From: a virus
Virus record (IMG/VR): IMGVR_UViG_3300025849_000025
Coordinates: 1 to 64,000 of that record
Direction: 5' to 3' (one strand)
Length of the DNA stretch: 64,000 nucleotides
Shown: piece by piece, positions 1 to 64,000 of the stretch
Numbering within the stretch: the stretch's first letter is position 1
Layout: the number at the start of each line of letters is the position of its first letter
Notes under the pieces: model-generated
The model's database searches: none
What the model saw: only the letters and a program-made list of their open reading frames with translations
Told to the model about the DNA's origin: nothing
Position numbers and translations under genes: made by a program

Positions 1-3000
1 GCAACATTTGAGAGATTTTGTGGTAGGATATTTCCCTTGACTTCTTTAATAGCATCTGCTAGTGCGCTTACGAAAGTGTGTGCGCCTGTATAAGACCCTG
101 CCACACCAACTTGCAATGTGATGGTAGTTCCAGTTACAGAAGTAATTGGACATGCTTTGTTAAAGAATGGATGCCCTGCTTGTGGAGCCGCATCATTTTG
201 TGGACCACTACCTGTATCACATGAGAATGTAATTCCAGATGGTGTGAACCAGATGTGATCATCGGAAGTTAATGTATGCGCTCCAATTGTTGCAACAAAG
301 ACGCCAGTTGTTGGGTCGTATGTAGCATCAGTTGGTGTGAATGACGCACCAAATACTGGAAGAACAACTTCTTCTGTGATAACATCTTCAACAACATCAG
401 CAAGGTGTAGATATGCTAATCTTGTAGGCATACGCTGATCGTATGGCAAGATGTTAAGAGCCGCATCCCAATAGTAGGAAGCCGCATTAATTGTTCCAGC
501 ATTACCGCCATATTTCAAGTCTTCTGCAACTGCATCGATGATGTAGCCTGTGTCACGGTAGCATAGTGCTGTATCGTAACCAAGAGCATTGTACTCTTCG
601 CGCAAGAAGTCAGTGATTTCTTGCTTGTATTTCTCTTTTGTTCCTCTGACCAACTGCGCATCTGTTTCAGTAGCGGAGTTGTATCCACCAGTAGGCTCAA
701 CAAGTGTTGGAATGTTTGTGATATCGTTAGCACGAACTACATCCGAAACGATTTCCCAAAGTTCTTGTACTTTAGCAGAAACTGCTGGCACAGAAGCTTT
801 TCTGAATGAGTTTGCTGTTGCACTCACAAATGTGTGTGGCTTAGCATAACCATTCGCACCACCAGCATTCATTGTGATGCCAGTAGCCGTTACCGACAAG
901 ATTTCTAGTGGTGTGTTAAACCAAGGATCAGTTGTTCTTGGATGACTAATATTAATAGGTGTAGGATCAACATCTGATGTTGGGCAAGAGAATGTAATAC
1001 CTTCTTGGTCAACAATGATGTAATCTCCAGCAACCAATCTATGGACACCAATCTCTACTGAGAAAGCACCAGATACTGGATCGTATGAACCATCTGTAGG
1101 TGTATATGTAGGTTGCATAGTTGCATTACTTACACAATCAGCCGTTGCACTTACGAAAGTATGAACTTTGTCAACACCAGCAGCACCAACATTCATTGTG
1201 ATCGATGTTGCATCAACGGCAGTAATTACTACTGGGGTGTTGAAGATTGGATCAGTCGGGCGTGGATGACTAATGTTGATTGGCGTAGGATCAACATCTG
1301 ATGTTGGACATGATAATGTAATGCCATTTTCTGCAATTACAACTCTATCACCAACAGCATATGTGTGTGCGCCGATAGTAAGGTTCATAACTCCTGTTAC
1401 GTGATCGTATGTAGCATCAGTAGGAGTGCTAAGAGTGTTAATTTCTCTTGTTTGTGTTGTTACAACTTGCAACGGTGTGACTACTTCGTTTCTTACGATT
1501 TGACCCATGATGTGAGAAACAAATTCGAATGTTTCCGCTGTCGGAGTTCTTTGATCCTCAGGAAGGATACCAACCGCCGCATCGAAGTAAAGTCTTGCGT
1601 TTTGTGCTGTAGCCGCATTCGAACCATGCTGTACATCCCATGAGATTGTGTCAGCAAAGTAACCAACATCACGCTCACATTTCGCAACATCGTATGTAAG
1701 ATCAGGGTGGTTAGCCGCAATCCATGCTGTTACTTCGTCTTGGATGAATGCTTTGTTAGCTTGGATAGCCGCTTTAGCTTCATAAGCTTCGTCAGAAACC
1801 CATGTTGTACCATAGTCGAGTGCATCAGCCGCTACTTTATCATTCTGCATGATGTCGATGATTTCATCGAATGCCGCATTTGAACGAGAGATTGCTGTAG
1901 CATCTGTCATGTCGCCAGCTACTTCTGCTTTCAACCAATTAAATGCCGCTACTGTTTGTGTCAATTCGTTTGCAATTACAGATTCTGCTGAAGCATTACC
2001 AGTACGATATGCAAGACCTGAGTTTACTGCGTTTACGTTCGAACCTGTAATGATATCTCTTACAACTGCATCAATGATGTAGCCTGTATCACGTTGACAT
2101 AGTTCTTTATTGTAGACAAAATATTCGCTTCTCAACCAAGCATCAAGATCATTTTGGATGAATGTTTTGTTAGCCGCTAGTTGTCTAGCCGCATATTCAC
2201 CTTGTGTAGTCGCAGTGACTTTAACAAGACAGTCAGCTTCAGCACTAATGAATGTGTGTACACCTGTGTAAGTCCCACCATCACCAACATTGACAGAGAA
2301 TGTATCTACGTCAGTTACTGTGATCATCAATGGGAGATCGTATGCAGGGTCACCAATTCTTGGATATGTAGCTTCTGCAACGCCGCCATTATCACAAGAG
2401 AACTTGAAGCTGTGAGGCTTAAGTTGAACGTGATCACCAGTAGCAAGACCGTGTGCTGTTGCAGTTACAACGAACGCTCCATCATTAGGATTGTATGTTG
2501 CACTTGTTACTGAAACGATTTCTGGTTTCTTAGCTGGGTCAGTCCAATAAAGACCGTTAGTGTCGATGCAATCGGCATCTGCACTTACAAATGTGTGTGC
2601 CGCTGAGTATCCACCTGCGTTACCAACATTAACAGTGATTGTTGACCCAGTTACGCCTGTAATTCTTACAGGAGACTTGAAGCAAGGCTCACCTTCTCTT
2701 GGATGGCTGATTTCTACTGTTGTTCCAGCTTCTGTGTTTGCACAAGACAATGTGATGGACTTAGGGGCAATTGTAATCCACTTACCTTCTGGAAGGCTGT
2801 GCGAACCAATTGTCAATGTCATGTCACCACTTACTGGGTCATAGTCAACATCTGTTGGTGTTACTGTGCCTGTGTACATAGTAGCTGTTTTGATGCCGTT
2901 TGGCAATGCACTCACGAATGTATGCACACCAAGGTAACCACCACCGTCACCAACATTAACTGTAATAGTTGTAGCAGTTACTGAGGAGATTGTCAATGCT

Positions 3001-6000
3001 TTTTTGTATGCTGGGTCTGTTGCTCTTGGGTAAGCCGCTTCTCCGATTACACCTGCATTATCGCAAGAGAATGTAATGCCACCCTCTTCGATTATGATTT
3101 TGTCACCGATTACAAACTCGTGCGCCCCAATAGTGATCTCTGTGATCCCTGTTGCTGGGTCATAAGTAGCTGTCGAAGGAGTGAATGTTCCGTTAAGAAC
3201 TGCAACTTCTTGTACAGAACCTGCCTTCGCTCTTGCGAAAGTATGTACGCCTGTATAACCACCTGCATTACCAACATTCATTGTGATTGTAGTATCAGTC
3301 TTTGCAGTGATTGTCTGTGGTGTTCTATAAGGTCCGTCAGTAACTCTTGGGTGACTGATGAAGATTTCTTCGCCAGTTGCAGTATTCGCACAGCTAAATG
3401 TGATGCCTTCTTTTGCAAGAAGAACCTCATCACCAACCTCAAAAGAGTGGTCTTGAATAGTCACAGAGAATATGCCAGATACTGGGTCGTAAGATGCGTC
3501 TGTAGGTGTATATGCTTTACCTTCAGTTTGCATAATGCCCATAAACTCATCGAATGAGTCATTAGAACGTTTGATCGATGCCGCATCTGTAAGGATATCG
3601 GCAGTCTCAATTTTTAGGTGTTCAAATGCACCCAATGTCTGAGGTAATTGTTCGTCAAGTAAGAATTCGGATGTTTTACCACGATAAGCTTTTCCAGATT
3701 GAATTGCCATGAAGTTGGAACCAGTCAGCATATCACGTTGGATAGCTGGCATGATATATTCATTCGTGTCACGCTGACATTTAATGCTGTCGTACATGAA
3801 GAAGTTATCATCAGCCCAATCCATCATCGTATCTTGGATGAAGGATTTGTTGTTCTGAAGTTGAATACGTGCGTTTCTTTGATCCAATGGAATAGATGCA
3901 TCATTACTGAATGTGATCTCTTCACCAACAACAGATACTGCGTTGCGTGTTGCTTCCACAAAAGTATGAACACCTTTGTATCCTGTTGTGCCAGTGTTGA
4001 CAGTAATCGTGTCTAATGTCGTAGCAATAATAGGAACCGATGATCTATATGAAGGATCAGAAGGTCTTGGGTGGCTAATTTGAACTTTGTTGCCATCTGT
4101 ATCACAAGTGAATGTGAAGGAGTTGTCAGCAAATGTTACTGTTCTGCCTACAGTCAATCCATGTCCTTCTATCGTGATGACAAACTCACCAGTAGTTGGA
4201 TCGTATGTAGCATTAGTTGGTGTGAACTTAGAACCATTATTAGCAAGAATATCTACAATTGTGTTGAACTTAGAGTATGCTCTTGTCGCACCCAAAGCAG
4301 AGTTTGCTTGGATTAGATCGTCAGTTGTTTTGCGAAGTCTTTCGTATGCCGCAACTGTTTCGTTTCTTTGGTTGCCAATTACAGCCGCACTTTGCTTGAA
4401 GTAGTAAGCATTACCTGCTGTTACAGAGTTGTAGTTGGTGTCTAGGATAGAGTCCCACTTAACTGCTGGCAAGATGTATTCTTCGATGTCACGAGCGCAC
4501 TTGCCACTATCGTATGCAAAGAATTCATCGTTATTTTCGATCCAATCAATCATACCATCAATGATAAGGTCTTTGTTGTCTTGGATGTTTACACGAGCAT
4601 ATTCTTTTGTTTTGTTTTCGTCATCGTTGTAATCTGTCCAGATAATCGGGTTAGCCGCTTCTTCGCCATTCTTAAGAATGTTTAGAGTCTCATCCAAGGA
4701 TGTGCTAATACGATTTGTTACGTCAGCGGATGCGTTTCCGAAGATATCAAGAATACCTTCTTTAAGATGTTCAATAGAACCTACTGTTTCTGTAAGTTGC
4801 TCAGCCTTAACCACTTGTGAGATAGGAGAGCTATATGTGATACCACTCAAACGACCCCAATAGTTACTACCTGTCGCAACATCAAAACCTGTGTTGTCGA
4901 TGATAATACCTGTGTCACGGAAACACTTGTCTGCGTTGTAGCCTTGGTAACCAAGTCCTGGAGCGCCATCAAAACCTGTAGTTGTGTTAGCTGTTAGGAA
5001 GTCTACCATGTTATCAAGGATATCGTCTTTTGCATCCATGATTGCATCAGCAAATGTAGTGTTAGCGAAGAATAAGTTATCATCACCTTCTGCTGGTCTA
5101 ATAATAGTTGTAGAGCCTTTAGCTCTCATTGAGATGTCACCGAACTGTGTACCAGAGTTGTTCAAAGTCATCTGACCACCATTAAGCGCAAAGAACGCTT
5201 GGCGTGTAAAGATTGACAAGGAACCAATACCGTTAACACCAGCACCGTTTTTAGCAACGTAACCTGTACCGTTTTGAGTACGAGGCGTGAAACCAAAACA
5301 TAGTACGTATGTGTAGAGTGAGTCTGTGTCTAGCAATGCTCTGTCTGCAAGTAAACAACCACCACCACGTCCAACTGCCCTGTTAGGGAAATCGTCAATA
5401 CCGATGCTTTCGATAGTACCTGTACCACCACGTTGGGCGTAAAGGATATCTCCAACTTCTACGTTACCTTTAAGGTTACGAACATAGATTTGTCTGTTGC
5501 TGTCAATATCAGCAATGTATGAAATGAAACCTGTAGCACCAGATGAGAATGTTACTTCGTCATCAATTTCAAATTGGTTTTGTGCTGAGTGTCCAGCAAC
5601 CAAATAGAATTCTTGTCCAAGGTCGAGAATACCACCTTTAGAGTTGAATGGGTTTAGTGTTGGTTCAACATCAAGACGGTTAAAGTTAGAAAGCTGTGAA
5701 CTATCTCGAATGTATGGCGAACGTCTTAGCAACGCACCTGGGCGGTAAGCAATAGCGAAACCACCTTCTGGATAATCAAAGTTATCAACTTCAAAGTCCA
5801 TATATGCGAAACCTTGAACGTAACAACCAGAACCAACTAGAATACCGTTTGTTCTTTCGTATCCTGGTTTCTTACGAATTACTGTAGCGTACTGACCTGC
5901 GGTAGATGTTAATGCACAATCATCTGGAAGAACGATTGGCTCATCAACATAGTATGCGCCTGGACCGACTGAGATGTGGACTGCGTTGTCGATATCGTTA

Positions 6001-7397
6001 CGGTTTACATCACCACCTGCTTTTTCAATAGCAAGTTCAGAGGCACGTGCAAGGGTTCTGACAGGCTGTAGGATAGTTCCTGGATATTTGTCATCACCGT
6101 CAACAGCAACGTGAACTTTAAGCGCTTTTTCTGTGTTTTTAGAAACTTCGTTGTAAAGCTGACGATAAGTCATCTTTTCAGTTTCGCCAGTTTTGACGTT
6201 CTTCAGCGCAAAATAGCTGTCTTCGTCTAGTTTAGGCTCAAATGTTTTTGTCAAATTCATGTCGAAGTCAATTAGCTCAGAGCCTTCGACTACTGAGTTA
6301 GCAACTGTTGAGTCTGTAATAGCACCGCCATCAAATGTAGACTTGGTTGCGTCTAGCCCTGATGCAGACGAACTTGTGATTTGCAAGTTCTGTGCAACCA
6401 CACCGTCCATCGTACCTTGGAATTCTGAATTAGCAATAGTAGAGTTCTGGATAGTGCCTTGGTCGATAGTGGTGTTTGTAAAGATGTTATTGTTGCCTGT
6501 TCCATCAGAGAAGTCTGAGTTAAGAAGAGACATATTGTTTGCAGAACTGTCATTGATAATAGAACTTGTCATTACCATGTTGTTTGCAGTAGAGTCGATA
6601 ATAGAAGAGTTACTTGTTACAGTATCCCAGATAAGACCATTTGCGAAACGTGAATTTGTTATCGTAACGTTATCTAAGTCTGTGTCGCGGATATCACCAT
6701 TAGAGAAGTCTGCGCCAACAATAGTTGTATTGCCAGAAATTGCTGTGTCACGAATTGTGCCGTTAGAGAAATCAGTAGTGATGATAACTGAGTTTGACAT
6801 CAGCGCATCTTCAAGTACGATCTCATCGATAACGACGTTTGTGAGAATTAGGTTGTTAGCAGTACCGCCTTCAATCGAAACGTTAGCAAAACTCGAATTA
6901 TCAATCTGAGAGTTGGTAAAGATGTTATTATTACCAGTACCATCAGAGAAGTCAGAGTTTAGTATTGCCATGTTGTTGGCAGAAGTATCAAGGATGGTTC
7001 CCTGATCTATAGTAGTGTTTGTAAAGATATTGTTATTACCAGTACCATCAGAGAAATCAGAAAGACTGATCTCCGAAGATGTTATGGCAATATTGTTGGC
7101 AGTAGAGTCCACCATGACAACAGCATCAATATTAGAACCTGTTACACGACCACCGTTGTATACAGAGTCAAAGATTTCCACACTTGTGAGGGTGGAAGAT
7201 GACATTTGCACATTAGAGATAACACCACCTGTGATGGTGATCCTATTGAATATTTCATATTGTAACGCTTGAACGAGTTCTTTGCGTGTGATGTTTTTTG
7301 TACCATCATCGCCCTGTATCAGGTTTACAACAACAAACAAATCTTCTGATCTGGTGTTTGCGCCTGTTATCGGACCTAGTTCTGAAATCAACGACAT
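1..7397 (-). CDS. Giant repeat-rich virion structural / tail-fibre-like protein (>2460 aa; 5' end complete, 3' end runs off the window)
   Basis: Not in the ORF track because no stop lies in the window. ATG at 7397 (MSLISELGPITGANTRSEDLFVVVNL...) and the same frame reads sensibly at position 3 (...HTFVSALADAIKEVKGNILPQNLSNV). Contains N-terminal beta-helix-like repeats, a VHVAVDGDD..GT..QPVRTL motif, CxRD helical repeats and ~95-aa YDPxTG...HTFV repeats. Late promoter upstream. Confidence 0.85.
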   Translation of the reverse strand, partial: MSLISELGPITGANTRSEDLFVVVNLIQGDDGTKNITRKELVQALQYEIFNRITITGGVISNVQMSSSTLTSVEIFDSVYNGGRVTGSNIDAVVMVDSTANNIAITSSEISLSDFSDGTGNNNIFTNTTIDQGTILDTSANNMAILNSDFSDGTGNNNIFTNSQIDNSSFANVSIEGGTANNLILTNVVIDEIVLEDALMSNSVIITTDFSNGTIRDTAISGNTTIVGADFSNGDIRDTDLDNVTITNSRFANGLIWDTVTSNSSIIDSTANNMVMTSSIINDSSANNMSLLNSDFSDGTGNNNIFTNTTIDQGTIQNSTIANSEFQGTMDGVVAQNLQITSSSASGLDATKSTFDGGAITDSTVANSVVEGSELIDFDMNLTKTFEPKLDEDSYFALKNVKTGETEKMTYRQLYNEVSKNTEKALKVHVAVDGDDKYPGTILQPVRTLARASELAIEKAGGDVNRNDIDNAVHISVGPGAYYVDEPIVLPDDCALTSTAGQYATVIRKKPGYERTNGILVGSGCYVQGFAYMDFEVDNFDYPEGGFAIAYRPGALLRRSPYIRDSSQLSNFNRLDVEPTLNPFNSKGGILDLGQEFYLVAGHSAQNQFEIDDEVTFSSGATGFISYIADIDSNRQIYVRNLKGNVEVGDILYAQRGGTGTIESIGIDDFPNRAVGRGGGCLLADRALLDTDSLYTYVLCFGFTPRTQNGTGYVAKNGAGVNGIGSLSIFTRQAFFALNGGQMTLNNSGTQFGDISMRAKGSTTIIRPAEGDDNLFFANTTFADAIMDAKDDILDNMVDFLTANTTTGFDGAPGLGYQGYNADKCFRDTGIIIDNTGFDVATGSNYWGRLSGITYSSPISQVVKAEQLTETVGSIEHLKEGILDIFGNASADVTNRISTSLDETLNILKNGEEAANPIIWTDYNDDENKTKEYARVNIQDNKDLIIDGMIDWIENNDEFFAYDSGKCARDIEEYILPAVKWDSILDTNYNSVTAGNAYYFKQSAAVIGNQRNETVAAYERLRKTTDDLIQANSALGATRAYSKFNTIVDILANNGSKFTPTNATYDPTTGEFVITIEGHGLTVGRTVTFADNSFTFTCDTDGNKVQISHPRPSDPSYRSSVPIIATTLDTITVNTGTTGYKGVHTFVEATRNAVSVVGEEITFSNDASIPLDQRNARIQLQNNKSFIQDTMMDWADDNFFMYDSIKCQRDTNEYIMPAIQRDMLTGSNFMAIQSGKAYRGKTSEFLLDEQLPQTLGAFEHLKIETADILTDAASIKRSNDSFDEFMGIMQTEGKAYTPTDASYDPVSGIFSVTIQDHSFEVGDEVLLAKEGITFSCANTATGEEIFISHPRVTDGPYRTPQTITAKTDTTITMNVGNAGGYTGVHTFARAKAGSVQEVAVLNGTFTPSTATYDPATGITEITIGAHEFVIGDKIIIEEGGITFSCDNAGVIGEAAYPRATDPAYKKALTISSVTATTITVNVGDGGGYLGVHTFVSALPNGIKTATMYTGTVTPTDVDYDPVSGDMTLTIGSHSLPEGKWITIAPKSITLSCANTEAGTTVEISHPREGEPCFKSPVRITGVTGSTITVNVGNAGGYSAAHTFVSADADCIDTNGLYWTDPAKKPEIVSVTSATYNPNDGAFVVTATAHGLATGDHVQLKPHSFKFSCDNGGVAEATYPRIGDPAYDLPLMITVTDVDTFSVNVGDGGTYTGVHTFISAEADCLVKVTATTQGEYAARQLAANKTFIQNDLDAWLRSEYFVYNKELCQRDTGYIIDAVVRDIITGSNVNAVNSGLAYRTGNASAESVIANELTQTVAAFNWLKAEVAGDMTDATAISRSNAAFDEIIDIMQNDKVAADALDYGTTWVSDEAYEAKAAIQANKAFIQDEVTAWIAANHPDLTYDVAKCERDVGYFADTISWDVQHGSNAATAQNARLYFDAAVGILPEDQRTPTAETFEFVSHIMGQIVRNEVVTPLQVVTTQTREINTLSTPTDATYDHVTGVMNLTIGAHTYAVGDRVVIAENGITLSCPTSDVDPTPINISHPRPTDPIFNTPVVITAVDATSITMNVGAAGVDKVHTFVSATADCVSNATMQPTYTPTDGSYDPVSGAFSVEIGVHRLVAGDYIIVDQEGITFSCPTSDVDPTPINISHPRTTDPWFNTPLEILSVTATGITMNAGGANGYAKPHTFVSATANSFRKASVPAVSAKVQELWEIVSDVVRANDITNIPTLVEPTGGYNSATETDAQLVRGTKEKYKQEITDFLREEYNALGYDTALCYRDTGYIIDAVAEDLKYGGNAGTINAASYYWDAALNILPYDQRMPTRLAYLHLADVVEDVITEEVVLPVFGASFTPTDATYDPTTGVFVATIGAHTLTSDDHIWFTPSGITFSCDTGSGPQNDAAPQAGHPFFNKACPITSVTGTTITLQVGVAGSYTGAHTFVSALADAIKEVKGNILPQNLSNV

Positions 7398-7433
7398 TCT
7401 GCGATACCCTTATCTTTTTTTTCTTATTTCTTT

Positions 7434-7441
7434 TATTTATA
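7434..7441 (-). promoter_or_regulatory. T4-type late promoter TATAAATA
   Basis: Exact gp55 consensus about 37 nt upstream of the giant ORF start. Confidence 0.8.
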
Positions 7442-7463
7442 ACAATAAGCTTTGAAGACTGCC

Positions 7464-8060
7464 TTAATTTTGAGGTTTAATCCCCATTATCAAGTAAGCT
7501 TGGTCTTTATTTTCTTTCCTTGAGAAAGTGTATCTGGCATTTATTGATTTTGCTAAATCTACAATTTCACTAGGACCATTCCAAAATTCTTGGTCAGTAT
7601 TAAATACTTCTTTATTCTCATCTACGAGATTAAATTCCGCATCGTAATACTCTACTTCGAAACATTCCGCTTCGTGATTTCGCCAGTAGATTTTGGAACC
7701 AAGGACTTCGCCATTTTGTGGGTTTACATAGTACCCACAACCTTCGATTTCTGTGCTTCCAGTTGTATTTATATCATGAGTGTATACCCTACAAGATTTA
7801 TCTTCTAATGCTGTCAAATCAACACCGATGTGATGAATACGCCCATTTATAGTCTCATATATTTCTTTTGATAACGAAAATCCACAAAGTTTCTCGAACA
7901 ATGTAATGTCGTCATCACTATTTACGTGTATAGCACATGTGACGTGCATCTTTTCGCCACGACGTGTAAAGAGAAATCTCCAAACCCTATCCTCTGGGAC
8001 AATATCGATTGCTCTGTCTAATTCTGGGTAAAAACCCTTTAATTTTTGGTAAATGCTCAT
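7464..8060 (-). CDS. Hypothetical protein (198 aa)
   Basis: Tightly packed ORF in the tail operon, no recognised motif. Confidence 0.75.
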   Translation of the reverse strand: MSIYQKLKGFYPELDRAIDIVPEDRVWRFLFTRRGEKMHVTCAIHVNSDDDITLFEKLCGFSLSKEIYETINGRIHHIGVDLTALEDKSCRVYTHDINTTGSTEIEGCGYYVNPQNGEVLGSKIYWRNHEAECFEVEYYDAEFNLVDENKEVFNTDQEFWNGPSEIVDLAKSINARYTFSRKENKDQAYLIMGIKPQN

Positions 8061-8067
8061 CTTATCC

Positions 8068-8955
8068 CTAACTTATCAATGTAGGTGCTAACGGAGCGCC
8101 ACTGTCATTTAGCTTAAACGAATATGCTCTTCTCAATGTGTAATCAGCCGCGTTATTATTAACTCTTGAAGGTTCTAAAATTTGCGTCCAAGGATTACTA
8201 TTTCCATCTGTCGAAACTTTGTATCTTAGATATCCCGGAACACCACTAGCACCTAGATGGTTACCGAAACCACTTTGCTGTGCGCCACCAGCACCAACCA
8301 TAAGAACGTATTCAACGCCAGTATCTATTTCTATTGTTTGAAGGCTTGTTGCGCCTGCAGAACCACCAGCCCCAGCTTTACCTGCATTGTCTCCACCACC
8401 ATACGAAATGATACCAAAGAAACTACCACCAGAAGAACCTAAGTCACCGCCGCCACCACCGCCACCAGAACCAAATTTTGAAAAATCTGCTGCTGGAGCG
8501 GCTGTATTTAATGCACCACCTACGTTACCACCAGTACCAAAAGAACCTACTGTACCAGTACCACCTGCTGTAGCGCCAAGTGTACCATGTAGCCCAGCAG
8601 TACCGCCTGATGCGCTCGTAATGAAATTGAACACGTTATTGTCGTAATCAGATTTTAATAGAATGCCTGTTGCTTGACCATCACCTGATCTTGTGTTAGG
8701 GTCGCCACCGTCTTCATAGCCATTCCCACCTGCTCCACCGCCACCATACATGTCGAGTGTGAGGTAGATAACCTTACTTGCACCGTAGAAGTCTCCTACG
8801 GAAATAGCACCTGACGTTGGGACGTTAGAATTGATGTTCGCATTAGGAACTCTAGTACCACCACGATAATATTCGCTTAGGCTGTGCGGCTCAGCACCAC
8901 CAAATTCATCAGCAATGTCTTTGATTGTTAGGGGACCTGATACTTTGATAGGCAT
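8068..8955 (-). CDS. Glycine-rich tail-fibre tip / adhesin-like protein
   Basis: N-terminal SGPLTIKDIADEFGG..PHSLSEYYRGG...SGAISVGDFYG fibre-attachment-type motif and polyglycine stretches, directly after the fibre gene. Confidence 0.7.
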   Translation of the reverse strand: MPIKVSGPLTIKDIADEFGGAEPHSLSEYYRGGTRVPNANINSNVPTSGAISVGDFYGASKVIYLTLDMYGGGGAGGNGYEDGGDPNTRSGDGQATGILLKSDYDNNVFNFITSASGGTAGLHGTLGATAGGTGTVGSFGTGGNVGGALNTAAPAADFSKFGSGGGGGGGDLGSSGGSFFGIISYGGGDNAGKAGAGGSAGATSLQTIEIDTGVEYVLMVGAGGAQQSGFGNHLGASGVPGYLRYKVSTDGNSNPWTQILEPSRVNNNAADYTLRRAYSFKLNDSGAPLAPTLIS

Positions 8956-8958
8956 GTC

Positions 8959-10128
8959 TTATTTACCCACTTTTTCTTGCAATTCCTTAATGGCTTCGAT
9001 AAGTAGACCGATTACATTACCATGACGGACTGCAAGAGTTTCTTCGCCTGTTTTTGGATCAGTTGTAGTGTATACCGCACCCGGAAGAACTTCTTGCAAC
9101 TCTTGAGCCATTACACCAGTCATAGGCGTATCATCCCCAATATAGTTAAAGTCATAACCGCCAAGCTGAGATACTTTATCAAGAGCATTCGTAATAGGTA
9201 CGATGTTCTCTTTCAAGTTTCTGTCTGATACTGAACCATAAGCTGTAATGTTTCCTGTCGCAACAATAGCTCCATCGACATTAACGCCACCAAACGTTAC
9301 ACTATCAGAAGTAGCAACGCTTTGACCGATGCTAATAACACCCGCAGCAAAGCCAACGCCAGTACCCGCGCTGAGTGCGCCCCTAGCTCTAGTAGTTGTA
9401 AAGTAAAGATTTGTGCCTTCAGCCAAGTTGGTGGTTTTGTGGTTGGTTAACGAACTTACTGTACCATTCACGTTACCAGTAAATGTCGCTGGAATTTCTG
9501 CACCGTTACCGTTTTCAAATACCTTTGTAGTTCCACCTGGGGCATATACATCACCAATTAATTTACCGATGAAAGTATCACTTGTCAATGTATTTGAAAC
9601 GATGTTGTTTGCTGTCACATCACCAGTAATTGTATTGGCTGTAATTGTATCGGCCTCAAAAGAACCAGTTAGGATCATGTCATAACCGTACATTGTGCCT
9701 GCAGGAGTAAGTTTGAATTTAGGCAAACCAGTTCCTGTGTCGATGATAAATGCGGCCTCATCAGAATTGTTAAAACCTACATCCCAAGAAATAGCAGTAT
9801 CAGTATATCTTGTCTGTGCGCCACCGTTATCATATGAGAAAGTAGTGACTTCTTGCGCAGTTGTGCCATTAATTTGGATTGGGGAATTGAAGCCAATAGT
9901 ACCTGCATTAGTAAAAGATGAAACAGTATCCATCTTAAGTTCTGTGTCTGCGATTAGGTTATTAGCTTGAAAGTCACCTTGAATGAAAGCATCACCAGTA
10001 GTGACATCACCAAGTGCTGATGCGGTTACTGCTTGGTCACGAAACAGACCGACCATTTCATTGGTTTTATCAAACCAGTTCTGGAAGGTTTGAGTTGACG
10101 TGATGTTCTGTATACTTGATTTTGCCAT
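8959..10128 (-). CDS. Tail fibre protein with C-terminal peptidase S74 intramolecular chaperone
   Basis: SDRNLKENI...GVMAQELQEVLP...LLIEAIKEL chaperone signature; TTNLAEGTNLYFT fibre repeat. Confidence 0.85.
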   Translation of the reverse strand: MAKSSIQNITSTQTFQNWFDKTNEMVGLFRDQAVTASALGDVTTGDAFIQGDFQANNLIADTELKMDTVSSFTNAGTIGFNSPIQINGTTAQEVTTFSYDNGGAQTRYTDTAISWDVGFNNSDEAAFIIDTGTGLPKFKLTPAGTMYGYDMILTGSFEADTITANTITGDVTANNIVSNTLTSDTFIGKLIGDVYAPGGTTKVFENGNGAEIPATFTGNVNGTVSSLTNHKTTNLAEGTNLYFTTTRARGALSAGTGVGFAAGVISIGQSVATSDSVTFGGVNVDGAIVATGNITAYGSVSDRNLKENIVPITNALDKVSQLGGYDFNYIGDDTPMTGVMAQELQEVLPGAVYTTTDPKTGEETLAVRHGNVIGLLIEAIKELQEKVGK

Positions 10129-10129
10129 C

Positions 10130-10312
10130 TTACTTCTCTATCCGATCTAATCTATCACAAACTTGCACTAGAAGTTCTTTGATTGAATTTACTTCATTGC
10201 TTAACTTCGTCACTTTTGTGTGAAGCGCTCTTTCTTGTTTATATTTATTCAAAGCGGCAACATCAGTATTGAGTACCGCTCTTGAGTTTTCATGTCTAAT
10301 AAACGAGTTCAT
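10130..10312 (-). CDS. Small coiled-coil hypothetical protein
   Basis: Translationally coupled 60-aa ORF (AVLNTD motif) after the DUF4815-like gene. Confidence 0.7.
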   Translation of the reverse strand: MNSFIRHENSRAVLNTDVAALNKYKQERALHTKVTKLSNEVNSIKELLVQVCDRLDRIEK

Positions 10313-13300
10313 TATGTCAATGCCAACGCTCTATAATCACGTACAGTTGGACATTTGCTGATATCAGAAGTGAGCATGTCAATTCTGATAGCAAACTTCC
10401 TGTACCCTGCAAAAGTACCAGAACCACTAGTGTATTCTAACACGCCAGATGCATCTTTATTAGCCGCCGCCAGTTCAAACTTGAATTCACGGTAGTCATC
10501 TTTGTTGACATCCGAAGAGAATACATTAACACCTTCAGTCAGTTCTAACTCAGTCCAAGGAATGGTATTGAAAGAAGCACTGTCGTATACGTTCTGTGGT
10601 CTGATGTAGACTTTGATATCTGAACCACTTGGACGATAACCTGTCAACAACACATTGATATCTTCAGCATCCAAATCTTCGTTTAGTTCGATTGTTTTTG
10701 AAATATACTTAGAAGTAGTAGCCGCATCATTAGTTGCTTTATATTGGTAAGCCAAAAGGGAAGCAGTTTCTAAATCAACAATCGGCGTAGATGTAGAGTT
10801 GGAAGCATTTGCCATTGCTACAGTAATGTCGAATGGTTTAGCCCCAACAGTATCGTTCGATTTACTGAATAGAACTACACCCTTACGACCAAACGTATTA
10901 TTACCACCAAATTTCATTGGCATATTGTATGACGTTAGTGTGTCTGCTGGGTCTGTGAATGTACCACTCAACTTTGTAGAAGTGATAGAGTCGTTTGACT
11001 TCATGATCAGCGGTTGGATATAGCTGAGGTTGATGTTGTCGATAGTCCCAATAGTAGCTGTTCTACCACTGATAAATCCTGTAATAGTACCACCCACCGT
11101 AAATGGCTTAGAATTAGTTGCTGATGAGCCAGATAAGAACATCTGTGAACGCTCAAGTGCGTTGTAATGGACAATAGTACCCACAACAATGGATTTACAT
11201 GTCCCTGCGCCAACTGTAAAGTCAACAGGACGATCTACTGTGATTGTCGTAGGAGTATCAACACTTACAACTTCAAAGATTTCGTCTCTTGATCCACCAA
11301 CATTCGTCACCAAGATTTTATCACCAGCAGCAAAACTGTCGTTAAGTGAAGTACCTGTAATCGTAGTTCCATTGATAGGCATAGAGATGTTTGCAGATGT
11401 AGAACCTGTCAAGGCTTTTTCTTCATAAACTTCTTCGCCAGAAGTAAACTTGCCATCCCAATCGCTCAATGTAAAGAACTCGTGGTCGTCGTTTGTAAAT
11501 GTAACCGAACCTGTATCTGCATTAAAATCATGTCTGTAGAGGTTGAATTTCAAGTCTTCGTCTTGGTATGATTTCCATGCTCTGTTGTTTGTGGATGAGA
11601 ATAGAACCCCATCACCCCAGTCTTGTACAACTGATTGGCCTTGTGTAGCTCCCGGTGTCAAGTCTAGTCCACCAACTTTTGATGTGAACACTAGGTAATT
11701 TGGATCGTTAGCATCTGGCATGATTACTACTGAGTATTCTTTCTCGACGTCCATTCTGACTGGGGCATCAAAATCAATAGTTGTCACAGCGGATGCGTCA
11801 TCACTCACATTAATTTGATTTGGTGTGAGGTGTATTTTGGAGAAAGGCAATACCTGTGATGCTGGGTAGCCGTTAACAACTTCACGCAACATAACTGTAG
11901 CACCGTTAACAGCACTCTTACGTTTGAAGAAGAGGTCAACTTTAGATACGAATACACTATTTGAGCCACGTCCCATACCCTTTTTGATAAAGAATGTCTG
12001 GGCGAGAGGGTCAATTGTTACTGTACGTGCTGGAAGTGTTCTTGTAGTAATTTCTGTTCCAACATCACTATCTGGAATTCTAGTGGAAGCTGTTAATGCG
12101 CTTTTCTCAACTGAGATGTTGTATGCATGATACTCCAAATCAATTATAGAAGTAGATGCGGATTCAATACTCGAATACTGATTAACATCAACTACAGTTA
12201 GAACTCTGTCGCCAACAAAGAATGTTCCACTTGGCAATTCAAATACCGCACGAATTACACCATTAGCATCTGTTGTAACAGCCCCACCTTTTTCGCCAGC
12301 ACGTCTAACATTTCTGCTTGCGGTAGCATTTGTGCCTGGGCGTACAAATTCATTCACATCCACCCCATCAAAGAAGAAGTAGTGACGTGTGTTAGGACGA
12401 AGCCCAGCAGCGAACACCCTAATCTCACGAGAACGCATGTAAGGTTGGAATTCGAAGTTAGAAACGAAGTCGCCCACTGACTGATTAGCGGTTGTTTCAT
12501 TAACATTTAATGCAGTTGTAGCAGTTGTAATAGTATCTTGGATACTCCACTGTCTTCCACCAAGATGTGTTCTTGTAGTAGATGTAGATTGGTTATTCTG
12601 CACTGTCAAAGGAATAAATTGTTGTAGGTTATCGACAAAATCACGGAATGGTGATACTAGATCGATATCAAGAGTAACTGGGTTTGTTACTGTATCTTGC
12701 GCCATGTCATGACTTGGTGACAATGAACCAACACCATCATATTTCCAGAAGTTAGATACACAGTTTCTAAAGTTGGTCGCATATGGCTGACCCAACAATT
12801 TTGTATGTGCATTTCTGCTTAGTGTCGCAACTTCCGCATCTTCAGTTGTAGGGAAGATTGTTGCACTTGTACCAGACTTATACTTCAAGTCAAGAGGGAA
12901 AGTGTTAAGCGCTGGGCTAAGACTTTTCGTATCTGAGTGAACAGCCGCTTGATACTCTGGGTTTGCCACATCAGCGATAGATGTGTCATTGAATGGGTCA
13001 ACTAGGAAGCCGTTTTTAAATCTTGTCAAACCGTTTTCGTCAAGAACATTCAAGTTTTGTGTTGATTGCTCTAGTTGGTTTAGGCTGATGTAATATTCCA
13101 TCGCATCAAGTTTTCTATCCATCTTCGCAATATCACGCATAGTGTAATTCTTAACACCTCTAGCCTTAGTGCTAACTGCATAGTAAGCTTTCTGTTGATC
13201 AGCACCTTCTTGCGCAGACAACATAGGATAACCTGGAATAGTAATCTCAGATATAACAAGTTGATCAGCACCAACCTTAGGTGGCACTGGACGTTCATCT

Positions 13301-15651
13301 TCTTCACCTTTAACGATGGCAGACTTACCATAAGAATCCATCGTAATGGCATCAATTCTTCCCAAGTAGTGTTCTACATCAGCGGTTACGTTTCCGTTAA
13401 GCTGTGGGATAACAAAAGAGCCTGTGAATGATGGTTGTACTGCACCAACAGCCGCTGTTACTACAGATGCCGCGCCTTCTGTCAATGCTGTATAGCTTGC
13501 GCCAGCACCTAAGTCAGCGTATGGTCTAAAGTCAAGACACTCTCTTAGAGGATACGCATTGCCACTTGTAGAGATGTAAGTTGGTACGTCAGATGATCTA
13601 ATTTTGCCATCAGGAAGAATAGCAGTTACATCATCGATAGGATAACTGTTTACCGCAAAGAAGTTGATACCTGTTGCGTTGTTTATTTTGAAAACTTTTA
13701 GTTTAACTGTCAATGTGCCACTTGAAGGTTTGGCTCTTCCTGGAATAACTTCCATGTAAGAAAGGTCATAGAAGTTGTCTTGGGCGTTTCTTACCAAACG
13801 GAAAGTGTCTGTCCAGTCTTTGCCTGTGCTGTCTTCAACACTATCAATTGCATATACATCTGGGAAGCCCAAGCTGTATTTCGATTGACCATTGTTCCAT
13901 ACTACTTTGATGTATGGGTTTACCGACAGTTTGTTGAATGGCTGAGTAGAAACAATTCTTTTGTTGTAATAAACGTCGGCTGCTGGGTCTGATCCCGCCG
14001 CTAGGTTGATAGTAAGAATTGAGTTGTTTAGAGATGTGCTATAGCTTGTTACTGCAATCAAAGAGTTCGACGCATCTACTACAACAATGTCACTGTTATC
14101 ACAAGCGAAGTCATCACCTGGTTGTGCGTTGATAGTAATAGAGTTGCTTACAACTGAAACGCTACTTTGTGTGCGCACAGGAACCGAAACATCAGTAATT
14201 TCTTTTAGGCTTCTTGTACCAGTATTGAAGACCATAGAAGAATTTCCAGTGTCTTTAATCATGGAGTTAGCCGCGATACTAATCGAACCACCTGTAGAAA
14301 CAATACGCTCAACATCAGCAAAAGTTTTAGTTGGGTCTGTGATACTTGCGCCAAAAATGTATAGTTTAGTCGGTGTAATATTCTTTACGAAAGCTGAACC
14401 AATTTGTGTACCACCAGCGAGTTGAAGATCAACTGCACTATAATCAGTGGCAACTGTGCCATTGATCGAAACAATATCAACATATCCACCATAATTAAGA
14501 GATATCGATTGGTTTTGTTGAATGTTTGTTGTTATGACTGGATCGATAGTGATATCGACGTTGCCACGATTTTCTACTCTATAACCTTTGACGTATGCTG
14601 AACCTTTACCAACTAACGCCTTTAAGTCTGTGCCACGGCGTTCTGTTGTTACCTTGAAGTTCTCAACAATGTAGTCTCCGCTTTCTTCGTAAGTACGCTT
14701 AGCCATTTCTTCGGCAATTGAATTGAACTGGGAAACGTCTCTGATAGAAACAGCCGATCCGTTTTGATAACGAATTAATGTAAAGAAGTTCGCATCAACA
14801 TCAGCAACCGCTGTTGATTTTACAACCAGTGAAGGAACCATTTTAAGTCTGTCTGCACCTGGAGCGTTTTCGTTTGTGCTTCCGTTAGCATTGTCGTAAA
14901 GGCTTTCGTCTTGCAATGAAGATACTAGAGTTTCTACTACTTCATAACCAACCGAAACATCATCTGGTTGATTGTCGTACTTAGAAACAACAAGTGTTTG
15001 CTCATCTGCAAATAGGAAGTGACCTTTTTGGAATACAACACCAGCCGCCGCTTGAATACCAAACGATTTGCCTGTTGGTGTTGGAAGCTGTGTTACGTTG
15101 ATTGTTGCGACACTAAGATCAGTCTGGATTAGTGTTGAACCATCGTACTTGTAACGATTAATTGTAAGTTCTTCACCAGAAATAAATGTCTTGTAGTTGC
15201 TTGTTTCGTTTGTATTCAAATAGTTAATATACAAAGTGTTTAGGTTTGGTGGACGTGTCTCGAAACCTCTGTCTGTAACGATAATAGAAGCTTTAAGCCC
15301 AGTGATCGCACCTTCAACTTCATACTTTGTGTCGATAGACTTAGTTACGCCAGATACAATTTCATCGGCTGTTACTGGTCTGTAGCTTTCTGGATCAAAC
15401 CCAGTTTTGTCAGTTAGCTTGACAAATTGCAATCCATTTAGGTTTGTGAAGTTACAACCCTTGATAATGCTACCTTCTTTATAGACGTTATCACCAAATT
15501 GTTCAACTTGGTTTTGCAAAATGGTTTGCAATTGAGTGAGTTCTCTTGCCTGTACGGCATATGCTGGCTTGAAGAGAATCTTGTAGAACTGCTTTTCCAA
15601 ACCAAAGTCATCAAAGTATGGAGCAATATTAAGATTTGTATTAATTGGCAT
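10312..15651 (-). CDS. Large baseplate/tail structural protein, DUF4815/VrlC-like
   Basis: NLNIAPYFDDF, VQARELTQLQ, NAPGADRLK, RFKNGFLVDPF and DPLAQTF motifs typical of this family in T4-like marine phages. Confidence 0.85.
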   Translation of the reverse strand: MPINTNLNIAPYFDDFGLEKQFYKILFKPAYAVQARELTQLQTILQNQVEQFGDNVYKEGSIIKGCNFTNLNGLQFVKLTDKTGFDPESYRPVTADEIVSGVTKSIDTKYEVEGAITGLKASIIVTDRGFETRPPNLNTLYINYLNTNETSNYKTFISGEELTINRYKYDGSTLIQTDLSVATINVTQLPTPTGKSFGIQAAAGVVFQKGHFLFADEQTLVVSKYDNQPDDVSVGYEVVETLVSSLQDESLYDNANGSTNENAPGADRLKMVPSLVVKSTAVADVDANFFTLIRYQNGSAVSIRDVSQFNSIAEEMAKRTYEESGDYIVENFKVTTERRGTDLKALVGKGSAYVKGYRVENRGNVDITIDPVITTNIQQNQSISLNYGGYVDIVSINGTVATDYSAVDLQLAGGTQIGSAFVKNITPTKLYIFGASITDPTKTFADVERIVSTGGSISIAANSMIKDTGNSSMVFNTGTRSLKEITDVSVPVRTQSSVSVVSNSITINAQPGDDFACDNSDIVVVDASNSLIAVTSYSTSLNNSILTINLAAGSDPAADVYYNKRIVSTQPFNKLSVNPYIKVVWNNGQSKYSLGFPDVYAIDSVEDSTGKDWTDTFRLVRNAQDNFYDLSYMEVIPGRAKPSSGTLTVKLKVFKINNATGINFFAVNSYPIDDVTAILPDGKIRSSDVPTYISTSGNAYPLRECLDFRPYADLGAGASYTALTEGAASVVTAAVGAVQPSFTGSFVIPQLNGNVTADVEHYLGRIDAITMDSYGKSAIVKGEEDERPVPPKVGADQLVISEITIPGYPMLSAQEGADQQKAYYAVSTKARGVKNYTMRDIAKMDRKLDAMEYYISLNQLEQSTQNLNVLDENGLTRFKNGFLVDPFNDTSIADVANPEYQAAVHSDTKSLSPALNTFPLDLKYKSGTSATIFPTTEDAEVATLSRNAHTKLLGQPYATNFRNCVSNFWKYDGVGSLSPSHDMAQDTVTNPVTLDIDLVSPFRDFVDNLQQFIPLTVQNNQSTSTTRTHLGGRQWSIQDTITTATTALNVNETTANQSVGDFVSNFEFQPYMRSREIRVFAAGLRPNTRHYFFFDGVDVNEFVRPGTNATASRNVRRAGEKGGAVTTDANGVIRAVFELPSGTFFVGDRVLTVVDVNQYSSIESASTSIIDLEYHAYNISVEKSALTASTRIPDSDVGTEITTRTLPARTVTIDPLAQTFFIKKGMGRGSNSVFVSKVDLFFKRKSAVNGATVMLREVVNGYPASQVLPFSKIHLTPNQINVSDDASAVTTIDFDAPVRMDVEKEYSVVIMPDANDPNYLVFTSKVGGLDLTPGATQGQSVVQDWGDGVLFSSTNNRAWKSYQDEDLKFNLYRHDFNADTGSVTFTNDDHEFFTLSDWDGKFTSGEEVYEEKALTGSTSANISMPINGTTITGTSLNDSFAAGDKILVTNVGGSRDEIFEVVSVDTPTTITVDRPVDFTVGAGTCKSIVVGTIVHYNALERSQMFLSGSSATNSKPFTVGGTITGFISGRTATIGTIDNINLSYIQPLIMKSNDSITSTKLSGTFTDPADTLTSYNMPMKFGGNNTFGRKGVVLFSKSNDTVGAKPFDITVAMANASNSTSTPIVDLETASLLAYQYKATNDAATTSKYISKTIELNEDLDAEDINVLLTGYRPSGSDIKVYIRPQNVYDSASFNTIPWTELELTEGVNVFSSDVNKDDYREFKFELAAANKDASGVLEYTSGSGTFAGYRKFAIRIDMLTSDISKCPTVRDYRALALT

Positions 15652-15663
15652 GTGTGAGGTTCC

Positions 15664-17307
15664 TTAAAATTCTAATACTAATTTGTATTCTTCTCTTGAC
15701 GTTTCTGTCCTTGCGAGAGGAACAAAATCTTCCATGAAATAAACTTCTCCGCTACGTTGAACGTAATCAGACATGATTGTATTATTGGCTTGTGGACTAT
15801 TTATGGTAATTCGTTGTCCTTGTGGATTGACCAATTTAACAGTGTTGTCGAATGAGGTGTCGCTATCCGCAATGTTTTGGTATGGTCCCATGTAGCTAGA
15901 TAGGTATACAGTATTCGAAGTAGCGTCTACTTCATGTACCTTACCTGCAAAAGTAACGTTGTTGTCACTATCAACCTGTGTTAACAAAGCGTCAACAGTT
16001 GCAAAGGCAAACTGATCAGTAGTGATTGCAATTCTGTTGTCAAACACTGTTGGTGTGTTTGCGCTATTTGCCGAAGCACTCAAGAACTCTGGATTTTTAA
16101 TAACCCCAAGATGTGAGTAAGTGTTCGTTGCACCAATTCTATTGTTATTGGCTTCTGTGATATAGCCATAGAGTAGGATATGGCGACAATGCATTTCATC
16201 AATCATGTTCCATCCATGACCACCCTTTGGAGAAAGAACTGGTCTTAGAATAGCTCTTACGTCAATAGAAATCGGGTCTTCTGGATCAAAGTCAAATGTA
16301 GGATCAGTAATCGATGCTGTCACATTTGTGTAACCAGAACCTTGTTCTAGAATCAACAGAGAAGAAATGTTGCCATTTATGACATTAGGAAGCGCCTTCG
16401 CACCAGTACCGTCACCTTTTATAACACACGTTGGTACGATAGTAAATGTGGAGCCATTCAACACACCATCAGCGAGAGGTGTTCCCTCAACTCCAATCTT
16501 ACCGTATTGAACTCCTATTTGAAATTCGTAAGAGGTGATCACGTAAAGGTTTGACGGTCCACCATCTGGGTTAGTCACATATATCGACATGCCAGTGTAG
16601 AAGTTTTTGATTTGATTTATACCTGTGGCTCTTACTGTTAATGTACCATCGTTACTAGGAGCCGCCATGAGGAAGCCACTGATAGATGGGTATCCAGCAT
16701 TGTCAACAGGATTTTCAACGAAAATATCACTAATTTCTGAGCCATAAACAACATTGTTAGCATCAGCATTTGGGTCTGGATTGACTACTACATCAGCCGC
16801 AAGAGGAATAAAACCAACTGCGTTGTATGCTTCGAATTCTGATGGGGTGATTGCATACATAAACTTCCAAACATAATTGTCGGCTGTTCTGTATATTTGC
16901 CCTTCAGTGAATGGGTTCCAGTTTGGGGGTGCTGTAGATTTTCCGTCGTTATTATTGAACAAGCATTTGAACACACGATAATCGCCAGTGTCATTGTTTG
17001 TAGGTCCGACAACTGAATAGAACTTTTCGTCAGTCATATCCTTCTGGTCGTCGTACTGAACGTAAACTTGATCTTTCTGCCAAGGATGGTACTTGATCAT
17101 GAATTTAGTATCTGAACCAAGAACTTTCTTACCAAAAACTGTATTTTCTAAAAATTGATTTTTACTGCCTTGGGAGTCAGTCGCAGAGATACGATCCGTA
17201 CCTTGAAATACAGAAGATACGAATACATAAAAATCATTATCTAAAATGTCTGCATAGAACATTCTAGTTGTATCACTTTTTAATTTACTTGTCAATACCT
17301 CAGTCAT
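15664..17307 (-). CDS. Baseplate wedge subunit gp8-like
   Basis: YRVFKCLFNN, TADNYVWKFMY, SPKGGHG and C-terminal EEYKLVLEF. Confidence 0.8.
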   Translation of the reverse strand: MTEVLTSKLKSDTTRMFYADILDNDFYVFVSSVFQGTDRISATDSQGSKNQFLENTVFGKKVLGSDTKFMIKYHPWQKDQVYVQYDDQKDMTDEKFYSVVGPTNNDTGDYRVFKCLFNNNDGKSTAPPNWNPFTEGQIYRTADNYVWKFMYAITPSEFEAYNAVGFIPLAADVVVNPDPNADANNVVYGSEISDIFVENPVDNAGYPSISGFLMAAPSNDGTLTVRATGINQIKNFYTGMSIYVTNPDGGPSNLYVITSYEFQIGVQYGKIGVEGTPLADGVLNGSTFTIVPTCVIKGDGTGAKALPNVINGNISSLLILEQGSGYTNVTASITDPTFDFDPEDPISIDVRAILRPVLSPKGGHGWNMIDEMHCRHILLYGYITEANNNRIGATNTYSHLGVIKNPEFLSASANSANTPTVFDNRIAITTDQFAFATVDALLTQVDSDNNVTFAGKVHEVDATSNTVYLSSYMGPYQNIADSDTSFDNTVKLVNPQGQRITINSPQANNTIMSDYVQRSGEVYFMEDFVPLARTETSREEYKLVLEF

Positions 17308-17332
17308 ATCACCTGCACCTGTTCTTTTCTAA

Positions 17333-17340
17333 TATTTATA
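17333..17340 (-). promoter_or_regulatory. T4-type late promoter TATAAATA
   Basis: Exact consensus upstream of the gp8-like gene. Confidence 0.8.
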
Positions 17341-17350
17341 AGCAATTGCA

Positions 17351-19927
17351 TCAACCTCTTCTACGAATACGTGGACGTGGGTGTGTTTTTCCAGAAGTTG
17401 GTCTTTTTCTAAAGTTTTTTTGGGGAAAAGTTGTTCCAGTAATTGCTCTTTGGTTAATCCATCTCAAGTATTTATTCGGAGCGCCTTGAAGACTATCTCT
17501 ATCCATTGGATCATCTGCTTCAGTGTCAGCCATTTGATCTGAATTGGCGTTATCTATAAGCCATTGCTGAGCCTCTGCTTGTGTCATATTAGGCCAACTC
17601 TCTGCCAAAATAGCAACAACACCAGCAACCTGAGGTCCTGACATACTCGTTCCTTGATACTTACCAAGATCATAATTGTCATCTCTAGGATCATCGACAC
17701 CACCAGACAACAAACTACTTTGGATGCCTTCACCAGCAGCGAAAATATCTACCTGATTACCACAGTTACTAAAGTTAGCCTTGTCTTCATTGACATCATT
17801 CGATGTTGCGCCAACGTTAATTACAGGGGCATAACCTGCACCAGAACCAGTACCTCTGTGCAAATTCCAAGTATAATCAAAGCCATTGAAAACCATGTTA
17901 TATGTATTATTATAATCTTGATCAGATGAGTTTACTGTCTTCCAAGAAGCATTACCAGCAGATGCAACAATAATAATGCCATCATCAATAGCATCTTGCA
18001 TATCAGCATTGCGAGAGGTGAAGTAGTTTGGGATGTCCATCTGTAGAGTTGGAGCGTAAAACCCACGATCACGTAATTCTTGCGTTGTCAAAGAACGACC
18101 TGGGTTAAAGTCAGTCCCACGATAGTTTGCCCTTGTAACTTGACCTGTTGTGTAACTACCATTGTAATTTGTCGTGATAGTAGAGCCATAACTGTTGTTT
18201 GTAACAGTAGGATTTCTACGACCAGTCTCTGGATTAATAGGTTTGCTATTATGCCAAGCACGTATATAATCCCACATAAGCGACGATGAGAGCGAGTTTG
18301 GGTTAGTACCATACGGACTTATATTATAGATGTCTGCGTCTCTAGCCCACCCCTGTGAGTTCCCAGCGACTGTTCCTGCGCAGTGTGTGCCATGGTTGTT
18401 ATCACCTGTTCTTTCAGCGTTGCCACTGTCAATGTAAGGTGTATATGTGTAAGTCCCATTACTACCACCAGTCACTGAATTTGTCAATGAGAACCAGTTG
18501 AATTGTTTTACACGAGATGACACAGCATAACCAGAAACGCCTGCATCGTTATCTTGGAATATACTTCTTAATGTAGTGAAGTTTGGCTTTGTCAACACTG
18601 GATCGATGTATGTATTAAACAGAGCATATCCTAATGGGTTGTACGTCTGAATATTACTTGGCGTTCTCATAGTGTCAGCCCATTCTGGTGCGAGACTACC
18701 CCCATCCCAGAATTCACTCATCTCCCACATATTAAAGTTAAGAAGATATAGATATTCTTTGTAAGCTACTTCTGCTTGTTCAGCATTTGTATTCCAGTTA
18801 GGTGCATAATCTGTAGGATCAAAGTAACTACCATTAATAGCTTCTGACATAGCAAGATGTAAAGCTGTATTAGCAAAACCAGAGTTTTCAGATGCAACCC
18901 AATTCAATGCTACGTCTGAACCATCAACCGCACCTGGCAAACCAAATAAATGGATTGTGTGCATAAGGTGTTCTACGATTTCTTCCACATCAGTATCACC
19001 AACAGATGGTGACGGACCAGAAACGTTTCTATACCAAACCATATCGTTATGAACGTGTGTATCTAAGAAATTTTGATACCCCACATAAGAGTTAATGTTT
19101 TCATCAAGCAAGAAGTTTGGTTCATACTGTCCACCGCCGCCATAAGCAACACGTTGTGCTGTAGGTAAACCTGCATGCGTAGTGCCTGGCTCTCCTTTTA
19201 GAGTGGATATTAATTTCTTTTGAGCATCTAAGTTGACATTGTTGCCATCTGGATCGATCATTAGATCGACAACCCTTGCTGTCTTTCTAGCCCATTCATC
19301 TGGTACAGCAATTTGACCACCAGCAGCACCTGCAATAACAATTTTTAACCCATTGACAGTAACTGACCTATCAAATAATGCACTGTTTGTGTTGTCGTTT
19401 ACTAAGTTGCCTTTGAAGTGTGCTGTCTCTCTTGGTTTAAATTCTGGATGTGCTGGGTCGATGTGTCCATCAACAATAACAACATCAACATTTTTACCTG
19501 AGGCAGTGACTGTTAGATCATCAATGTAAGTATTAGTTCCGTTAGAACCCCAATTAGCTCTGTTGGCATCTTCGCTGTGTCTCAACAATCCCCAGTTGTG
19601 GTCTGTTGCGTCTGTAAACCAATCCTTTGAGAATTTCTCGTTTACCATTTTCCAACCAGCAGGTCTTGTGGTAAGATCAATCATCTCAGCAAGTTCGACG
19701 TCCCATACTCTAGGATCGTTCTTCAACTCTTGTGCTTCTTCGTGAGTTAGCATGTAATGCGTGTTACGGCTTATTACTCTTCTGTTTGCAACTTCAACAG
19801 CACGTTTTGGAAAAGAAGGCTCAACGTCATATACATGAGCCGCACTTTCCTGCGCTTCAATGTCACCATAGAATTCTTCGAGATCATCCTTGTTATGCAA
19901 GGTGACGATATACTCATGCAACGGCAT
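17351..19927 (-). CDS. Subtilisin-family (S8) serine protease with a ~300-aa inserted domain
   Basis: Catalytic D (VVIVDG), H (HGTHCAGT), oxyanion N (SAGN) and S (GTSMSGPQVAG); N-terminal propeptide-like region. Confidence 0.9.
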   Translation of the reverse strand: MPLHEYIVTLHNKDDLEEFYGDIEAQESAAHVYDVEPSFPKRAVEVANRRVISRNTHYMLTHEEAQELKNDPRVWDVELAEMIDLTTRPAGWKMVNEKFSKDWFTDATDHNWGLLRHSEDANRANWGSNGTNTYIDDLTVTASGKNVDVVIVDGHIDPAHPEFKPRETAHFKGNLVNDNTNSALFDRSVTVNGLKIVIAGAAGGQIAVPDEWARKTARVVDLMIDPDGNNVNLDAQKKLISTLKGEPGTTHAGLPTAQRVAYGGGGQYEPNFLLDENINSYVGYQNFLDTHVHNDMVWYRNVSGPSPSVGDTDVEEIVEHLMHTIHLFGLPGAVDGSDVALNWVASENSGFANTALHLAMSEAINGSYFDPTDYAPNWNTNAEQAEVAYKEYLYLLNFNMWEMSEFWDGGSLAPEWADTMRTPSNIQTYNPLGYALFNTYIDPVLTKPNFTTLRSIFQDNDAGVSGYAVSSRVKQFNWFSLTNSVTGGSNGTYTYTPYIDSGNAERTGDNNHGTHCAGTVAGNSQGWARDADIYNISPYGTNPNSLSSSLMWDYIRAWHNSKPINPETGRRNPTVTNNSYGSTITTNYNGSYTTGQVTRANYRGTDFNPGRSLTTQELRDRGFYAPTLQMDIPNYFTSRNADMQDAIDDGIIIVASAGNASWKTVNSSDQDYNNTYNMVFNGFDYTWNLHRGTGSGAGYAPVINVGATSNDVNEDKANFSNCGNQVDIFAAGEGIQSSLLSGGVDDPRDDNYDLGKYQGTSMSGPQVAGVVAILAESWPNMTQAEAQQWLIDNANSDQMADTEADDPMDRDSLQGAPNKYLRWINQRAITGTTFPQKNFRKRPTSGKTHPRPRIRRRG

Positions 19928-19928
19928 A

Positions 19929-20504
19929 TTATGCCTCCAATTGAAGTACGTTTAATGTGACAACAACCGTTCCCGCCGATCCAGATTTGTTAGTAACTGC
20001 ACATGGAATATTAGTTGTTGGAGTTGCTTCCATGTTAAAACCCATTGCAGATGGAGACATCAAAACAGTCTCTGCACCTGTTGTGATTACCTCTGCGATA
20101 ACACCAGCATCTGGTGATGGGTCTGCCGTCTCAAGTCTGGATGCATCGGAAGTTCTGCTTGTACCGTTTGAATAAATTCTCACCCAAGCCGCTTTGTCAG
20201 TTGTGATCGATAGTAGTGCGTATCCTTTAAAGCCTACGATATCAAGATTGTTTGTAGCACCATCAGCCAATGAAGGTGTGGTTCCTACTTTACTTGATCT
20301 TGACTGAAGACTTGAACCTTCACTTCCACCACCGCCACCAGTAAATTCTGAACCGTTGACATAGATTGCGCCTGTAATATTCACCCCAGCGGCAGTCGTT
20401 TCCATTTTATTCACACCGCTGTGTGTCAAGATAACAGAGTTTGCCGTTGCGTTGACAATGATTTTGTCGTTATTATAGTTATTAATGTTCATTGGTTTTG
20501 CCAT
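19929..20504 (-). CDS. Putative virion structural protein
   Basis: KMETTAAGVNITG fibre-like motif; located in the baseplate operon. Confidence 0.65.
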   Translation of the reverse strand: MAKPMNINNYNNDKIIVNATANSVILTHSGVNKMETTAAGVNITGAIYVNGSEFTGGGGGSEGSSLQSRSSKVGTTPSLADGATNNLDIVGFKGYALLSITTDKAAWVRIYSNGTSRTSDASRLETADPSPDAGVIAEVITTGAETVLMSPSAMGFNMEATPTTNIPCAVTNKSGSAGTVVVTLNVLQLEA

Positions 20505-20505
20505 C

Positions 20506-21255
20506 TTAGTATCCTGACGCTGTTACGAATATTGGAACACTTGTATAGGTAATTTGACCTACACATCTCACGAAAGTGTTATTAGGTATGCCTGAGTTTG
20601 GAGCCTTGACTGTAACAGTAAATGTTATTACACCATTATTAACTGTCTCTGCAACTTCTACACTATTGAATATATCTTCAGAACCTACACCCATTTCCAT
20701 GACATCATATGTTCCACCTTCTACACGGCTGAACAAAACTTCCATCGTTCTGTATTCATCGTTCCCATTAGTATTAGCTATTAGAGTTAGAAGAATTTTA
20801 CCGCCACTCGTATATCTGTCCAATATTTTGGTATACACAACACCAAGAATTTCACTGTTGGCAACGTTAGATGGTGGGATGACATCCTGTAGTGTCGCAG
20901 AAATTGTATCGTTTATGACAAAGGGGATTACTTGGTCAAGACTGTTTACCTGTCCGTATGTAAACGAACCTGTGACTGTACTATCTTGGATTGAAACCGC
21001 ACCAACCTGATCAACGAAAGAGAAATTACCACTTCCGTCAGTAGCCAAAATTTGGTTGTTCGAGCCATCCGTGATACTAAAATCTTCGATGCTCGTTGGC
21101 TTATCAGACAAATCAGTATAACTACCAGAAAATGCCGCCGCATCAGCGTTATACAATTCGGTGAAGTTTGCATTTACCTTTTGGAATGCGTTTCTTAACG
21201 GATCGCCTGTACCGTCGTTATCGGCAGTACCTGTATTTACAATTTGCTTAGCCAT
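20506..21255 (-). CDS. gp9/gp10-like baseplate-fibre connector protein
   Basis: N-terminal NTGTADNDGTGDPLRNAFQKVNANFTELY motif shared with T4 gp9/gp10 N-termini. Confidence 0.7.
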   Translation of the reverse strand: MAKQIVNTGTADNDGTGDPLRNAFQKVNANFTELYNADAAAFSGSYTDLSDKPTSIEDFSITDGSNNQILATDGSGNFSFVDQVGAVSIQDSTVTGSFTYGQVNSLDQVIPFVINDTISATLQDVIPPSNVANSEILGVVYTKILDRYTSGGKILLTLIANTNGNDEYRTMEVLFSRVEGGTYDVMEMGVGSEDIFNSVEVAETVNNGVITFTVTVKAPNSGIPNNTFVRCVGQITYTSVPIFVTASGY

Positions 21256-21290
21256 GTTTGCTCCTAAAGTCTTTTTACTTATTTATCTGT

Positions 21291-23528
21291 TTATACTACG
21301 TCAGCTTTGAGGTTAACTGTATCTACAGAAATAGTAGTTCTATCTGATGAGTATTTAATTGCTACGTCTGGTTGGTTCGGACCCACGATCTCAGGTCCAC
21401 CAATTAGTTGGTCTTCTTTCTTAGAAACATAGAACCTATGTCCCAAACCAACTTCTGCTTTCTTCTTGTAAACGAACCTACCAAAAAGTCTCGTACCAGC
21501 AAGGTGGACGTTCTTTTTAAGAGTTTCTTCGTATACGCTAAGATCAACCGTGGATAAAATTTCATATGAGAATTCTTGGTATAGATTACTGTCGTGTATT
21601 TTATTGCGAGAGTCGTAATATTTACCGTCTTTGTAACCGTTGATATGACTTGTTTCGCTACCCCAGAAACCTGCTGTAATGCCTTGAGAATCAGCTTTGA
21701 GTGTGCCTCTTGCTTGTTTCTCGCCAGCATCGTTTACAAGGAAAACAGTTTCGCCATCTAGGTAACCAAACCCAGAATTGTTAACCTTAACTGCCGAAAT
21801 TCTTCCTGTGGCAAACTGCGTTTTCGATCTCATATCCGCATTAGCGCCAAATGCTTCTGATGTGTAATCTCTTTCAGATGCCGTGACACTATAGCTAGTA
21901 CCCTTGTGTTGAATAGGAGTTGTTTCAAAACCATAATAAGCATAAGGTCTGACTTTAATAAAAGAACGATCTGTATCGATGCCTGTGATAACACCATTCA
22001 CTCCACTGTCAGATTGTGATATTGCATCACCAACAGAGAACGAAGCACTAAGAACTGGCATGATTAGAATTTGCTCATATCTATCAAATGCAATCATAAC
22101 TGGATCGCGCACTAACGAGAACACGTCGTTTGTATAGTCTTCGCCTGGGTTGACGTTCACAAATGAATCAATAGTACCAATTTCAAATGGCGAGAGGTTG
22201 AATGCTTGATTTAAAGGTGTGCTTAAATTAACTGGATCAGCCGTGCCGCTCATTGTTGCTGTTGCTGGGGGATCGTTATAATTCGTTGCATCAATTGCAA
22301 CTGACAAAAATGGTGACATCAAATCAGTAATTAGATTAACAGTTTCAATATTGGAAAGGCTCTCTACCTTAACATCAGTGTCTAAAGTAGTGTCTGGATA
22401 CAAATCACCTGGAGAGCTATTGTTCTTTGCAGAAACTGTGTAGATGCCGCTGATAGTCACGTTTGGTGTTCTATCTAATGTAGTAATAGCTCTGCTAATA
22501 TTAAACTCATCCCCATCATCCATCTTAATACCAACGGCTGATGCGTTCTGACCAATTACTGTACCTATGTTGCCACCAGTGTCAGTAAGTCTTTCCATGT
22601 TTGTAAAGCTAAAGTCTGGGTTGTCCAACACAAGAACTTGATTAGAGACTTCTAGTCTAGTATTCTGTATCGTATAACCAAAGCCCCCATCTGTCAATGT
22701 GTAATCAACGATGCCTGTAAATTCGTCTTCGGTATCAGTTACGATAACTTTACCGCCATTACCATATTCACTTTCAATAGAGAATTGATCACCGATAGCA
22801 TTACCTGTCGTACCACCATAATCCAAGTCGATGTGCATTGCCGAAGCAGAACCATTCAAAACACCAAACGAAATGTCTTGACCATCAATTCTAGCCATGA
22901 TATTATCGTACTTGGCAAACATACCTCTTACGTTAGTAAGATAGAGGATTGGAGTTAGTGTTCCGTTTAATAGAATGAAGTTAATCTTATCTACAGCCGC
23001 CTTAGCATTTGACGTAGAACCTACAATATTCTTAGCTAATAGATCACTGTACTGGTAATAGACATCATCATCTCTTCCATAGAAAACCCCACTATTAGGA
23101 ACCATCTGAAGATATGTACCAGTCTGCCATTTAGAGTCGGATGGTTTCAAAACAAATTGTGCTGGATTGTTGATCTCAACATCTTCGTCATAAAAAAGTC
23201 TAAAGAATATAATGATACCACTCTCAGAACCTTTTCTTCTGTAAAGGTCTAAGATGTTCTTAACTACAATTCTTACACTAGAGTCTTCGAGCATTGGAAG
23301 ATCGCTCAAGAACTTCTTCTGGAAGAAAATAATCATACTATTAAGAGTAGTCGAAATATCTCTATATTCAAACATACGTCTTGAGTTGTAGATACCCTGA
23401 TTAGGTGTAGTTTCTAAGAACTCATAGTAGTCCTGTACAAGCTGAACCAACTCAGCATTTTCCTCACGATATATCGCAGGAAACTGTTGAGGTATCTTAA
23501 ATGCTATTTTCTTTTCGATTTCTGACAT
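21291..23528 (-). CDS. Baseplate wedge initiator gp7-like
   Basis: LYRRKGSESG..FFRLFY, IHDSNLYQEFSY and VHLAGTRLFG motifs; downstream of gp6. Confidence 0.75.
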   Translation of the reverse strand: MSEIEKKIAFKIPQQFPAIYREENAELVQLVQDYYEFLETTPNQGIYNSRRMFEYRDISTTLNSMIIFFQKKFLSDLPMLEDSSVRIVVKNILDLYRRKGSESGIIIFFRLFYDEDVEINNPAQFVLKPSDSKWQTGTYLQMVPNSGVFYGRDDDVYYQYSDLLAKNIVGSTSNAKAAVDKINFILLNGTLTPILYLTNVRGMFAKYDNIMARIDGQDISFGVLNGSASAMHIDLDYGGTTGNAIGDQFSIESEYGNGGKVIVTDTEDEFTGIVDYTLTDGGFGYTIQNTRLEVSNQVLVLDNPDFSFTNMERLTDTGGNIGTVIGQNASAVGIKMDDGDEFNISRAITTLDRTPNVTISGIYTVSAKNNSSPGDLYPDTTLDTDVKVESLSNIETVNLITDLMSPFLSVAIDATNYNDPPATATMSGTADPVNLSTPLNQAFNLSPFEIGTIDSFVNVNPGEDYTNDVFSLVRDPVMIAFDRYEQILIMPVLSASFSVGDAISQSDSGVNGVITGIDTDRSFIKVRPYAYYGFETTPIQHKGTSYSVTASERDYTSEAFGANADMRSKTQFATGRISAVKVNNSGFGYLDGETVFLVNDAGEKQARGTLKADSQGITAGFWGSETSHINGYKDGKYYDSRNKIHDSNLYQEFSYEILSTVDLSVYEETLKKNVHLAGTRLFGRFVYKKKAEVGLGHRFYVSKKEDQLIGGPEIVGPNQPDVAIKYSSDRTTISVDTVNLKADVV

Positions 23529-25318
23529 TATTTCATCTCAATTAGATTGATTGTTACGTCTGTGTCTTTCACAGTAAATATTCTACCATTCGGGGCAGTA
23601 ATATCGTTCTTTACTGTACTAGCCATGAATTTAATACCAGAACCAGTATATCCGTCTGTGATGAAGCCCACCAAGTTGACTTCTCCTGTATCGTAGTCTA
23701 CAGTACCAATAGAAGGCTTAACCACTTTAGGGTTAGCAACATCACTCGTAATGATTTGAATTTTGCCAACACCATCATCTTGCAAGTAAACATTTGATCC
23801 GTTATACGAGAATACACCAGTTTTAATTGCTGGTTTGTATGTCTCAAATCCTCTTTCCTCATCAAAAGGATAAGGTTTGATCAACTTAGCAACAAATTTA
23901 AATGTTGGATTTAGAGATACGTTAGTTGCTGGAGAGTATTCGATGTAAGGCATTACAGAAATGTCGTTACTTGTCACAGAAATGTCGATATTGTCTATTG
24001 CCGCTGAAAGGGCAGAAACTCTTAACTGAGTATTGAAGTCATCAAGATACTGTGTGTTATAATCCGCAATGGCATTTCTCGCTAGTGTTTCGATGTCACC
24101 AGAAGACTTGCGTGTTAGCTTAGGATTGTAATACAAGTCAACAACCGCACAACCATACATGAATTTAGTTGCAACGAATATAGGTTCAATTGCAAGTGGA
24201 CTTCTTTCTCTAAGATATTCAATATATGTATTTGAAAGTGTGTTAGAAAGACTTTCTTGTCCTTGTCCAAGGTATACAGAAATAGCAACCTTACCAAACT
24301 TTGGTGGGTCAAGGTCTTCACCGCCATAAGCCGCAACTGCTTGGATTTCTGGGAATTGTGTTTTCAAAAGAATTTCGTAATCAGATGTTGTAACCGCACG
24401 TTCTTGAATTTGCAAACTTTTGGGGGCAAAGTATCTAATGCTTTCGATGCTTTCTCTCTCAGCACCACCAGCAGCATTTTGCGTGGTTGTCACTACGGCA
24501 CTACCGAAGCTAGTAGCCATTGAGAATGACTTAGCACCGTTACCTTCAGTACCAGAAGTAATTCTGTATCTTACTCTAATGTCCTCAAACTCTTCTGGTT
24601 GGAAGCCAAAAACATTGTTTCCGAAATAAATTGTATAACGACCATCGTAATATGGTTCGATGTAGAATACTTTATCTGTTGCCCCAACACCAAAGATGTC
24701 ATTCTTACGCAAGAATACGTTTTCGTTTTCTGTAGCTTCAGCGTCAACAAACACTGCAATGGATTCTGTGTCAGAATTTTCATTCGAGAGTACCACACGT
24801 AGGATACCATCTTCGTCAACAAAGAAGCCTTCACGTTCGAAACTCGCCAACATTTGACCTTCAAAGATTTCTACGTTCTCTGCTACGAATGTATTAGGCG
24901 CAGTTTTCTTAGCAACATATGCTTGATTAGTAACAAACTCAAAGTTTTCACCATTGTGTATGGTTGTAAATGGCTGATACTGTGGTATCGTAATAGATTG
25001 TCCTGTCGCTGTCGAATCTGTGAATGTAACTGCCACAACAGCTTTTGCTGATCTTCGGCTTCGTGGAAGGTAGTTCAATTCTTTGGCATGTGAAACAACA
25101 GAGTTGCGCATCACGGCAGAGTCAAGGAACATCTCGTTAATTGCCATGTTGGTATAGAAGTTGTTTTGGAATGTGTTGTAAGCCAAGACGTCAAGCATCA
25201 CAGACATGTTCGACCCATCGAAGTTATAGTCTTTGAACTGTGTCTGAGTTTGCAGATAATCTTTGAATTGTTCCTTTACTGCTTCAAAGTCTAATTCTGA
25301 AATGTTTAGCTTAACCAT
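23528..25318 (-). CDS. gp6: Baseplate wedge subunit gp6
   Basis: ELDFEAVK, FKDYNFDGS, NEMFLDSA, QERAVTTSDY motifs. Confidence 0.92.
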   Translation of the reverse strand: MVKLNISELDFEAVKEQFKDYLQTQTQFKDYNFDGSNMSVMLDVLAYNTFQNNFYTNMAINEMFLDSAVMRNSVVSHAKELNYLPRSRRSAKAVVAVTFTDSTATGQSITIPQYQPFTTIHNGENFEFVTNQAYVAKKTAPNTFVAENVEIFEGQMLASFEREGFFVDEDGILRVVLSNENSDTESIAVFVDAEATENENVFLRKNDIFGVGATDKVFYIEPYYDGRYTIYFGNNVFGFQPEEFEDIRVRYRITSGTEGNGAKSFSMATSFGSAVVTTTQNAAGGAERESIESIRYFAPKSLQIQERAVTTSDYEILLKTQFPEIQAVAAYGGEDLDPPKFGKVAISVYLGQGQESLSNTLSNTYIEYLRERSPLAIEPIFVATKFMYGCAVVDLYYNPKLTRKSSGDIETLARNAIADYNTQYLDDFNTQLRVSALSAAIDNIDISVTSNDISVMPYIEYSPATNVSLNPTFKFVAKLIKPYPFDEERGFETYKPAIKTGVFSYNGSNVYLQDDGVGKIQIITSDVANPKVVKPSIGTVDYDTGEVNLVGFITDGYTGSGIKFMASTVKNDITAPNGRIFTVKDTDVTINLIEMK

Positions 25319-25735
25319 TTATCTGGTCCTCTCTAAAAATACATCAACTGATATAGGTTGTTGATTATTTAAAATATAAAATTGAATTCTAATTCTGACT
25401 ACATTATCGTCTAGGTTTGACGAAACTTCCACATCAATTATCTCTGCCCTTGGTTCGTGCAACTCAAGGGTTGTGCGTACTTGGTCTTCGATTAGAGTCA
25501 AAACTCCTGGAGTGATGTTCTCGAACAACATAGCTCTAAGATTGCCGCCAATTGTTGGTTGCATAAGTCTTTCGCCACGATCAGTGAGAAGAATGTTTCG
25601 TATAGATTCCTTAACACTATCTTCATCTTTGAATACTGTTAAGTCTTGAGACAATGGGCTGATCTCAAGGTCTTTCTTGAAATCAGAATAAATTGAAATC
25701 TTCTTCTGTCTATTTGATATTAAATTTACTACCAT
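25319..25735 (-). CDS. gp25: Baseplate wedge subunit gp25 (GPW/gp25 family)
   Basis: SIRNILLTDRGERLMQPTIGG...HEPRAEI; likely start at MVVNL overlapping the upstream stop. Confidence 0.9.
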   Translation of the reverse strand: MVVNLISNRQKKISIYSDFKKDLEISPLSQDLTVFKDEDSVKESIRNILLTDRGERLMQPTIGGNLRAMLFENITPGVLTLIEDQVRTTLELHEPRAEIIDVEVSSNLDDNVVRIRIQFYILNNQQPISVDVFLERTR

Positions 25736-27453
25736 CTTGTTCCCCAAGTTCTCGCATCACTTTGCGCTCTCCAATCTAAGTGGATGAAATTCTTGCTACG
25801 ATAGTATCCGAAACTAGTAAATCCTATTTTCCTACCTTCATTCACCAAGTCGGTTCGCATTTGTCTAGTCCAACTACTAACGCCAATATCTACAGCTTTG
25901 CCCAACAAATGTTGAGAATGTAGCGCAACGCCAGGATATTTTTTTATATCTCTCAAATACCTTTGGTATTTTTCATTTCTATAAAGGCTGTTTATTCTAA
26001 ACGAACCAAACCCTGGGTGCAATTCATTCATTCTTTTATTCAGTCTCAAAATATATATCTTTGTCGTCATAGTATGTTCACCACCAGTCCAACCCAAGGA
26101 GCCAAGAATTGGTTCACTTTCGCCTGGCCAAATATTGCGCACCCAACCACCAACTGGATTGAATACAGGATGGTTATTGTTTTTAATCTCATCCCAAGTT
26201 GGTATGTACTCTCTACCATAACCTTCTTGCGAGGCTATCCAGTCTGGCACTTGCATTGGCGGTGGTCGTGTCGCGTCAGTTTCAAGATCGACATCAGGAA
26301 GTGAAGTCGTAACAATATCGTCATTTGGTGCTGTCCACACGTCATATGCTTCTCTTGTTCTTCTAGCTCTTTCTTCATCACTAAACCTAATACCACCAGC
26401 CTCAACTATTCTACTAGTTACTTGACCAGTAGCAGACCTGATTGTGTTGCGCGCAGTTTCGTATTCATCTGCAATGGCATCAAGAGGAGATTTAACTCCT
26501 TTAATAATAGCTTCTACACCAGCAGCAAAACCACAAATACGTGCCATCAAAAACATGATCTCTTCTAAGGATGGGTTATCAAACAAACCAACTGCATAAT
26601 CAATCATACCTTTTAGTTTAGATTGTATTTTATTTAAATTCTCTTCAGAAAAAAATCTACCAATCTGGTCTTTAACTGCTTCAACTTTACCGACAATCTT
26701 GTCTTGAATAAAGCTTTCTACATTACCCATAATGTCAGCCATATTAAAGTTTTGTATGGCGTCCTTGATCTTATTTATAGTACCCATAACCGCATCAGTT
26801 ATTTTCTTTTTAATTGCTTCTATGAGAGCCTTTACTTTAATTGCTTCAAACAAAGCTTTGAGTGGGTCTTCGATGTTCCTAATTTTAGAGATGAAACTAA
26901 GAGCATCACCAATAAGACCCTCAACTTGACCAATAATAATAAAGAAACCGCCTATTGCGCCAAATACGTTGGGCATTAATGAACAAAATCCACCCAGAAC
27001 AGAATCTGCATAACTTCCTCTGTAGAAGTCATCAAGCTCTCTTAAAAACTTAGGGGGATTTTGATTTGCAGAGAAGTTAGCTGATATGGGCGAATAGTTA
27101 TATTCTTTAAGAAACTGTGCAAATTCAATTTGAGATATTGGACCATTTAAAATTCTTGTTTGGAGCAATGTATAATTTTGAATATTCGCAGTCACGAAGG
27201 TATTCGTGTTGATGGTATTGTTTATTAGGTTTAGGTTATCCGCAAATGTGTCGCCGTATTTATTAACCGCCAAGACAATAGGATTACTTTCAGAATCAGC
27301 AACTATATTTTTTGCGAACGAATTTTCAAAAACTTCAATTTGGGATAAAGTGAGTTCACCATTAGAATTAGCCAACGCCTGAGGCGAGGCTTTAAACACC
27401 TTTTCTTCATCTGGACTTAAACACCAATCACGATTGGTTAAGTTCTTTTCCAT
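25729..27453 (-). CDS. Baseplate-associated protein with C-terminal peptidase M15 (Zn peptidoglycan peptidase) domain
   Basis: SLYRN...SQHLLGKAVDI...FIHLD M15 motifs after a long helical region. Confidence 0.8.
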   Translation of the reverse strand: MEKNLTNRDWCLSPDEEKVFKASPQALANSNGELTLSQIEVFENSFAKNIVADSESNPIVLAVNKYGDTFADNLNLINNTINTNTFVTANIQNYTLLQTRILNGPISQIEFAQFLKEYNYSPISANFSANQNPPKFLRELDDFYRGSYADSVLGGFCSLMPNVFGAIGGFFIIIGQVEGLIGDALSFISKIRNIEDPLKALFEAIKVKALIEAIKKKITDAVMGTINKIKDAIQNFNMADIMGNVESFIQDKIVGKVEAVKDQIGRFFSEENLNKIQSKLKGMIDYAVGLFDNPSLEEIMFLMARICGFAAGVEAIIKGVKSPLDAIADEYETARNTIRSATGQVTSRIVEAGGIRFSDEERARRTREAYDVWTAPNDDIVTTSLPDVDLETDATRPPPMQVPDWIASQEGYGREYIPTWDEIKNNNHPVFNPVGGWVRNIWPGESEPILGSLGWTGGEHTMTTKIYILRLNKRMNELHPGFGSFRINSLYRNEKYQRYLRDIKKYPGVALHSQHLLGKAVDIGVSSWTRQMRTDLVNEGRKIGFTSFGYYRSKNFIHLDWRAQSDARTWGTRW

Positions 27454-27490
27454 TACTGCTTTCCCTAGTCTCTGTTACTTATATTTATCA

Positions 27491-28885
27491 TCAAACAAGC
27501 GTCCCACCATCATCAGAACCATCATCTTGTGATGCAATTCCTTCGCCACTAGCAGAAGGAAGGTCTGCGGGGGCTACATCTGTACTTAATGTCACTGGTT
27601 CTGGTGCTTCCACCTTACTTGCACCCTTAGAAGCCTCAGCGGTTGCAATGTCGCCATCAGCATGTGCGGTATCTGCTCCACCCTCAGCCATGCGAACAAC
27701 ATCATCCACGTAAACAGTTGTTCCTCTAACAGACAACTTACCGTCCGAACCAAGTGTTAGTACACCACCTCTCATATCAGTAGTGCCTGTACCAATGATA
27801 TTAAGATCAGCCGACTTGATGTTCATTTCTGTCGTGGCAAACAAATTCATGTTATTGCCCTTGACATTCATATTTTGTGTTGCTTCTGCCCAAACGAATG
27901 GTGCTTTGGCGTACCAACCAATACCAGCCTCAGTCTGTAGTTCTTTCTCAGCTTTAATCGACATAGTACCCACATTAGCTTCCATCTTAACATCAGCACC
28001 ACGAATTTGTACTTGGTTGCCTGCTTGCAGTGTCGATTGACCACCAACAGAAAGGAGATGATTGCCATGTACTAACTGTTGAAAGTCGCCATTTATCTCT
28101 TCGATTTTATTGCCGTTTACATGTACGTAGCTGTTGCCGTTAATTGTAACTGTACTCATGCCACCAACAACTACGTGTTGGTTCCTATCGTTTACTTCAT
28201 ACTTATCACTAACTGATTTATCTGTTTTTGTACCCTGACTATCTACTTGAACATAAGACCCCGACGTGTGCCAGATCATAATTCTCTCAGAACCAGGGGT
28301 GCTATCTATTTCAATCGAGTTTGCACCAGAATGAATAACTCTGTTAAATCCATATGTTGCGTTGTATGCTGTTGGGGGTTCTGACCACGTTCTTGAATCA
28401 CTATCATCTCCACCAACTCTCACATCTCTAGTACGCATAGTTTGCTGTTGCAGAACATAAGTCTCATCAATGTACTCGCCACGAACAAGTCTGTGCTGTT
28501 GAGGTTGACCAAAACTTTCTGGGTCTGAACCTTCTGCACGTAATGCGGCATTATCTCTTGGTAACGCACCCCATCCATCCACCTCAGGGTTCATAACTTT
28601 AGTCATCTGTGATGGTATCACACCAATTATCATTGGCTGTTGTGCGCCACGTCCATCAATGAAGAAACCAAATACCCAAGAGTTTGTCTTTGGCACAATA
28701 TTAACGTCGTAACCGCCGTGGATACATATAGCCCAAGGTAAGTCCTCTGTAGCAACATCCCTATTAGTTCCATGAATACCAAAGGCTCTTACTTTAACCC
28801 GACCCTCTTTACGTGGATCATCATTATCTTCGATAACCCCAACAAACCATAATGGGTCTTTAATTCCTAATCCATAATCAGACAT
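27491..28885 (-). CDS. gp5: Baseplate hub/spike gp5 (OB fold plus beta-helix, no lysozyme domain)
   Basis: WFVGVIEDNDDP..EGRVKVRAFGIH, DLPWA, GFFIDG..AQQPMIIG, IEIDSTPGSERI. Confidence 0.9.
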   Translation of the reverse strand: MSDYGLGIKDPLWFVGVIEDNDDPRKEGRVKVRAFGIHGTNRDVATEDLPWAICIHGGYDVNIVPKTNSWVFGFFIDGRGAQQPMIIGVIPSQMTKVMNPEVDGWGALPRDNAALRAEGSDPESFGQPQQHRLVRGEYIDETYVLQQQTMRTRDVRVGGDDSDSRTWSEPPTAYNATYGFNRVIHSGANSIEIDSTPGSERIMIWHTSGSYVQVDSQGTKTDKSVSDKYEVNDRNQHVVVGGMSTVTINGNSYVHVNGNKIEEINGDFQQLVHGNHLLSVGGQSTLQAGNQVQIRGADVKMEANVGTMSIKAEKELQTEAGIGWYAKAPFVWAEATQNMNVKGNNMNLFATTEMNIKSADLNIIGTGTTDMRGGVLTLGSDGKLSVRGTTVYVDDVVRMAEGGADTAHADGDIATAEASKGASKVEAPEPVTLSTDVAPADLPSASGEGIASQDDGSDDGGTLV

Positions 28886-30263
28886 CTACTTCACCTTTAC
28901 TCCAATCAAACTTAACTAATGTAAGCGTTGCATTTAATACATTTTCATCATCACGTATATGTCGAGTTGTCTCTACCATGTATCTACCACTAAGAGTCGC
29001 ATTTCTTGATAGATTGCTGATACCATCCAAAGACTTAATGTCTAAATTTACGATCATTCCTGGCATAATGTCTATTCTACCTTTCATGGAACAACTCACT
29101 ATAGTGGCGTGAAGGTGTTCGTGATATGAAAGTCTGTTTGAAATGATTTGTGGCATATACCTATCTGTATGCAAAGAACTAGGTATATCTCCAACTTGTT
29201 GGTAATCTTTGAATACAGTAAAATCTCTTGCGTTTTCTTCAGTAAATGTGTCTTCTCTGAATTGTGCTGTATGTGGGTTATCAGCAAGATTGCGTGGATT
29301 TCCCGACATGTCGATATAGCTTGCATCTTTAGAATAATCGAATTCATTCATGACTACCTGTCTTCTCACCAGATCAAGTTCCATAACTCTATTTTTGTAA
29401 CCACCTGAGAATATATCAGAAGCAGTATCAATTCCCTTAGAGACAATTCTTATCTCTTCAACCCTATTTGTTTGATCAGTAGGTTTAGTGCCATCAACTG
29501 ATGAAGCTGGGGCATAAAATAGATTAACAAGGTCTTTTCTCTGGGCAGTCTTAATGAAGTATTCATCCGACGCAAAATAAAAGTTCTTTAGTGTCTCGAA
29601 AAATTTAAACGAGTTTGAAGGTGTCTCTGGTTGGTATGCTTGCGTATATAGGAAATGCATAGCTTCAGTTGGTATCATATTTGGGATGACACATTTTACC
29701 ATGTTTGCCGTGGGCTGAACAAAGAGACTTCTATCTGGCTCTTCAGAAATAGTATGCCTTGCAGTAGCAAACTCAAGGGTTCTGTTATTATCGTCCAAAT
29801 ATCTAGTGTTACCCAAACTTGCAAAATATGTATTGAAAACTTTTTTGCTAATATCACTAATGGAACTTTGGTAAGCTTTAGTAATCTTTCTTTTGGATGC
29901 GTTGTAAGAAATATTAGAAACGAAATTGATGTCATATATCACTTGACCAGAACTCTCACTGGCTTGGATGTTGTCAATTCTGAATATGTGAGTTTTCATA
30001 TTGACTTCAGTGTTTAAATCATATCCCTTGATTTTAAGATCAAGTGTTTCTTCTGATCTCAATGGAAAGGTTTCGAGTAGACCAATGCTATCTTGCACAG
30101 TAATAGAACCATAATAGCTCATTGAGTTCATAGATTGATTAATCTCGAACTTAGTCACCATCTGTGCTATATCTGTTTTCTTATTTCCAGAATGCGAAGT
30201 TATAACTGCGTTTAAAACTTCACAGACTGATGGAGCAAAATCGCCACTACCAGTTCCTGCCAT
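28878..30263 (-). CDS. Baseplate hub / tail protein (gp27-like)
   Basis: Position between gp53 and gp5; FKFFET and LSGRYMV motifs. Confidence 0.65.
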   Translation of the reverse strand: MAGTGSGDFAPSVCEVLNAVITSHSGNKKTDIAQMVTKFEINQSMNSMSYYGSITVQDSIGLLETFPLRSEETLDLKIKGYDLNTEVNMKTHIFRIDNIQASESSGQVIYDINFVSNISYNASKRKITKAYQSSISDISKKVFNTYFASLGNTRYLDDNNRTLEFATARHTISEEPDRSLFVQPTANMVKCVIPNMIPTEAMHFLYTQAYQPETPSNSFKFFETLKNFYFASDEYFIKTAQRKDLVNLFYAPASSVDGTKPTDQTNRVEEIRIVSKGIDTASDIFSGGYKNRVMELDLVRRQVVMNEFDYSKDASYIDMSGNPRNLADNPHTAQFREDTFTEENARDFTVFKDYQQVGDIPSSLHTDRYMPQIISNRLSYHEHLHATIVSCSMKGRIDIMPGMIVNLDIKSLDGISNLSRNATLSGRYMVETTRHIRDDENVLNATLTLVKFDWSKGEVDV

Positions 30264-30520
30264 TATCTATTACCCATTTTCTTGATGAAGTTAGCAGATA
30301 TTTGTGGCAAGAATTGGTTATCAACTAAGAATATCTCTTTCTTATTATTGTTATCCGCGAGTTCTTGGTCGTAGATTTTCCAAGGCTTCCACTCATCTGG
30401 AATAATTCTTTTAATAATAATTTTACGACCTTGCTCAGTACGCAAGATAATACGATCCTCTTTACGAAGATAGATTGTTCTGAAGGATTCTGGGGCTAGT
30501 TTTACAATATCTACTGCCAT
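30263..30520 (-). CDS. Probable C-terminal part of a split gp53
   Basis: IYDQELADNNNKKEIFLV resembles the gp53 C-terminal YE.E.N..KR.I motif; in frame with the upstream gp53 ORF and has its own GAGG SD. Confidence 0.65.
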   Translation of the reverse strand: MAVDIVKLAPESFRTIYLRKEDRIILRTEQGRKIIIKRIIPDEWKPWKIYDQELADNNNKKEIFLVDNQFLPQISANFIKKMGNR

Positions 30521-30523
30521 GTC

Positions 30524-30898
30524 TTAAACCTCTTTATAATAATAAATGATGTTTTCATCATTATCGTCTCTAGTCCAGTCAACAATATCTTCGCCAACCA
30601 AACCTGATTGTTCACCATACTTATCGATCAGATAGTTATTAAAATCTGCTTCTGATTTAGGCCACTCGTGATATGGATCAGTTATGTTATTAGAATGATA
30701 TACCAACCATGTGTAATCAGTAGACCCATAATAGAACTCAGCAATATCTTCTGGTCTTTGACCTTCTTTAATGGTGTAAGGCAAATGTAGAAGTGGGTTT
30801 GTAGAAACTTCTTTGGTAAAGCTACTTCTACGTGTAATGTCACGTACTAGCCTACCTTCGTAATTTATCAAAGGAAATTGTTCAAAATATTTAGCCAT
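30524..30898 (-). CDS. gp53: Baseplate wedge gp53 (N-terminal LysM-like part)
   Basis: YFEQFP, YTIKEGQRPEDIAEFYYG..YTWLV..NNITDPYHEWP. Confidence 0.88.
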   Translation of the reverse strand: MAKYFEQFPLINYEGRLVRDITRRSSFTKEVSTNPLLHLPYTIKEGQRPEDIAEFYYGSTDYTWLVYHSNNITDPYHEWPKSEADFNNYLIDKYGEQSGLVGEDIVDWTRDDNDENIIYYYKEV

Positions 30899-31919
30899 TT
30901 TCGCTACCTCTACCGCCTGTTGATTGTCCCCTCAGAACCGATTGTTGTATTTCGTTAGACCCTACGCCATAATCATGTGCGGTTTCGATTTCTAGTTCTT
31001 GGAATGATAATTGGATTTGAACTCCTGCTGGCTTACCACCCTTCATGATAGCAACGCCACCACCAGAACCATAGTCAACAGTAAATTGAGTTACCATAGA
31101 TGTTTTAAATTTAATGAAATGGTCTTCATTAACACCAAGCAAATACAGATCAACTGTAGATGGGTATTGTAGGAAAGCTTTGGGTATGCCTGCCAAATCA
31201 GTGACTGTAGGCAAAGAATTCTTTTTGATCATACCAACAATGTTGCGGATACGCTCTGAGTCAGTAGCATTATTTGGATACAATTCCCAAGAAAACTGAT
31301 GACTTCTCAAATTGACACCCTCAAAGGCAAGAGTTTCACGTGGGTTCAATGTTTGGTTCGTAGCAATATCAACAGACTTCCCTACTGTACCAGACATCAA
31401 TGGACTATTTCGCAATAGATACTGAGCGCCTGATGCAACATCTTTAATGGAAGTACCCAAAAATTGACTTGCGACGTTACTAAGACCACCACCAACATTT
31501 CCACCAGATAAAGCACTCATCAAACCAGCACCTGTTGATTGTATCAAACCAGGGACATCTCCAACATCACCACCAGCAGAGAAAGATGCTAGTTTACTTG
31601 CAATTGTCTCTGTGAAGGGATCACGTTCAAAACCATTTATTCTCAAATCAGTTCCATCTGTAAGTTGTTTTGGAAACGGCAGTTCGATAGAATTAGAAGA
31701 CCTTAAACCTACGCCAGATGCTCTTCCAGAACGTGTGACGCCAGTTGCTTCTCGCCTGTTAAATCCGTTTTGAAGCTTGGCATAGTCGTATTTTTTAAAC
31801 ACCATCAACATGCTATGTGGATGGGGTTGTGCTGGGAATGATTGGTATGAAGTCTTACTTTGACCAGCTTGGCGTCTTTCGAACACTTCTGGTCTATTAT
31901 GTTTTGTGCCGCCGAACAT
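30891..31919 (-). CDS. gp48: Baseplate tail-tube cap gp48-like
   Basis: NPRETLAFEGVNLRSHQFSWELYP, FLQYP and LSFQELE motifs. Confidence 0.8.
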   Translation of the reverse strand: MFGGTKHNRPEVFERRQAGQSKTSYQSFPAQPHPHSMLMVFKKYDYAKLQNGFNRREATGVTRSGRASGVGLRSSNSIELPFPKQLTDGTDLRINGFERDPFTETIASKLASFSAGGDVGDVPGLIQSTGAGLMSALSGGNVGGGLSNVASQFLGTSIKDVASGAQYLLRNSPLMSGTVGKSVDIATNQTLNPRETLAFEGVNLRSHQFSWELYPNNATDSERIRNIVGMIKKNSLPTVTDLAGIPKAFLQYPSTVDLYLLGVNEDHFIKFKTSMVTQFTVDYGSGGGVAIMKGGKPAGVQIQLSFQELEIETAHDYGVGSNEIQQSVLRGQSTGGRGSENG

Positions 31920-31941
31920 TGAGAATCCCTGCCTATTTTCT

Positions 31942-31972
31942 TATAAATACTACATGTATAAGTCTATTTATA
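31942..31972. promoter_or_regulatory. Pair of opposed T4 late promoters (TATAAATA on + at 31942-31949 and on - at 31965-31972)
   Basis: Two exact consensus copies in the strand-switch gap between gp48 and gp4. Confidence 0.8.
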
Positions 31973-32001
31973 TTAAATCGAGAGGTTAATTTTATTATAT
32001 A

Positions 32002-32460
32002 ATGGCACATAGTGGTAGATTTCGTCCAAAAAACCCCTCTAAGTACAAGGGTGACCCCACAAAGATCATTTATAGGTCTATGTGGGAGTTTAAATTCTTT
32101 AGATATGTGGATATACACCCTGATGTGATATGGTGGCAGTCGGAAGAAGTCGTAGTTCCTTACATGTCTCCTATTGACGGAAGACGCCATAGGTACTATC
32201 CTGATGTAATTGTCAATAAAAAGATTGGTGATGGTAAGTCTGCAACTGTAATGATTGAAATTAAACCTTATGCACAAACAAGACCACCTGATAGGTCTAA
32301 GAAGAACGCTACCAAGACTGGTAGGATATCAAGGAAGTATTTGAACGAGGTTAAGACTTGGGGTATTAATGACGCTAAATGGAAAGCCGCTAGGAAATTT
32401 TGCGCACAGCGTGGGTGGCAATTTGAAATTATGACGGAAAGAGAACTAGGAATAAAATAA
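32002..32460 (+). CDS. gp4: Head completion nuclease gp4 (TnsA-like PD-D/ExK)
   Basis: PKNPSKYKGDP..IIYRSMWE, HRYYPD, IEIKP, NDAKWKAA. Confidence 0.93.
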   Translation: MAHSGRFRPKNPSKYKGDPTKIIYRSMWEFKFFRYVDIHPDVIWWQSEEVVVPYMSPIDGRRHRYYPDVIVNKKIGDGKSATVMIEIKPYAQTRPPDRSKKNATKTGRISRKYLNEVKTWGINDAKWKAARKFCAQRGWQFEIMTERELGIK

Positions 32461-32461
32461 A

Positions 32462-33079
32462 ATGGTAGCAAAAGTATTCGACGATATCCTCTTGAAAGGT
32501 ATACGATCTGGACAGATGCCAGCACGTACCCAAGAAGCACGTAATTGGTATCGTGACCAAGCCAAGGCAGTTACAATGAAACAAGCTGAGGGAACCAAAC
32601 TCATCAAAGAGATGGGCAGAGATCGTTATGAAAACAGATTTAGGTTAGGTAACATGTATACGTTCATGTACGATCCTAAACACAAAGGCGATAAGTCTAA
32701 ATTGCCGTATTATGACAACTATCCTCTCATTTTTCCCATAAATAAAGCAAAGGGTGGTTTCTTGGGAATCAACCTTCACTATTTACCACCTGTGTTAAGA
32801 GCAAAATTAATGGATGCTCTATACGACACAGCAAACAACAAGAATTATACGGAAGCGACTAAACTAAAAATTAATTATGATATACTATCGGGCGCGGCAA
32901 AGTTTAACATGTTTAAGCCCACAGTAAAACACTACTTGATGAGCCAAGTCAGAACAAAGTTTGTGTATATTCAACCCACAGAGTGGGATATCGCATTGTT
33001 CTTACCAAGCCAGAAGTTTGTTGGAGCAACCAAAGCACAAGTCTGGAAAGATTCCAGAGCAATTATAAAGGGCAGATAA
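32462..33079 (+). CDS. gp2: DNA end protector gp2
   Basis: YDPKHK..LPYYD.YPLI, GINLHYLPP. Confidence 0.92.
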   Translation: MVAKVFDDILLKGIRSGQMPARTQEARNWYRDQAKAVTMKQAEGTKLIKEMGRDRYENRFRLGNMYTFMYDPKHKGDKSKLPYYDNYPLIFPINKAKGGFLGINLHYLPPVLRAKLMDALYDTANNKNYTEATKLKINYDILSGAAKFNMFKPTVKHYLMSQVRTKFVYIQPTEWDIALFLPSQKFVGATKAQVWKDSRAIIKGR

Positions 33080-33873
33080 TGGCTTTTAGTATATCAGATT
33101 TTAAAACCCAGATGGATCGCTTTGGCGGTCCTTCAAGAAGTTCTTTATTTGAAGTTACCATCGTAAACTTTCCATACTCCACTTCCTCAGCGGATTCAAG
33201 AGATATGACATTCTTCTGTAAGAACGTGGCAATCCCAGGAATTACGATAGGCATGGCTTCATACGAAGCAGTGGCACAACAAAGAAAGATGATGCCAACT
33301 AGTTTAAACCCAGAACCAGTACAAGCAATCTTTATGCTAGACTCTGATGCACAGATATTGACATTCTTCCATTCGTGGGCGCAGAGAATTGTAAACTACT
33401 CTACAGCAGGGGGTGCTTTTGCCCAAGTTGATGGCATGCTTCCATTTGAAATTGGCTACAAAGATGAATACGCTTGTCGTATCATAATTAAACACTATTC
33501 GGCTGACTATCTTGATACTGGTAGATATTACGAAACCATTTTAGATAATGCATTTCCCGGTATGATGGGAGATGTAGACTTGGCGTGGGAAAACACTGAT
33601 AGCTTTGCGGTTCTTCCAGTTAGCTTCCAATATGACAGAATACAATTTAGTGGTGAGAGAGTTGGTTCTCCTTCATCACGTTTCAACCGTGGAAATGGAC
33701 TCATAGACTTAATCGACAACATCGGTGAACTGGGTCAAATGATAGGAGCAAACCTTGTACCACGAGGTGTTCAAGACGCTGTAAACAAATTCACAAAACT
33801 AAATAATGACTTTAACAATGTATCAAGAAAAGCCAACCAAATCGGTAATCTGGCTCAGCGTACATTTAACTGA
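33079..33873 (+). CDS. gp54: Baseplate tail-tube initiator gp54-like
   Basis: Start at MAFSISDFK (TAATG overlap with gp2); R..LFEV, FFC..VAIPG and AFP motifs of the tail-tube fold. Confidence 0.75.
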   Translation: MAFSISDFKTQMDRFGGPSRSSLFEVTIVNFPYSTSSADSRDMTFFCKNVAIPGITIGMASYEAVAQQRKMMPTSLNPEPVQAIFMLDSDAQILTFFHSWAQRIVNYSTAGGAFAQVDGMLPFEIGYKDEYACRIIIKHYSADYLDTGRYYETILDNAFPGMMGDVDLAWENTDSFAVLPVSFQYDRIQFSGERVGSPSSRFNRGNGLIDLIDNIGELGQMIGANLVPRGVQDAVNKFTKLNNDFNNVSRKANQIGNLAQRTFN

Positions 33874-33896
33874 TAACTTAGAAGGATACCTATATC

Positions 33897-34598
33897 ATGG
33901 CACTACCCAAAATTGATCTACCTATGTTTGAGGCAAAATTGCCTTCTACAGGGGAAAAGATTACATACAGACCTTTTACTGTAAAAGAAGAAAAAATTAT
34001 GTTGGTTGCTGGAGAATCTGACGATGCAATGCAACAAGTGTTGGCAATAAAACAAATTGTTAACAACTGCGTACTCAATAAAGATATTTCTGATATCGCA
34101 ATGTTTGACTTGGAATATCTTCTTCTACTACTAAGAGCAAGATCAGTAGATAATGAGGTTACCTTTGAGGTTGTTGATCCTGACACATCAGAAGAAGTAA
34201 AGCTTGTTTTAGACATTGACAAGGTGTCAATCGAACTTGATGAATTGCACACTAAAAAAGTTCCAATTAATGAAGAATACACACTACTATTAAAATACCC
34301 TAGTATTGATGAGTTTATTAAGATCACGTCAATCGACACGAACGATCCCCTAGCAAGTTACTTTATTATGATATCATGTTTAGATGCAGTTGTTTCTGAA
34401 GATGAAGTACATAGCTTTAAAGACTACACCGACAAAGAAATTGATGACTTTATGGAAAATGTTAGTGGTGAGGTTGTCAAAGGAATTCAAAAGTTCTTTG
34501 ATAGCATGCCGAAACTCAGACACACTATGCCGTACAAAAACAAGAATGGTGATGATAAAACATTTGTTGTGGAGGGCATCAGAAGTTTTTTTATCTAG
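33897..34598 (+). CDS. gp26: Baseplate hub assembly protein gp26
   Basis: MALPKID.P, YRPFTVKEEKI, FDLEYL..LRARSV, FFDSMPKL. Confidence 0.9.
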   Translation: MALPKIDLPMFEAKLPSTGEKITYRPFTVKEEKIMLVAGESDDAMQQVLAIKQIVNNCVLNKDISDIAMFDLEYLLLLLRARSVDNEVTFEVVDPDTSEEVKLVLDIDKVSIELDELHTKKVPINEEYTLLLKYPSIDEFIKITSIDTNDPLASYFIMISCLDAVVSEDEVHSFKDYTDKEIDDFMENVSGEVVKGIQKFFDSMPKLRHTMPYKNKNGDDKTFVVEGIRSFFI

Positions 34599-34633
34599 CG
34601 CTGTGTCACATAACGTTGGGCGATTACTATAAA

Positions 34634-34765
34634 ATGATGTTCTCCATGGCACAACATCATAAATACTCAATAACGGAGCTAGAAAGCATGCTACCTTATG
34701 AACGCGATTTGTACTTTGGAATGTTAGTAGATTATTTAGAACAACAACAAGAGAAAAATAAGTAG
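34634..34765 (+). CDS. gp51: gp51-like baseplate hub assembly catalyst (possibly expressed via a -1 frameshift from gp26)
   Basis: Not in the ORF track. MMFSMAQHHKYSITELESMLPYERDLYFGMLVDYLEQQQEKNK matches the gp51-type HHKYS..ELE.M.P.ER motif, and the frame is open upstream into the end of gp26. Confidence 0.8.
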   Translation: MMFSMAQHHKYSITELESMLPYERDLYFGMLVDYLEQQQEKNK

Positions 34766-34772
34766 GAAAATC

Positions 34773-36707
34773 ATGGCAAGCACAGCAATATCACCAGAGA
34801 CACAAGCAATTGTTGACAAATTAAAACATGAGGGCGAACTAATTCGCAACCGTGGTGTCAATTCTGTGCGTTCCTTGAACATTAAGTTAGATAAATTTGA
34901 TGGTCTTTTTTCGTCTATTAATAAAAACATGTCTGAACAAACAGCATTACTTGAAAGACAAGCAGGTCTTGCTGATCGTGCTGATGCTAGACTTGCAAAC
35001 CAAGAACAGTTTGATGAACTTGAAAGAAAAGAAGCTCCACCTTCTGTTGATACTAGCGCCAATAAAGGACGTGATGATACCAACATTAATAAGATGGGTG
35101 ATGCTATTGGAAAAGCATTTACTATGCAAAGTCTTAAGAATGTTGCAATGTTGGCTGGTGGTGCGTTTATTGGGTATAACTTAATCAAAGGTGCTATTGA
35201 TGAAAAAACTAATGGTGGGTTCTCTGCGTTTGAAAGTAATGTAGGTAATTTTGCGCGTGGAATGGGCGATATCAATTTCACCGAAATGAAAGAGACTTTC
35301 GCTACTCTAACAACATCTATTTCTGGGATAGCGGCAAGCTTAACTTCACTCACAGCTACGCTTGATAAGATTATGAGTATTGATTGGGAAACAATTGTAA
35401 CTGGCGTACTAACAAGTATTGGATTGTTGACTGCGTACAACCTAACAATGAAAGCCGCCATAATGCTAATGGGTGGAAGCGCATTGTTTGGCGGTAAAGC
35501 TAGATTCTTTAAAGCATTACTTGGGGCTGGGGTTGGCGTAGCCACTCTCAACAGCTTAGTAGATACAGATGCGGATAGACAGAGAATAACTGATGCTGAT
35601 GCAAATAAAAGAGGCAATCTTTCTCCAAACCAAAGAGCGGCATTATCTGGCACTGGTGCATATGCATATGAACCTTCACCAAAAGTAGTTACTACTTCAC
35701 CAAGACAACCAAACTTTACTTACGATCCAGATAGTGACGTTTACAGGAGCAATAAGACTGGTGGTGTATTGCATGGCAATGCAAGAACAGCGGCTGAGAA
35801 TGCAAGACTGAGAGCGATGGGACCACCTAGAATACAAATGCCAGACAGAACGCCATCAGGTGCGTTTAAAATACCCGCCGTTGCCGCTCCAACCCCAAAG
35901 ATGCTTGCTGACGAATTCTTAAAGGCTAATAAAGCAACAATTGCACGAAAAGCAATCCAAAAAATTCCTGGTGTTGTGGCAAAATCATTCCCAGTTGTGG
36001 GAACACTACTTGGTTTAGGGTTTATGATTTGGAGTCTTTCAAAAGGTGATTGGACATCTGCGGCACTAGAAGGTGGCAGTCTTGCCGCCCCATCTTTGGC
36101 AGGACTTCCGCTAGACATCGCGGCTGCTGGTACTGCAATCTTCCACGAAATTACTGGGGATACTTACTTAAATACAGAAGAACATAGATTGATCGCAAAG
36201 GGTATCATAGAAGTGATGCACGATGCTTACATTGCATACATGGAAGACAAAGATACCCAAAGAAGAAGAGCATTCGACGCATTACCAGAGAGTGAACGTG
36301 CGGCAATTACCGCCGAACAAGAATATATTGCTGGTGGTGGTAGACCTGGTGGAAGAGTTCTTGAAAGAGGAAATACATCAATAGGTAGCATGTCTTTGGG
36401 TAGCTATAGTGGTCCTGATAATGTATTAAATAACAGCCCATACTTCAAAGGTAATTATTTCCAAGGTAGTGATGGTATTTACTTCCAAGCATCACCACAA
36501 AACGGTGGTGGAATGGCTCGAAGAATAGGAACAGTTGGCGAATTGAGCGCATCAAGTGGCGTAACCCTAATTAACGCACAACAGAGCAATCCAGTTACAG
36601 TAAACAACGTACAAGGTGCGCAAACACAAAATAGTCTAGCAGTTGTTGGTGGTGGCGGTAGAGATGCAGAGTTTGCACAAAACTTCCTACCTTACTTCGC
36701 AAAATAA
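34773..36707 (+). CDS. Tape-measure-like / baseplate hub gp29-like protein
   Basis: 644-aa helical Ala/Gly-rich protein with hydrophobic segments, directly after gp26/gp51. Confidence 0.65.
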   Translation: MASTAISPETQAIVDKLKHEGELIRNRGVNSVRSLNIKLDKFDGLFSSINKNMSEQTALLERQAGLADRADARLANQEQFDELERKEAPPSVDTSANKGRDDTNINKMGDAIGKAFTMQSLKNVAMLAGGAFIGYNLIKGAIDEKTNGGFSAFESNVGNFARGMGDINFTEMKETFATLTTSISGIAASLTSLTATLDKIMSIDWETIVTGVLTSIGLLTAYNLTMKAAIMLMGGSALFGGKARFFKALLGAGVGVATLNSLVDTDADRQRITDADANKRGNLSPNQRAALSGTGAYAYEPSPKVVTTSPRQPNFTYDPDSDVYRSNKTGGVLHGNARTAAENARLRAMGPPRIQMPDRTPSGAFKIPAVAAPTPKMLADEFLKANKATIARKAIQKIPGVVAKSFPVVGTLLGLGFMIWSLSKGDWTSAALEGGSLAAPSLAGLPLDIAAAGTAIFHEITGDTYLNTEEHRLIAKGIIEVMHDAYIAYMEDKDTQRRRAFDALPESERAAITAEQEYIAGGGRPGGRVLERGNTSIGSMSLGSYSGPDNVLNNSPYFKGNYFQGSDGIYFQASPQNGGGMARRIGTVGELSASSGVTLINAQQSNPVTVNNVQGAQTQNSLAVVGGGGRDAEFAQNFLPYFAK

Positions 36708-36741
36708 AAAAAGGGTTGCAATTTAATAAAGCAACCCTTTT
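36706..36741. terminator. Bidirectional intrinsic terminator
   Basis: AAAAGGGTTGC-loop-GCAACCCTTTT hairpin at the convergence of + and - genes. Confidence 0.8.
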
Positions 36742-36767
36742 AGGACTATCACGTATTTGAGATACGC

Positions 36768-37103
36768 TTAAGTATGAGAATTAATGTGCGCCCTAAGTTT
36801 ATCTGCAATCTTGGCAAAGTATTTACCACCCGCATAGATAGTTGGTTCATCATCCCAATGTCCTTCACGGTAATCGATGTCGGCACGGTTGTCGAGATCA
36901 GCACGGAACTCTTTTAGAATATTAATGTCTACCATCGTAGACTTCTTAATGTTACCAGACAGAAATTCGTCAAGGAACTCAACGTAGCTGTCACACAGAG
37001 ACTTAGGCTCAATGCCTTCAGCACACTCAATGAAGTTTGACAATTCACTATGCACATAGTCTTTCTGACCACGCATGATAATTCCAAAAGGGATTTTACT
37101 CAT
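36768..37103 (-). CDS. Hypothetical protein
   Basis: ORF with AGGAG SD. Confidence 0.75.
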   Translation of the reverse strand: MSKIPFGIIMRGQKDYVHSELSNFIECAEGIEPKSLCDSYVEFLDEFLSGNIKKSTMVDINILKEFRADLDNRADIDYREGHWDDEPTIYAGGKYFAKIADKLRAHINSHT

Positions 37104-37114
37104 ATATGTACTCC

Positions 37115-37408
37115 TTACCGTACTTGAATATCGATTTGATTAACAAGGTCTTCAACAAAAATGTCTGATACCTTCTTATCGGTGATTACTTTGTATTCTC
37201 CTTTTACTTTCCGCACCCGAACGAATGCGATGTCATATAGATCAGAACCGTTCAATGTGATTTGCACTTGTCCTTTCCATCCAACCATACCACTAGTTTT
37301 AAACTGAAGACCTTCACTCAAGGCAACTTTGTTCTTAGTACCCCAAGCCCAAAAGGCCATTGGGTCAAGACATTTGATTTGGTCATTGATGATATTTGCG
37401 ATTGACAT
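37115..37408 (-). CDS. Hypothetical early protein
   Basis: ORF downstream of a sigma70 promoter cassette. Confidence 0.75.
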   Translation of the reverse strand: MSIANIINDQIKCLDPMAFWAWGTKNKVALSEGLQFKTSGMVGWKGQVQITLNGSDLYDIAFVRVRKVKGEYKVITDKKVSDIFVEDLVNQIDIQVR

Positions 37409-37441
37409 GTTTAGAACTCTCTCTGATTCTGTTTACTTCTT

Positions 37442-37478
37442 AAATTAACAAATTGAGAAGGGGGTGTCAACCCCCTAT
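37442..37478 (-). promoter_or_regulatory. sigma70 promoter with -35 in a hairpin loop (AGGGGG-TTGACA-CCCCCT)
   Basis: TTGACA-N17-TAATTT. Confidence 0.65.
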
Positions 37479-37480
37479 TT

Positions 37481-37732
37481 TTATGCCGCTTCCAACATTG
37501 AGAAAGGAACAGTGTAACGTGAGCCACGCATAGACACGACAGCTTTCTTAGGGTTCATCTTTTCGATGACGCCTTGAGTACGTTTTGTTTTCTGAACAAC
37601 CCAAACTGAGTCACCAACATTAAAAGTGGCTTGAGCGCTAATCGCTTTGATCTGTTGTGCGATGTTCATGATTTGTGACAACTCTGTTTGTGTCATTGTC
37701 ATCATTGCGTTCTTGATATCTGTTACGTTCAT
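37481..37732 (-). CDS. Hypothetical early protein (SH3/KOW-like C-terminus)
   Basis: Probable start MNVTDIK; FNVGDSVWV motif. Confidence 0.7.
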   Translation of the reverse strand: MNVTDIKNAMMTMTQTELSQIMNIAQQIKAISAQATFNVGDSVWVVQKTKRTQGVIEKMNPKKAVVSMRGSRYTVPFSMLEAA

Positions 37733-37767
37733 TTTGTTTTCTTTCTGATTAATTAACTTACTCATAT

Positions 37768-37796
37768 GTTATAGAATCAAAAAAGGGTGCTGTCAA
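37768..37796 (-). promoter_or_regulatory. Early promoter TTGACA-N17-TATAAC with GATTC abutting -10
   Basis: One of five copies sharing the TTGATTCTATAA core. Confidence 0.8.
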
Positions 37797-37831
37797 GCAC
37801 TAAAGTAACTTTATTCTAACTTAATTAAGAT

Positions 37832-37912
37832 TGGTGTCAGTTAAGGAATTGAACCTTAATCATCCATGATATGACGCCTAGATATCCATTGGATTAGTAA
37901 ACCTACCTGACA
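37832..37912 (-). ncRNA. tRNA-like RNA ending in CCA (non-canonical)
   Basis: TGTCAG...CTGACA-CCA acceptor-like stem; T arm TAAGG-TTCAATT-CCTTA; central GATAT/ATATC stem with 9-nt loop; own sigma70 promoter upstream. Confidence 0.6.
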
Positions 37913-37955
37913 TAAGTTCTTAAATAGAATCATTTATTATCATAAGGGATACCCT

Positions 37956-37984
37956 ATTATACCACAGATAGTGATACTTGTCAA
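37956..37984 (-). promoter_or_regulatory. Consensus sigma70 promoter TTGACA-N17-TATAAT with extended -10
   Basis: TTGACAAGTATCACTATCTGTGGTATAAT, pointing into the tRNA-like element. Confidence 0.8.
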
Positions 37985-37991
37985 GTCTTTT

Positions 37992-38402
37992 TTACTTATA
38001 ATTGATAAATTTATCTGGGCTTCTGAAATTCTTTTTGCGCATAATTGTTTTCATAACAACGTCGAATTCGTCATTACGTCTGTCATATGTAACTGCAACT
38101 GGAATGTTCAAATCTTTTTGGATGTCTTTAAGAACAGCCTCAGCACCCGCAACATCTTTAATAGACTTGCCTTTCTGTGCATAAACCTTCTTGATGAAAT
38201 CAGCCAATTCTTTAAGGCTAATACAAGGAGTATTACGTTCATCGCCCATACGATCAGCAAAGTGTCGTGTGAAGTTGAAGTCAATATCGTACTTCTTAAA
38301 GAGTTGATCAACAATCTTTTCAAACTGCTTGATCTGTTTCATGCCAATCAAGTCACATGATTTAGCTTCAGCCTCAGCCAAGTGTTGTTTAAAATTTTTC
38401 AT
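37992..38402 (-). CDS. Putative internal head protein, possible BECR/RelE-like RNase
   Basis: N-terminal MKNFKQHLAE capsid-targeting-like motif; FTRHFADR and VVMKTIMRK motifs. Confidence 0.6.
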   Translation of the reverse strand: MKNFKQHLAEAEAKSCDLIGMKQIKQFEKIVDQLFKKYDIDFNFTRHFADRMGDERNTPCISLKELADFIKKVYAQKGKSIKDVAGAEAVLKDIQKDLNIPVAVTYDRRNDEFDVVMKTIMRKKNFRSPDKFINYK

Positions 38403-38986
38403 TCTTCAAACTCCTTAAGTTTCACACGGATAGCTTTTATCATCTTCCTGTGAGTTCCAGTCAGTGTACGGTTCTTTTCCAATTCATCCATAATCTGAGT
38501 GGTTTGTTTTTTATAATTCGATGCCCATTTTTTAGTCTTTGCTGTGTTCAGATCACTTACGTTGTGAAGACGATCTGCCAACTTAACAACCAAAGCCCAA
38601 CTGCTCATGCTAGACATTTTAGCACTTAGGTAATCTGCTTTACTTGCTTTGAATTCTTTGCTTTGTTCATCAGAAGTCAGTTCTTTAACCATAGAGGCTA
38701 CCAAGCCACCAAACATCTTTGTGATGTCTTCTTGCTCAGTGTCGGTGTCTTCTACTGTATCGTGAAGGTATGCGGCACTGATCAAAGCTTCTATGTTATG
38801 AGACTTCTTAAACTGCTTTACAATTTTAGCAACTTCTACAGGGTGGGTAATGTAAGACTTGCCATCAGTACGAGTCTGCTTCCTATGAGCATTAGCCGCA
38901 AACCTAATGGCTTTCTGTGATTGCGTCAAGCTTGCACCCTTAGCCTCTGCTAATTGCTCCGTGACGTAATCTTTGAACCTTTTCAT
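38399..38986 (-). CDS. HD-domain (p)ppGpp hydrolase-like protein (SpoT/Mesh1-type small alarmone hydrolase), putative internal head protein
   Basis: AHRKQTR..G.SYITHP, AAYLHDTVEDT and VKLADRLHN motifs; N-terminal MKRFKDYVTE. Confidence 0.88.
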   Translation of the reverse strand: MKRFKDYVTEQLAEAKGASLTQSQKAIRFAANAHRKQTRTDGKSYITHPVEVAKIVKQFKKSHNIEALISAAYLHDTVEDTDTEQEDITKMFGGLVASMVKELTSDEQSKEFKASKADYLSAKMSSMSSWALVVKLADRLHNVSDLNTAKTKKWASNYKKQTTQIMDELEKNRTLTGTHRKMIKAIRVKLKEFEE

Positions 38987-38989
38987 TTC

Positions 38990-39322
38990 TTATTCCTTGT
39001 AAAGATAGAAGCATTTATCAGCACGTTGAAAGCTGTACCCCTTAATTTGTTTTCCTGCACGTTCATACAGATTAGCACGTTTTTCATCAGTCACATCAAA
39101 CATATACCACTTTGCACGATCAGCCTTAACAAGTTCTACAAAAGCTTTTGTCAGCTTACGATACAGTCCAACAGGGTTAGGTGTATCCCCTTCAATGGTA
39201 TACACCTTGATATGTTCAATGTCACCCATCCATTCGTCTATGTCATTTTTATACATGACGATCTTGTTATCTACTGCTTCAACGCAGTATACAAAACCCT
39301 CATGATCTACTTCTATTTCCAT
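38990..39322 (-). CDS. Hypothetical protein
   Basis: 110-aa ORF with RANLYER motif and its own sigma70 promoter (TTGACA 39371-39376). Confidence 0.7.
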   Translation of the reverse strand: MEIEVDHEGFVYCVEAVDNKIVMYKNDIDEWMGDIEHIKVYTIEGDTPNPVGLYRKLTKAFVELVKADRAKWYMFDVTDEKRANLYERAGKQIKGYSFQRADKCFYLYKE

Positions 39323-39384
39323 AACAAATTCTTTCTCTTACTGTAGAAAGATACTCAATGCAACCTTGGGTGTCAAGGTCTTTT

Positions 39385-40245
39385 TTACTTACCCTTCAAC
39401 TTTCTTCGTGTCTGACGATCCATTTGCGACAATCCAGAAGTCTTTATATACTTTGATTTCTGCTTATCAACATTGATTCCTGCACCACCACCTCTGGCGT
39501 TGCCTTTGTCAAATGCTCTCTTGCCGTGACGCAATAGTTTTTGAGTTTCTTTAGAACCTTTGATTTCGTCTGATGCTGATCTGAAGTCATCATACTGACC
39601 ACCCGCAATTTTCTTTGCAGAATAAAGCTTCTTAGTCATCAATTGAATTTCTGTGTTCACACCATCAACGTCAACTGAAAAGTGTACAGAACCGTAATAG
39701 CCAAACTGTTTGTCGCCACCACGTTCTTTTGGGTCAAACTCTGATACTGATTTAAATGCTTTGAAAATGTTTTTTGAAACAACACCGATATCTTTTTCGT
39801 CGTTTACTAGGATTGAACCACGCAACCAATCATTCATCTTTGATGGGTCTTTACCACGGTCAACAGTCTTGTTTACGAATGCCCTAAGCTTCTTAACATC
39901 AACCATAATCTTCGCGTTCTGAACACCCTTGAGCGCAGTCTTCAAACCAGATTCGTATTTCTTGAGGCGGTCTTTAATGATAGGCTCATACTTTTGGTAG
40001 AGCGCAACGACTTTTTCTTTGTCGTTCTTACCAGTAAAATCTTTGATTTTTTCATCAGCCCAAAATGTCTTTTTGGCGGGCTTCAATTTTTTGCTAAGTC
40101 TTTTAATTAAGGAGTCGTCTAGGTTTTCAATCAAACCATTTTCTGCAAGAAGCTCTAAACAGATGCTTTCTAGGATTGCATCAATGTTTTCAATGTCGCC
40201 CCATTCGGCTGAATTCTCGTTAATAAAGCTTTTAAAGTTTAGCAT
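39385..40245 (-). CDS. RelA/SpoT synthetase-like nucleotidyltransferase (small alarmone synthetase-like), putative internal head protein
   Basis: Likely start MLNFKSFINE (GAGG SD). Motifs VKKLRAFVNK, NDWLRGSILV, GYYGSVHF and TEIQLMT occur in SYNTH order. Confidence 0.72.
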   Translation of the reverse strand: MLNFKSFINENSAEWGDIENIDAILESICLELLAENGLIENLDDSLIKRLSKKLKPAKKTFWADEKIKDFTGKNDKEKVVALYQKYEPIIKDRLKKYESGLKTALKGVQNAKIMVDVKKLRAFVNKTVDRGKDPSKMNDWLRGSILVNDEKDIGVVSKNIFKAFKSVSEFDPKERGGDKQFGYYGSVHFSVDVDGVNTEIQLMTKKLYSAKKIAGGQYDDFRSASDEIKGSKETQKLLRHGKRAFDKGNARGGGAGINVDKQKSKYIKTSGLSQMDRQTRRKLKGK

Positions 40246-40277
40246 ATCGTCCTCATGTGTTCTACTTAGTATAGTGT

Positions 40278-40285
40278 TATTTATA
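40278..40285 (-). promoter_or_regulatory. T4-type late promoter TATAAATA
   Basis: Exact consensus about 33 nt upstream of the RelA-like gene, inside an otherwise early-type region. Confidence 0.8.
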
Positions 40286-40312
40286 CAAATAGAACACGTC
40301 GAGGGAGAACTT

Positions 40313-40747
40313 TTAAGCCGCCATGGCTTCTTGTTGAGTGCAAACGTAAGGCTTATTCCACTTGCCAACATTGATATCTACATAAAAATCAACATGGTGA
40401 TAATCTGACATTAGATCAGACTCGTCAAACCATTCGTCACCCTTCATGGCTTCTACAAGCTCATTGAAGAAATTCTTTGCCTCATCATCCCAATGAGAGT
40501 CGATGTGATATGTGTTGACTTGAATATACTTATTGGTGTTTTCGTAGTAAGGCATGCCACGACGATCAGCAATCTCTTTGTTTTTTGCGTTCTGCATACC
40601 AACGAAATCGAAATGCGAAGCAGAGATGTTAACAACAAGTGACATATGGTGTTTGATACCAATAGTACCTTTAACGCCATACTTTTTAAGAACTGCTTTG
40701 ATATTAGGAGCTAGTTGCTTTTTACGTTCTTGTGAAATATAAGCCAT
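40313..40747 (-). CDS. Hypothetical early protein
   Basis: ORF after a promoter cassette. Confidence 0.8.
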   Translation of the reverse strand: MAYISQERKKQLAPNIKAVLKKYGVKGTIGIKHHMSLVVNISASHFDFVGMQNAKNKEIADRRGMPYYENTNKYIQVNTYHIDSHWDDEAKNFFNELVEAMKGDEWFDESDLMSDYHHVDFYVDINVGKWNKPYVCTQQEAMAA

Positions 40748-40754
40748 GATTTTT

Positions 40755-40808
40755 TCTCTTTCGTTTTGATTACATATTAGTTATAGAATCAAGTTAACCT
40801 ATTGTCAA
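40755..40808 (-). promoter_or_regulatory. Early promoter cassette with GATTC and shared leader
   Basis: TTGACA-ATAGGTTAACTTGATTC-TATAAC followed by TAATATGTAATCAAAACGAAAGAGA. Confidence 0.8.
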
Positions 40809-40817
40809 CCCTTTATT

Positions 40818-41129
40818 TTAAAGATTGGCAACTTTTTCTACCGCACGGTTAAGATCACGCACATTCCAATCAGCACCAACAATAAATTCGTGACCAACAA
40901 ACTCTTCTTCTGCATCACGCAATTCTATCATAGCGGCAACCAAATCATCAGTGTTAGTGATGTCATAGTCAGCAACATTACTCCACGCACGAGACGCCCA
41001 ACGAGGGTCAGCTAACATTGACACAGTACGGATCATTGCAATCTTCTTGTCTGTGATTGCTTTACGCTCAGGGTTAAATGTCATTTCAATCGACTTGAGT
41101 GCTTTTTCCATCGCGGGAGAATTTGTCAT
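40818..41129 (-). CDS. Hypothetical early protein
   Basis: ORF after a promoter cassette. Confidence 0.75.
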   Translation of the reverse strand: MTNSPAMEKALKSIEMTFNPERKAITDKKIAMIRTVSMLADPRWASRAWSNVADYDITNTDDLVAAMIELRDAEEEFVGHEFIVGADWNVRDLNRAVEKVANL

Positions 41130-41140
41130 CTGATCTGTCT

Positions 41141-41191
41141 CTTTCGTTTTGATTACATATAACTTATAGAATCAACGGTGGTTGCTGTCAA
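41141..41191 (-). promoter_or_regulatory. Early promoter cassette with GATTC and shared leader
   Basis: TTGACA-GCAACCACCGTTGATTC-TATAAG; 36 nt identical to 42531-42566. Confidence 0.8.
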
Positions 41192-41194
41192 GAA

Positions 41195-41548
41195 CTATTT
41201 CTTCCAAACAGCAACAAAACCAAACATTTTTCTTTTGTCTTTTTTTCTAGGATCGGTATCGACAACAGTGTTACCGTCTCTATCAATCACTAATACATGA
41301 CCATCAACTCTTGCAACAAACGCAATGATGTCTTTATCTTTAGAGGCGATTTTTCTGATCTTTGGTCTAGCGGCTCCAACAGTGGTTGCGCTACCTAAAG
41401 CAGACAAACGACTACGAACAGCAAAGCCATTACGACGTAAGGTATTGTCCCAAACGTTCTTACCTGTTCTATCGTTCCATGTAGTGCCTGTCACACCGAA
41501 GAAGTTCAAAGTAGCACTGGCACATGGGGTTTTTACTAAAACAGTCAT
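41195..41548 (-). CDS. Hypothetical early protein
   Basis: ORF with C...GHV motif after a promoter cassette. Confidence 0.7.
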   Translation of the reverse strand: MTVLVKTPCASATLNFFGVTGTTWNDRTGKNVWDNTLRRNGFAVRSRLSALGSATTVGAARPKIRKIASKDKDIIAFVARVDGHVLVIDRDGNTVVDTDPRKKDKRKMFGFVAVWKK

Positions 41549-41621
41549 TGATTCGTCTCTTTCTCTTGATTACACTTATTATTACCAAAAGAAGAAAGCC
41601 CAGTCAAGGGCTTTTTTGTTT

Positions 41622-41912
41622 TTAAACCAAGTTTTTCATAATAGCTTCGATCTCGCTATCTTCAATCAAACGTTCGAGATAACCAACAACTTTGATCAAC
41701 TGATCCTTTGCGCTATCAAGATCGTGTGTGGCGTCTGCAAGAGCATCTTGGAGATGATTGATCTTTTGTTCATCTTCATCTTCCATACCGTCGTACAGAT
41801 CGATATTATCATTGCTACGCTGTGACTCACGCTTTGCGGCGTCGAGGTTTGAAATTACAGTATCAACATCAGAAGTGATATTTTCAAGTTCAGTTTTCAT
41901 TTCGTCATTCAT
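41622..41912 (-). CDS. Hypothetical coiled-coil protein
   Basis: Acidic helical ORF with AAGGA SD. Confidence 0.75.
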   Translation of the reverse strand: MNDEMKTELENITSDVDTVISNLDAAKRESQRSNDNIDLYDGMEDEDEQKINHLQDALADATHDLDSAKDQLIKVVGYLERLIEDSEIEAIMKNLV

Positions 41913-41964
41913 AGCTTATCCTTTCAAGGTTACTCTTACTGTTTAGCGAATCGTGGTGGGGTTG

Positions 41965-42153
41965 TCAACTCTTTTTTTGGTAATCACCACAATCATTTGA
42001 AAAGTCTGACAGGGCAATTGGTGCATAATCAAGCCCAAATGACTCTGCCCAAGCGTCTGCTTCTGCACTTACTTGTGGTGAAAAGTTTCTATGACATTGT
42101 GTGTTTGTGCAATCGCTGTTGCAAAATGTTTTATCTTTATAACAAAAAGCCAT
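41965..42153 (-). CDS. Small Cys-rich hypothetical protein
   Basis: Probable start MAFCYKDKTFCNSDCTNTQC right after the upstream stop. Confidence 0.6.
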   Translation of the reverse strand: MAFCYKDKTFCNSDCTNTQCHRNFSPQVSAEADAWAESFGLDYAPIALSDFSNDCGDYQKKS

Positions 42154-42154
42154 A

Positions 42155-42520
42155 TTATGATCCTGTTGTGAGTTTAAGTGAACCGTCTTCTTGCATCTCA
42201 AAGTTTTCAATGTAAGCGTGATGCGTACCACTTAGTTTGATGCAAGTTTCAGCGGCTTTCCACAATGCTTTGATTGTACCGTCTACTGCCCAAGCAGTAA
42301 CTTCGATGGTAGTGCGCTTACCACGATCTTTGATGTCTGCCATCAAGTCTTCTTGCGAAGCATTAGGATCGACAGTTTCGTAAACAACCTTACGTGCTTT
42401 GTTGGTAAGAATTGCGTGATCTGAATCTTTAAGACCGACTTCGTAGATACTCCAAACAGTAGACATGTTCAGTTCATCTTTCATTGCGAAGAAGTGGTTC
42501 ATTGTGGTTTCAAAAGACAT
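42155..42520 (-). CDS. Hypothetical early protein
   Basis: ORF ending HHAYIE...LTTGS after a promoter cassette. Confidence 0.75.
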   Translation of the reverse strand: MSFETTMNHFFAMKDELNMSTVWSIYEVGLKDSDHAILTNKARKVVYETVDPNASQEDLMADIKDRGKRTTIEVTAWAVDGTIKALWKAAETCIKLSGTHHAYIENFEMQEDGSLKLTTGS

Positions 42521-42530
42521 TCTATTCTCA

Positions 42531-42581
42531 CTTTCGTTTTGATTACATATAACTTATAGAATCAACTTAACTGGTTGTCAA
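42531..42581 (-). promoter_or_regulatory. Early promoter cassette with GATTC and shared leader
   Basis: TTGACA-ACCAGTTAAGTTGATTC-TATAAG. Confidence 0.8.
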
Positions 42582-42832
42582 CAACTTTCTTCAAGAATGG
42601 TGACTTGATGACCATATGCCCAATGACCATTATCAAGATCAAAGATACAGTTGTCTTTGATTGTATTTGGAACTTTCGGGACATCCACACCATACTTACT
42701 GCCACTGCAAATATCTTCAACAATTTCAATCGCAGTTACGTTAGCGTATCCGTGACGCATACTCCAAACCATATCACCTACATTAATCATAATTTCAACT
42801 TTCTCTTTGTTGCCTTTATTGTGGGTAAGCAA
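42578..42832 (-). CDS. Hypothetical protein
   Basis: DLDNGHWAYG motif; true start may be MINVGD. Confidence 0.65.
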   Translation of the reverse strand: MLTHNKGNKEKVEIMINVGDMVWSMRHGYANVTAIEIVEDICSGSKYGVDVPKVPNTIKDNCIFDLDNGHWAYGHQVTILEESC

Positions 42833-43073
42833 CTGTTAATTCGCTGAGAACCATACTTTCCATCATTGAATTAAAAACTTGGTTAAATTCTGCAACAGTA
42901 AGTTTTCTGCCCTCATGCTCTTGGATGATGTCGATTTTCCCTAAGATAATCGCCCCCGCCCAATCGGTAGCCTCATCTTGAGTATCAAAGATGCGAACTT
43001 CTGGCTCAGACGTATCGGCTATTTTTAAAGAAACTTTATATTTTTTCATTTTAGAAACTTTATATTTTTTCAT
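42816..43073 (-). CDS. Hypothetical protein, paralogue of 43129-43356
   Basis: Shares YKVS..IA...EPEVR.FDT.DEATDW. Confidence 0.7.
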   Translation of the reverse strand: MKKYKVSKMKKYKVSLKIADTSEPEVRIFDTQDEATDWAGAIILGKIDIIQEHEGRKLTVAEFNQVFNSMMESMVLSELTVAYPQ

Positions 43074-43076
43074 TTT
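43029..43076. repeat. Perfect 24-nt tandem duplication spanning a start codon
   Basis: agaaactttatattttttcatttt x2, giving MKKYKVSK-MKKYKVSL. Confidence 0.9.
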
Positions 43077-43128
43077 ATCTATCCTTTTGTTTGTTACCTT
43101 TAGTGTATACCATATTGATTCGATGTTG

Positions 43129-43356
43129 TCAAGGGAAAACTTCTTCGAAACGCATTAAAGACATTACGTCATCACGAACTTCACAAATTTCTCGAACGGT
43201 AAGGTTTCCATTCGCATCATCTTGAGCAAAATCAATCTGCTCTTGGATGCACTCATCAATCCAATCGGTAGCCTCATCATGAGTATCAAAGGTGCGAACT
43301 TCTGGCTCAGCCAAAGCGGCTATAGCATAAGAAACTTTATATCGAACATCACGCAT
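43129..43356 (-). CDS. Hypothetical protein, paralogue of 42816-43073
   Basis: Shared motif as above. Confidence 0.7.
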   Translation of the reverse strand: MRDVRYKVSYAIAALAEPEVRTFDTHDEATDWIDECIQEQIDFAQDDANGNLTVREICEVRDDVMSLMRFEEVFP

Positions 43357-43360
43357 ATTA

Positions 43361-43498
43361 TTAACCTTTCAATCCGTCAGTAAGACCCATCATTTCACAA
43401 TACTCAGGAAACTTTGCCCACAACTCTTTAATAACCACAGACTTATCTGCGCCTTCAGTCATATAAGCTTTTTTAAGAAGTGTTTCGAATTCTTGCAT
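43361..43498 (-). CDS. Small hypothetical protein (45 aa)
   Basis: Not in the ORF track; MQEFETLLKKAYMTEGADK..., GAGG SD, directly after a promoter cassette. Confidence 0.65.
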   Translation of the reverse strand: MQEFETLLKKAYMTEGADKSVVIKELWAKFPEYCEMMGLTDGLKG

Positions 43499-43527
43499 AA
43501 TGTACCTCATCATTTGATTACTAATAT

Positions 43528-43564
43528 GTTATAGAATCAAAAAAGGGGGCTGTCAACCCCCTTT
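43528..43564 (-). promoter_or_regulatory. Terminator-promoter cassette
   Basis: GGGGG-TTGACA-GCCCCC-TTTTTT-GATTC-TATAAC. Confidence 0.8.
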
Positions 43565-43613
43565 ATGCCCTTGGTAGGGTCTTAATGCGGATACTTTCGT
43601 AGAGCCGCCACAA

Positions 43614-43835
43614 TTAATCTTTCTTTGATACGAAAGAGTACATCTCTTTGGCTTTATCCATGAGTTCATCCATAGAATACATCTTGTAGGTTTCTTTGGC
43701 TTCTTCCATGGTTTGTTTGCCTTGCTGTACCATGTTCTCCGCGAACTGGACATTCATATGGTATTGTTGATCCATATAATCTTTAGCAAGTTGTAGCATT
43801 TCTGCACGAATTTCAAATGGGTTTTTATTAGACAT
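43614..43835 (-). CDS. Hypothetical protein
   Basis: MSNKNPFEIRAEMLQLAKDY; AGGAG SD. Confidence 0.8.
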   Translation of the reverse strand: MSNKNPFEIRAEMLQLAKDYMDQQYHMNVQFAENMVQQGKQTMEEAKETYKMYSMDELMDKAKEMYSFVSKKD

Positions 43836-43885
43836 AATAGTCTCCTTTGTGTGTATGTGTGATGTTACTTAATGTAACGGTTTAT

Positions 43886-44101
43886 TTATCCTCCTGGGAC
43901 AAATTCTTTTGGTGTAAACCAAACTTTCTGGTCATGTATTCTGCCAAGAAGTTGTTGTATCTCTCGCATTTCGTCTACGATCTGTTGAGATGTATGTCCT
44001 GTAGCAATTGCCAAGCCTCTACGACCAGCCTTGTTTCTTAAAGCAGATTCAATAACTTCAATGTCTCTTATGCTGAGTTCGAATTTTGTATTAGGTTTCA
44101 T
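43886..44101 (-). CDS. Hypothetical protein
   Basis: ATGA-coupled ORF. Confidence 0.7.
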   Translation of the reverse strand: MKPNTKFELSIRDIEVIESALRNKAGRRGLAIATGHTSQQIVDEMREIQQLLGRIHDQKVWFTPKEFVPGG

Positions 44102-44517
44102 GCTGGATTGAAAACGTCATTTGGAATACTTGACATCTTCTTTGTCTTGAAGAAACCGATGTACTCTGGATACTTGATCATAAACAGACGTGCAAACAAT
44201 GCTACGTAATTGTTAGAAATCTTGTATTTGTCGCCAGTAGTAACAACATCAGTTTCCCAACGTACACGGTTAATAATCAACCAACCACTGAGTTGTGTGT
44301 GACCTGCTCTGATGGCTTCTTTGGTGAACTGTTCAAATAGTTCGAAGAACGCTGGGTTCTCTCTATGCCAAATTAGCCACTTTCTGCCAAGTGTATTTGC
44401 CATCATTTGATCACAATAATCTTGTTCAGTAATCTCTGAGAGCGTGTCGATATAACTTGCTTGTTCGTTCATAATATAAATCTCCGTTAGGTTTTTTTGG
44501 CTTTGTTCGATTTCCAA
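44098..44517 (-). CDS. Hypothetical protein
   Basis: WHRENP...RVRWE...YKISNNY.A.FAR motif. Confidence 0.7.
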   Translation of the reverse strand: MEIEQSQKNLTEIYIMNEQASYIDTLSEITEQDYCDQMMANTLGRKWLIWHRENPAFFELFEQFTKEAIRAGHTQLSGWLIINRVRWETDVVTTGDKYKISNNYVALFARLFMIKYPEYIGFFKTKKMSSIPNDVFNPA

Positions 44518-44708
44518 AGGTAATTGATATCTTCCTCAGCGGTTCTTGCTGAATCTTCATAGACTTTAATTACATTACCTTTTTTTTCTAGCCACTGTTG
44601 AATTAGAAGTTGATCGGCATCATCAGACGCACGATCTTCCATTCGTTCGATTTCTGCGCTCGACATAGGAGCCGAACGCAGATTAGTTTTGGTTTCACTT
44701 TTTACCAT
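44487..44708 (-). CDS. Hypothetical protein
   Basis: Overlap-coupled ORF. Confidence 0.6.
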   Translation of the reverse strand: MVKSETKTNLRSAPMSSAEIERMEDRASDDADQLLIQQWLEKKGNVIKVYEDSARTAEEDINYLWKSNKAKKT

Positions 44709-45474
44709 AAGTTGTTTTTAGCCTTTCTTGTGAAACAAATTCTGGCTCATACATGCCATTCTCGATTTCACGTTTGATAACAACGCCAGACCACCATTCT
44801 TTATTCATCTGTCCAGCCCAACCTTCTGGTGCGCCTTTATAACAACCTGCAACTAAGCCGATTGCGCCATAAGGATGCACATCATCTCGAATTTTCATAT
44901 CACGCTTATGACTGTGACCACAAGTTGCGCTACCAAAGCGCTTAGCTAGAATACCCGCAGCATGGTTTACACCAGACATTGGACGATAACCATTAGTAAA
45001 GAAATGAGCATAACTAACACCATCATAATCATAGATAGCAGGTGCGTCATGTTCATACTCGTGGTATTCGTCGAACCAAGTGTCTGTACCAAGATGCTTG
45101 AAAGAAATACCGTACTTCTCACCTTCGATGCGAGGGTCCATTGCGATAGCTCTTCTAATCCTAGTCTCGTGATTGCCTTCAAATCCGTAATATGCAGGAC
45201 GTTTGCGTTTATTAGCTTTAAACTTAATACGCATACGATCCATTGCTTCGTTGTAGCATTCAATGTCTGCTTCATAGCTTTGGCTTACGAAATTCTTCGG
45301 AGCCTTGGCTGAATCAAAACTGTTCAGTGACCGCATATCTGCACCGTCACCTAAATCTACAACGTAGTCAGGTTTTACGTCCCAGATTAATTCGCCCAAC
45401 CAATCAAATCGCTCGTTGCTAACTTGAGGGTCACTATGGGCGCATGAAAACACAACTGCTGTTTTACCTGCCAT
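44695..45474 (-). CDS. Calcineurin-like metallophosphoesterase
   Basis: S-CAH, DLGDGAD, EGNHE and GHSH motifs. Confidence 0.85.
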   Translation of the reverse strand: MAGKTAVVFSCAHSDPQVSNERFDWLGELIWDVKPDYVVDLGDGADMRSLNSFDSAKAPKNFVSQSYEADIECYNEAMDRMRIKFKANKRKRPAYYGFEGNHETRIRRAIAMDPRIEGEKYGISFKHLGTDTWFDEYHEYEHDAPAIYDYDGVSYAHFFTNGYRPMSGVNHAAGILAKRFGSATCGHSHKRDMKIRDDVHPYGAIGLVAGCYKGAPEGWAGQMNKEWWSGVVIKREIENGMYEPEFVSQERLKTTYGKK

Positions 45475-45565
45475 TAGTGTTAATCTCCTTACATAATTTA
45501 AATGTACCTATATTATATCATAATGACTATAATCTGTCAAGTAAATATGGTATTAGCACATATTA

Positions 45566-45597
45566 TAAAAAAATGGGAAGGCGGTTGCCTTCCCACT
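45566..45597 (-). terminator. Intrinsic terminator after hsp20
   Basis: TGGGAAGGC-AACC-GCCTTCCCA followed by T7 on the minus strand. Confidence 0.85.
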
Positions 45598-45610
45598 GAT
45601 GCTTAGGACA

Positions 45611-46054
45611 TCACCCCTTTAGAAGCTGAGGTTCCGCACGATTGATTTCAATTTTACGAGGTTTCTTTGCTTCTGGTATTACGTTTTCCAACTTGACGGT
45701 TAAAATACCATCAATAAGGTCAGCGCCCATCACAACAACTGTATCAGCTAATGTGAAAACTCTTGAGAAGGAACGTCCAGAAATTCCACGATGGATGTAA
45801 TGCTTCTCATCTGTGGCTTCCTGTTTACCTTCGATTGTTAGTACCCCTTCTTTGATCTGAATATCAAGATCGTCATAGGTGAACCCAGCAATTGCTAACT
45901 GCAATTCATATTGGTCATCGTCTACCTTGACGATGTTGTAGGGTGGGTAAGCCTGTTGATTTGGGGTTGTGTCTCTCATTCTTTCAATCATTCGGTCAAA
46001 GCCGATTAAGAATGGATCATTTAAAAAATCAGTTGTAATTCTACGTGTATTCAT
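45611..46054 (-). CDS. hsp20: Small heat-shock protein Hsp20 (IbpA-like)
   Basis: YPPYNI, LAIAGF, YIHRGIS.RSF.R.F and A.L.DG.L motifs; start MNTRR after AAGGAG. Confidence 0.93.
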   Translation of the reverse strand: MNTRRITTDFLNDPFLIGFDRMIERMRDTTPNQQAYPPYNIVKVDDDQYELQLAIAGFTYDDLDIQIKEGVLTIEGKQEATDEKHYIHRGISGRSFSRVFTLADTVVVMGADLIDGILTVKLENVIPEAKKPRKIEINRAEPQLLKG

Positions 46055-46112
46055 TTTGCTATCTCCTTTATTAAGCAAGATTAATGTGCGTGACCCATTA
46101 GGCATCACGCAA
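46055..46112 (-). promoter_or_regulatory. ROSE-like RNA thermometer 5' UTR
   Basis: 5' hairpin plus UCUU(G)CUU pairing with the SD AAGGAGA, with a bulged G. Confidence 0.65.
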
Positions 46113-46113
46113 T

Positions 46114-46121
46114 TATTTATA
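46114..46121 (-). promoter_or_regulatory. T4-type late promoter TATAAATA upstream of hsp20
   Basis: Exact consensus. Confidence 0.75.
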
Positions 46122-46145
46122 AAACATTTTCACCAGAATACCAAA

Positions 46146-46463
46146 TTAATTGGTATATGGCACAAAATCACTACCGTTAGCTACCATGCATGCCCAACCA
46201 TTTTGATACAACGCAACTAAAGTCCAAGTGCCTGTATCTTGATTGGTAGTGAAAATCATTTCAGAATTCACGAATTGACCACTTGCGTGTTGTTGTAACA
46301 TCTTACCATTAAACAATATTGTTTCGCCGTATTTTGATGTTTGTTCTGCCACGTTGGCAAACGTTGCGCAAGATTGTACTGCTTGGAAAGGTGGCACTTC
46401 TTGTTCTTGAGCCACAACTACTGTTGCAGAAAGTAGGGTAATCGGTAGTAAGTATTTAAGCAT
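46146..46463 (-). CDS. Predicted secreted/periplasmic protein
   Basis: Sec-type signal MLKYLLPITLLSATVVVA-QE; two Cys. Confidence 0.7.
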   Translation of the reverse strand: MLKYLLPITLLSATVVVAQEQEVPPFQAVQSCATFANVAEQTSKYGETILFNGKMLQQHASGQFVNSEMIFTTNQDTGTWTLVALYQNGWACMVANGSDFVPYTN

Positions 46464-46466
46464 AGC

Positions 46467-46973
46467 TTATTCTCCTGTTGAACCGAAACCCCCATCGCGT
46501 TCTGTCAACTCCATTGGTTTTGTTGTTTCTGTAAATTTTTGTTGGATAACTTTTTCAACTAAACCTTGAGCTACACGATCACCATTAGTGATCTTGACAA
46601 GACTATCGGTATTGTTTTGTAACATAACAAACGTTTCTAGTGTGTAGTCTGAATCAATAATACCTGTGCCATTTGCTAATGACAAACCTTTCTTGAAGGC
46701 TGAACCAGAGCGAATGTATAGTTTCATAACATGTTTCTCTGGTACGTCGAAAATCAATCCTGTGGGTATTAGAACCCGAATTCCTGGTGGCAACTGAAAA
46801 GCATCTTTGTCGGTGGACACGCCCTTGACTGCAACATTTTGGGACTTATTCCAAGAGTTGTAACCCTTTAGCATATCACCATTCTTAAAACATGCTTTAA
46901 TATCAAAACAAGCTGAGCCTTTAGTAGCATACTCAGGTAGCTCTGCATTTTCATTCATTCTATAAATATTCAT
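46467..46973 (-). CDS. dut: Trimeric dUTPase
   Basis: GSACFD, RSG, GIIDSDY, GDRVAQ and RDGGFGSTG motifs. Confidence 0.95.
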   Translation of the reverse strand: MNIYRMNENAELPEYATKGSACFDIKACFKNGDMLKGYNSWNKSQNVAVKGVSTDKDAFQLPPGIRVLIPTGLIFDVPEKHVMKLYIRSGSAFKKGLSLANGTGIIDSDYTLETFVMLQNNTDSLVKITNGDRVAQGLVEKVIQQKFTETTKPMELTERDGGFGSTGE

Positions 46974-46974
46974 T

Positions 46975-47379
46975 TCACTTCTTTCCGATGTTATACTTGG
47001 GCTGTAAAGTCCAATTACCTTTCTCTTTATGAGATAAGATTTTGATTTGATTTAGCTGAGCTACAGGGTCTTGGGCTTTCTCTGTTTCAACAACAGCAAC
47101 CAATCCCCACTCCTCTAAAAGATTAACAATAGTATTTCTTCTTGATGCGTCTTCGTCGATAAAGGTATCTGTCTTACCATCTAGTATGAAGAGTTCCTTA
47201 AAGTGTAGTATAGCATATCTACCTTGTTTATGCAAGATATGACAAGTTTGGTACAGTGTTTTTTCTTTTCTTGACGAAATGCCAATTCGTGTGAGAGTTT
47301 CTTTTACCTTAAGGAAACTATCTGGCGTGGGGAGAGTAATCTCAATACCTACGCCTTTAAATATATCTTCTGAGTTCAT
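46975..47379 (-). CDS. regA: Translational repressor RegA
   Basis: FLKVKETLTRIG, LYQTCHILHKQG.Y.I.HFKELF. Confidence 0.95.
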   Translation of the reverse strand: MNSEDIFKGVGIEITLPTPDSFLKVKETLTRIGISSRKEKTLYQTCHILHKQGRYAILHFKELFILDGKTDTFIDEDASRRNTIVNLLEEWGLVAVVETEKAQDPVAQLNQIKILSHKEKGNWTLQPKYNIGKK

Positions 47380-47469
47380 AATCCAAAGCACCTTTTTTTA
47401 TTATTATTATGTTATGCTGATCATCAAATTTTTCGACCATCGGATATATTTATCTAAATTAGCTTTTCT

Positions 47470-47865
47470 CTACCCCCCTGTTTCTAACTTTGCACGGACT
47501 TGTTCAATCTGTTGAACATTAAGCGCCTTCTTGTACATTTTAGCGACAGTGCGGTTACAACCATACACTTCTTGGAGTGCATCTAGGTCTTTATCCACAT
47601 CTGGTTTGTTCCACTTAGAGAAACGTTTACGTTTACGCAAAGCCCCACGATAGTAGTCGAACTGAGCGCCATTAAACAACTCAGGGCGCATGTTCATCTC
47701 ATTTGCATGTAGAATTGTATCTTCGAAGTTCGAGAAGCCACGGTTGACAATATAAGGTATGTACAGCTTTTCAGCTTGCTCTGGGATATCATGATCATTA
47801 ATGAGATCGTCCTTAGAGAACGAAGCCGCATTCATGAAATCAAAAGGTGTTATTTCTTTCGGCAA
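47470..47865 (-). CDS. gp62: Clamp loader small subunit gp62
   Basis: YIPYIVNRGFS, ANEMN and RKRKRFSKW; synteny with gp44 and regA. Confidence 0.88.
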   Translation of the reverse strand: MPKEITPFDFMNAASFSKDDLINDHDIPEQAEKLYIPYIVNRGFSNFEDTILHANEMNMRPELFNGAQFDYYRGALRKRKRFSKWNKPDVDKDLDALQEVYGCNRTVAKMYKKALNVQQIEQVRAKLETGG

Positions 47866-48049
47866 TTGTATTCTCCAAATCTTTCAACATATCATTAAAC
47901 GGTATAGCACAGGATGCGCAAAGTTTCAAGCTTAATTGTCCATCCTGTGTATCGACATTAACTGTGTTAATATCTTTTTTTGGTATTTTCTCTTTGCACT
48001 CCCAACAGACAACTTTGCTGTCTGTTGGGAGTTTATTCCACCAACCCAT
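47840..48049 (-). CDS. Small zinc-finger-like protein
   Basis: CxxC...CxxC, coupled between gp44 and gp62. Confidence 0.65.
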   Translation of the reverse strand: MGWWNKLPTDSKVVCWECKEKIPKKDINTVNVDTQDGQLSLKLCASCAIPFNDMLKDLENTIAERNNTF

Positions 48050-49020
48050 TACTTGTACTCAGCTTCCATCATAACTTCAGACATAAACGCAACCATATTG
48101 ATTTCTAGGTCAGCGCAACGTGTAGCCTTATCCATGTAATCAGCAATAGTCACCACAAACCCTGGGAGACTACGCAACTCGACCTTATCTTGTGCCATAT
48201 CATAGATACGACGGAACATCTCATTCATGTCTTGGTCAGAGTTCTTTGCAACCCATTTACGTAGATTAGTCCAGTCTTTTACCTTCAACATACGGAATGC
48301 TTCTTCAAGAGACTCTTGCTTGAGATTAACAAAGATACCTTCATCAATTTTGCCAGCAGCCGCATATGATTGCAGTTCAGTCAGAACACGACGGAAATCA
48401 GGGAAGTGTTGTTCCACAACCTTGGCAACAACCTTGTTGTCGTAGTCTACCTGTTCGTTGTTTAAGATTTCTAGTACACGTTTGTAGAACGAAGCCGCTA
48501 GTTTTGGCTTATCACTATTCTGAATGGTAAAGTCTACTTCAGACAAACGACTACGAAGTGGCGCAATCATACGGTTCTTAAAATTACAAGTGAAGATAAA
48601 CCCACAGTTTGAAGAGTATTCTTCGATAAAGTTGCGTAGTGCTGGTTGGATTTTAGAAGCACTTAGATAGTCTGCTTCATCAAGGATCACATACTTACGA
48701 CCACCTGCAAGAGATACAGCGGATGCATATGCAGAGATATCATAACGTAGGGTGTCGATGCTCATATCCAAAGAGCCGTTCTTGATAATGTAATCACAAC
48801 CCATTTCATCAAGCATAGCTTTTGCGACAGTTGTTTTACCAACACCTGGGCCACCAGAGAGTAAAAGGTTTGGTACACTATCGTCTTCGATAAACTTCTT
48901 AAAAGTTGTCTTCAGCTTTGGGCTGAGGATCGTATCATCTACTCGCTGTGGTCTGTACTTCTCGACCCACAATACTTCATTCGTCTTTGCATCTATAGCC
49001 ATGTCATCACCATTCATCAT
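48049..49020 (-). CDS. gp44: Clamp loader large subunit gp44
   Basis: LWVEKYRP, GGPGVGKTT, ILDEAD and LRSR. Confidence 0.95.
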   Translation of the reverse strand: MMNGDDMAIDAKTNEVLWVEKYRPQRVDDTILSPKLKTTFKKFIEDDSVPNLLLSGGPGVGKTTVAKAMLDEMGCDYIIKNGSLDMSIDTLRYDISAYASAVSLAGGRKYVILDEADYLSASKIQPALRNFIEEYSSNCGFIFTCNFKNRMIAPLRSRLSEVDFTIQNSDKPKLAASFYKRVLEILNNEQVDYDNKVVAKVVEQHFPDFRRVLTELQSYAAAGKIDEGIFVNLKQESLEEAFRMLKVKDWTNLRKWVAKNSDQDMNEMFRRIYDMAQDKVELRSLPGFVVTIADYMDKATRCADLEINMVAFMSEVMMEAEYK

Positions 49021-49069
49021 AATATAAAATAAGTTGTAGGTTTATAGCGAGAGCCTACATCGCTTATTC

Positions 49070-49330
49070 TTAACTGACTACTTTGTCAGCCATTGGCGCA
49101 TCTGCTGGGACGTCTGCTGGTGCATCTGGCATGTTACCCTCAGGTGCTTCACCTTGCGGTGCGTTTTGCTGTAGGAACATCTCTAGCTTATTGCGTAGCA
49201 TACCTACACCTGCTAGTTCACGGCCTTCGATGCCACCACGACGACTCACGATGTCGATCAATTGTACCACAGTTGCAATATCTTGCAATGAAATTTGTAC
49301 AGGTTCTTGTTGTTGCTCTTGTTCACTCAT
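49070..49330 (-). CDS. Hypothetical protein
   Basis: LQDIATVVQLIDIVSRRG...E...VG motif, between gp45 and gp44. Confidence 0.75.
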   Translation of the reverse strand: MSEQEQQQEPVQISLQDIATVVQLIDIVSRRGGIEGRELAGVGMLRNKLEMFLQQNAPQGEAPEGNMPDAPADVPADAPMADKVVS

Positions 49331-49335
49331 ATTAT

Positions 49336-49998
49336 CTATCCTTTATTATAAGTTGATTTGGTATCGATTGCCACATAATATGTAGCATCTGGGCTTTTAA
49401 ACTCAGAAATGCCTTTTGCGCATAGAGTTACGCTATAGTCTTGAGGCAATAGCTTAAGGTTTTCTGTCTTGATGATAACCTTAAAGGTATCATTGGTTTC
49501 ACCAATTTCAATACCATAATCATCAGCCCCTGTATCGGTACTGCTGATTGCCTTGAGGTAAATCTTACCTTCCTCTCCGACAAATGCCACTTCTTGGAAT
49601 TGAAGTACACCCGCCGCTTTGATTACCGATTGAAGGTCATTCCATGTAACATTCACTTCAACATCTTTAGTCGGCAATTCAATCTCCTTGGTAGGAGCCG
49701 CATGAATCATAGAGATGTCTGCGAATACATATTTAGTACGCTGTTTGCCTTGAGTAATCACGAAGTATTTATCATGGAATTCTACATCAGGATCATTATA
49801 AAGACCCAAAATAGATAGAAATCGTGATAAATCGTAGATACACGCTTGGGACGGAATGCTATCAGCAATAGTCGCCTTTGCGATCAAGGTTTTTTCTGGC
49901 GTAATAGTCTTAAGCGTATTCCCTTGCTCCATCAAGATAGACTTGTTGATAGTGGAAAAACTCTTAAGTATCGTCAGAGTTCGTTCAGAAAATTTCAT
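49336..49998 (-). CDS. gp45: Sliding clamp gp45
   Basis: MKFSERTLTILKSFSTIN.SI, IYDLSRFL and ENLKLLP.DY. Confidence 0.93.
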   Translation of the reverse strand: MKFSERTLTILKSFSTINKSILMEQGNTLKTITPEKTLIAKATIADSIPSQACIYDLSRFLSILGLYNDPDVEFHDKYFVITQGKQRTKYVFADISMIHAAPTKEIELPTKDVEVNVTWNDLQSVIKAAGVLQFQEVAFVGEEGKIYLKAISSTDTGADDYGIEIGETNDTFKVIIKTENLKLLPQDYSVTLCAKGISEFKSPDATYYVAIDTKSTYNKG

Positions 49999-50054
49999 TA
50001 TATAGTCTCCAAGTTTTGTTTATTTAACAAGATTAACACACATCATTAATCTTG

Positions 50055-50909
50055 TCAATCTTTTTTATAAGATTTCTTACTAGCTGACTTATCAGCCGTA
50101 GCTGATACACCTAGTGAACCAATAGCCGCCATGTTGCCCTTAAAGATGTAAGAGCCGATATGATTGATCTGCATCCATGGACACATCCATACTTGCATAC
50201 CAATTTCACGCGACTTTTGGCAGAAGAAATAGTCTTCGCTCAGATAGCGTTTTGTTTTAGGATCGATAATACAGTCAAAGAATGCTGTGATCTCACGTGT
50301 GCCATCGAAGTTGTCAGTTCTAATATGATCTGGCTTATAAGACAAGTATGGATATGCTTCTTTGTATTTCTCTAGTGTATCACGTGGAATACACATAAAT
50401 CCTGTCCCTGCCTCACCAACTTCCAAAGGCTCAGCAAGATTAAAACTGGCAAGTTTGTTAATTGGATTAAAAACATAATCCGCTGTATACTGATCTAGTG
50501 CAAATGGTGTATCATCTGCTTTGCCAATTTCAACTGCTTTCTTTACCTTCTCCCATGCAATAGTTTTCTTGGGATAAGGACCTGTCACAATGTTGAACTT
50601 AGGATCAGATACTTGAATTGCAATCAAACCTAGTACGTCACGAGGGTCAAATGCGATATCGGAATCAATAAAGACAAGATGTGTACAGTCAGAGCGTAAG
50701 AACTCATCAACAACGTAGTTTCTTGCTCTTTGGATTAGACTCTCATTGAACAAGTAGTAGAAGCGAACGTCGATACCATTAGCACCTGCCATCAAAGCTA
50801 GGTCAGTGCATGCCTTTGTGTACGAACCACTACAGTTGCCGCCATACATTGGTGTTCCAATAAAGATTTTGTGTTTTCGAAGTTCTTCGATGGATATTTG
50901 TAGTTTCAT
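50055..50909 (-). CDS. GT-A-fold glycosyltransferase-like protein
   Basis: TPMYGG, ESLIQRARN, FIDSD (DxD), GTGFM and LSEDYFFC. Confidence 0.75.
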   Translation of the reverse strand: MKLQISIEELRKHKIFIGTPMYGGNCSGSYTKACTDLALMAGANGIDVRFYYLFNESLIQRARNYVVDEFLRSDCTHLVFIDSDIAFDPRDVLGLIAIQVSDPKFNIVTGPYPKKTIAWEKVKKAVEIGKADDTPFALDQYTADYVFNPINKLASFNLAEPLEVGEAGTGFMCIPRDTLEKYKEAYPYLSYKPDHIRTDNFDGTREITAFFDCIIDPKTKRYLSEDYFFCQKSREIGMQVWMCPWMQINHIGSYIFKGNMAAIGSLGVSATADKSASKKSYKKD

Positions 50910-51550
50910 ATTTCCGTTTGCTCCAAATCATGTTCTGCCCTAGTAATTGATTGCAACCGTAGAATATCAGCCGCCACATCATGCTTACTGTCATGAGCGT
51001 TAAAATTGTATTCCCACTTCGCTACGTCCTTAACAGGCACAAACCCATTAGGATCGATATCGAAGTTGAATTTTGCATCGATGAATGTACGAGTGTCACG
51101 TACAGCATAATGCTTTAAGTATTGACTAAGCAAACGTTGCTTGCCTGCGTCCTCTGCAATACGATCCAAAATTATGGGATCGAATGTGTTGCCTCTTGAC
51201 CACCAACATTCGATCTTGTCACTCTTTCGTAAGTAATCTACTAGCGTTTCGATAAATCGATCTGCTTTCATGTTATCAGGCGATGGCTTCAAGTTCTTCC
51301 TCAGCGCTGCTGGTTGATCCAACCACCACTGCAAGTCACTAGCACTATATACACATCCATGGTTCTCAACTTGATCTTTAATATCAAATGTATTTTGTTC
51401 CATGCCAAGAACCAATTCTTTAAATGTGTATGGGTTCTCGGTGAACCTTCCCCATTCGAATGTGGTATAGGAAACATCAATAGCAGGGATTTTACGAGAG
51501 TTAGTACCAATAGTTTCAAAATCAAATATAAAATGCGTTGCCATTAACAT
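50906..51550 (-). CDS. dexA: DexA-like 3'-5' exonuclease (DEDDh)
   Basis: DFET, WSRG..FD, RDTRT and HDSKHD. Confidence 0.85.
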   Translation of the reverse strand: MLMATHFIFDFETIGTNSRKIPAIDVSYTTFEWGRFTENPYTFKELVLGMEQNTFDIKDQVENHGCVYSASDLQWWLDQPAALRKNLKPSPDNMKADRFIETLVDYLRKSDKIECWWSRGNTFDPIILDRIAEDAGKQRLLSQYLKHYAVRDTRTFIDAKFNFDIDPNGFVPVKDVAKWEYNFNAHDSKHDVAADILRLQSITRAEHDLEQTEI

Positions 51551-51588
51551 ATCTCCTTGTGGTTATTATCATTAATTATACCACATGA

Positions 51589-51780
51589 TTAAGATTTTTG
51601 CAAGCTGATTCGTTCTTGAATCATAGAAATCTCATCTTTTAATTTCAGTTTGTCAACTTTAAATTTTTTGATGTACTTATCAGGTGCTTTTTCAGCTTCT
51701 AATGCTTCAATCACAGAGTGAAGGTTCTTGTGTCGATCCTCCAATAACCCCAGTCGATGAGTGTAATCTTCTTCTTTCAT
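51589..51780 (-). CDS. DUF465/YdcH-like small coiled-coil protein
   Basis: L..RH..L...I......KLKLKDEI pattern. Confidence 0.65.
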   Translation of the reverse strand: MKEEDYTHRLGLLEDRHKNLHSVIEALEAEKAPDKYIKKFKVDKLKLKDEISMIQERISLQKS

Positions 51781-51789
51781 ATTGACCCC

Positions 51790-54336
51790 CTATACAAAGA
51801 AATTATCTAGTGTGTTTATCTTAACTGCCGACCAACCAATCGCCTCTAGGATAGACTCTAGTGGGCTTAGGAAGACCTTTTCGAATTGCTTCTCATAGTC
51901 TATATAGTTCGCCAACTCAAACTCTGGTGGCAAACGTTGTCCTGGGAACGAGATAATATTCTCTCGAATTGGGTTTGGTGTCTTGAGATAGACAAACTTA
52001 ATCTTGTCCCCACCTGCAATAGGCTCATACGTTTTGCTCAAACCTCTTTTCTTCACTTCGTGATTGTATAGAATACAGCCCCGAACGTGCATTGGACAAC
52101 CTTTGCGATAGAGTGACGTAGAATCCATATACTTGCCGATTTCTTGTGTGCCACTATTACGACCAATATCTTCTGGTGGTAACTCAAAGAACTTTTTACG
52201 GAATTCTTCGATAAACTCTTGTACAGTCTCTTCGTTACCATTCATGATAACTGAGAAAGACTCTTTAAGCTTATCACGACACACCTCAGGTGTTGACGAA
52301 CGTACAGACTCAAGACCAGTCACGGAAACCTTTGGCTTATCGTAATGTACACCCTCAGAGTTCAAGGTGTTCATGATATAACGCTTCTTAGCAATAAAGA
52401 TGGACTTGTCTGTAATCTTCTCACGCTTCATGAACATCGCTTGGCGATACGCACCCATTTCCTTGGCAAGCTTTTCATAACCAGCATCAATAACAGGTTC
52501 GATCTTCATCTGGCAGACCTTATCAAGAAAATCTTCGCCCTTCTTACGATCAACATCCACCGTACCAAATGCGTTCTCAACAATTGGAGCCATGTCAACA
52601 TAGATAGAGTCAGTATCAATATACACAATGTAATCCTTATCGGTTTTAAGGATACGGTTTAGGTAATCATTCACTGACTTCTGTGCGTATCGAATAGACA
52701 ACTGACCAGATGTCGTAATTGCTTCAGCCATGTCGTTAATATAGTATAGGAAGTACACGTTAGCAGTCGCACCATAAAGGCTGTTCATAGCAATTTTAAT
52801 AGCCATCTGAGAGTTGTGTAGCTGTGTAGCTTCACGCTTAAGACGTGTCTTCTCAGCCCCATCAGTCGCATCTTCTAGTTGTTGTTCTACCTTAAGCATG
52901 TTCTGCTTGATGACTTTACGGTTGTTGTAGTATTCATCAATGATGCTAGGAATAACACCTTTAAACTTGTTACTAAAACAAGCGCCATTAGCACCAACAG
53001 ACATAGTTGGATCATCATTTTGGAAACGTCCTTCCAAAACCATATCCTGTGACACTTGCTTGCGCTCATCTTCTAGGTACGTCTCTGGTGACATATTGTA
53101 TTGCAACATGAGGTGTGGATACAGAGAGTTAAGGTCAAACGACACGATCCATGGATGCATGCCAACCTTTGGGTCTTTCACAAAGCCACCAACAAGTTCA
53201 CCAGCACGTTGACCTGGTTCACCCTTAACTGGTGGAACCTTGCCATCTTTCATAAGGCGTCGATATAGAGTTGTCTCCCAAATACCCACAGTACCAAATG
53301 CATCTTGATAGTTCACACCGCCGCCATAAGCAACAGTCATGACAAGAGACAACAATCCTGTTTCGTCTTCAAAACGTTGGATCAGTTCTGTATCTTTAAG
53401 GTTATAGTCGAGATATAGCTGCGGGTTTTGTTCGTACAATGCGTTTAGGTTGCCATACTCAGAATAGTCGAGTTTCTTCTCACCAAGAACAGTATATGCG
53501 ATATGATCAAGCTTATAGCTTTCTTGTGTGCCATACTTGTATCCAAACTTCTTGAACGCATCCATATAGTCAACAACAGTCATCCCACCGATCTGATACG
53601 TACCTTGCATCTTACCGAACATCTCACGCTCTTTATGACGGACATTGCGCCATGGGCTTAAGTCCTTCACCCATTCTTCACCGAATAAATGTTTCATGCG
53701 AGTAATAATGTACTGCACGTCAAAGTATTCTACGTTCCATCCAGTGATGATATCGGGATAACGGTTAACCCATAGCTCCTTGAAACGCTTCAATAGAGCC
53801 TCTTCACTGTCGAACTTCATAAAGTGAATGTTATCGGGGTGTAGATCAAGCAAAGTCTTGTTCTTGTCATAGTCCTTAAGACCAAGCAAGTGGTAATCAG
53901 AAGACTTGGATGACTTGTAAGCAATAGATGTAATTGCTTTGTCAGCCGTATTAACATCAGGATAGCCATCAGCAATGTCAACCTCAATATCAAAAGATAC
54001 GATGTTGATCAGGCTTGAATCAAACTTAATTTCATTAGGATACTTCTCTTGGATAAACTGGGACACATAGTTTGTGTTACCAGCAATCTCAAGACCATGA
54101 ACATCTTTATAGCGCTCTACAAAGTCTTTGGCTTCTTTCATACTATCAAGTTGATGTGGCACGAGTGGCTTGTCAGTCGTAAGACTTCTAAACTTTGATT
54201 CAGTAACGTCTTTCTTGCCATTCGTGAAAAGTGTTGGTTGGAATTTAACCTTGCGAGAGAACTGTTTGCCGTTCTCATAACCACGCCACAGAATGTTATT
54301 ACCGAAGCGCTCTACCGATGTATAAAAGTTAGTCAT
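51790..54336 (-). CDS. gp43: Family B DNA polymerase gp43
   Basis: FDIE exonuclease motif, [24 protein letters not shown]; uninterrupted. Confidence 0.98.
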
Positions 54337-54374
54337 GACAATCCTTAATTTGTGTTCCTACTATGATAACACAG

Positions 54375-54824
54375 TTATTCGTCTTCGTCAACTACTTCTT
54401 CAACTTCTACACCGTTACTGATGTATGTTTCGATGTAGTCTGACTGATACCCAACCTCTTCTAAAAATTCAAGCCTGTCAAAGAAGTCATCTGATTGAGC
54501 TTCCCAGTCTTCTTCAAGTTTCTCTTTTTCTTCTTCTGTCCACCCAGAATGGAATACAAAGTAACTATGACCAGAAGTTGTTGTCTGGATATCACACTCT
54601 TCGAAGTCACTATGGCAAAGTTCTACTGCATCATCGACGATTTCTTGTAGCATGTTTGCTTCTTCTTCGTTTTTGACTGTGACGTATAGTTCACCAGACT
54701 TCCATTCAGTTTGAATGTTCACACCCTTTAGGCCATCATTCAGTGGGGTAAACACTTCCACATCCACATAGTCCCAACGATTTTTGTTTATCAATGAATA
54801 GGTTTTTCCAACTTCAATTTTCAT
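54375..54824 (-). CDS. Acidic hypothetical protein
   Basis: ATGA-coupled ORF. Confidence 0.7.
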   Translation of the reverse strand: MKIEVGKTYSLINKNRWDYVDVEVFTPLNDGLKGVNIQTEWKSGELYVTVKNEEEANMLQEIVDDAVELCHSDFEECDIQTTTSGHSYFVFHSGWTEEEKEKLEEDWEAQSDDFFDRLEFLEEVGYQSDYIETYISNGVEVEEVVDEDE

Positions 54825-55042
54825 TTCTTGTACTCCATCTCAGTAATTACATCAATCCCTTCTTTATCATTAGCGATACCAAGTGCCAGTGCTTGAATAT
54901 CATCAATTAGGTTTTGACAAGCCTTTTTATCATATTCTTTGTAAGAAATCTCAGCAAATTCATTACGGACACGGTGTAACAGAATAGCCTTGTCGTGCAT
55001 TGCATTTATTCTTCTGATTAAGTCTTCGATTGAATGTTGCAT
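54821..55042 (-). CDS. Hypothetical protein
   Basis: Probable start MQHSIEDL with GAGGAG SD. Confidence 0.7.
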   Translation of the reverse strand: MQHSIEDLIRRINAMHDKAILLHRVRNEFAEISYKEYDKKACQNLIDDIQALALGIANDKEGIDVITEMEYKK

Positions 55043-55055
55043 TACGTTCTCCTCA

Positions 55056-56765
55056 TTAAACAATTTCGCTAAAGTTTTTAACCTTCTGAAAGGTAATGTT
55101 AGAATCAAACTTATCGCCAAACTGCAAGCCCCTGTGGCTGATTACGAATATGTTATCATCTGCGTTCAAGTTGTGTAGTTGGTCGATCAAGTTCTCAATA
55201 CCTACTGCGTCTAAAGCGCCATCTAGCGTTTCGTCCAACAATAGCAAGTTTGTTGACACGCTGTTGCGTAGTTTGGCAACAGAACGCCATGCCAACATGA
55301 TTGACAATGTAATGCGTAACTTCTCACCCTCAGAGAATGACGCATATGAAAAAGCATCACGGAACCTTGACTTGATAACCTCATTGAAGTTCTCATCTAA
55401 TTGGAAGTCAACAAACAAGTCAAAAGCACCTAGATATGTATTAATCAATTTGTTCATCACTGGGATGTACTGTTTGATGATACGTGTTTTGATGCCACCG
55501 TCCTTTAGGATGGCTTGCACTACAGAAAGAGTTTCTTTGTCTTTATGTAGGACTTCTTGATCAGACTTTGTGGTGCGAAGTGTTTCGTTTAGGCTATTCA
55601 ACTTTGTTGTATCGATAGCTTCGACGTCTTTCTCTGCCCTGTCTAATTCGTTTTTATAAGACATTAGAGCGCTTTTAGCCATCTTGATGGTGGCTCTGTG
55701 ATCACCGATCTTTAAGTTTCCATCACGAATTTGATCTTCAAGTACAGATATAGCTTCAAGACGATCCGTATAGACCTTATTCTTAATTGCTAATTGCTTC
55801 AACCCTTCTTCCAACTCAACAATCTTTTTGTCTTTATCTGCGATGATACTGGTTTTGAATTCATGCTCAATGCCTTGCTTACACGTAGGACAATCATCGT
55901 GATCGTGGTAGAATGACAATTCTTTCTTATGGTTCGCCATAGTAATTTCTATATTGCGACGAAGTTCATCTGCCTTGTAGTTCTTAGCTTTCATGTCAGC
56001 TTTGTCAGAAATATCATCTACAATCACTTGTATTGTATCTTGAGTAGCTTCGATTTTAGTCTGTGCCTCACTAATACTGTCAAGGTGACCTTTCATCTTC
56101 TCTTTGATCTTATCAACTTCTTCTGTTTTGATAGCACGAATAGATGCGTTGTGTTCCTTCGCTGACTGTAGCTGTGTTTCAACTAAGTCTATCTTGTAAG
56201 TGTTCTCGTTAATCTCAGTCTTGTTATCCGACACACGAGTTTTCAGTAGAGTGTTCATAGTGGAGAAAACTTGAATATCTAATAGGTCTTCAATAATCTC
56301 ACGACGTGCCTGTGCTGTAAGTTCCATAAATGGGACATAGGTGGCAGAGCCAAGCACAACGATTTGGTTAAATGACTTGTAGTTAAGATTAAGAATAGTT
56401 TGCTCAAGATATGCTTGATAGTCTTTACTAGCCGCTTCTTGGTCAACAAGTTCACCGTTCTTCCAAATCTCGAATACGTTAGGTTTAATCCCACGGACGA
56501 TCTTGTAATAGTTTTGTGCAATCTTAAAGACCACCTCAACCATAGTCTCACGACCATTAATACTGTTTACCAGTTGTGCTTTGTTAATCTTACGAAATGC
56601 CTTGCCGTAAAGAGCAAACACAATAGCATCCAACAGCGTAGACTTACCACTGCCGTTAGTACCACTGATAAGAGTGGTTCTACTTTTGTCTAGTTGTATC
56701 TCTGTCCAAGCATTGCCAGATGACAATAGATTTTTGTATCTCACGCTCTGGAATTGAATTTTCAT
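55056..56765 (-). CDS. gp46: Recombination endonuclease ATPase subunit gp46 (Rad50/SbcC-like)
   Basis: GTNGSGKS, CPTC hook, FSEGEK signature, LLDE. Confidence 0.96.
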   Translation of the reverse strand: MKIQFQSVRYKNLLSSGNAWTEIQLDKSRTTLISGTNGSGKSTLLDAIVFALYGKAFRKINKAQLVNSINGRETMVEVVFKIAQNYYKIVRGIKPNVFEIWKNGELVDQEAASKDYQAYLEQTILNLNYKSFNQIVVLGSATYVPFMELTAQARREIIEDLLDIQVFSTMNTLLKTRVSDNKTEINENTYKIDLVETQLQSAKEHNASIRAIKTEEVDKIKEKMKGHLDSISEAQTKIEATQDTIQVIVDDISDKADMKAKNYKADELRRNIEITMANHKKELSFYHDHDDCPTCKQGIEHEFKTSIIADKDKKIVELEEGLKQLAIKNKVYTDRLEAISVLEDQIRDGNLKIGDHRATIKMAKSALMSYKNELDRAEKDVEAIDTTKLNSLNETLRTTKSDQEVLHKDKETLSVVQAILKDGGIKTRIIKQYIPVMNKLINTYLGAFDLFVDFQLDENFNEVIKSRFRDAFSYASFSEGEKLRITLSIMLAWRSVAKLRNSVSTNLLLLDETLDGALDAVGIENLIDQLHNLNADDNIFVISHRGLQFGDKFDSNITFQKVKNFSEIV

Positions 56766-57823
56766 AGACTTAATGCCTCATTATATAGTTCATCAACGAT
56801 CTGTTTAATCGCTTGTTTGTTAGCCGATGTGTCAAGAGTTTCGATATATCCATGTAAGATATCCTTAGTATCAGCACTCTCATCAAGAATTTCCTCAACA
56901 CCACTGTCTTCTAGGTTCAACGAATCTTCGATAGACTTAACATCTGATGCACCACTATCGGATAGTTTGTCAAGGAATAAATCATACACATACGGATTAG
57001 TTCTATTCTTGACGATGACTTTAATGAAAGCATTGTTGATGTTAGAGATATCAAGAGCCTCAACATCCTCAACTGTCATGTCAGCATCATCGTATTCTAT
57101 CTTGTGGTATATAGGTGTGGGGTTAAGTACCCATTCTAAATTGCGTGTCTCAGTATCAAGAACTCTAAAACCACGCTTCCCACCATGATCACTCCACGTC
57201 ATCTCATAGGGCGCACCAAGGTAATTGATGTTACCATACTCAGAAGGATGGTGGAAGTGACCAGAGTAAACAGACTCAAAGTGTGAAAATGTTTCTTTGT
57301 TTAAACCATGAGAACACAAGGTTCCCTTCAACATCTCAAAACCTACGATATCAAAGTGACCCATGCAAATGTTTGCAGTAGATGTTTTCAAAATATCTAA
57401 TGACTGTTGGCTATTGGTCTTCGTCAACCATGGAACCATAATTATATCAGTAGAGCCGAAGGTAAGTTCCTTTGGTGTATCCTGATATACATGAAAGTTG
57501 TCATACTCATTCAACAACAAGTCCATTGAGTTGATCTCATTGGTGTTCGAATAGTAGACAGAGTGGTTGCCAACAATAGCATGATATTCAATATTACGAT
57601 TCTGCATCTGATCAAAGAACATCTTCTTTGCTCTGGATAGAGTAACGTAATTAACATATTTACGACGATCAAAGGTATCACCAAGATCAAGAACAATTTT
57701 GATATCATGTTCATCAATATAAGGAAAGAATACCTCAGAGAAAAACTTTTCTTGATGATCCAAGAATACCTTAGTGTCTCCACGTACACCAAGGTGCATA
57801 TCAGTGATAATTGCTATCTTCAT
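56762..57823 (-). CDS. gp47: Recombination endonuclease subunit gp47 (Mre11/SbcD-like)
   Basis: TDMHLG, LGDTFDRR, GNH and SGHFH. Confidence 0.95.
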   Translation of the reverse strand: MKIAIITDMHLGVRGDTKVFLDHQEKFFSEVFFPYIDEHDIKIVLDLGDTFDRRKYVNYVTLSRAKKMFFDQMQNRNIEYHAIVGNHSVYYSNTNEINSMDLLLNEYDNFHVYQDTPKELTFGSTDIIMVPWLTKTNSQQSLDILKTSTANICMGHFDIVGFEMLKGTLCSHGLNKETFSHFESVYSGHFHHPSEYGNINYLGAPYEMTWSDHGGKRGFRVLDTETRNLEWVLNPTPIYHKIEYDDADMTVEDVEALDISNINNAFIKVIVKNRTNPYVYDLFLDKLSDSGASDVKSIEDSLNLEDSGVEEILDESADTKDILHGYIETLDTSANKQAIKQIVDELYNEALSL

Positions 57824-57828
57824 GAAGA

Positions 57829-58356
57829 TTAATCCTTTTTCTTGACGTCTTCTTTTTTCTTAGCTTTATCACGTTCAATCTTGTCTTCAAAGTCTTGAAC
57901 AAATGTATTCATATAATCAGCATTGGTATATAGGTTCAGAACTTCTTCCCCACCCTCATATGTGCCACCTGTTGAAATCATTTGCTGACTTGACTTAAAC
58001 CTAATATACATCTGCTTCTTCTCTTTGGCAATACGACGGAGAAACGCATACCAAATGATCTGTGTAAAGTACGCAAATGGATTAGATGATTTCTCAGAGT
58101 TGAAGTTGCCAATATACAATAGACAATTCTCAATCCCATCAGAGATCATATCATCTTTATACGTGTAGCCACTGAAGTTTGGTTTGGTTGATAGTCGTGT
58201 TGCAATCTGGAAGATACAAGTTCCAATGTAATCTGGGACACGAGGCTTCAAGTCTTCACCCGCCTCTTCAGCTTCTTTACAATCGGCTTGATACTTGATC
58301 AAGGCTTCCAATAAATCTCTGTTGTTTACATAATTCTTTTTAGCTCGACGTGCCAT
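57829..58356 (-). CDS. gp55: Late-transcription sigma factor gp55
   Basis: NYVNN, PNFSGYTYKDDMISDGIENC, NPFAYFTQI..AFLRRI.KEK. Confidence 0.96.
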   Translation of the reverse strand: MARRAKKNYVNNRDLLEALIKYQADCKEAEEAGEDLKPRVPDYIGTCIFQIATRLSTKPNFSGYTYKDDMISDGIENCLLYIGNFNSEKSSNPFAYFTQIIWYAFLRRIAKEKKQMYIRFKSSQQMISTGGTYEGGEEVLNLYTNADYMNTFVQDFEDKIERDKAKKKEDVKKKD

Positions 58357-58380
58357 AAATGCCTCCTCATAATTTTATTA

Positions 58381-58409
58381 ATTATACCACAGATATCTTA
58401 ATTTGTCAA
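58381..58409 (-). promoter_or_regulatory. sigma70 promoter for gp55 (TTGACA-N17-TATAAT, extended -10)
   Basis: TTGACAAATTAAGATATCTGTGGTATAAT. Confidence 0.8.
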
Positions 58410-58510
58410 CTATGCATTTTTTACTTGACAAGCTTTTCAAGTCGTGTATAATAGGCGTATGCCTTATAAGAACAATAATGATTCTTTAATGCTATTAAGG
58501 ATAATTAAGA

Positions 58511-60004
58511 TTATATTTCTACAGTAAAGATTTTAGTCTTAAACTGTTGCTCTCCATACATGTCGATCCTTTTACGAAAATGATCAAGAGTATAGTTGTT
58601 ATAAGAACCAGAAGATAGATCATCACTAACATCATAAAGAACAGCTTTATCTGAACCATTACCTTTTCTTAGTGAACGACCAACAGACTGGAATACTTTA
58701 ATCTCAGATTTACCACCAAAAGCAAAGATAACATTATCCAATCTCTTAAGGTTAACACCAGTAGAATAAGTGCCAAAGGAAGCAAGGATATTATGTTTCT
58801 TCTCAGGATCATTCTCAACAAGATGTCTAATCCTTTCACGTTCTTCACCTTTAACCCCACCATGAATAAAATGCAGTTCTCTCCCCTCTTTTTGAAAGAG
58901 GGGTTCTAAAACCTTACCATGTTTCTCAACCAAATCAAATAAGACTAAGTTGTTTTGACCTTCTAAAGACCACAATAGATTTCTTAGGAATATGTTTCTT
59001 CTTTCACAATTAACCAAGAACTCTCGCTCAGCACTAAACTTTCTACTGGCGTCAAGTTTATTGATAGCTTTCTTGAAGCCCTTTCTTATCTCTTGACTAT
59101 GTGAAAGAACAATCGCTTTAACTTCGAAGTCAGCAACAGTACCATCATCAATAAGGTTCTTGGTTGTTACATGCTGTCTAACAGAACCAAAACACCCTTC
59201 AAGAACAAGTCGGTGTGTCTTACTCTCTTCTGTTTTCAATGTACCAGTAAACCCATGTCTATAATAACAATCAGGCAACATACCCATAATCGTCTGAAGT
59301 GACTTAGCTTGGAATTGATGTGCTTCGTCACCAAGAACTACTTTAAATTGAGCAAACCATTCTTTAGGTAACTTAACCAATGACTGCCATGTAGATACAA
59401 CAACAGGCTTATCTGTATTTTTCTCAGCACCACCTTTAATCTTGTGGATTGCCTCAGGATCACAGCCATAATCAATGAAGTCACCTTCCATCTGGTGGAC
59501 AAGTGAGATTGTAGGGACAATGATAAGTGTTCTGTGGTTAAACTTTTTATAATAATGCTGCTGGATTAGATAAATGATCAGAGACTTACCAGATGATGTT
59601 GGCGACAAAGATAACGATCTACTATCACGCAAAGCATCTACAATGTATTGGTTTTGGTAATCTCTAGGAATAAACTTACAGTTCACTTCCTTAGCTAACT
59701 GGATACCATAATCATCAGGGATATCATCTTCGCCATGGATCAAATGGTCAGGAGCATCGATGTCATAACCACGGTCTTCACAGAAAATAATCAACTTCTT
59801 CATCAGACCAACCATCAAGGTAGGACGCATTGGGGAGTAGAGTCTGATAAAACCGTCCCAGATTTTATTCTTGTAAGAAGGTGTGAACATGTAATTTGCA
59901 GGTCTAAACGAAAAGAATTCTTGTATCTCTTGTCGTATGCCTGGATCGGCAGTTACTTTTAGATTGATAGCATCCAGTTGTTCTACAGTAATTACGTCTG
60001 CCAT
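58511..60004 (-). CDS. uvsW: UvsW SF2 helicase
   Basis: PRDYQ, SPTSSGKS, DEAH, GFTGT and QSVGR. Confidence 0.95.
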   Translation of the reverse strand: MADVITVEQLDAINLKVTADPGIRQEIQEFFSFRPANYMFTPSYKNKIWDGFIRLYSPMRPTLMVGLMKKLIIFCEDRGYDIDAPDHLIHGEDDIPDDYGIQLAKEVNCKFIPRDYQNQYIVDALRDSRSLSLSPTSSGKSLIIYLIQQHYYKKFNHRTLIIVPTISLVHQMEGDFIDYGCDPEAIHKIKGGAEKNTDKPVVVSTWQSLVKLPKEWFAQFKVVLGDEAHQFQAKSLQTIMGMLPDCYYRHGFTGTLKTEESKTHRLVLEGCFGSVRQHVTTKNLIDDGTVADFEVKAIVLSHSQEIRKGFKKAINKLDASRKFSAEREFLVNCERRNIFLRNLLWSLEGQNNLVLFDLVEKHGKVLEPLFQKEGRELHFIHGGVKGEERERIRHLVENDPEKKHNILASFGTYSTGVNLKRLDNVIFAFGGKSEIKVFQSVGRSLRKGNGSDKAVLYDVSDDLSSGSYNNYTLDHFRKRIDMYGEQQFKTKIFTVEI

Positions 60005-60036
60005 GATAACCTCACATTGTTCATAGTATATGCTAC

Positions 60037-60044
60037 TATTTATA
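60037..60044 (-). promoter_or_regulatory. Late promoter TATAAATA inside an RBS-occluding hairpin upstream of uvsW
   Basis: Exact consensus flanked by the CACATTGT/ACAATGTG inverted repeat. Confidence 0.75.
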
Positions 60045-60059
60045 CAATGTGGCTAAGGC

Positions 60060-60494
60060 TTAATATTCGCCTGCTTGGAACTTAATCACGTCTACCATAG
60101 ACTTAATAATGAAGTTTCGGCTGTGGATAGTCTTGATAATGCTCTCAAGATAGTTAGCATTCTCTGAGTGGTAATCAATTTTAAGACTTAGATTAATAAT
60201 ATCTCTATCTGCTTGGATGTGTTTATCCAAGTCAGCACGTATAATCTTTCTTTGGCATGGCTTCCAACCACGAATACGCAAGTCTTCTTCAGCCATTTCA
60301 CCACCGTAGTAGTCACGCTTATCCATCTCAAGTTCTTTATAGTCGCCCTTGAGCTTCTTAACACGCAAAGCTTCTGTGTAATACATGTTGTAATACTTAC
60401 TGTGCAACGAAGGAATGTTTCGAAGTTCGTTCATCAAGTCGTTTTCGTTGATTTTAGAATCTTTACTCCAAATCTCACTGATTTTATTTTCCAA
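60060..60494 (-). CDS. uvsY: Recombination mediator UvsY
   Basis: W.KDSKI, IPSLHSKY, R.F.IK..D..KF.AG. Confidence 0.9.
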   Translation of the reverse strand: MENKISEIWSKDSKINENDLMNELRNIPSLHSKYYNMYYTEALRVKKLKGDYKELEMDKRDYYGGEMAEEDLRIRGWKPCQRKIIRADLDKHIQADRDIINLSLKIDYHSENANYLESIIKTIHSRNFIIKSMVDVIKFQAGEY

Positions 60495-60548
60495 AACATA
60501 ATCCTCTCTATATTAATGAAAGGATTATACCACAAATATTAGAGAGTG

Positions 60549-61037
60549 TCAACCAACTTTTTCGAAGGTATATCTGTCATATCGGAAAGACATGTTAACT
60601 TCTGGGTAGAATACGTCAGTTCCAGTTATGTCAAGATTTACAGCACTTAGAGATACTGGTGTACAGTTTAGGAAGTTGAACTTCACGTTTAGATTCTTGT
60701 TGCTGTTCAAGATCAGAATGCTGATATCACTGTCAAGACCTTCGACCCCATCTTTCAATGGTTTGTAATCATCAAACTTTTCTGGGCTTGCAAGAGCTTT
60801 CATCCAATTGTAACATTCCATATAGTTGTTCATGTTTTCGTCTACAAGGAAACTGAAGTCTAAATCTTGGTACGCCAATCTGTCGCCAGCAACAAACAAG
60901 TTTCCCATAGGGTTCACTAGCTGTGGAGCTTCTAATGTGACACCTGGGATAAACGCTTTCTGTGTGAAGAACTCTACGTTAGGTAAACGTGATACAGACA
61001 CGGTAAAACCAATAGGTGATAAGTAATTAGTGTTCAT
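60549..61037 (-). CDS. gp3: Tail tube terminator gp3-like
   Basis: NYLSPIGF...LPNVEFF, F.VDENM.NY; late promoter at 61081-61088. Confidence 0.85.
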   Translation of the reverse strand: MNTNYLSPIGFTVSVSRLPNVEFFTQKAFIPGVTLEAPQLVNPMGNLFVAGDRLAYQDLDFSFLVDENMNNYMECYNWMKALASPEKFDDYKPLKDGVEGLDSDISILILNSNKNLNVKFNFLNCTPVSLSAVNLDITGTDVFYPEVNMSFRYDRYTFEKVG

Positions 61038-61054
61038 TTTCAAAACTTTCCTGT

Positions 61055-61088
61055 TTGACAATCATTGTTTTCTATGTTATTATTTATA
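61055..61088. promoter_or_regulatory. Overlapping promoters: + strand sigma70 (TTGACA-N17-TATTAT) for topoisomerase and - strand late TATAAATA for gp3
   Basis: Both consensus motifs are visible in the strand-switch gap. Confidence 0.65.
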
Positions 61089-61116
61089 AATGTTACTAAA
61101 TAAGGATTACACAAGT

Positions 61117-61194
61117 TTGGACAAACAAGACGATCCATGTGATGACGTTACACATTGGTGTGGCTATTTGAAAGGTAAAAGACAGAATGGCTGA
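61117..61194 (+). CDS. Possible 25-aa peptide (MDKQDDPCDDVTHWCGYLKGKRQNG)
   Basis: TTG start after AAGGA; overlaps the gp39 start. Confidence 0.35.
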   Translation: MDKQDDPCDDVTHWCGYLKGKRQNG

Positions 61195-63022
61195 AGATTT
61201 TAAAATTTTAACTGCACGTCAACACGTTAGAGAACGTATTGGTATGTATATGGGGTCAAGTTCTCTTGAGGAAGTTGAGCGATTCGTCATGGGTGAATGG
61301 AAAACTGCAAAGTACGTTCCTGCACTATCCAAAATGGTTGATGAAATTCTCGACAACTCAATTGACGAAGCGATTCGTACAAACTTTAAACATGCCAACA
61401 AGATCGATGTTTCGGTCAAGATGGATAACTCCATCACTATTACTGATAATGGTCGTGGCATTCCACATGAAGACGTCTTCGATGCAACCACCAAGAAAAC
61501 TATAGCAAGAGCTACAGCGGCTTGGACACGTGTTAATGCAGGCACATCATTCGATGATGAGCGTGTGACTATTGGCACTAACGGTGTTGGTTCGTCTGCT
61601 ACCAACTTCCTGTCAACTAAGTTCGTTGGTAAAACGTGGTCTAATGGAACTATCCTTCAAGTATCTTGTACTAATGGTGCGGAAAAGATACGTGAGACAA
61701 AGAAAGAGAAAACTGGTAATGGTACTGAGGTGTCATTCGTACCAGACTTTGATTTGTTTGAGGTAAACAATCTTAACGATCTTGACACACTTGCTCTGAT
61801 TGAAGATCGTTTGATTTCATTACAAATGGCTTTCCCTGAGATTACATTCTCTTTCAACAAGAAACGTATCAAGGTGAACAACCTAAAGAAATATTCTGAT
61901 ATGTTTATTCAAGAAGGCGAAGCTTCTATTATCGAAAAGAGCGATAACCTTTCTTTCTTCATTGCGTCATCTGAGGATGGATTTAGATCAAACTCATATA
62001 TTAACGGTGTGAACACACGCCAAGGCGGCACATACGTTGACTTCGTGATGAATGGTATTGTCGATGAACTTGTTGTTAAGATTAAACGCAAGCATAAGAT
62101 CGAAATGGCTAAGATCACAATTAAGAGTGGGCTATCGTTCGTGATGTTCAGCCGTAACTTTGTCAATCCAAAGTTTGATTCACAAACAAAAGAGCGTCTG
62201 ACGAATCCAATGGGTAACGTTAAAGCACATTACCTTGAGTCTGGTGTTAAAGACTTTGTGTTCTATGCACAAAAGATCATGAATACACCTTCGATCATTG
62301 ATCCAATCATTGAGGCTCAGTTAGCTAAGAAGTTGGCGCAAGACAAACGTGCCGCTACCCTAGCTCAAAAGAACCTTCGTAAGGTAAAGGTAGCAAAGCA
62401 CATTGCCGCTAACAAGCCCTCAGCGACCCTTAAGATCGTCGAAGGAGATTCTGCAATGGGGTTCCTACTGAAAGTTCGTAACGCTGATAAGGTGGGCGCT
62501 ATGCCGCTCAGAGGCGTTATTATGAATACATGGGATATGAAGCCAGCAGATGTGCTAAAGAATAAAGAGTTGTCTGAGTTGGTTGCTGTTCTTGGATTGA
62601 ACATCAATGATCCTGATAGTGTGGACAATATGCAGTATGAGAACATCGCAACTCTTACAGATGCTGACCACGATGGCATCGGACACATTAGTCCATTGCT
62701 GATTGCTTTCTTCTACAAGTTTTGGCCTAGACTATTAAAAGAACGTAAAGTTAAGATCACTCGAACCCCAATTATGATTTCTTCTAAAGATAAGAAGGTG
62801 AAGTGGTTCTACGGATACGAAGAAGCATCGAAGTTCAAAGCAGAAAATCCTTCTGGTTGGAAGCATCGTTACATTAAGGGTTTGGGATCACTTACCGAAG
62901 ATGAGTATGATGTGATCATCAACAAACCTGTTTACGACACTGTTACGGTTGACGATGCGTCTATGTTCCAGATGATGTTTGGAAAAGATTCGGCATTACG
63001 TAAACAGTTCATGTTTTCATAG
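61187..63022 (+). CDS. gp39: DNA topoisomerase II large subunit (gp39+gp60 in a single ORF)
   Basis: EILDNSIDE, DNGRGIP, GTNGVG ATPase motifs; EGDSA, PLRG, TDADHDG and YIKGLGS TOPRIM motifs. Confidence 0.96.
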   Translation: MAEDFKILTARQHVRERIGMYMGSSSLEEVERFVMGEWKTAKYVPALSKMVDEILDNSIDEAIRTNFKHANKIDVSVKMDNSITITDNGRGIPHEDVFDATTKKTIARATAAWTRVNAGTSFDDERVTIGTNGVGSSATNFLSTKFVGKTWSNGTILQVSCTNGAEKIRETKKEKTGNGTEVSFVPDFDLFEVNNLNDLDTLALIEDRLISLQMAFPEITFSFNKKRIKVNNLKKYSDMFIQEGEASIIEKSDNLSFFIASSEDGFRSNSYINGVNTRQGGTYVDFVMNGIVDELVVKIKRKHKIEMAKITIKSGLSFVMFSRNFVNPKFDSQTKERLTNPMGNVKAHYLESGVKDFVFYAQKIMNTPSIIDPIIEAQLAKKLAQDKRAATLAQKNLRKVKVAKHIAANKPSATLKIVEGDSAMGFLLKVRNADKVGAMPLRGVIMNTWDMKPADVLKNKELSELVAVLGLNINDPDSVDNMQYENIATLTDADHDGIGHISPLLIAFFYKFWPRLLKERKVKITRTPIMISSKDKKVKWFYGYEEASKFKAENPSGWKHRYIKGLGSLTEDEYDVIINKPVYDTVTVDDASMFQMMFGKDSALRKQFMFS

Positions 63023-63035
63023 GGGTTGACACCAA

Positions 63036-63173
63036 TTGGAAAGACTGGTAAGATTCAGATTGTGGTATAAGAAGCTAAGAGCGCAACCATTTGGTTATAA
63101 GTGGTACAACTGCATACAGTGGGCAATGCACAACAGTAAGTATTATAATATAGATGGGAAAAATCTGAAATGA
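63036..63173 (+). CDS. Possible 45-aa basic peptide
   Basis: TTG start after AGGGG; stop overlaps the next start (ATGA). Confidence 0.45.
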   Translation: MERLVRFRLWYKKLRAQPFGYKWYNCIQWAMHNSKYYNIDGKNLK

Positions 63174-63289
63174 GTAAAATTGGAAACTACGTGGTAGAAC
63201 TTCAAGAGCAAATGACCGAAGAAGAAGCACAAGCCCAATACGAAGATGAGCATGAGCCTTATTGGGAATCAGATGAGGATGGAAGATGA
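63170..63289 (+). CDS. 39-aa acidic peptide
   Basis: MSKIGNYVVELQEQMTEEEAQAQYEDEHEPYWESDEDGR; ATGA overlap with the gp52 start. Confidence 0.55.
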   Translation: MSKIGNYVVELQEQMTEEEAQAQYEDEHEPYWESDEDGR

Positions 63290-64000
63290 GTTTACTAGAA
63301 TTCACAAAAGACGATAAGTCCACTACGGACTATCCTATTAGTAAAGTCGCTAAGAACGAATGGTTAGACTTTGCTATGTATACAGTTGAGTCTCGTGCTA
63401 TCCCTAATATGATCGATGGGCTAAAACCAGTTCAGAGGTTCTATCTATATTCATCACTGCTAAACTCAAAGCGTGACTTTAAGAAGGTATCGGCTGTTGC
63501 GGGTATTATCTCAGATTATGGCTACAATCATGGCGAAACATCAGCCGCAGGTGCAGGCCAACTTATGGCGGCATCTTGGAATAACAATGTCTGCCTTGTA
63601 GAAGGTAGGGGTTCGTTCGGTACTAGGCTTGTGCAACAAGCGGGTGCGGCACGTTATGTATATACACGTGTGCATAAAAACTTTGAGACATATATCAAAG
63701 ATATCCAACTCTCTCCTGTACATGATGATCCAGAGCATGAGCCACCATCATTTTACTTGCCTGTACTACCTTTAGTATTGGCTAATGGTGCTAAGGGTAT
63801 TGCTACTGGCTTTGCTACTAGTATCTTGCCAAGAAGCACGAAGCATCTTGCCAAGGCTGTAAAAGAATATCTTGCGAAAGGTTCGATTGCACGAAAGCTT
63901 CCCATCACCTTCCCAGACTTTAGTGGATCGGTTGTATACAACAAGGAAGAAGACAAATACCAAGTCATTGGTACTTTTGAGCGTAAGAGTAAAACAGTAA
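63286..64000 (+). CDS. gp52: DNA topoisomerase II medium subunit gp52 (3' truncated by the window)
   Basis: Not in the ORF track. RAIPNMIDGLKPVQR, YNHGE, GSFG and catalytic AARY. Confidence 0.95.
   Translation, partial: MSLLEFTKDDKSTTDYPISKVAKNEWLDFAMYTVESRAIPNMIDGLKPVQRFYLYSSLLNSKRDFKKVSAVAGIISDYGYNHGETSAAGAGQLMAASWNNNVCLVEGRGSFGTRLVQQAGAARYVYTRVHKNFETYIKDIQLSPVHDDPEHEPPSFYLPVLPLVLANGAKGIATGFATSILPRSTKHLAKAVKEYLAKGSIARKLPITFPDFSGSVVYNKEEDKYQVIGTFERKSKTV

Follow-up and report, generated by a model that had tools for sequence, protein, structure and literature searches.

A conserved, apparently undescribed family of small tRNA-shaped RNAs in uncultured marine phages

Background

That phage tRNA clusters encode additional stable RNAs has been known since T4, and the function of these RNAs is still open after 50 years. 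The T4 species 1 and 2 RNAs (genes rnaC and rnaD) are small stable RNAs located in the tRNA cluster, directly after tRNA-Arg(UCU), and their roles are still not known (PMC3014915, PMC9697503). Non-decoding RNAs that retain the tRNA elbow and T loop are further exemplified by YrlA and by the tRNA domain of tmRNA. The ends of YrlA lie in the Ro-binding stem and not in an acceptor stem.

The window considered here (the whole stretch of DNA that was analysed, 64,000 nucleotides) belongs to a fragmentary, 80-kb viral record that covers about 37% of the genome of a marine T4-like phage, whose baseplate hub is ~41% identical to the cyanomyovirus counterpart. A preliminary description of this DNA had proposed a separately promoted, CCA-ending, tRNA-like RNA next to a cluster of alarmone genes. 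This study provides a comparative analysis of that RNA, of its relatives in other phages and of its genomic surroundings.

Results

The RNA gene of the window

The minus-strand sequence quoted in the preliminary description was found at 37912..37832. It comprises a tRNA-shaped RNA gene of 80 nt, running on the minus strand from G1 to the A of the CCA (37832..37911), which gave a full-length match of 65.7 bits (E = 1e-16) with R1, a covariance model of the family presented below. All its parts lie on the same strand. The acceptor stem GUCAG/CUGAC counts 5 bp, or 6 bp (UGUCAG/CUGACA) if U37912, the -1 nucleotide of the RNA, pairs with A73 (37835). Its 3' strand CUGAC occupies 37840..37836 and the encoded CCA 37834..37832. 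Although a clear discriminator had been denied to this RNA, A37835 fills that place if the 5' end is G37911, and so matches the ...A-CCA ending of the family.

A mini hairpin, GUA-GGUU-UAC (37897..37906), stands in place of the D arm. Its family form is GCA-GGUU-UGC and it was present in 26/26 seed sequences of the model; the middle pair is C-G in the family and U-A in the window, with a U.G intermediate in L005, the closest RNA-bearing relative. There follows a long arm in two parts, with a basal helix AUCC/GGAU (37894..37891 with 37865..37862) and an apical helix GAUAU/AUAUC (37886..37882 with 37872..37868), both of which covary in the family and are separated by an internal loop (within 37862..37894). 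The arm is capped by the 9-nt apical loop CUAGGCGUC (37881..37873). The octamer AGGCGUCA of this loop (37872..37879) was encountered in every member found and is presumed to be the working end of the RNA. The T arm UAAGG-UUCAAUU-CCUUA (37858..37842) has a covarying stem, with changes from G-C to A-U at two pairs. The T arm, the acceptor pairing, the encoded CCA and the 9-nt loop were all present as originally described.

The single-sequence fold energy of the window RNA was unremarkable (z = -1.0), so that the case rests on comparison with relatives. The window copy kept all three fixed motifs of the family, namely AGGUUU in the mini hairpin, AGGCGUCA in the apical loop and GGUUCAAUUCC in the T arm. 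It also lacked one acceptor nucleotide and scored near the bottom of the family, and could for these reasons be deviant or weakening. Compensatory changes relative to L005 were observed in both the mini hairpin and the basal helix and therefore indicate continued selection for the fold. Of the words sampled from region 37400-38500, a fraction of 0.99-1.00 recurred in 14 metagenome runs belonging to 10 studies, so that the window copy represents a stable natural form. In one study, two runs gave RNA-library contigs that cover the element; such contigs do not show transcription, strand or ends, and one of them stops at 37799 and continues as adapter sequence. Two RNA-library runs of another study yielded contigs over the flanking genes only (four metatranscriptome runs in all).

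Promoter, leader and neighbouring DNA

On the minus strand, the interval is flanked by two small genes (37992-38402 and 37481-37765). A promoter aimed at the RNA, which had been called near-perfect, is in fact a perfect sigma-70 promoter, with a 12/12 consensus match (37956..37984, minus strand). It combines a -35 box TTGACA (37984..37979), a 17-nt spacer and a TG-extended -10 box TATAAT (37961..37956), and was conserved in the relatives L005, L006, L007, L064 and L075. As had been stated, no ORF of at least 40 aa occurs on the minus strand between promoter and RNA. Perfect sigma-70 consensus promoters numbered 5 in the window against 0.19 expected, so the phage clearly uses that promoter type; the others lie at 45512-45540, 58381-58409 and 60524-60552 on the minus strand and at 58425-58452 on the plus strand. 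Three of the five perfect promoters had the motif TGTGGTATAAT in common and, judging from this shared motif, likely form a class of early promoters of the window phage.

Alignment with relatives delimited a leader of ~40 nt between promoter and RNA (37912..37955, minus strand). It opens with a palindrome, AGGGTATCCCT (37945-37955, minus strand), directly 3' of the -10 box. Relatives displayed AGGGTTAACCCT in its place, and one of them AGCGTTATCGCT, in which both arms are altered. The palindrome might act as an operator or form a hairpin at the 5' end.

The same promoter and RNA were found in the close kin L005, L006, L007, L075 and L077, where a small, very hydrophobic protein of ~85-91 aa is encoded in the interval between them. 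In L005, the corresponding ORF (L005:3471-3746, plus strand) closes 1 nt ahead of the RNA, with a stop codon that abuts the first base of the latter. The window is devoid of this small ORF owing to a deletion of ~266 nt, whose site lies between about 37930 and 37915, and retains both promoter and RNA. Since the RNA was kept while the small ORF upstream of it was deleted, selection on the RNA probably operated in the window lineage.

Past the RNA, a promoter-like element TTGACA-N17-TATAAC (37768..37800, minus strand), both hexamers of which are invariant in relatives, would serve the downstream gene. As it lies just before the annotated ATG (37765), the start of that gene is probably the second ATG, ~34 nt further on. 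Only in the window does the same DNA also fold into a hairpin resembling a terminator (37800..37787), with a T run behind it. This hairpin was first taken as a terminator, a reading rejected because relatives have the TTGACA-N17-TATAAC promoter there and no T run.

Extent of the family

Loci of relatives were first fetched through the proteins flanking the RNA. Covariance model R1 was built from 26 seed sequences, the window sequence among them, with a hand-drawn structure. Among the loci listed from IMG/VR and from marine metagenome contigs, it gave 97 matches (72 distinct) scoring 62-105 bits, whereas true tRNAs in the same loci scored only 24-28 bits, or less. A pattern combining the apical loop and the T loop retrieved 31 IMG/VR contigs; further contigs were found with a pattern of mini hairpin and T loop in which the apical loop was left free. 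At least 120 marine metagenome contigs displayed a pattern match.

The family was not encountered in several other collections. The three-motif pattern had no match in 185,579 prokaryote genomes, and BLAST searches of 50,697 GenBank phage records with the window region and with two members gave none either. An exact 28-nt pattern likewise found no match in IMG/VR. At the syntenic sites of the cultured roseophages P12053L, SIO1, DSS3P8 and DSS3_MAL1, R1 gave tRNA-level scores only (at most 23.5 bits). We found no published description of this family, which may sit among the 10,006 viral structured-RNA motifs of a 2023 catalogue (PMC10690425). It is a conserved RNA family of uncultured marine phages, apparently not described before.

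A fold maintained by compensatory changes

Four parts are common to the members: an acceptor stem followed by ACCA, the GCA-GGUU-UGC mini hairpin, the long two-part arm and a T arm GG-UUCAAUU-CC. The constant stretches are GCAGGUUUGC, AGGCGUCA, GGUUCAAUUCC and A-CCA. Two of the collection scans required these motifs, so that their constancy is in part a product of the search, and the scans in which one motif was free serve as the only cross-check; AGGCGUCA was also present in the members collected by the pattern without loop constraint. The -1 nucleotide was U in 48/72 distinct members, and NCCA was encoded in 63 and ACCA in 54 of the 72.

Covariation was assessed on two alignments. With plain MAFFT, 90.6% of cells were paired against ~40% in slid controls, and double changes occurred at 15/23 pairs. 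The model-fitted alignment, which leans towards the fitted structure, gave 96.1% of paired cells against 33-55% when slid, and double changes at 21/23 pairs. None of 500 shuffles reached the observed covariation on either alignment. The basal helix reads AUCC/GGAU in the window, CCUU/AAGG in L005 and CAACAAC/GUUGUUG in others, and the apical helix occurs as GAUAU, GCUAC, GACAU or GUUAU. Minimum-free-energy folding of L301 (z = -4.1) and of L131 gave the same four-way junction unaided. By these alignments, a four-way junction maintained by compensatory mutations is shown, and the structural conservation that the preliminary description had looked for in related phages was indeed observed. On the same comparative grounds, the window element is a real gene for an 80-nt RNA and not a chance fold.

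Two members, L077:232-336 and L092:2889-2995, displayed an extra hairpin of ~20 nt at the base of the long arm. The long arm seems therefore to tolerate insertions while the apical loop stays fixed.

Relationship to tRNAs and Rfam families

At default settings, ARAGORN made no call in the window, nor in any family member. Lowering its threshold to 80% forced a 'tRNA-Pyl(cta)' at this site, and the 80-kb record as a whole then gave another 56 calls that were likewise weak and sub-threshold. Model RF00005 recognised only four true tRNAs in the record (66.6-68.3 kb), all of which encode CCA. The statement that this is not a canonical tRNA is supported by these results, as neither default ARAGORN nor RF00005 gave a call on the RNA. 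Rfam 15 at curated (gathering) thresholds had no match in the window or in two strong members; at E<=10 there was no tRNA match in the window, and a tmRNA match was confined to 11 nt of the T loop (6.7 bits). The tmRNA search of ARAGORN was negative for the window. Position 3:70 was C-G in 68/76 alignment rows and not G3.U70, the alanine identity pair of tmRNA.

The RNA possesses the acceptor stem (5-6 bp in the window), the T arm and the 3' NCCA of a tRNA. The D arm of the canonical cloverleaf is absent, with a 3-bp GGUU hairpin instead, and the place of the anticodon arm is taken by the two-part arm. Its apical loop measures 9-11 nt across members and consists of a variable prefix and the constant AGGCGUCA; no U33/R37 anticodon-loop frame was common to the members.

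Genomic context and carriers

Roughly two thirds of the distinct loci had the RNA inside a tRNA array, and in about a third it stood alone. The distance to flanking true tRNAs was 1-7 nt in about half to two thirds of the distinct loci, the RNA typically coming after tRNA-Arg(UCU), Ala(UGC) or Met and before Gly(GCC). In L008, whose upstream 136-aa protein is 85% identical to that of the window, the same site is occupied by five tRNA genes and then by this RNA. Some 20 stand-alone loci displayed the order ribonucleotide reductase, glutaredoxin, RNA, 148-aa gene and PhoH, the latter being 74-85% identical to SIO1-like roseophage PhoH. Loci that are rich in tRNAs and bear the RNA resemble large Ruegeria and Roseobacter phages. 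The carriers are T4-like myoviruses, SIO1-like podoviruses and tRNA-rich large phages.

Clustering of the 1,449 ORFs around the members revealed no universal partner gene and only lineage-specific synteny (RNR, glutaredoxin, PhoH, DUF3310, MazG and endonuclease I). The RNA occurred nowhere in two near-complete T4-like relatives of the window phage (91% and 100% complete). Since these relatives and the cultured phages are without it, the RNA is an accessory gene that occurs patchily in phage types unrelated to one another.

In a T4-like relative, tRNA-Arg(UCU) is closely preceded by a different tRNA-shaped RNA of 108 nt (L373:1501-1608, plus strand). Along with an acceptor stem and a T arm, this RNA displays a mini hairpin, CCA-AGGU-UGG, and a long arm that is branched; it received no ARAGORN call. 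From this layout, it may represent a sister family on the same chassis.

Discussion

Proposed role

We take the element, with a probability of about 0.6, to be functional and to encode a small, stable, non-decoding tRNA-shaped RNA that matures like a tRNA and shows its fixed loop to a partner. Host tRNA-maturation enzymes would excise it, RNase P acting at the 5' end with the aid of U-1 and of the acceptor/T minihelix, and the 3' end would be trimmed and then undergo CCA repair. Such maturation would confer tRNA-like stability and an L-shaped top half, in which the GG of the mini hairpin possibly contacts the T loop to build a tRNA-like elbow. The long arm would present the fixed AGGCGUCA loop to a trans-acting partner, for which a host or phage protein handling tRNA would be our first choice and a conserved host RNA the second. 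An RNA offering its loop in this way would therefore be a mimic or a sponge and not an adaptor of translation. No protein co-occurring with the RNA across lineages was found among the neighbourhood ORFs, and sites complementary to the octamer (UGACGCCU or shorter) were not enriched in the window and 71 member loci. The loop core GGCGUC is nearly self-complementary, and kissing-loop dimers are conceivable.

Alternative explanations

As the preliminary description had also suggested in general terms, the RNA might instead be a decoy or sponge for a host defence that targets tRNAs (an anticodon nuclease, a CCA-modifying toxin or a tRNA-sensing trigger), diverting or blocking the enzyme. It is established that phage tRNAs can evade tRNA-cutting defences, and this RNA retains the top half and CCA of a tRNA without a functional anticodon arm, accompanies phage tRNA arrays and has the patchy, accessory distribution among phage lineages expected of counter-defence cargo. 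However, the fixed loop is unlike any known anticodon loop and nothing points to a particular nuclease; a one-to-one decoy of a catalytic enzyme would need tight binding, and no defence or anti-defence gene lay consistently near the RNA-bearing loci. We regard a decoy as unlikely, though as a reading that deserves to be kept in view.

Improbable to a further degree is a role as processing signal only, modelled on mascRNA or on mitochondrial tRNA punctuation. The RNA would then be an RNase P site that sets the 3' end of the upstream mRNA or separates the members of an array, and once released it would be idle. The small-ORF stop codon that abuts G1 in relatives agrees with this, as RNase P cleavage there would form the mRNA 3' end. 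An acceptor/T minihelix would suffice for the purpose, however, which leaves the fixed mini hairpin, the octamer and the covarying long arm unexplained, and the window kept RNA and promoter with no upstream ORF left.

The octamer AGGCGUCA is exactly complementary to UGACGCCU, positions 1827-1834 of E. coli 23S rRNA (L372:4086-4093). This stretch is one that we take to be conserved and to lie in helix 67, beside intersubunit bridges B2b and B2c; part of it is presumably paired within the helix. A new class of phage riboregulators could be imagined, in which the tRNA-shaped chassis would enter host tRNA pathways and dock on the large subunit like a tRNA, and AGGCGUCA would pair with the rRNA and tune subunit joining or ribosome assembly. 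The match is post-hoc and its chance in one rRNA operon is roughly 0.07-0.18; we give this reading very little credence.

The same DNA had originally been brought together with alarmone metabolism, and the RNA could in principle cooperate with the RelA/SpoT-like synthetase and the HD hydrolase encoded next to it, acting in alarmone or tRNA-CCA pyrophosphorylation as substrate, mimic or regulator. The two genes are located 0.4-2.5 kb upstream of the RNA, on the same strand. The HD_4 match is solid (E = 5e-20) and the RelA_SpoT match weak (E = 1e-3, 19.8 bits against a Pfam cut-off of 27 bits). The same layout was observed in L008 and L315. Among the 97 RNA loci, however, a RelA-like gene was near the RNA in only 3, an HD gene in 2 and the 136-aa gene in 7, all of them close kin of the window. 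L005 has the RNA without an HD gene, and its RelA-like gene is a 43-aa remnant. Conversely, relatives with the 136-aa gene are mostly without the RNA: ~68 loci with this gene upstream displayed no such RNA within the 3-kb downstream flank. The RNA moreover has its own promoter, and a separate small ORF intervenes in relatives. Given the few loci, the gene loss in L005 and the RNA-less relatives, the neighbourhood of RelA/HD and RNA is best read as lineage-specific synteny and not as a functional unit. Of the original proposal, the separately promoted, CCA-ending, non-canonical tRNA-like RNA stood, and its functional tie to RelA/HD, for which linkage in relatives had been named as decisive, did not; we hold such a partnership to be highly improbable. 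The RelA-like and HD pair behaves as a variable cassette (L005:1199-3001 as compared with window 38399-40371), and most loci with the 136-aa gene have neither of the two.

Hardly any more credible is an unusual decoding tRNA, be it a suppressor reading through the CUA of the window loop or a frameshift or quadruplet reader with an expanded loop, as the forced 'tRNA-Pyl(cta)' might suggest. CUA is not conserved, the loop prefixes being CU, CCU, ACU, CUU, CUA, CA, CAC and UUC, and the constant octamer in a 9-11-nt loop is without a shared U33-NNN-R37 frame. The arm exceeds the length of D stem plus anticodon stem in most members, and the ~20-nt hairpin of L077 and L092 comes on top of it.

A tRNA pseudogene decaying from a former array, to which the tRNA array at the same site in L008 and the shortened acceptor stem and lowest-range score of the window copy might point, is contradicted for the family and very improbable for this copy. 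All 72 distinct sequences display the one non-tRNA architecture, in which each helix shows compensatory changes and three motifs are fixed, and pseudogenes do not covary.

Comparison with known systems

Compared to a canonical tRNA (RF00005), the present RNA has in common the acceptor stem, the discriminator with CCA, the 5-bp T stem, the UUCAAUU loop and the position in tRNA arrays. It differs by having neither a 4-bp D stem nor a variable loop, and by its two-part arm, which counts 10-12 bp and ends in a loop of 9-11 nt. The mascRNA and the tymovirus TLS resemble it in possessing a module of tRNA shape, which RNase P probably releases from a longer transcript and which either bears CCA or acquires it. 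These are, however, eukaryotic or RNA-virus elements without sequence relation, and the best member scored 13 bits with them in Rfam, where the thresholds are 40 and 42.5 bits. Unlike tmRNA, the RNA has no tag reading frame and no G3.U70, and neither YrlA nor any other Rfam family matched the window or two members.

Like T4 rnaC and rnaD, the present family often follows tRNA-Arg(UCU), and the 3' part of rnaC likewise comprises an acceptor-like stem and a T arm. The T4 RNAs are longer (139 and 119 nt) and have no GGUU mini hairpin of the same form. R1 gave 18 bits with rnaC, in the same range as with ordinary T4 tRNAs, and neither the GCGUCA of an rnaC loop nor the rnaC T loop is kept among rnaC homologues. 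Homology to the T4 RNAs was thus not supported, given this tRNA-level score and the shared loop letters that are not conserved. They are nevertheless the nearest known things and are treated here as analogues rather than as relatives.

The family, which is frequent in marine metagenomes and has 72 distinct covarying members from no fewer than three unrelated phage types, offers a clean and widespread example of such RNAs. Because tRNA finders and Rfam 15 miss them, its genes are left as blank intergenic DNA. A tempting link between the RNA and alarmone/toxSAS biology has been removed as unsupported. Since the tRNA-like parts and the one fixed loop are separable, the role of non-decoding tRNA look-alikes in phages becomes directly testable. 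As far as comparison of sequences can tell, this family belongs with the stable tRNA-like RNAs of phage tRNA clusters, among which it has unusually clear comparative support.
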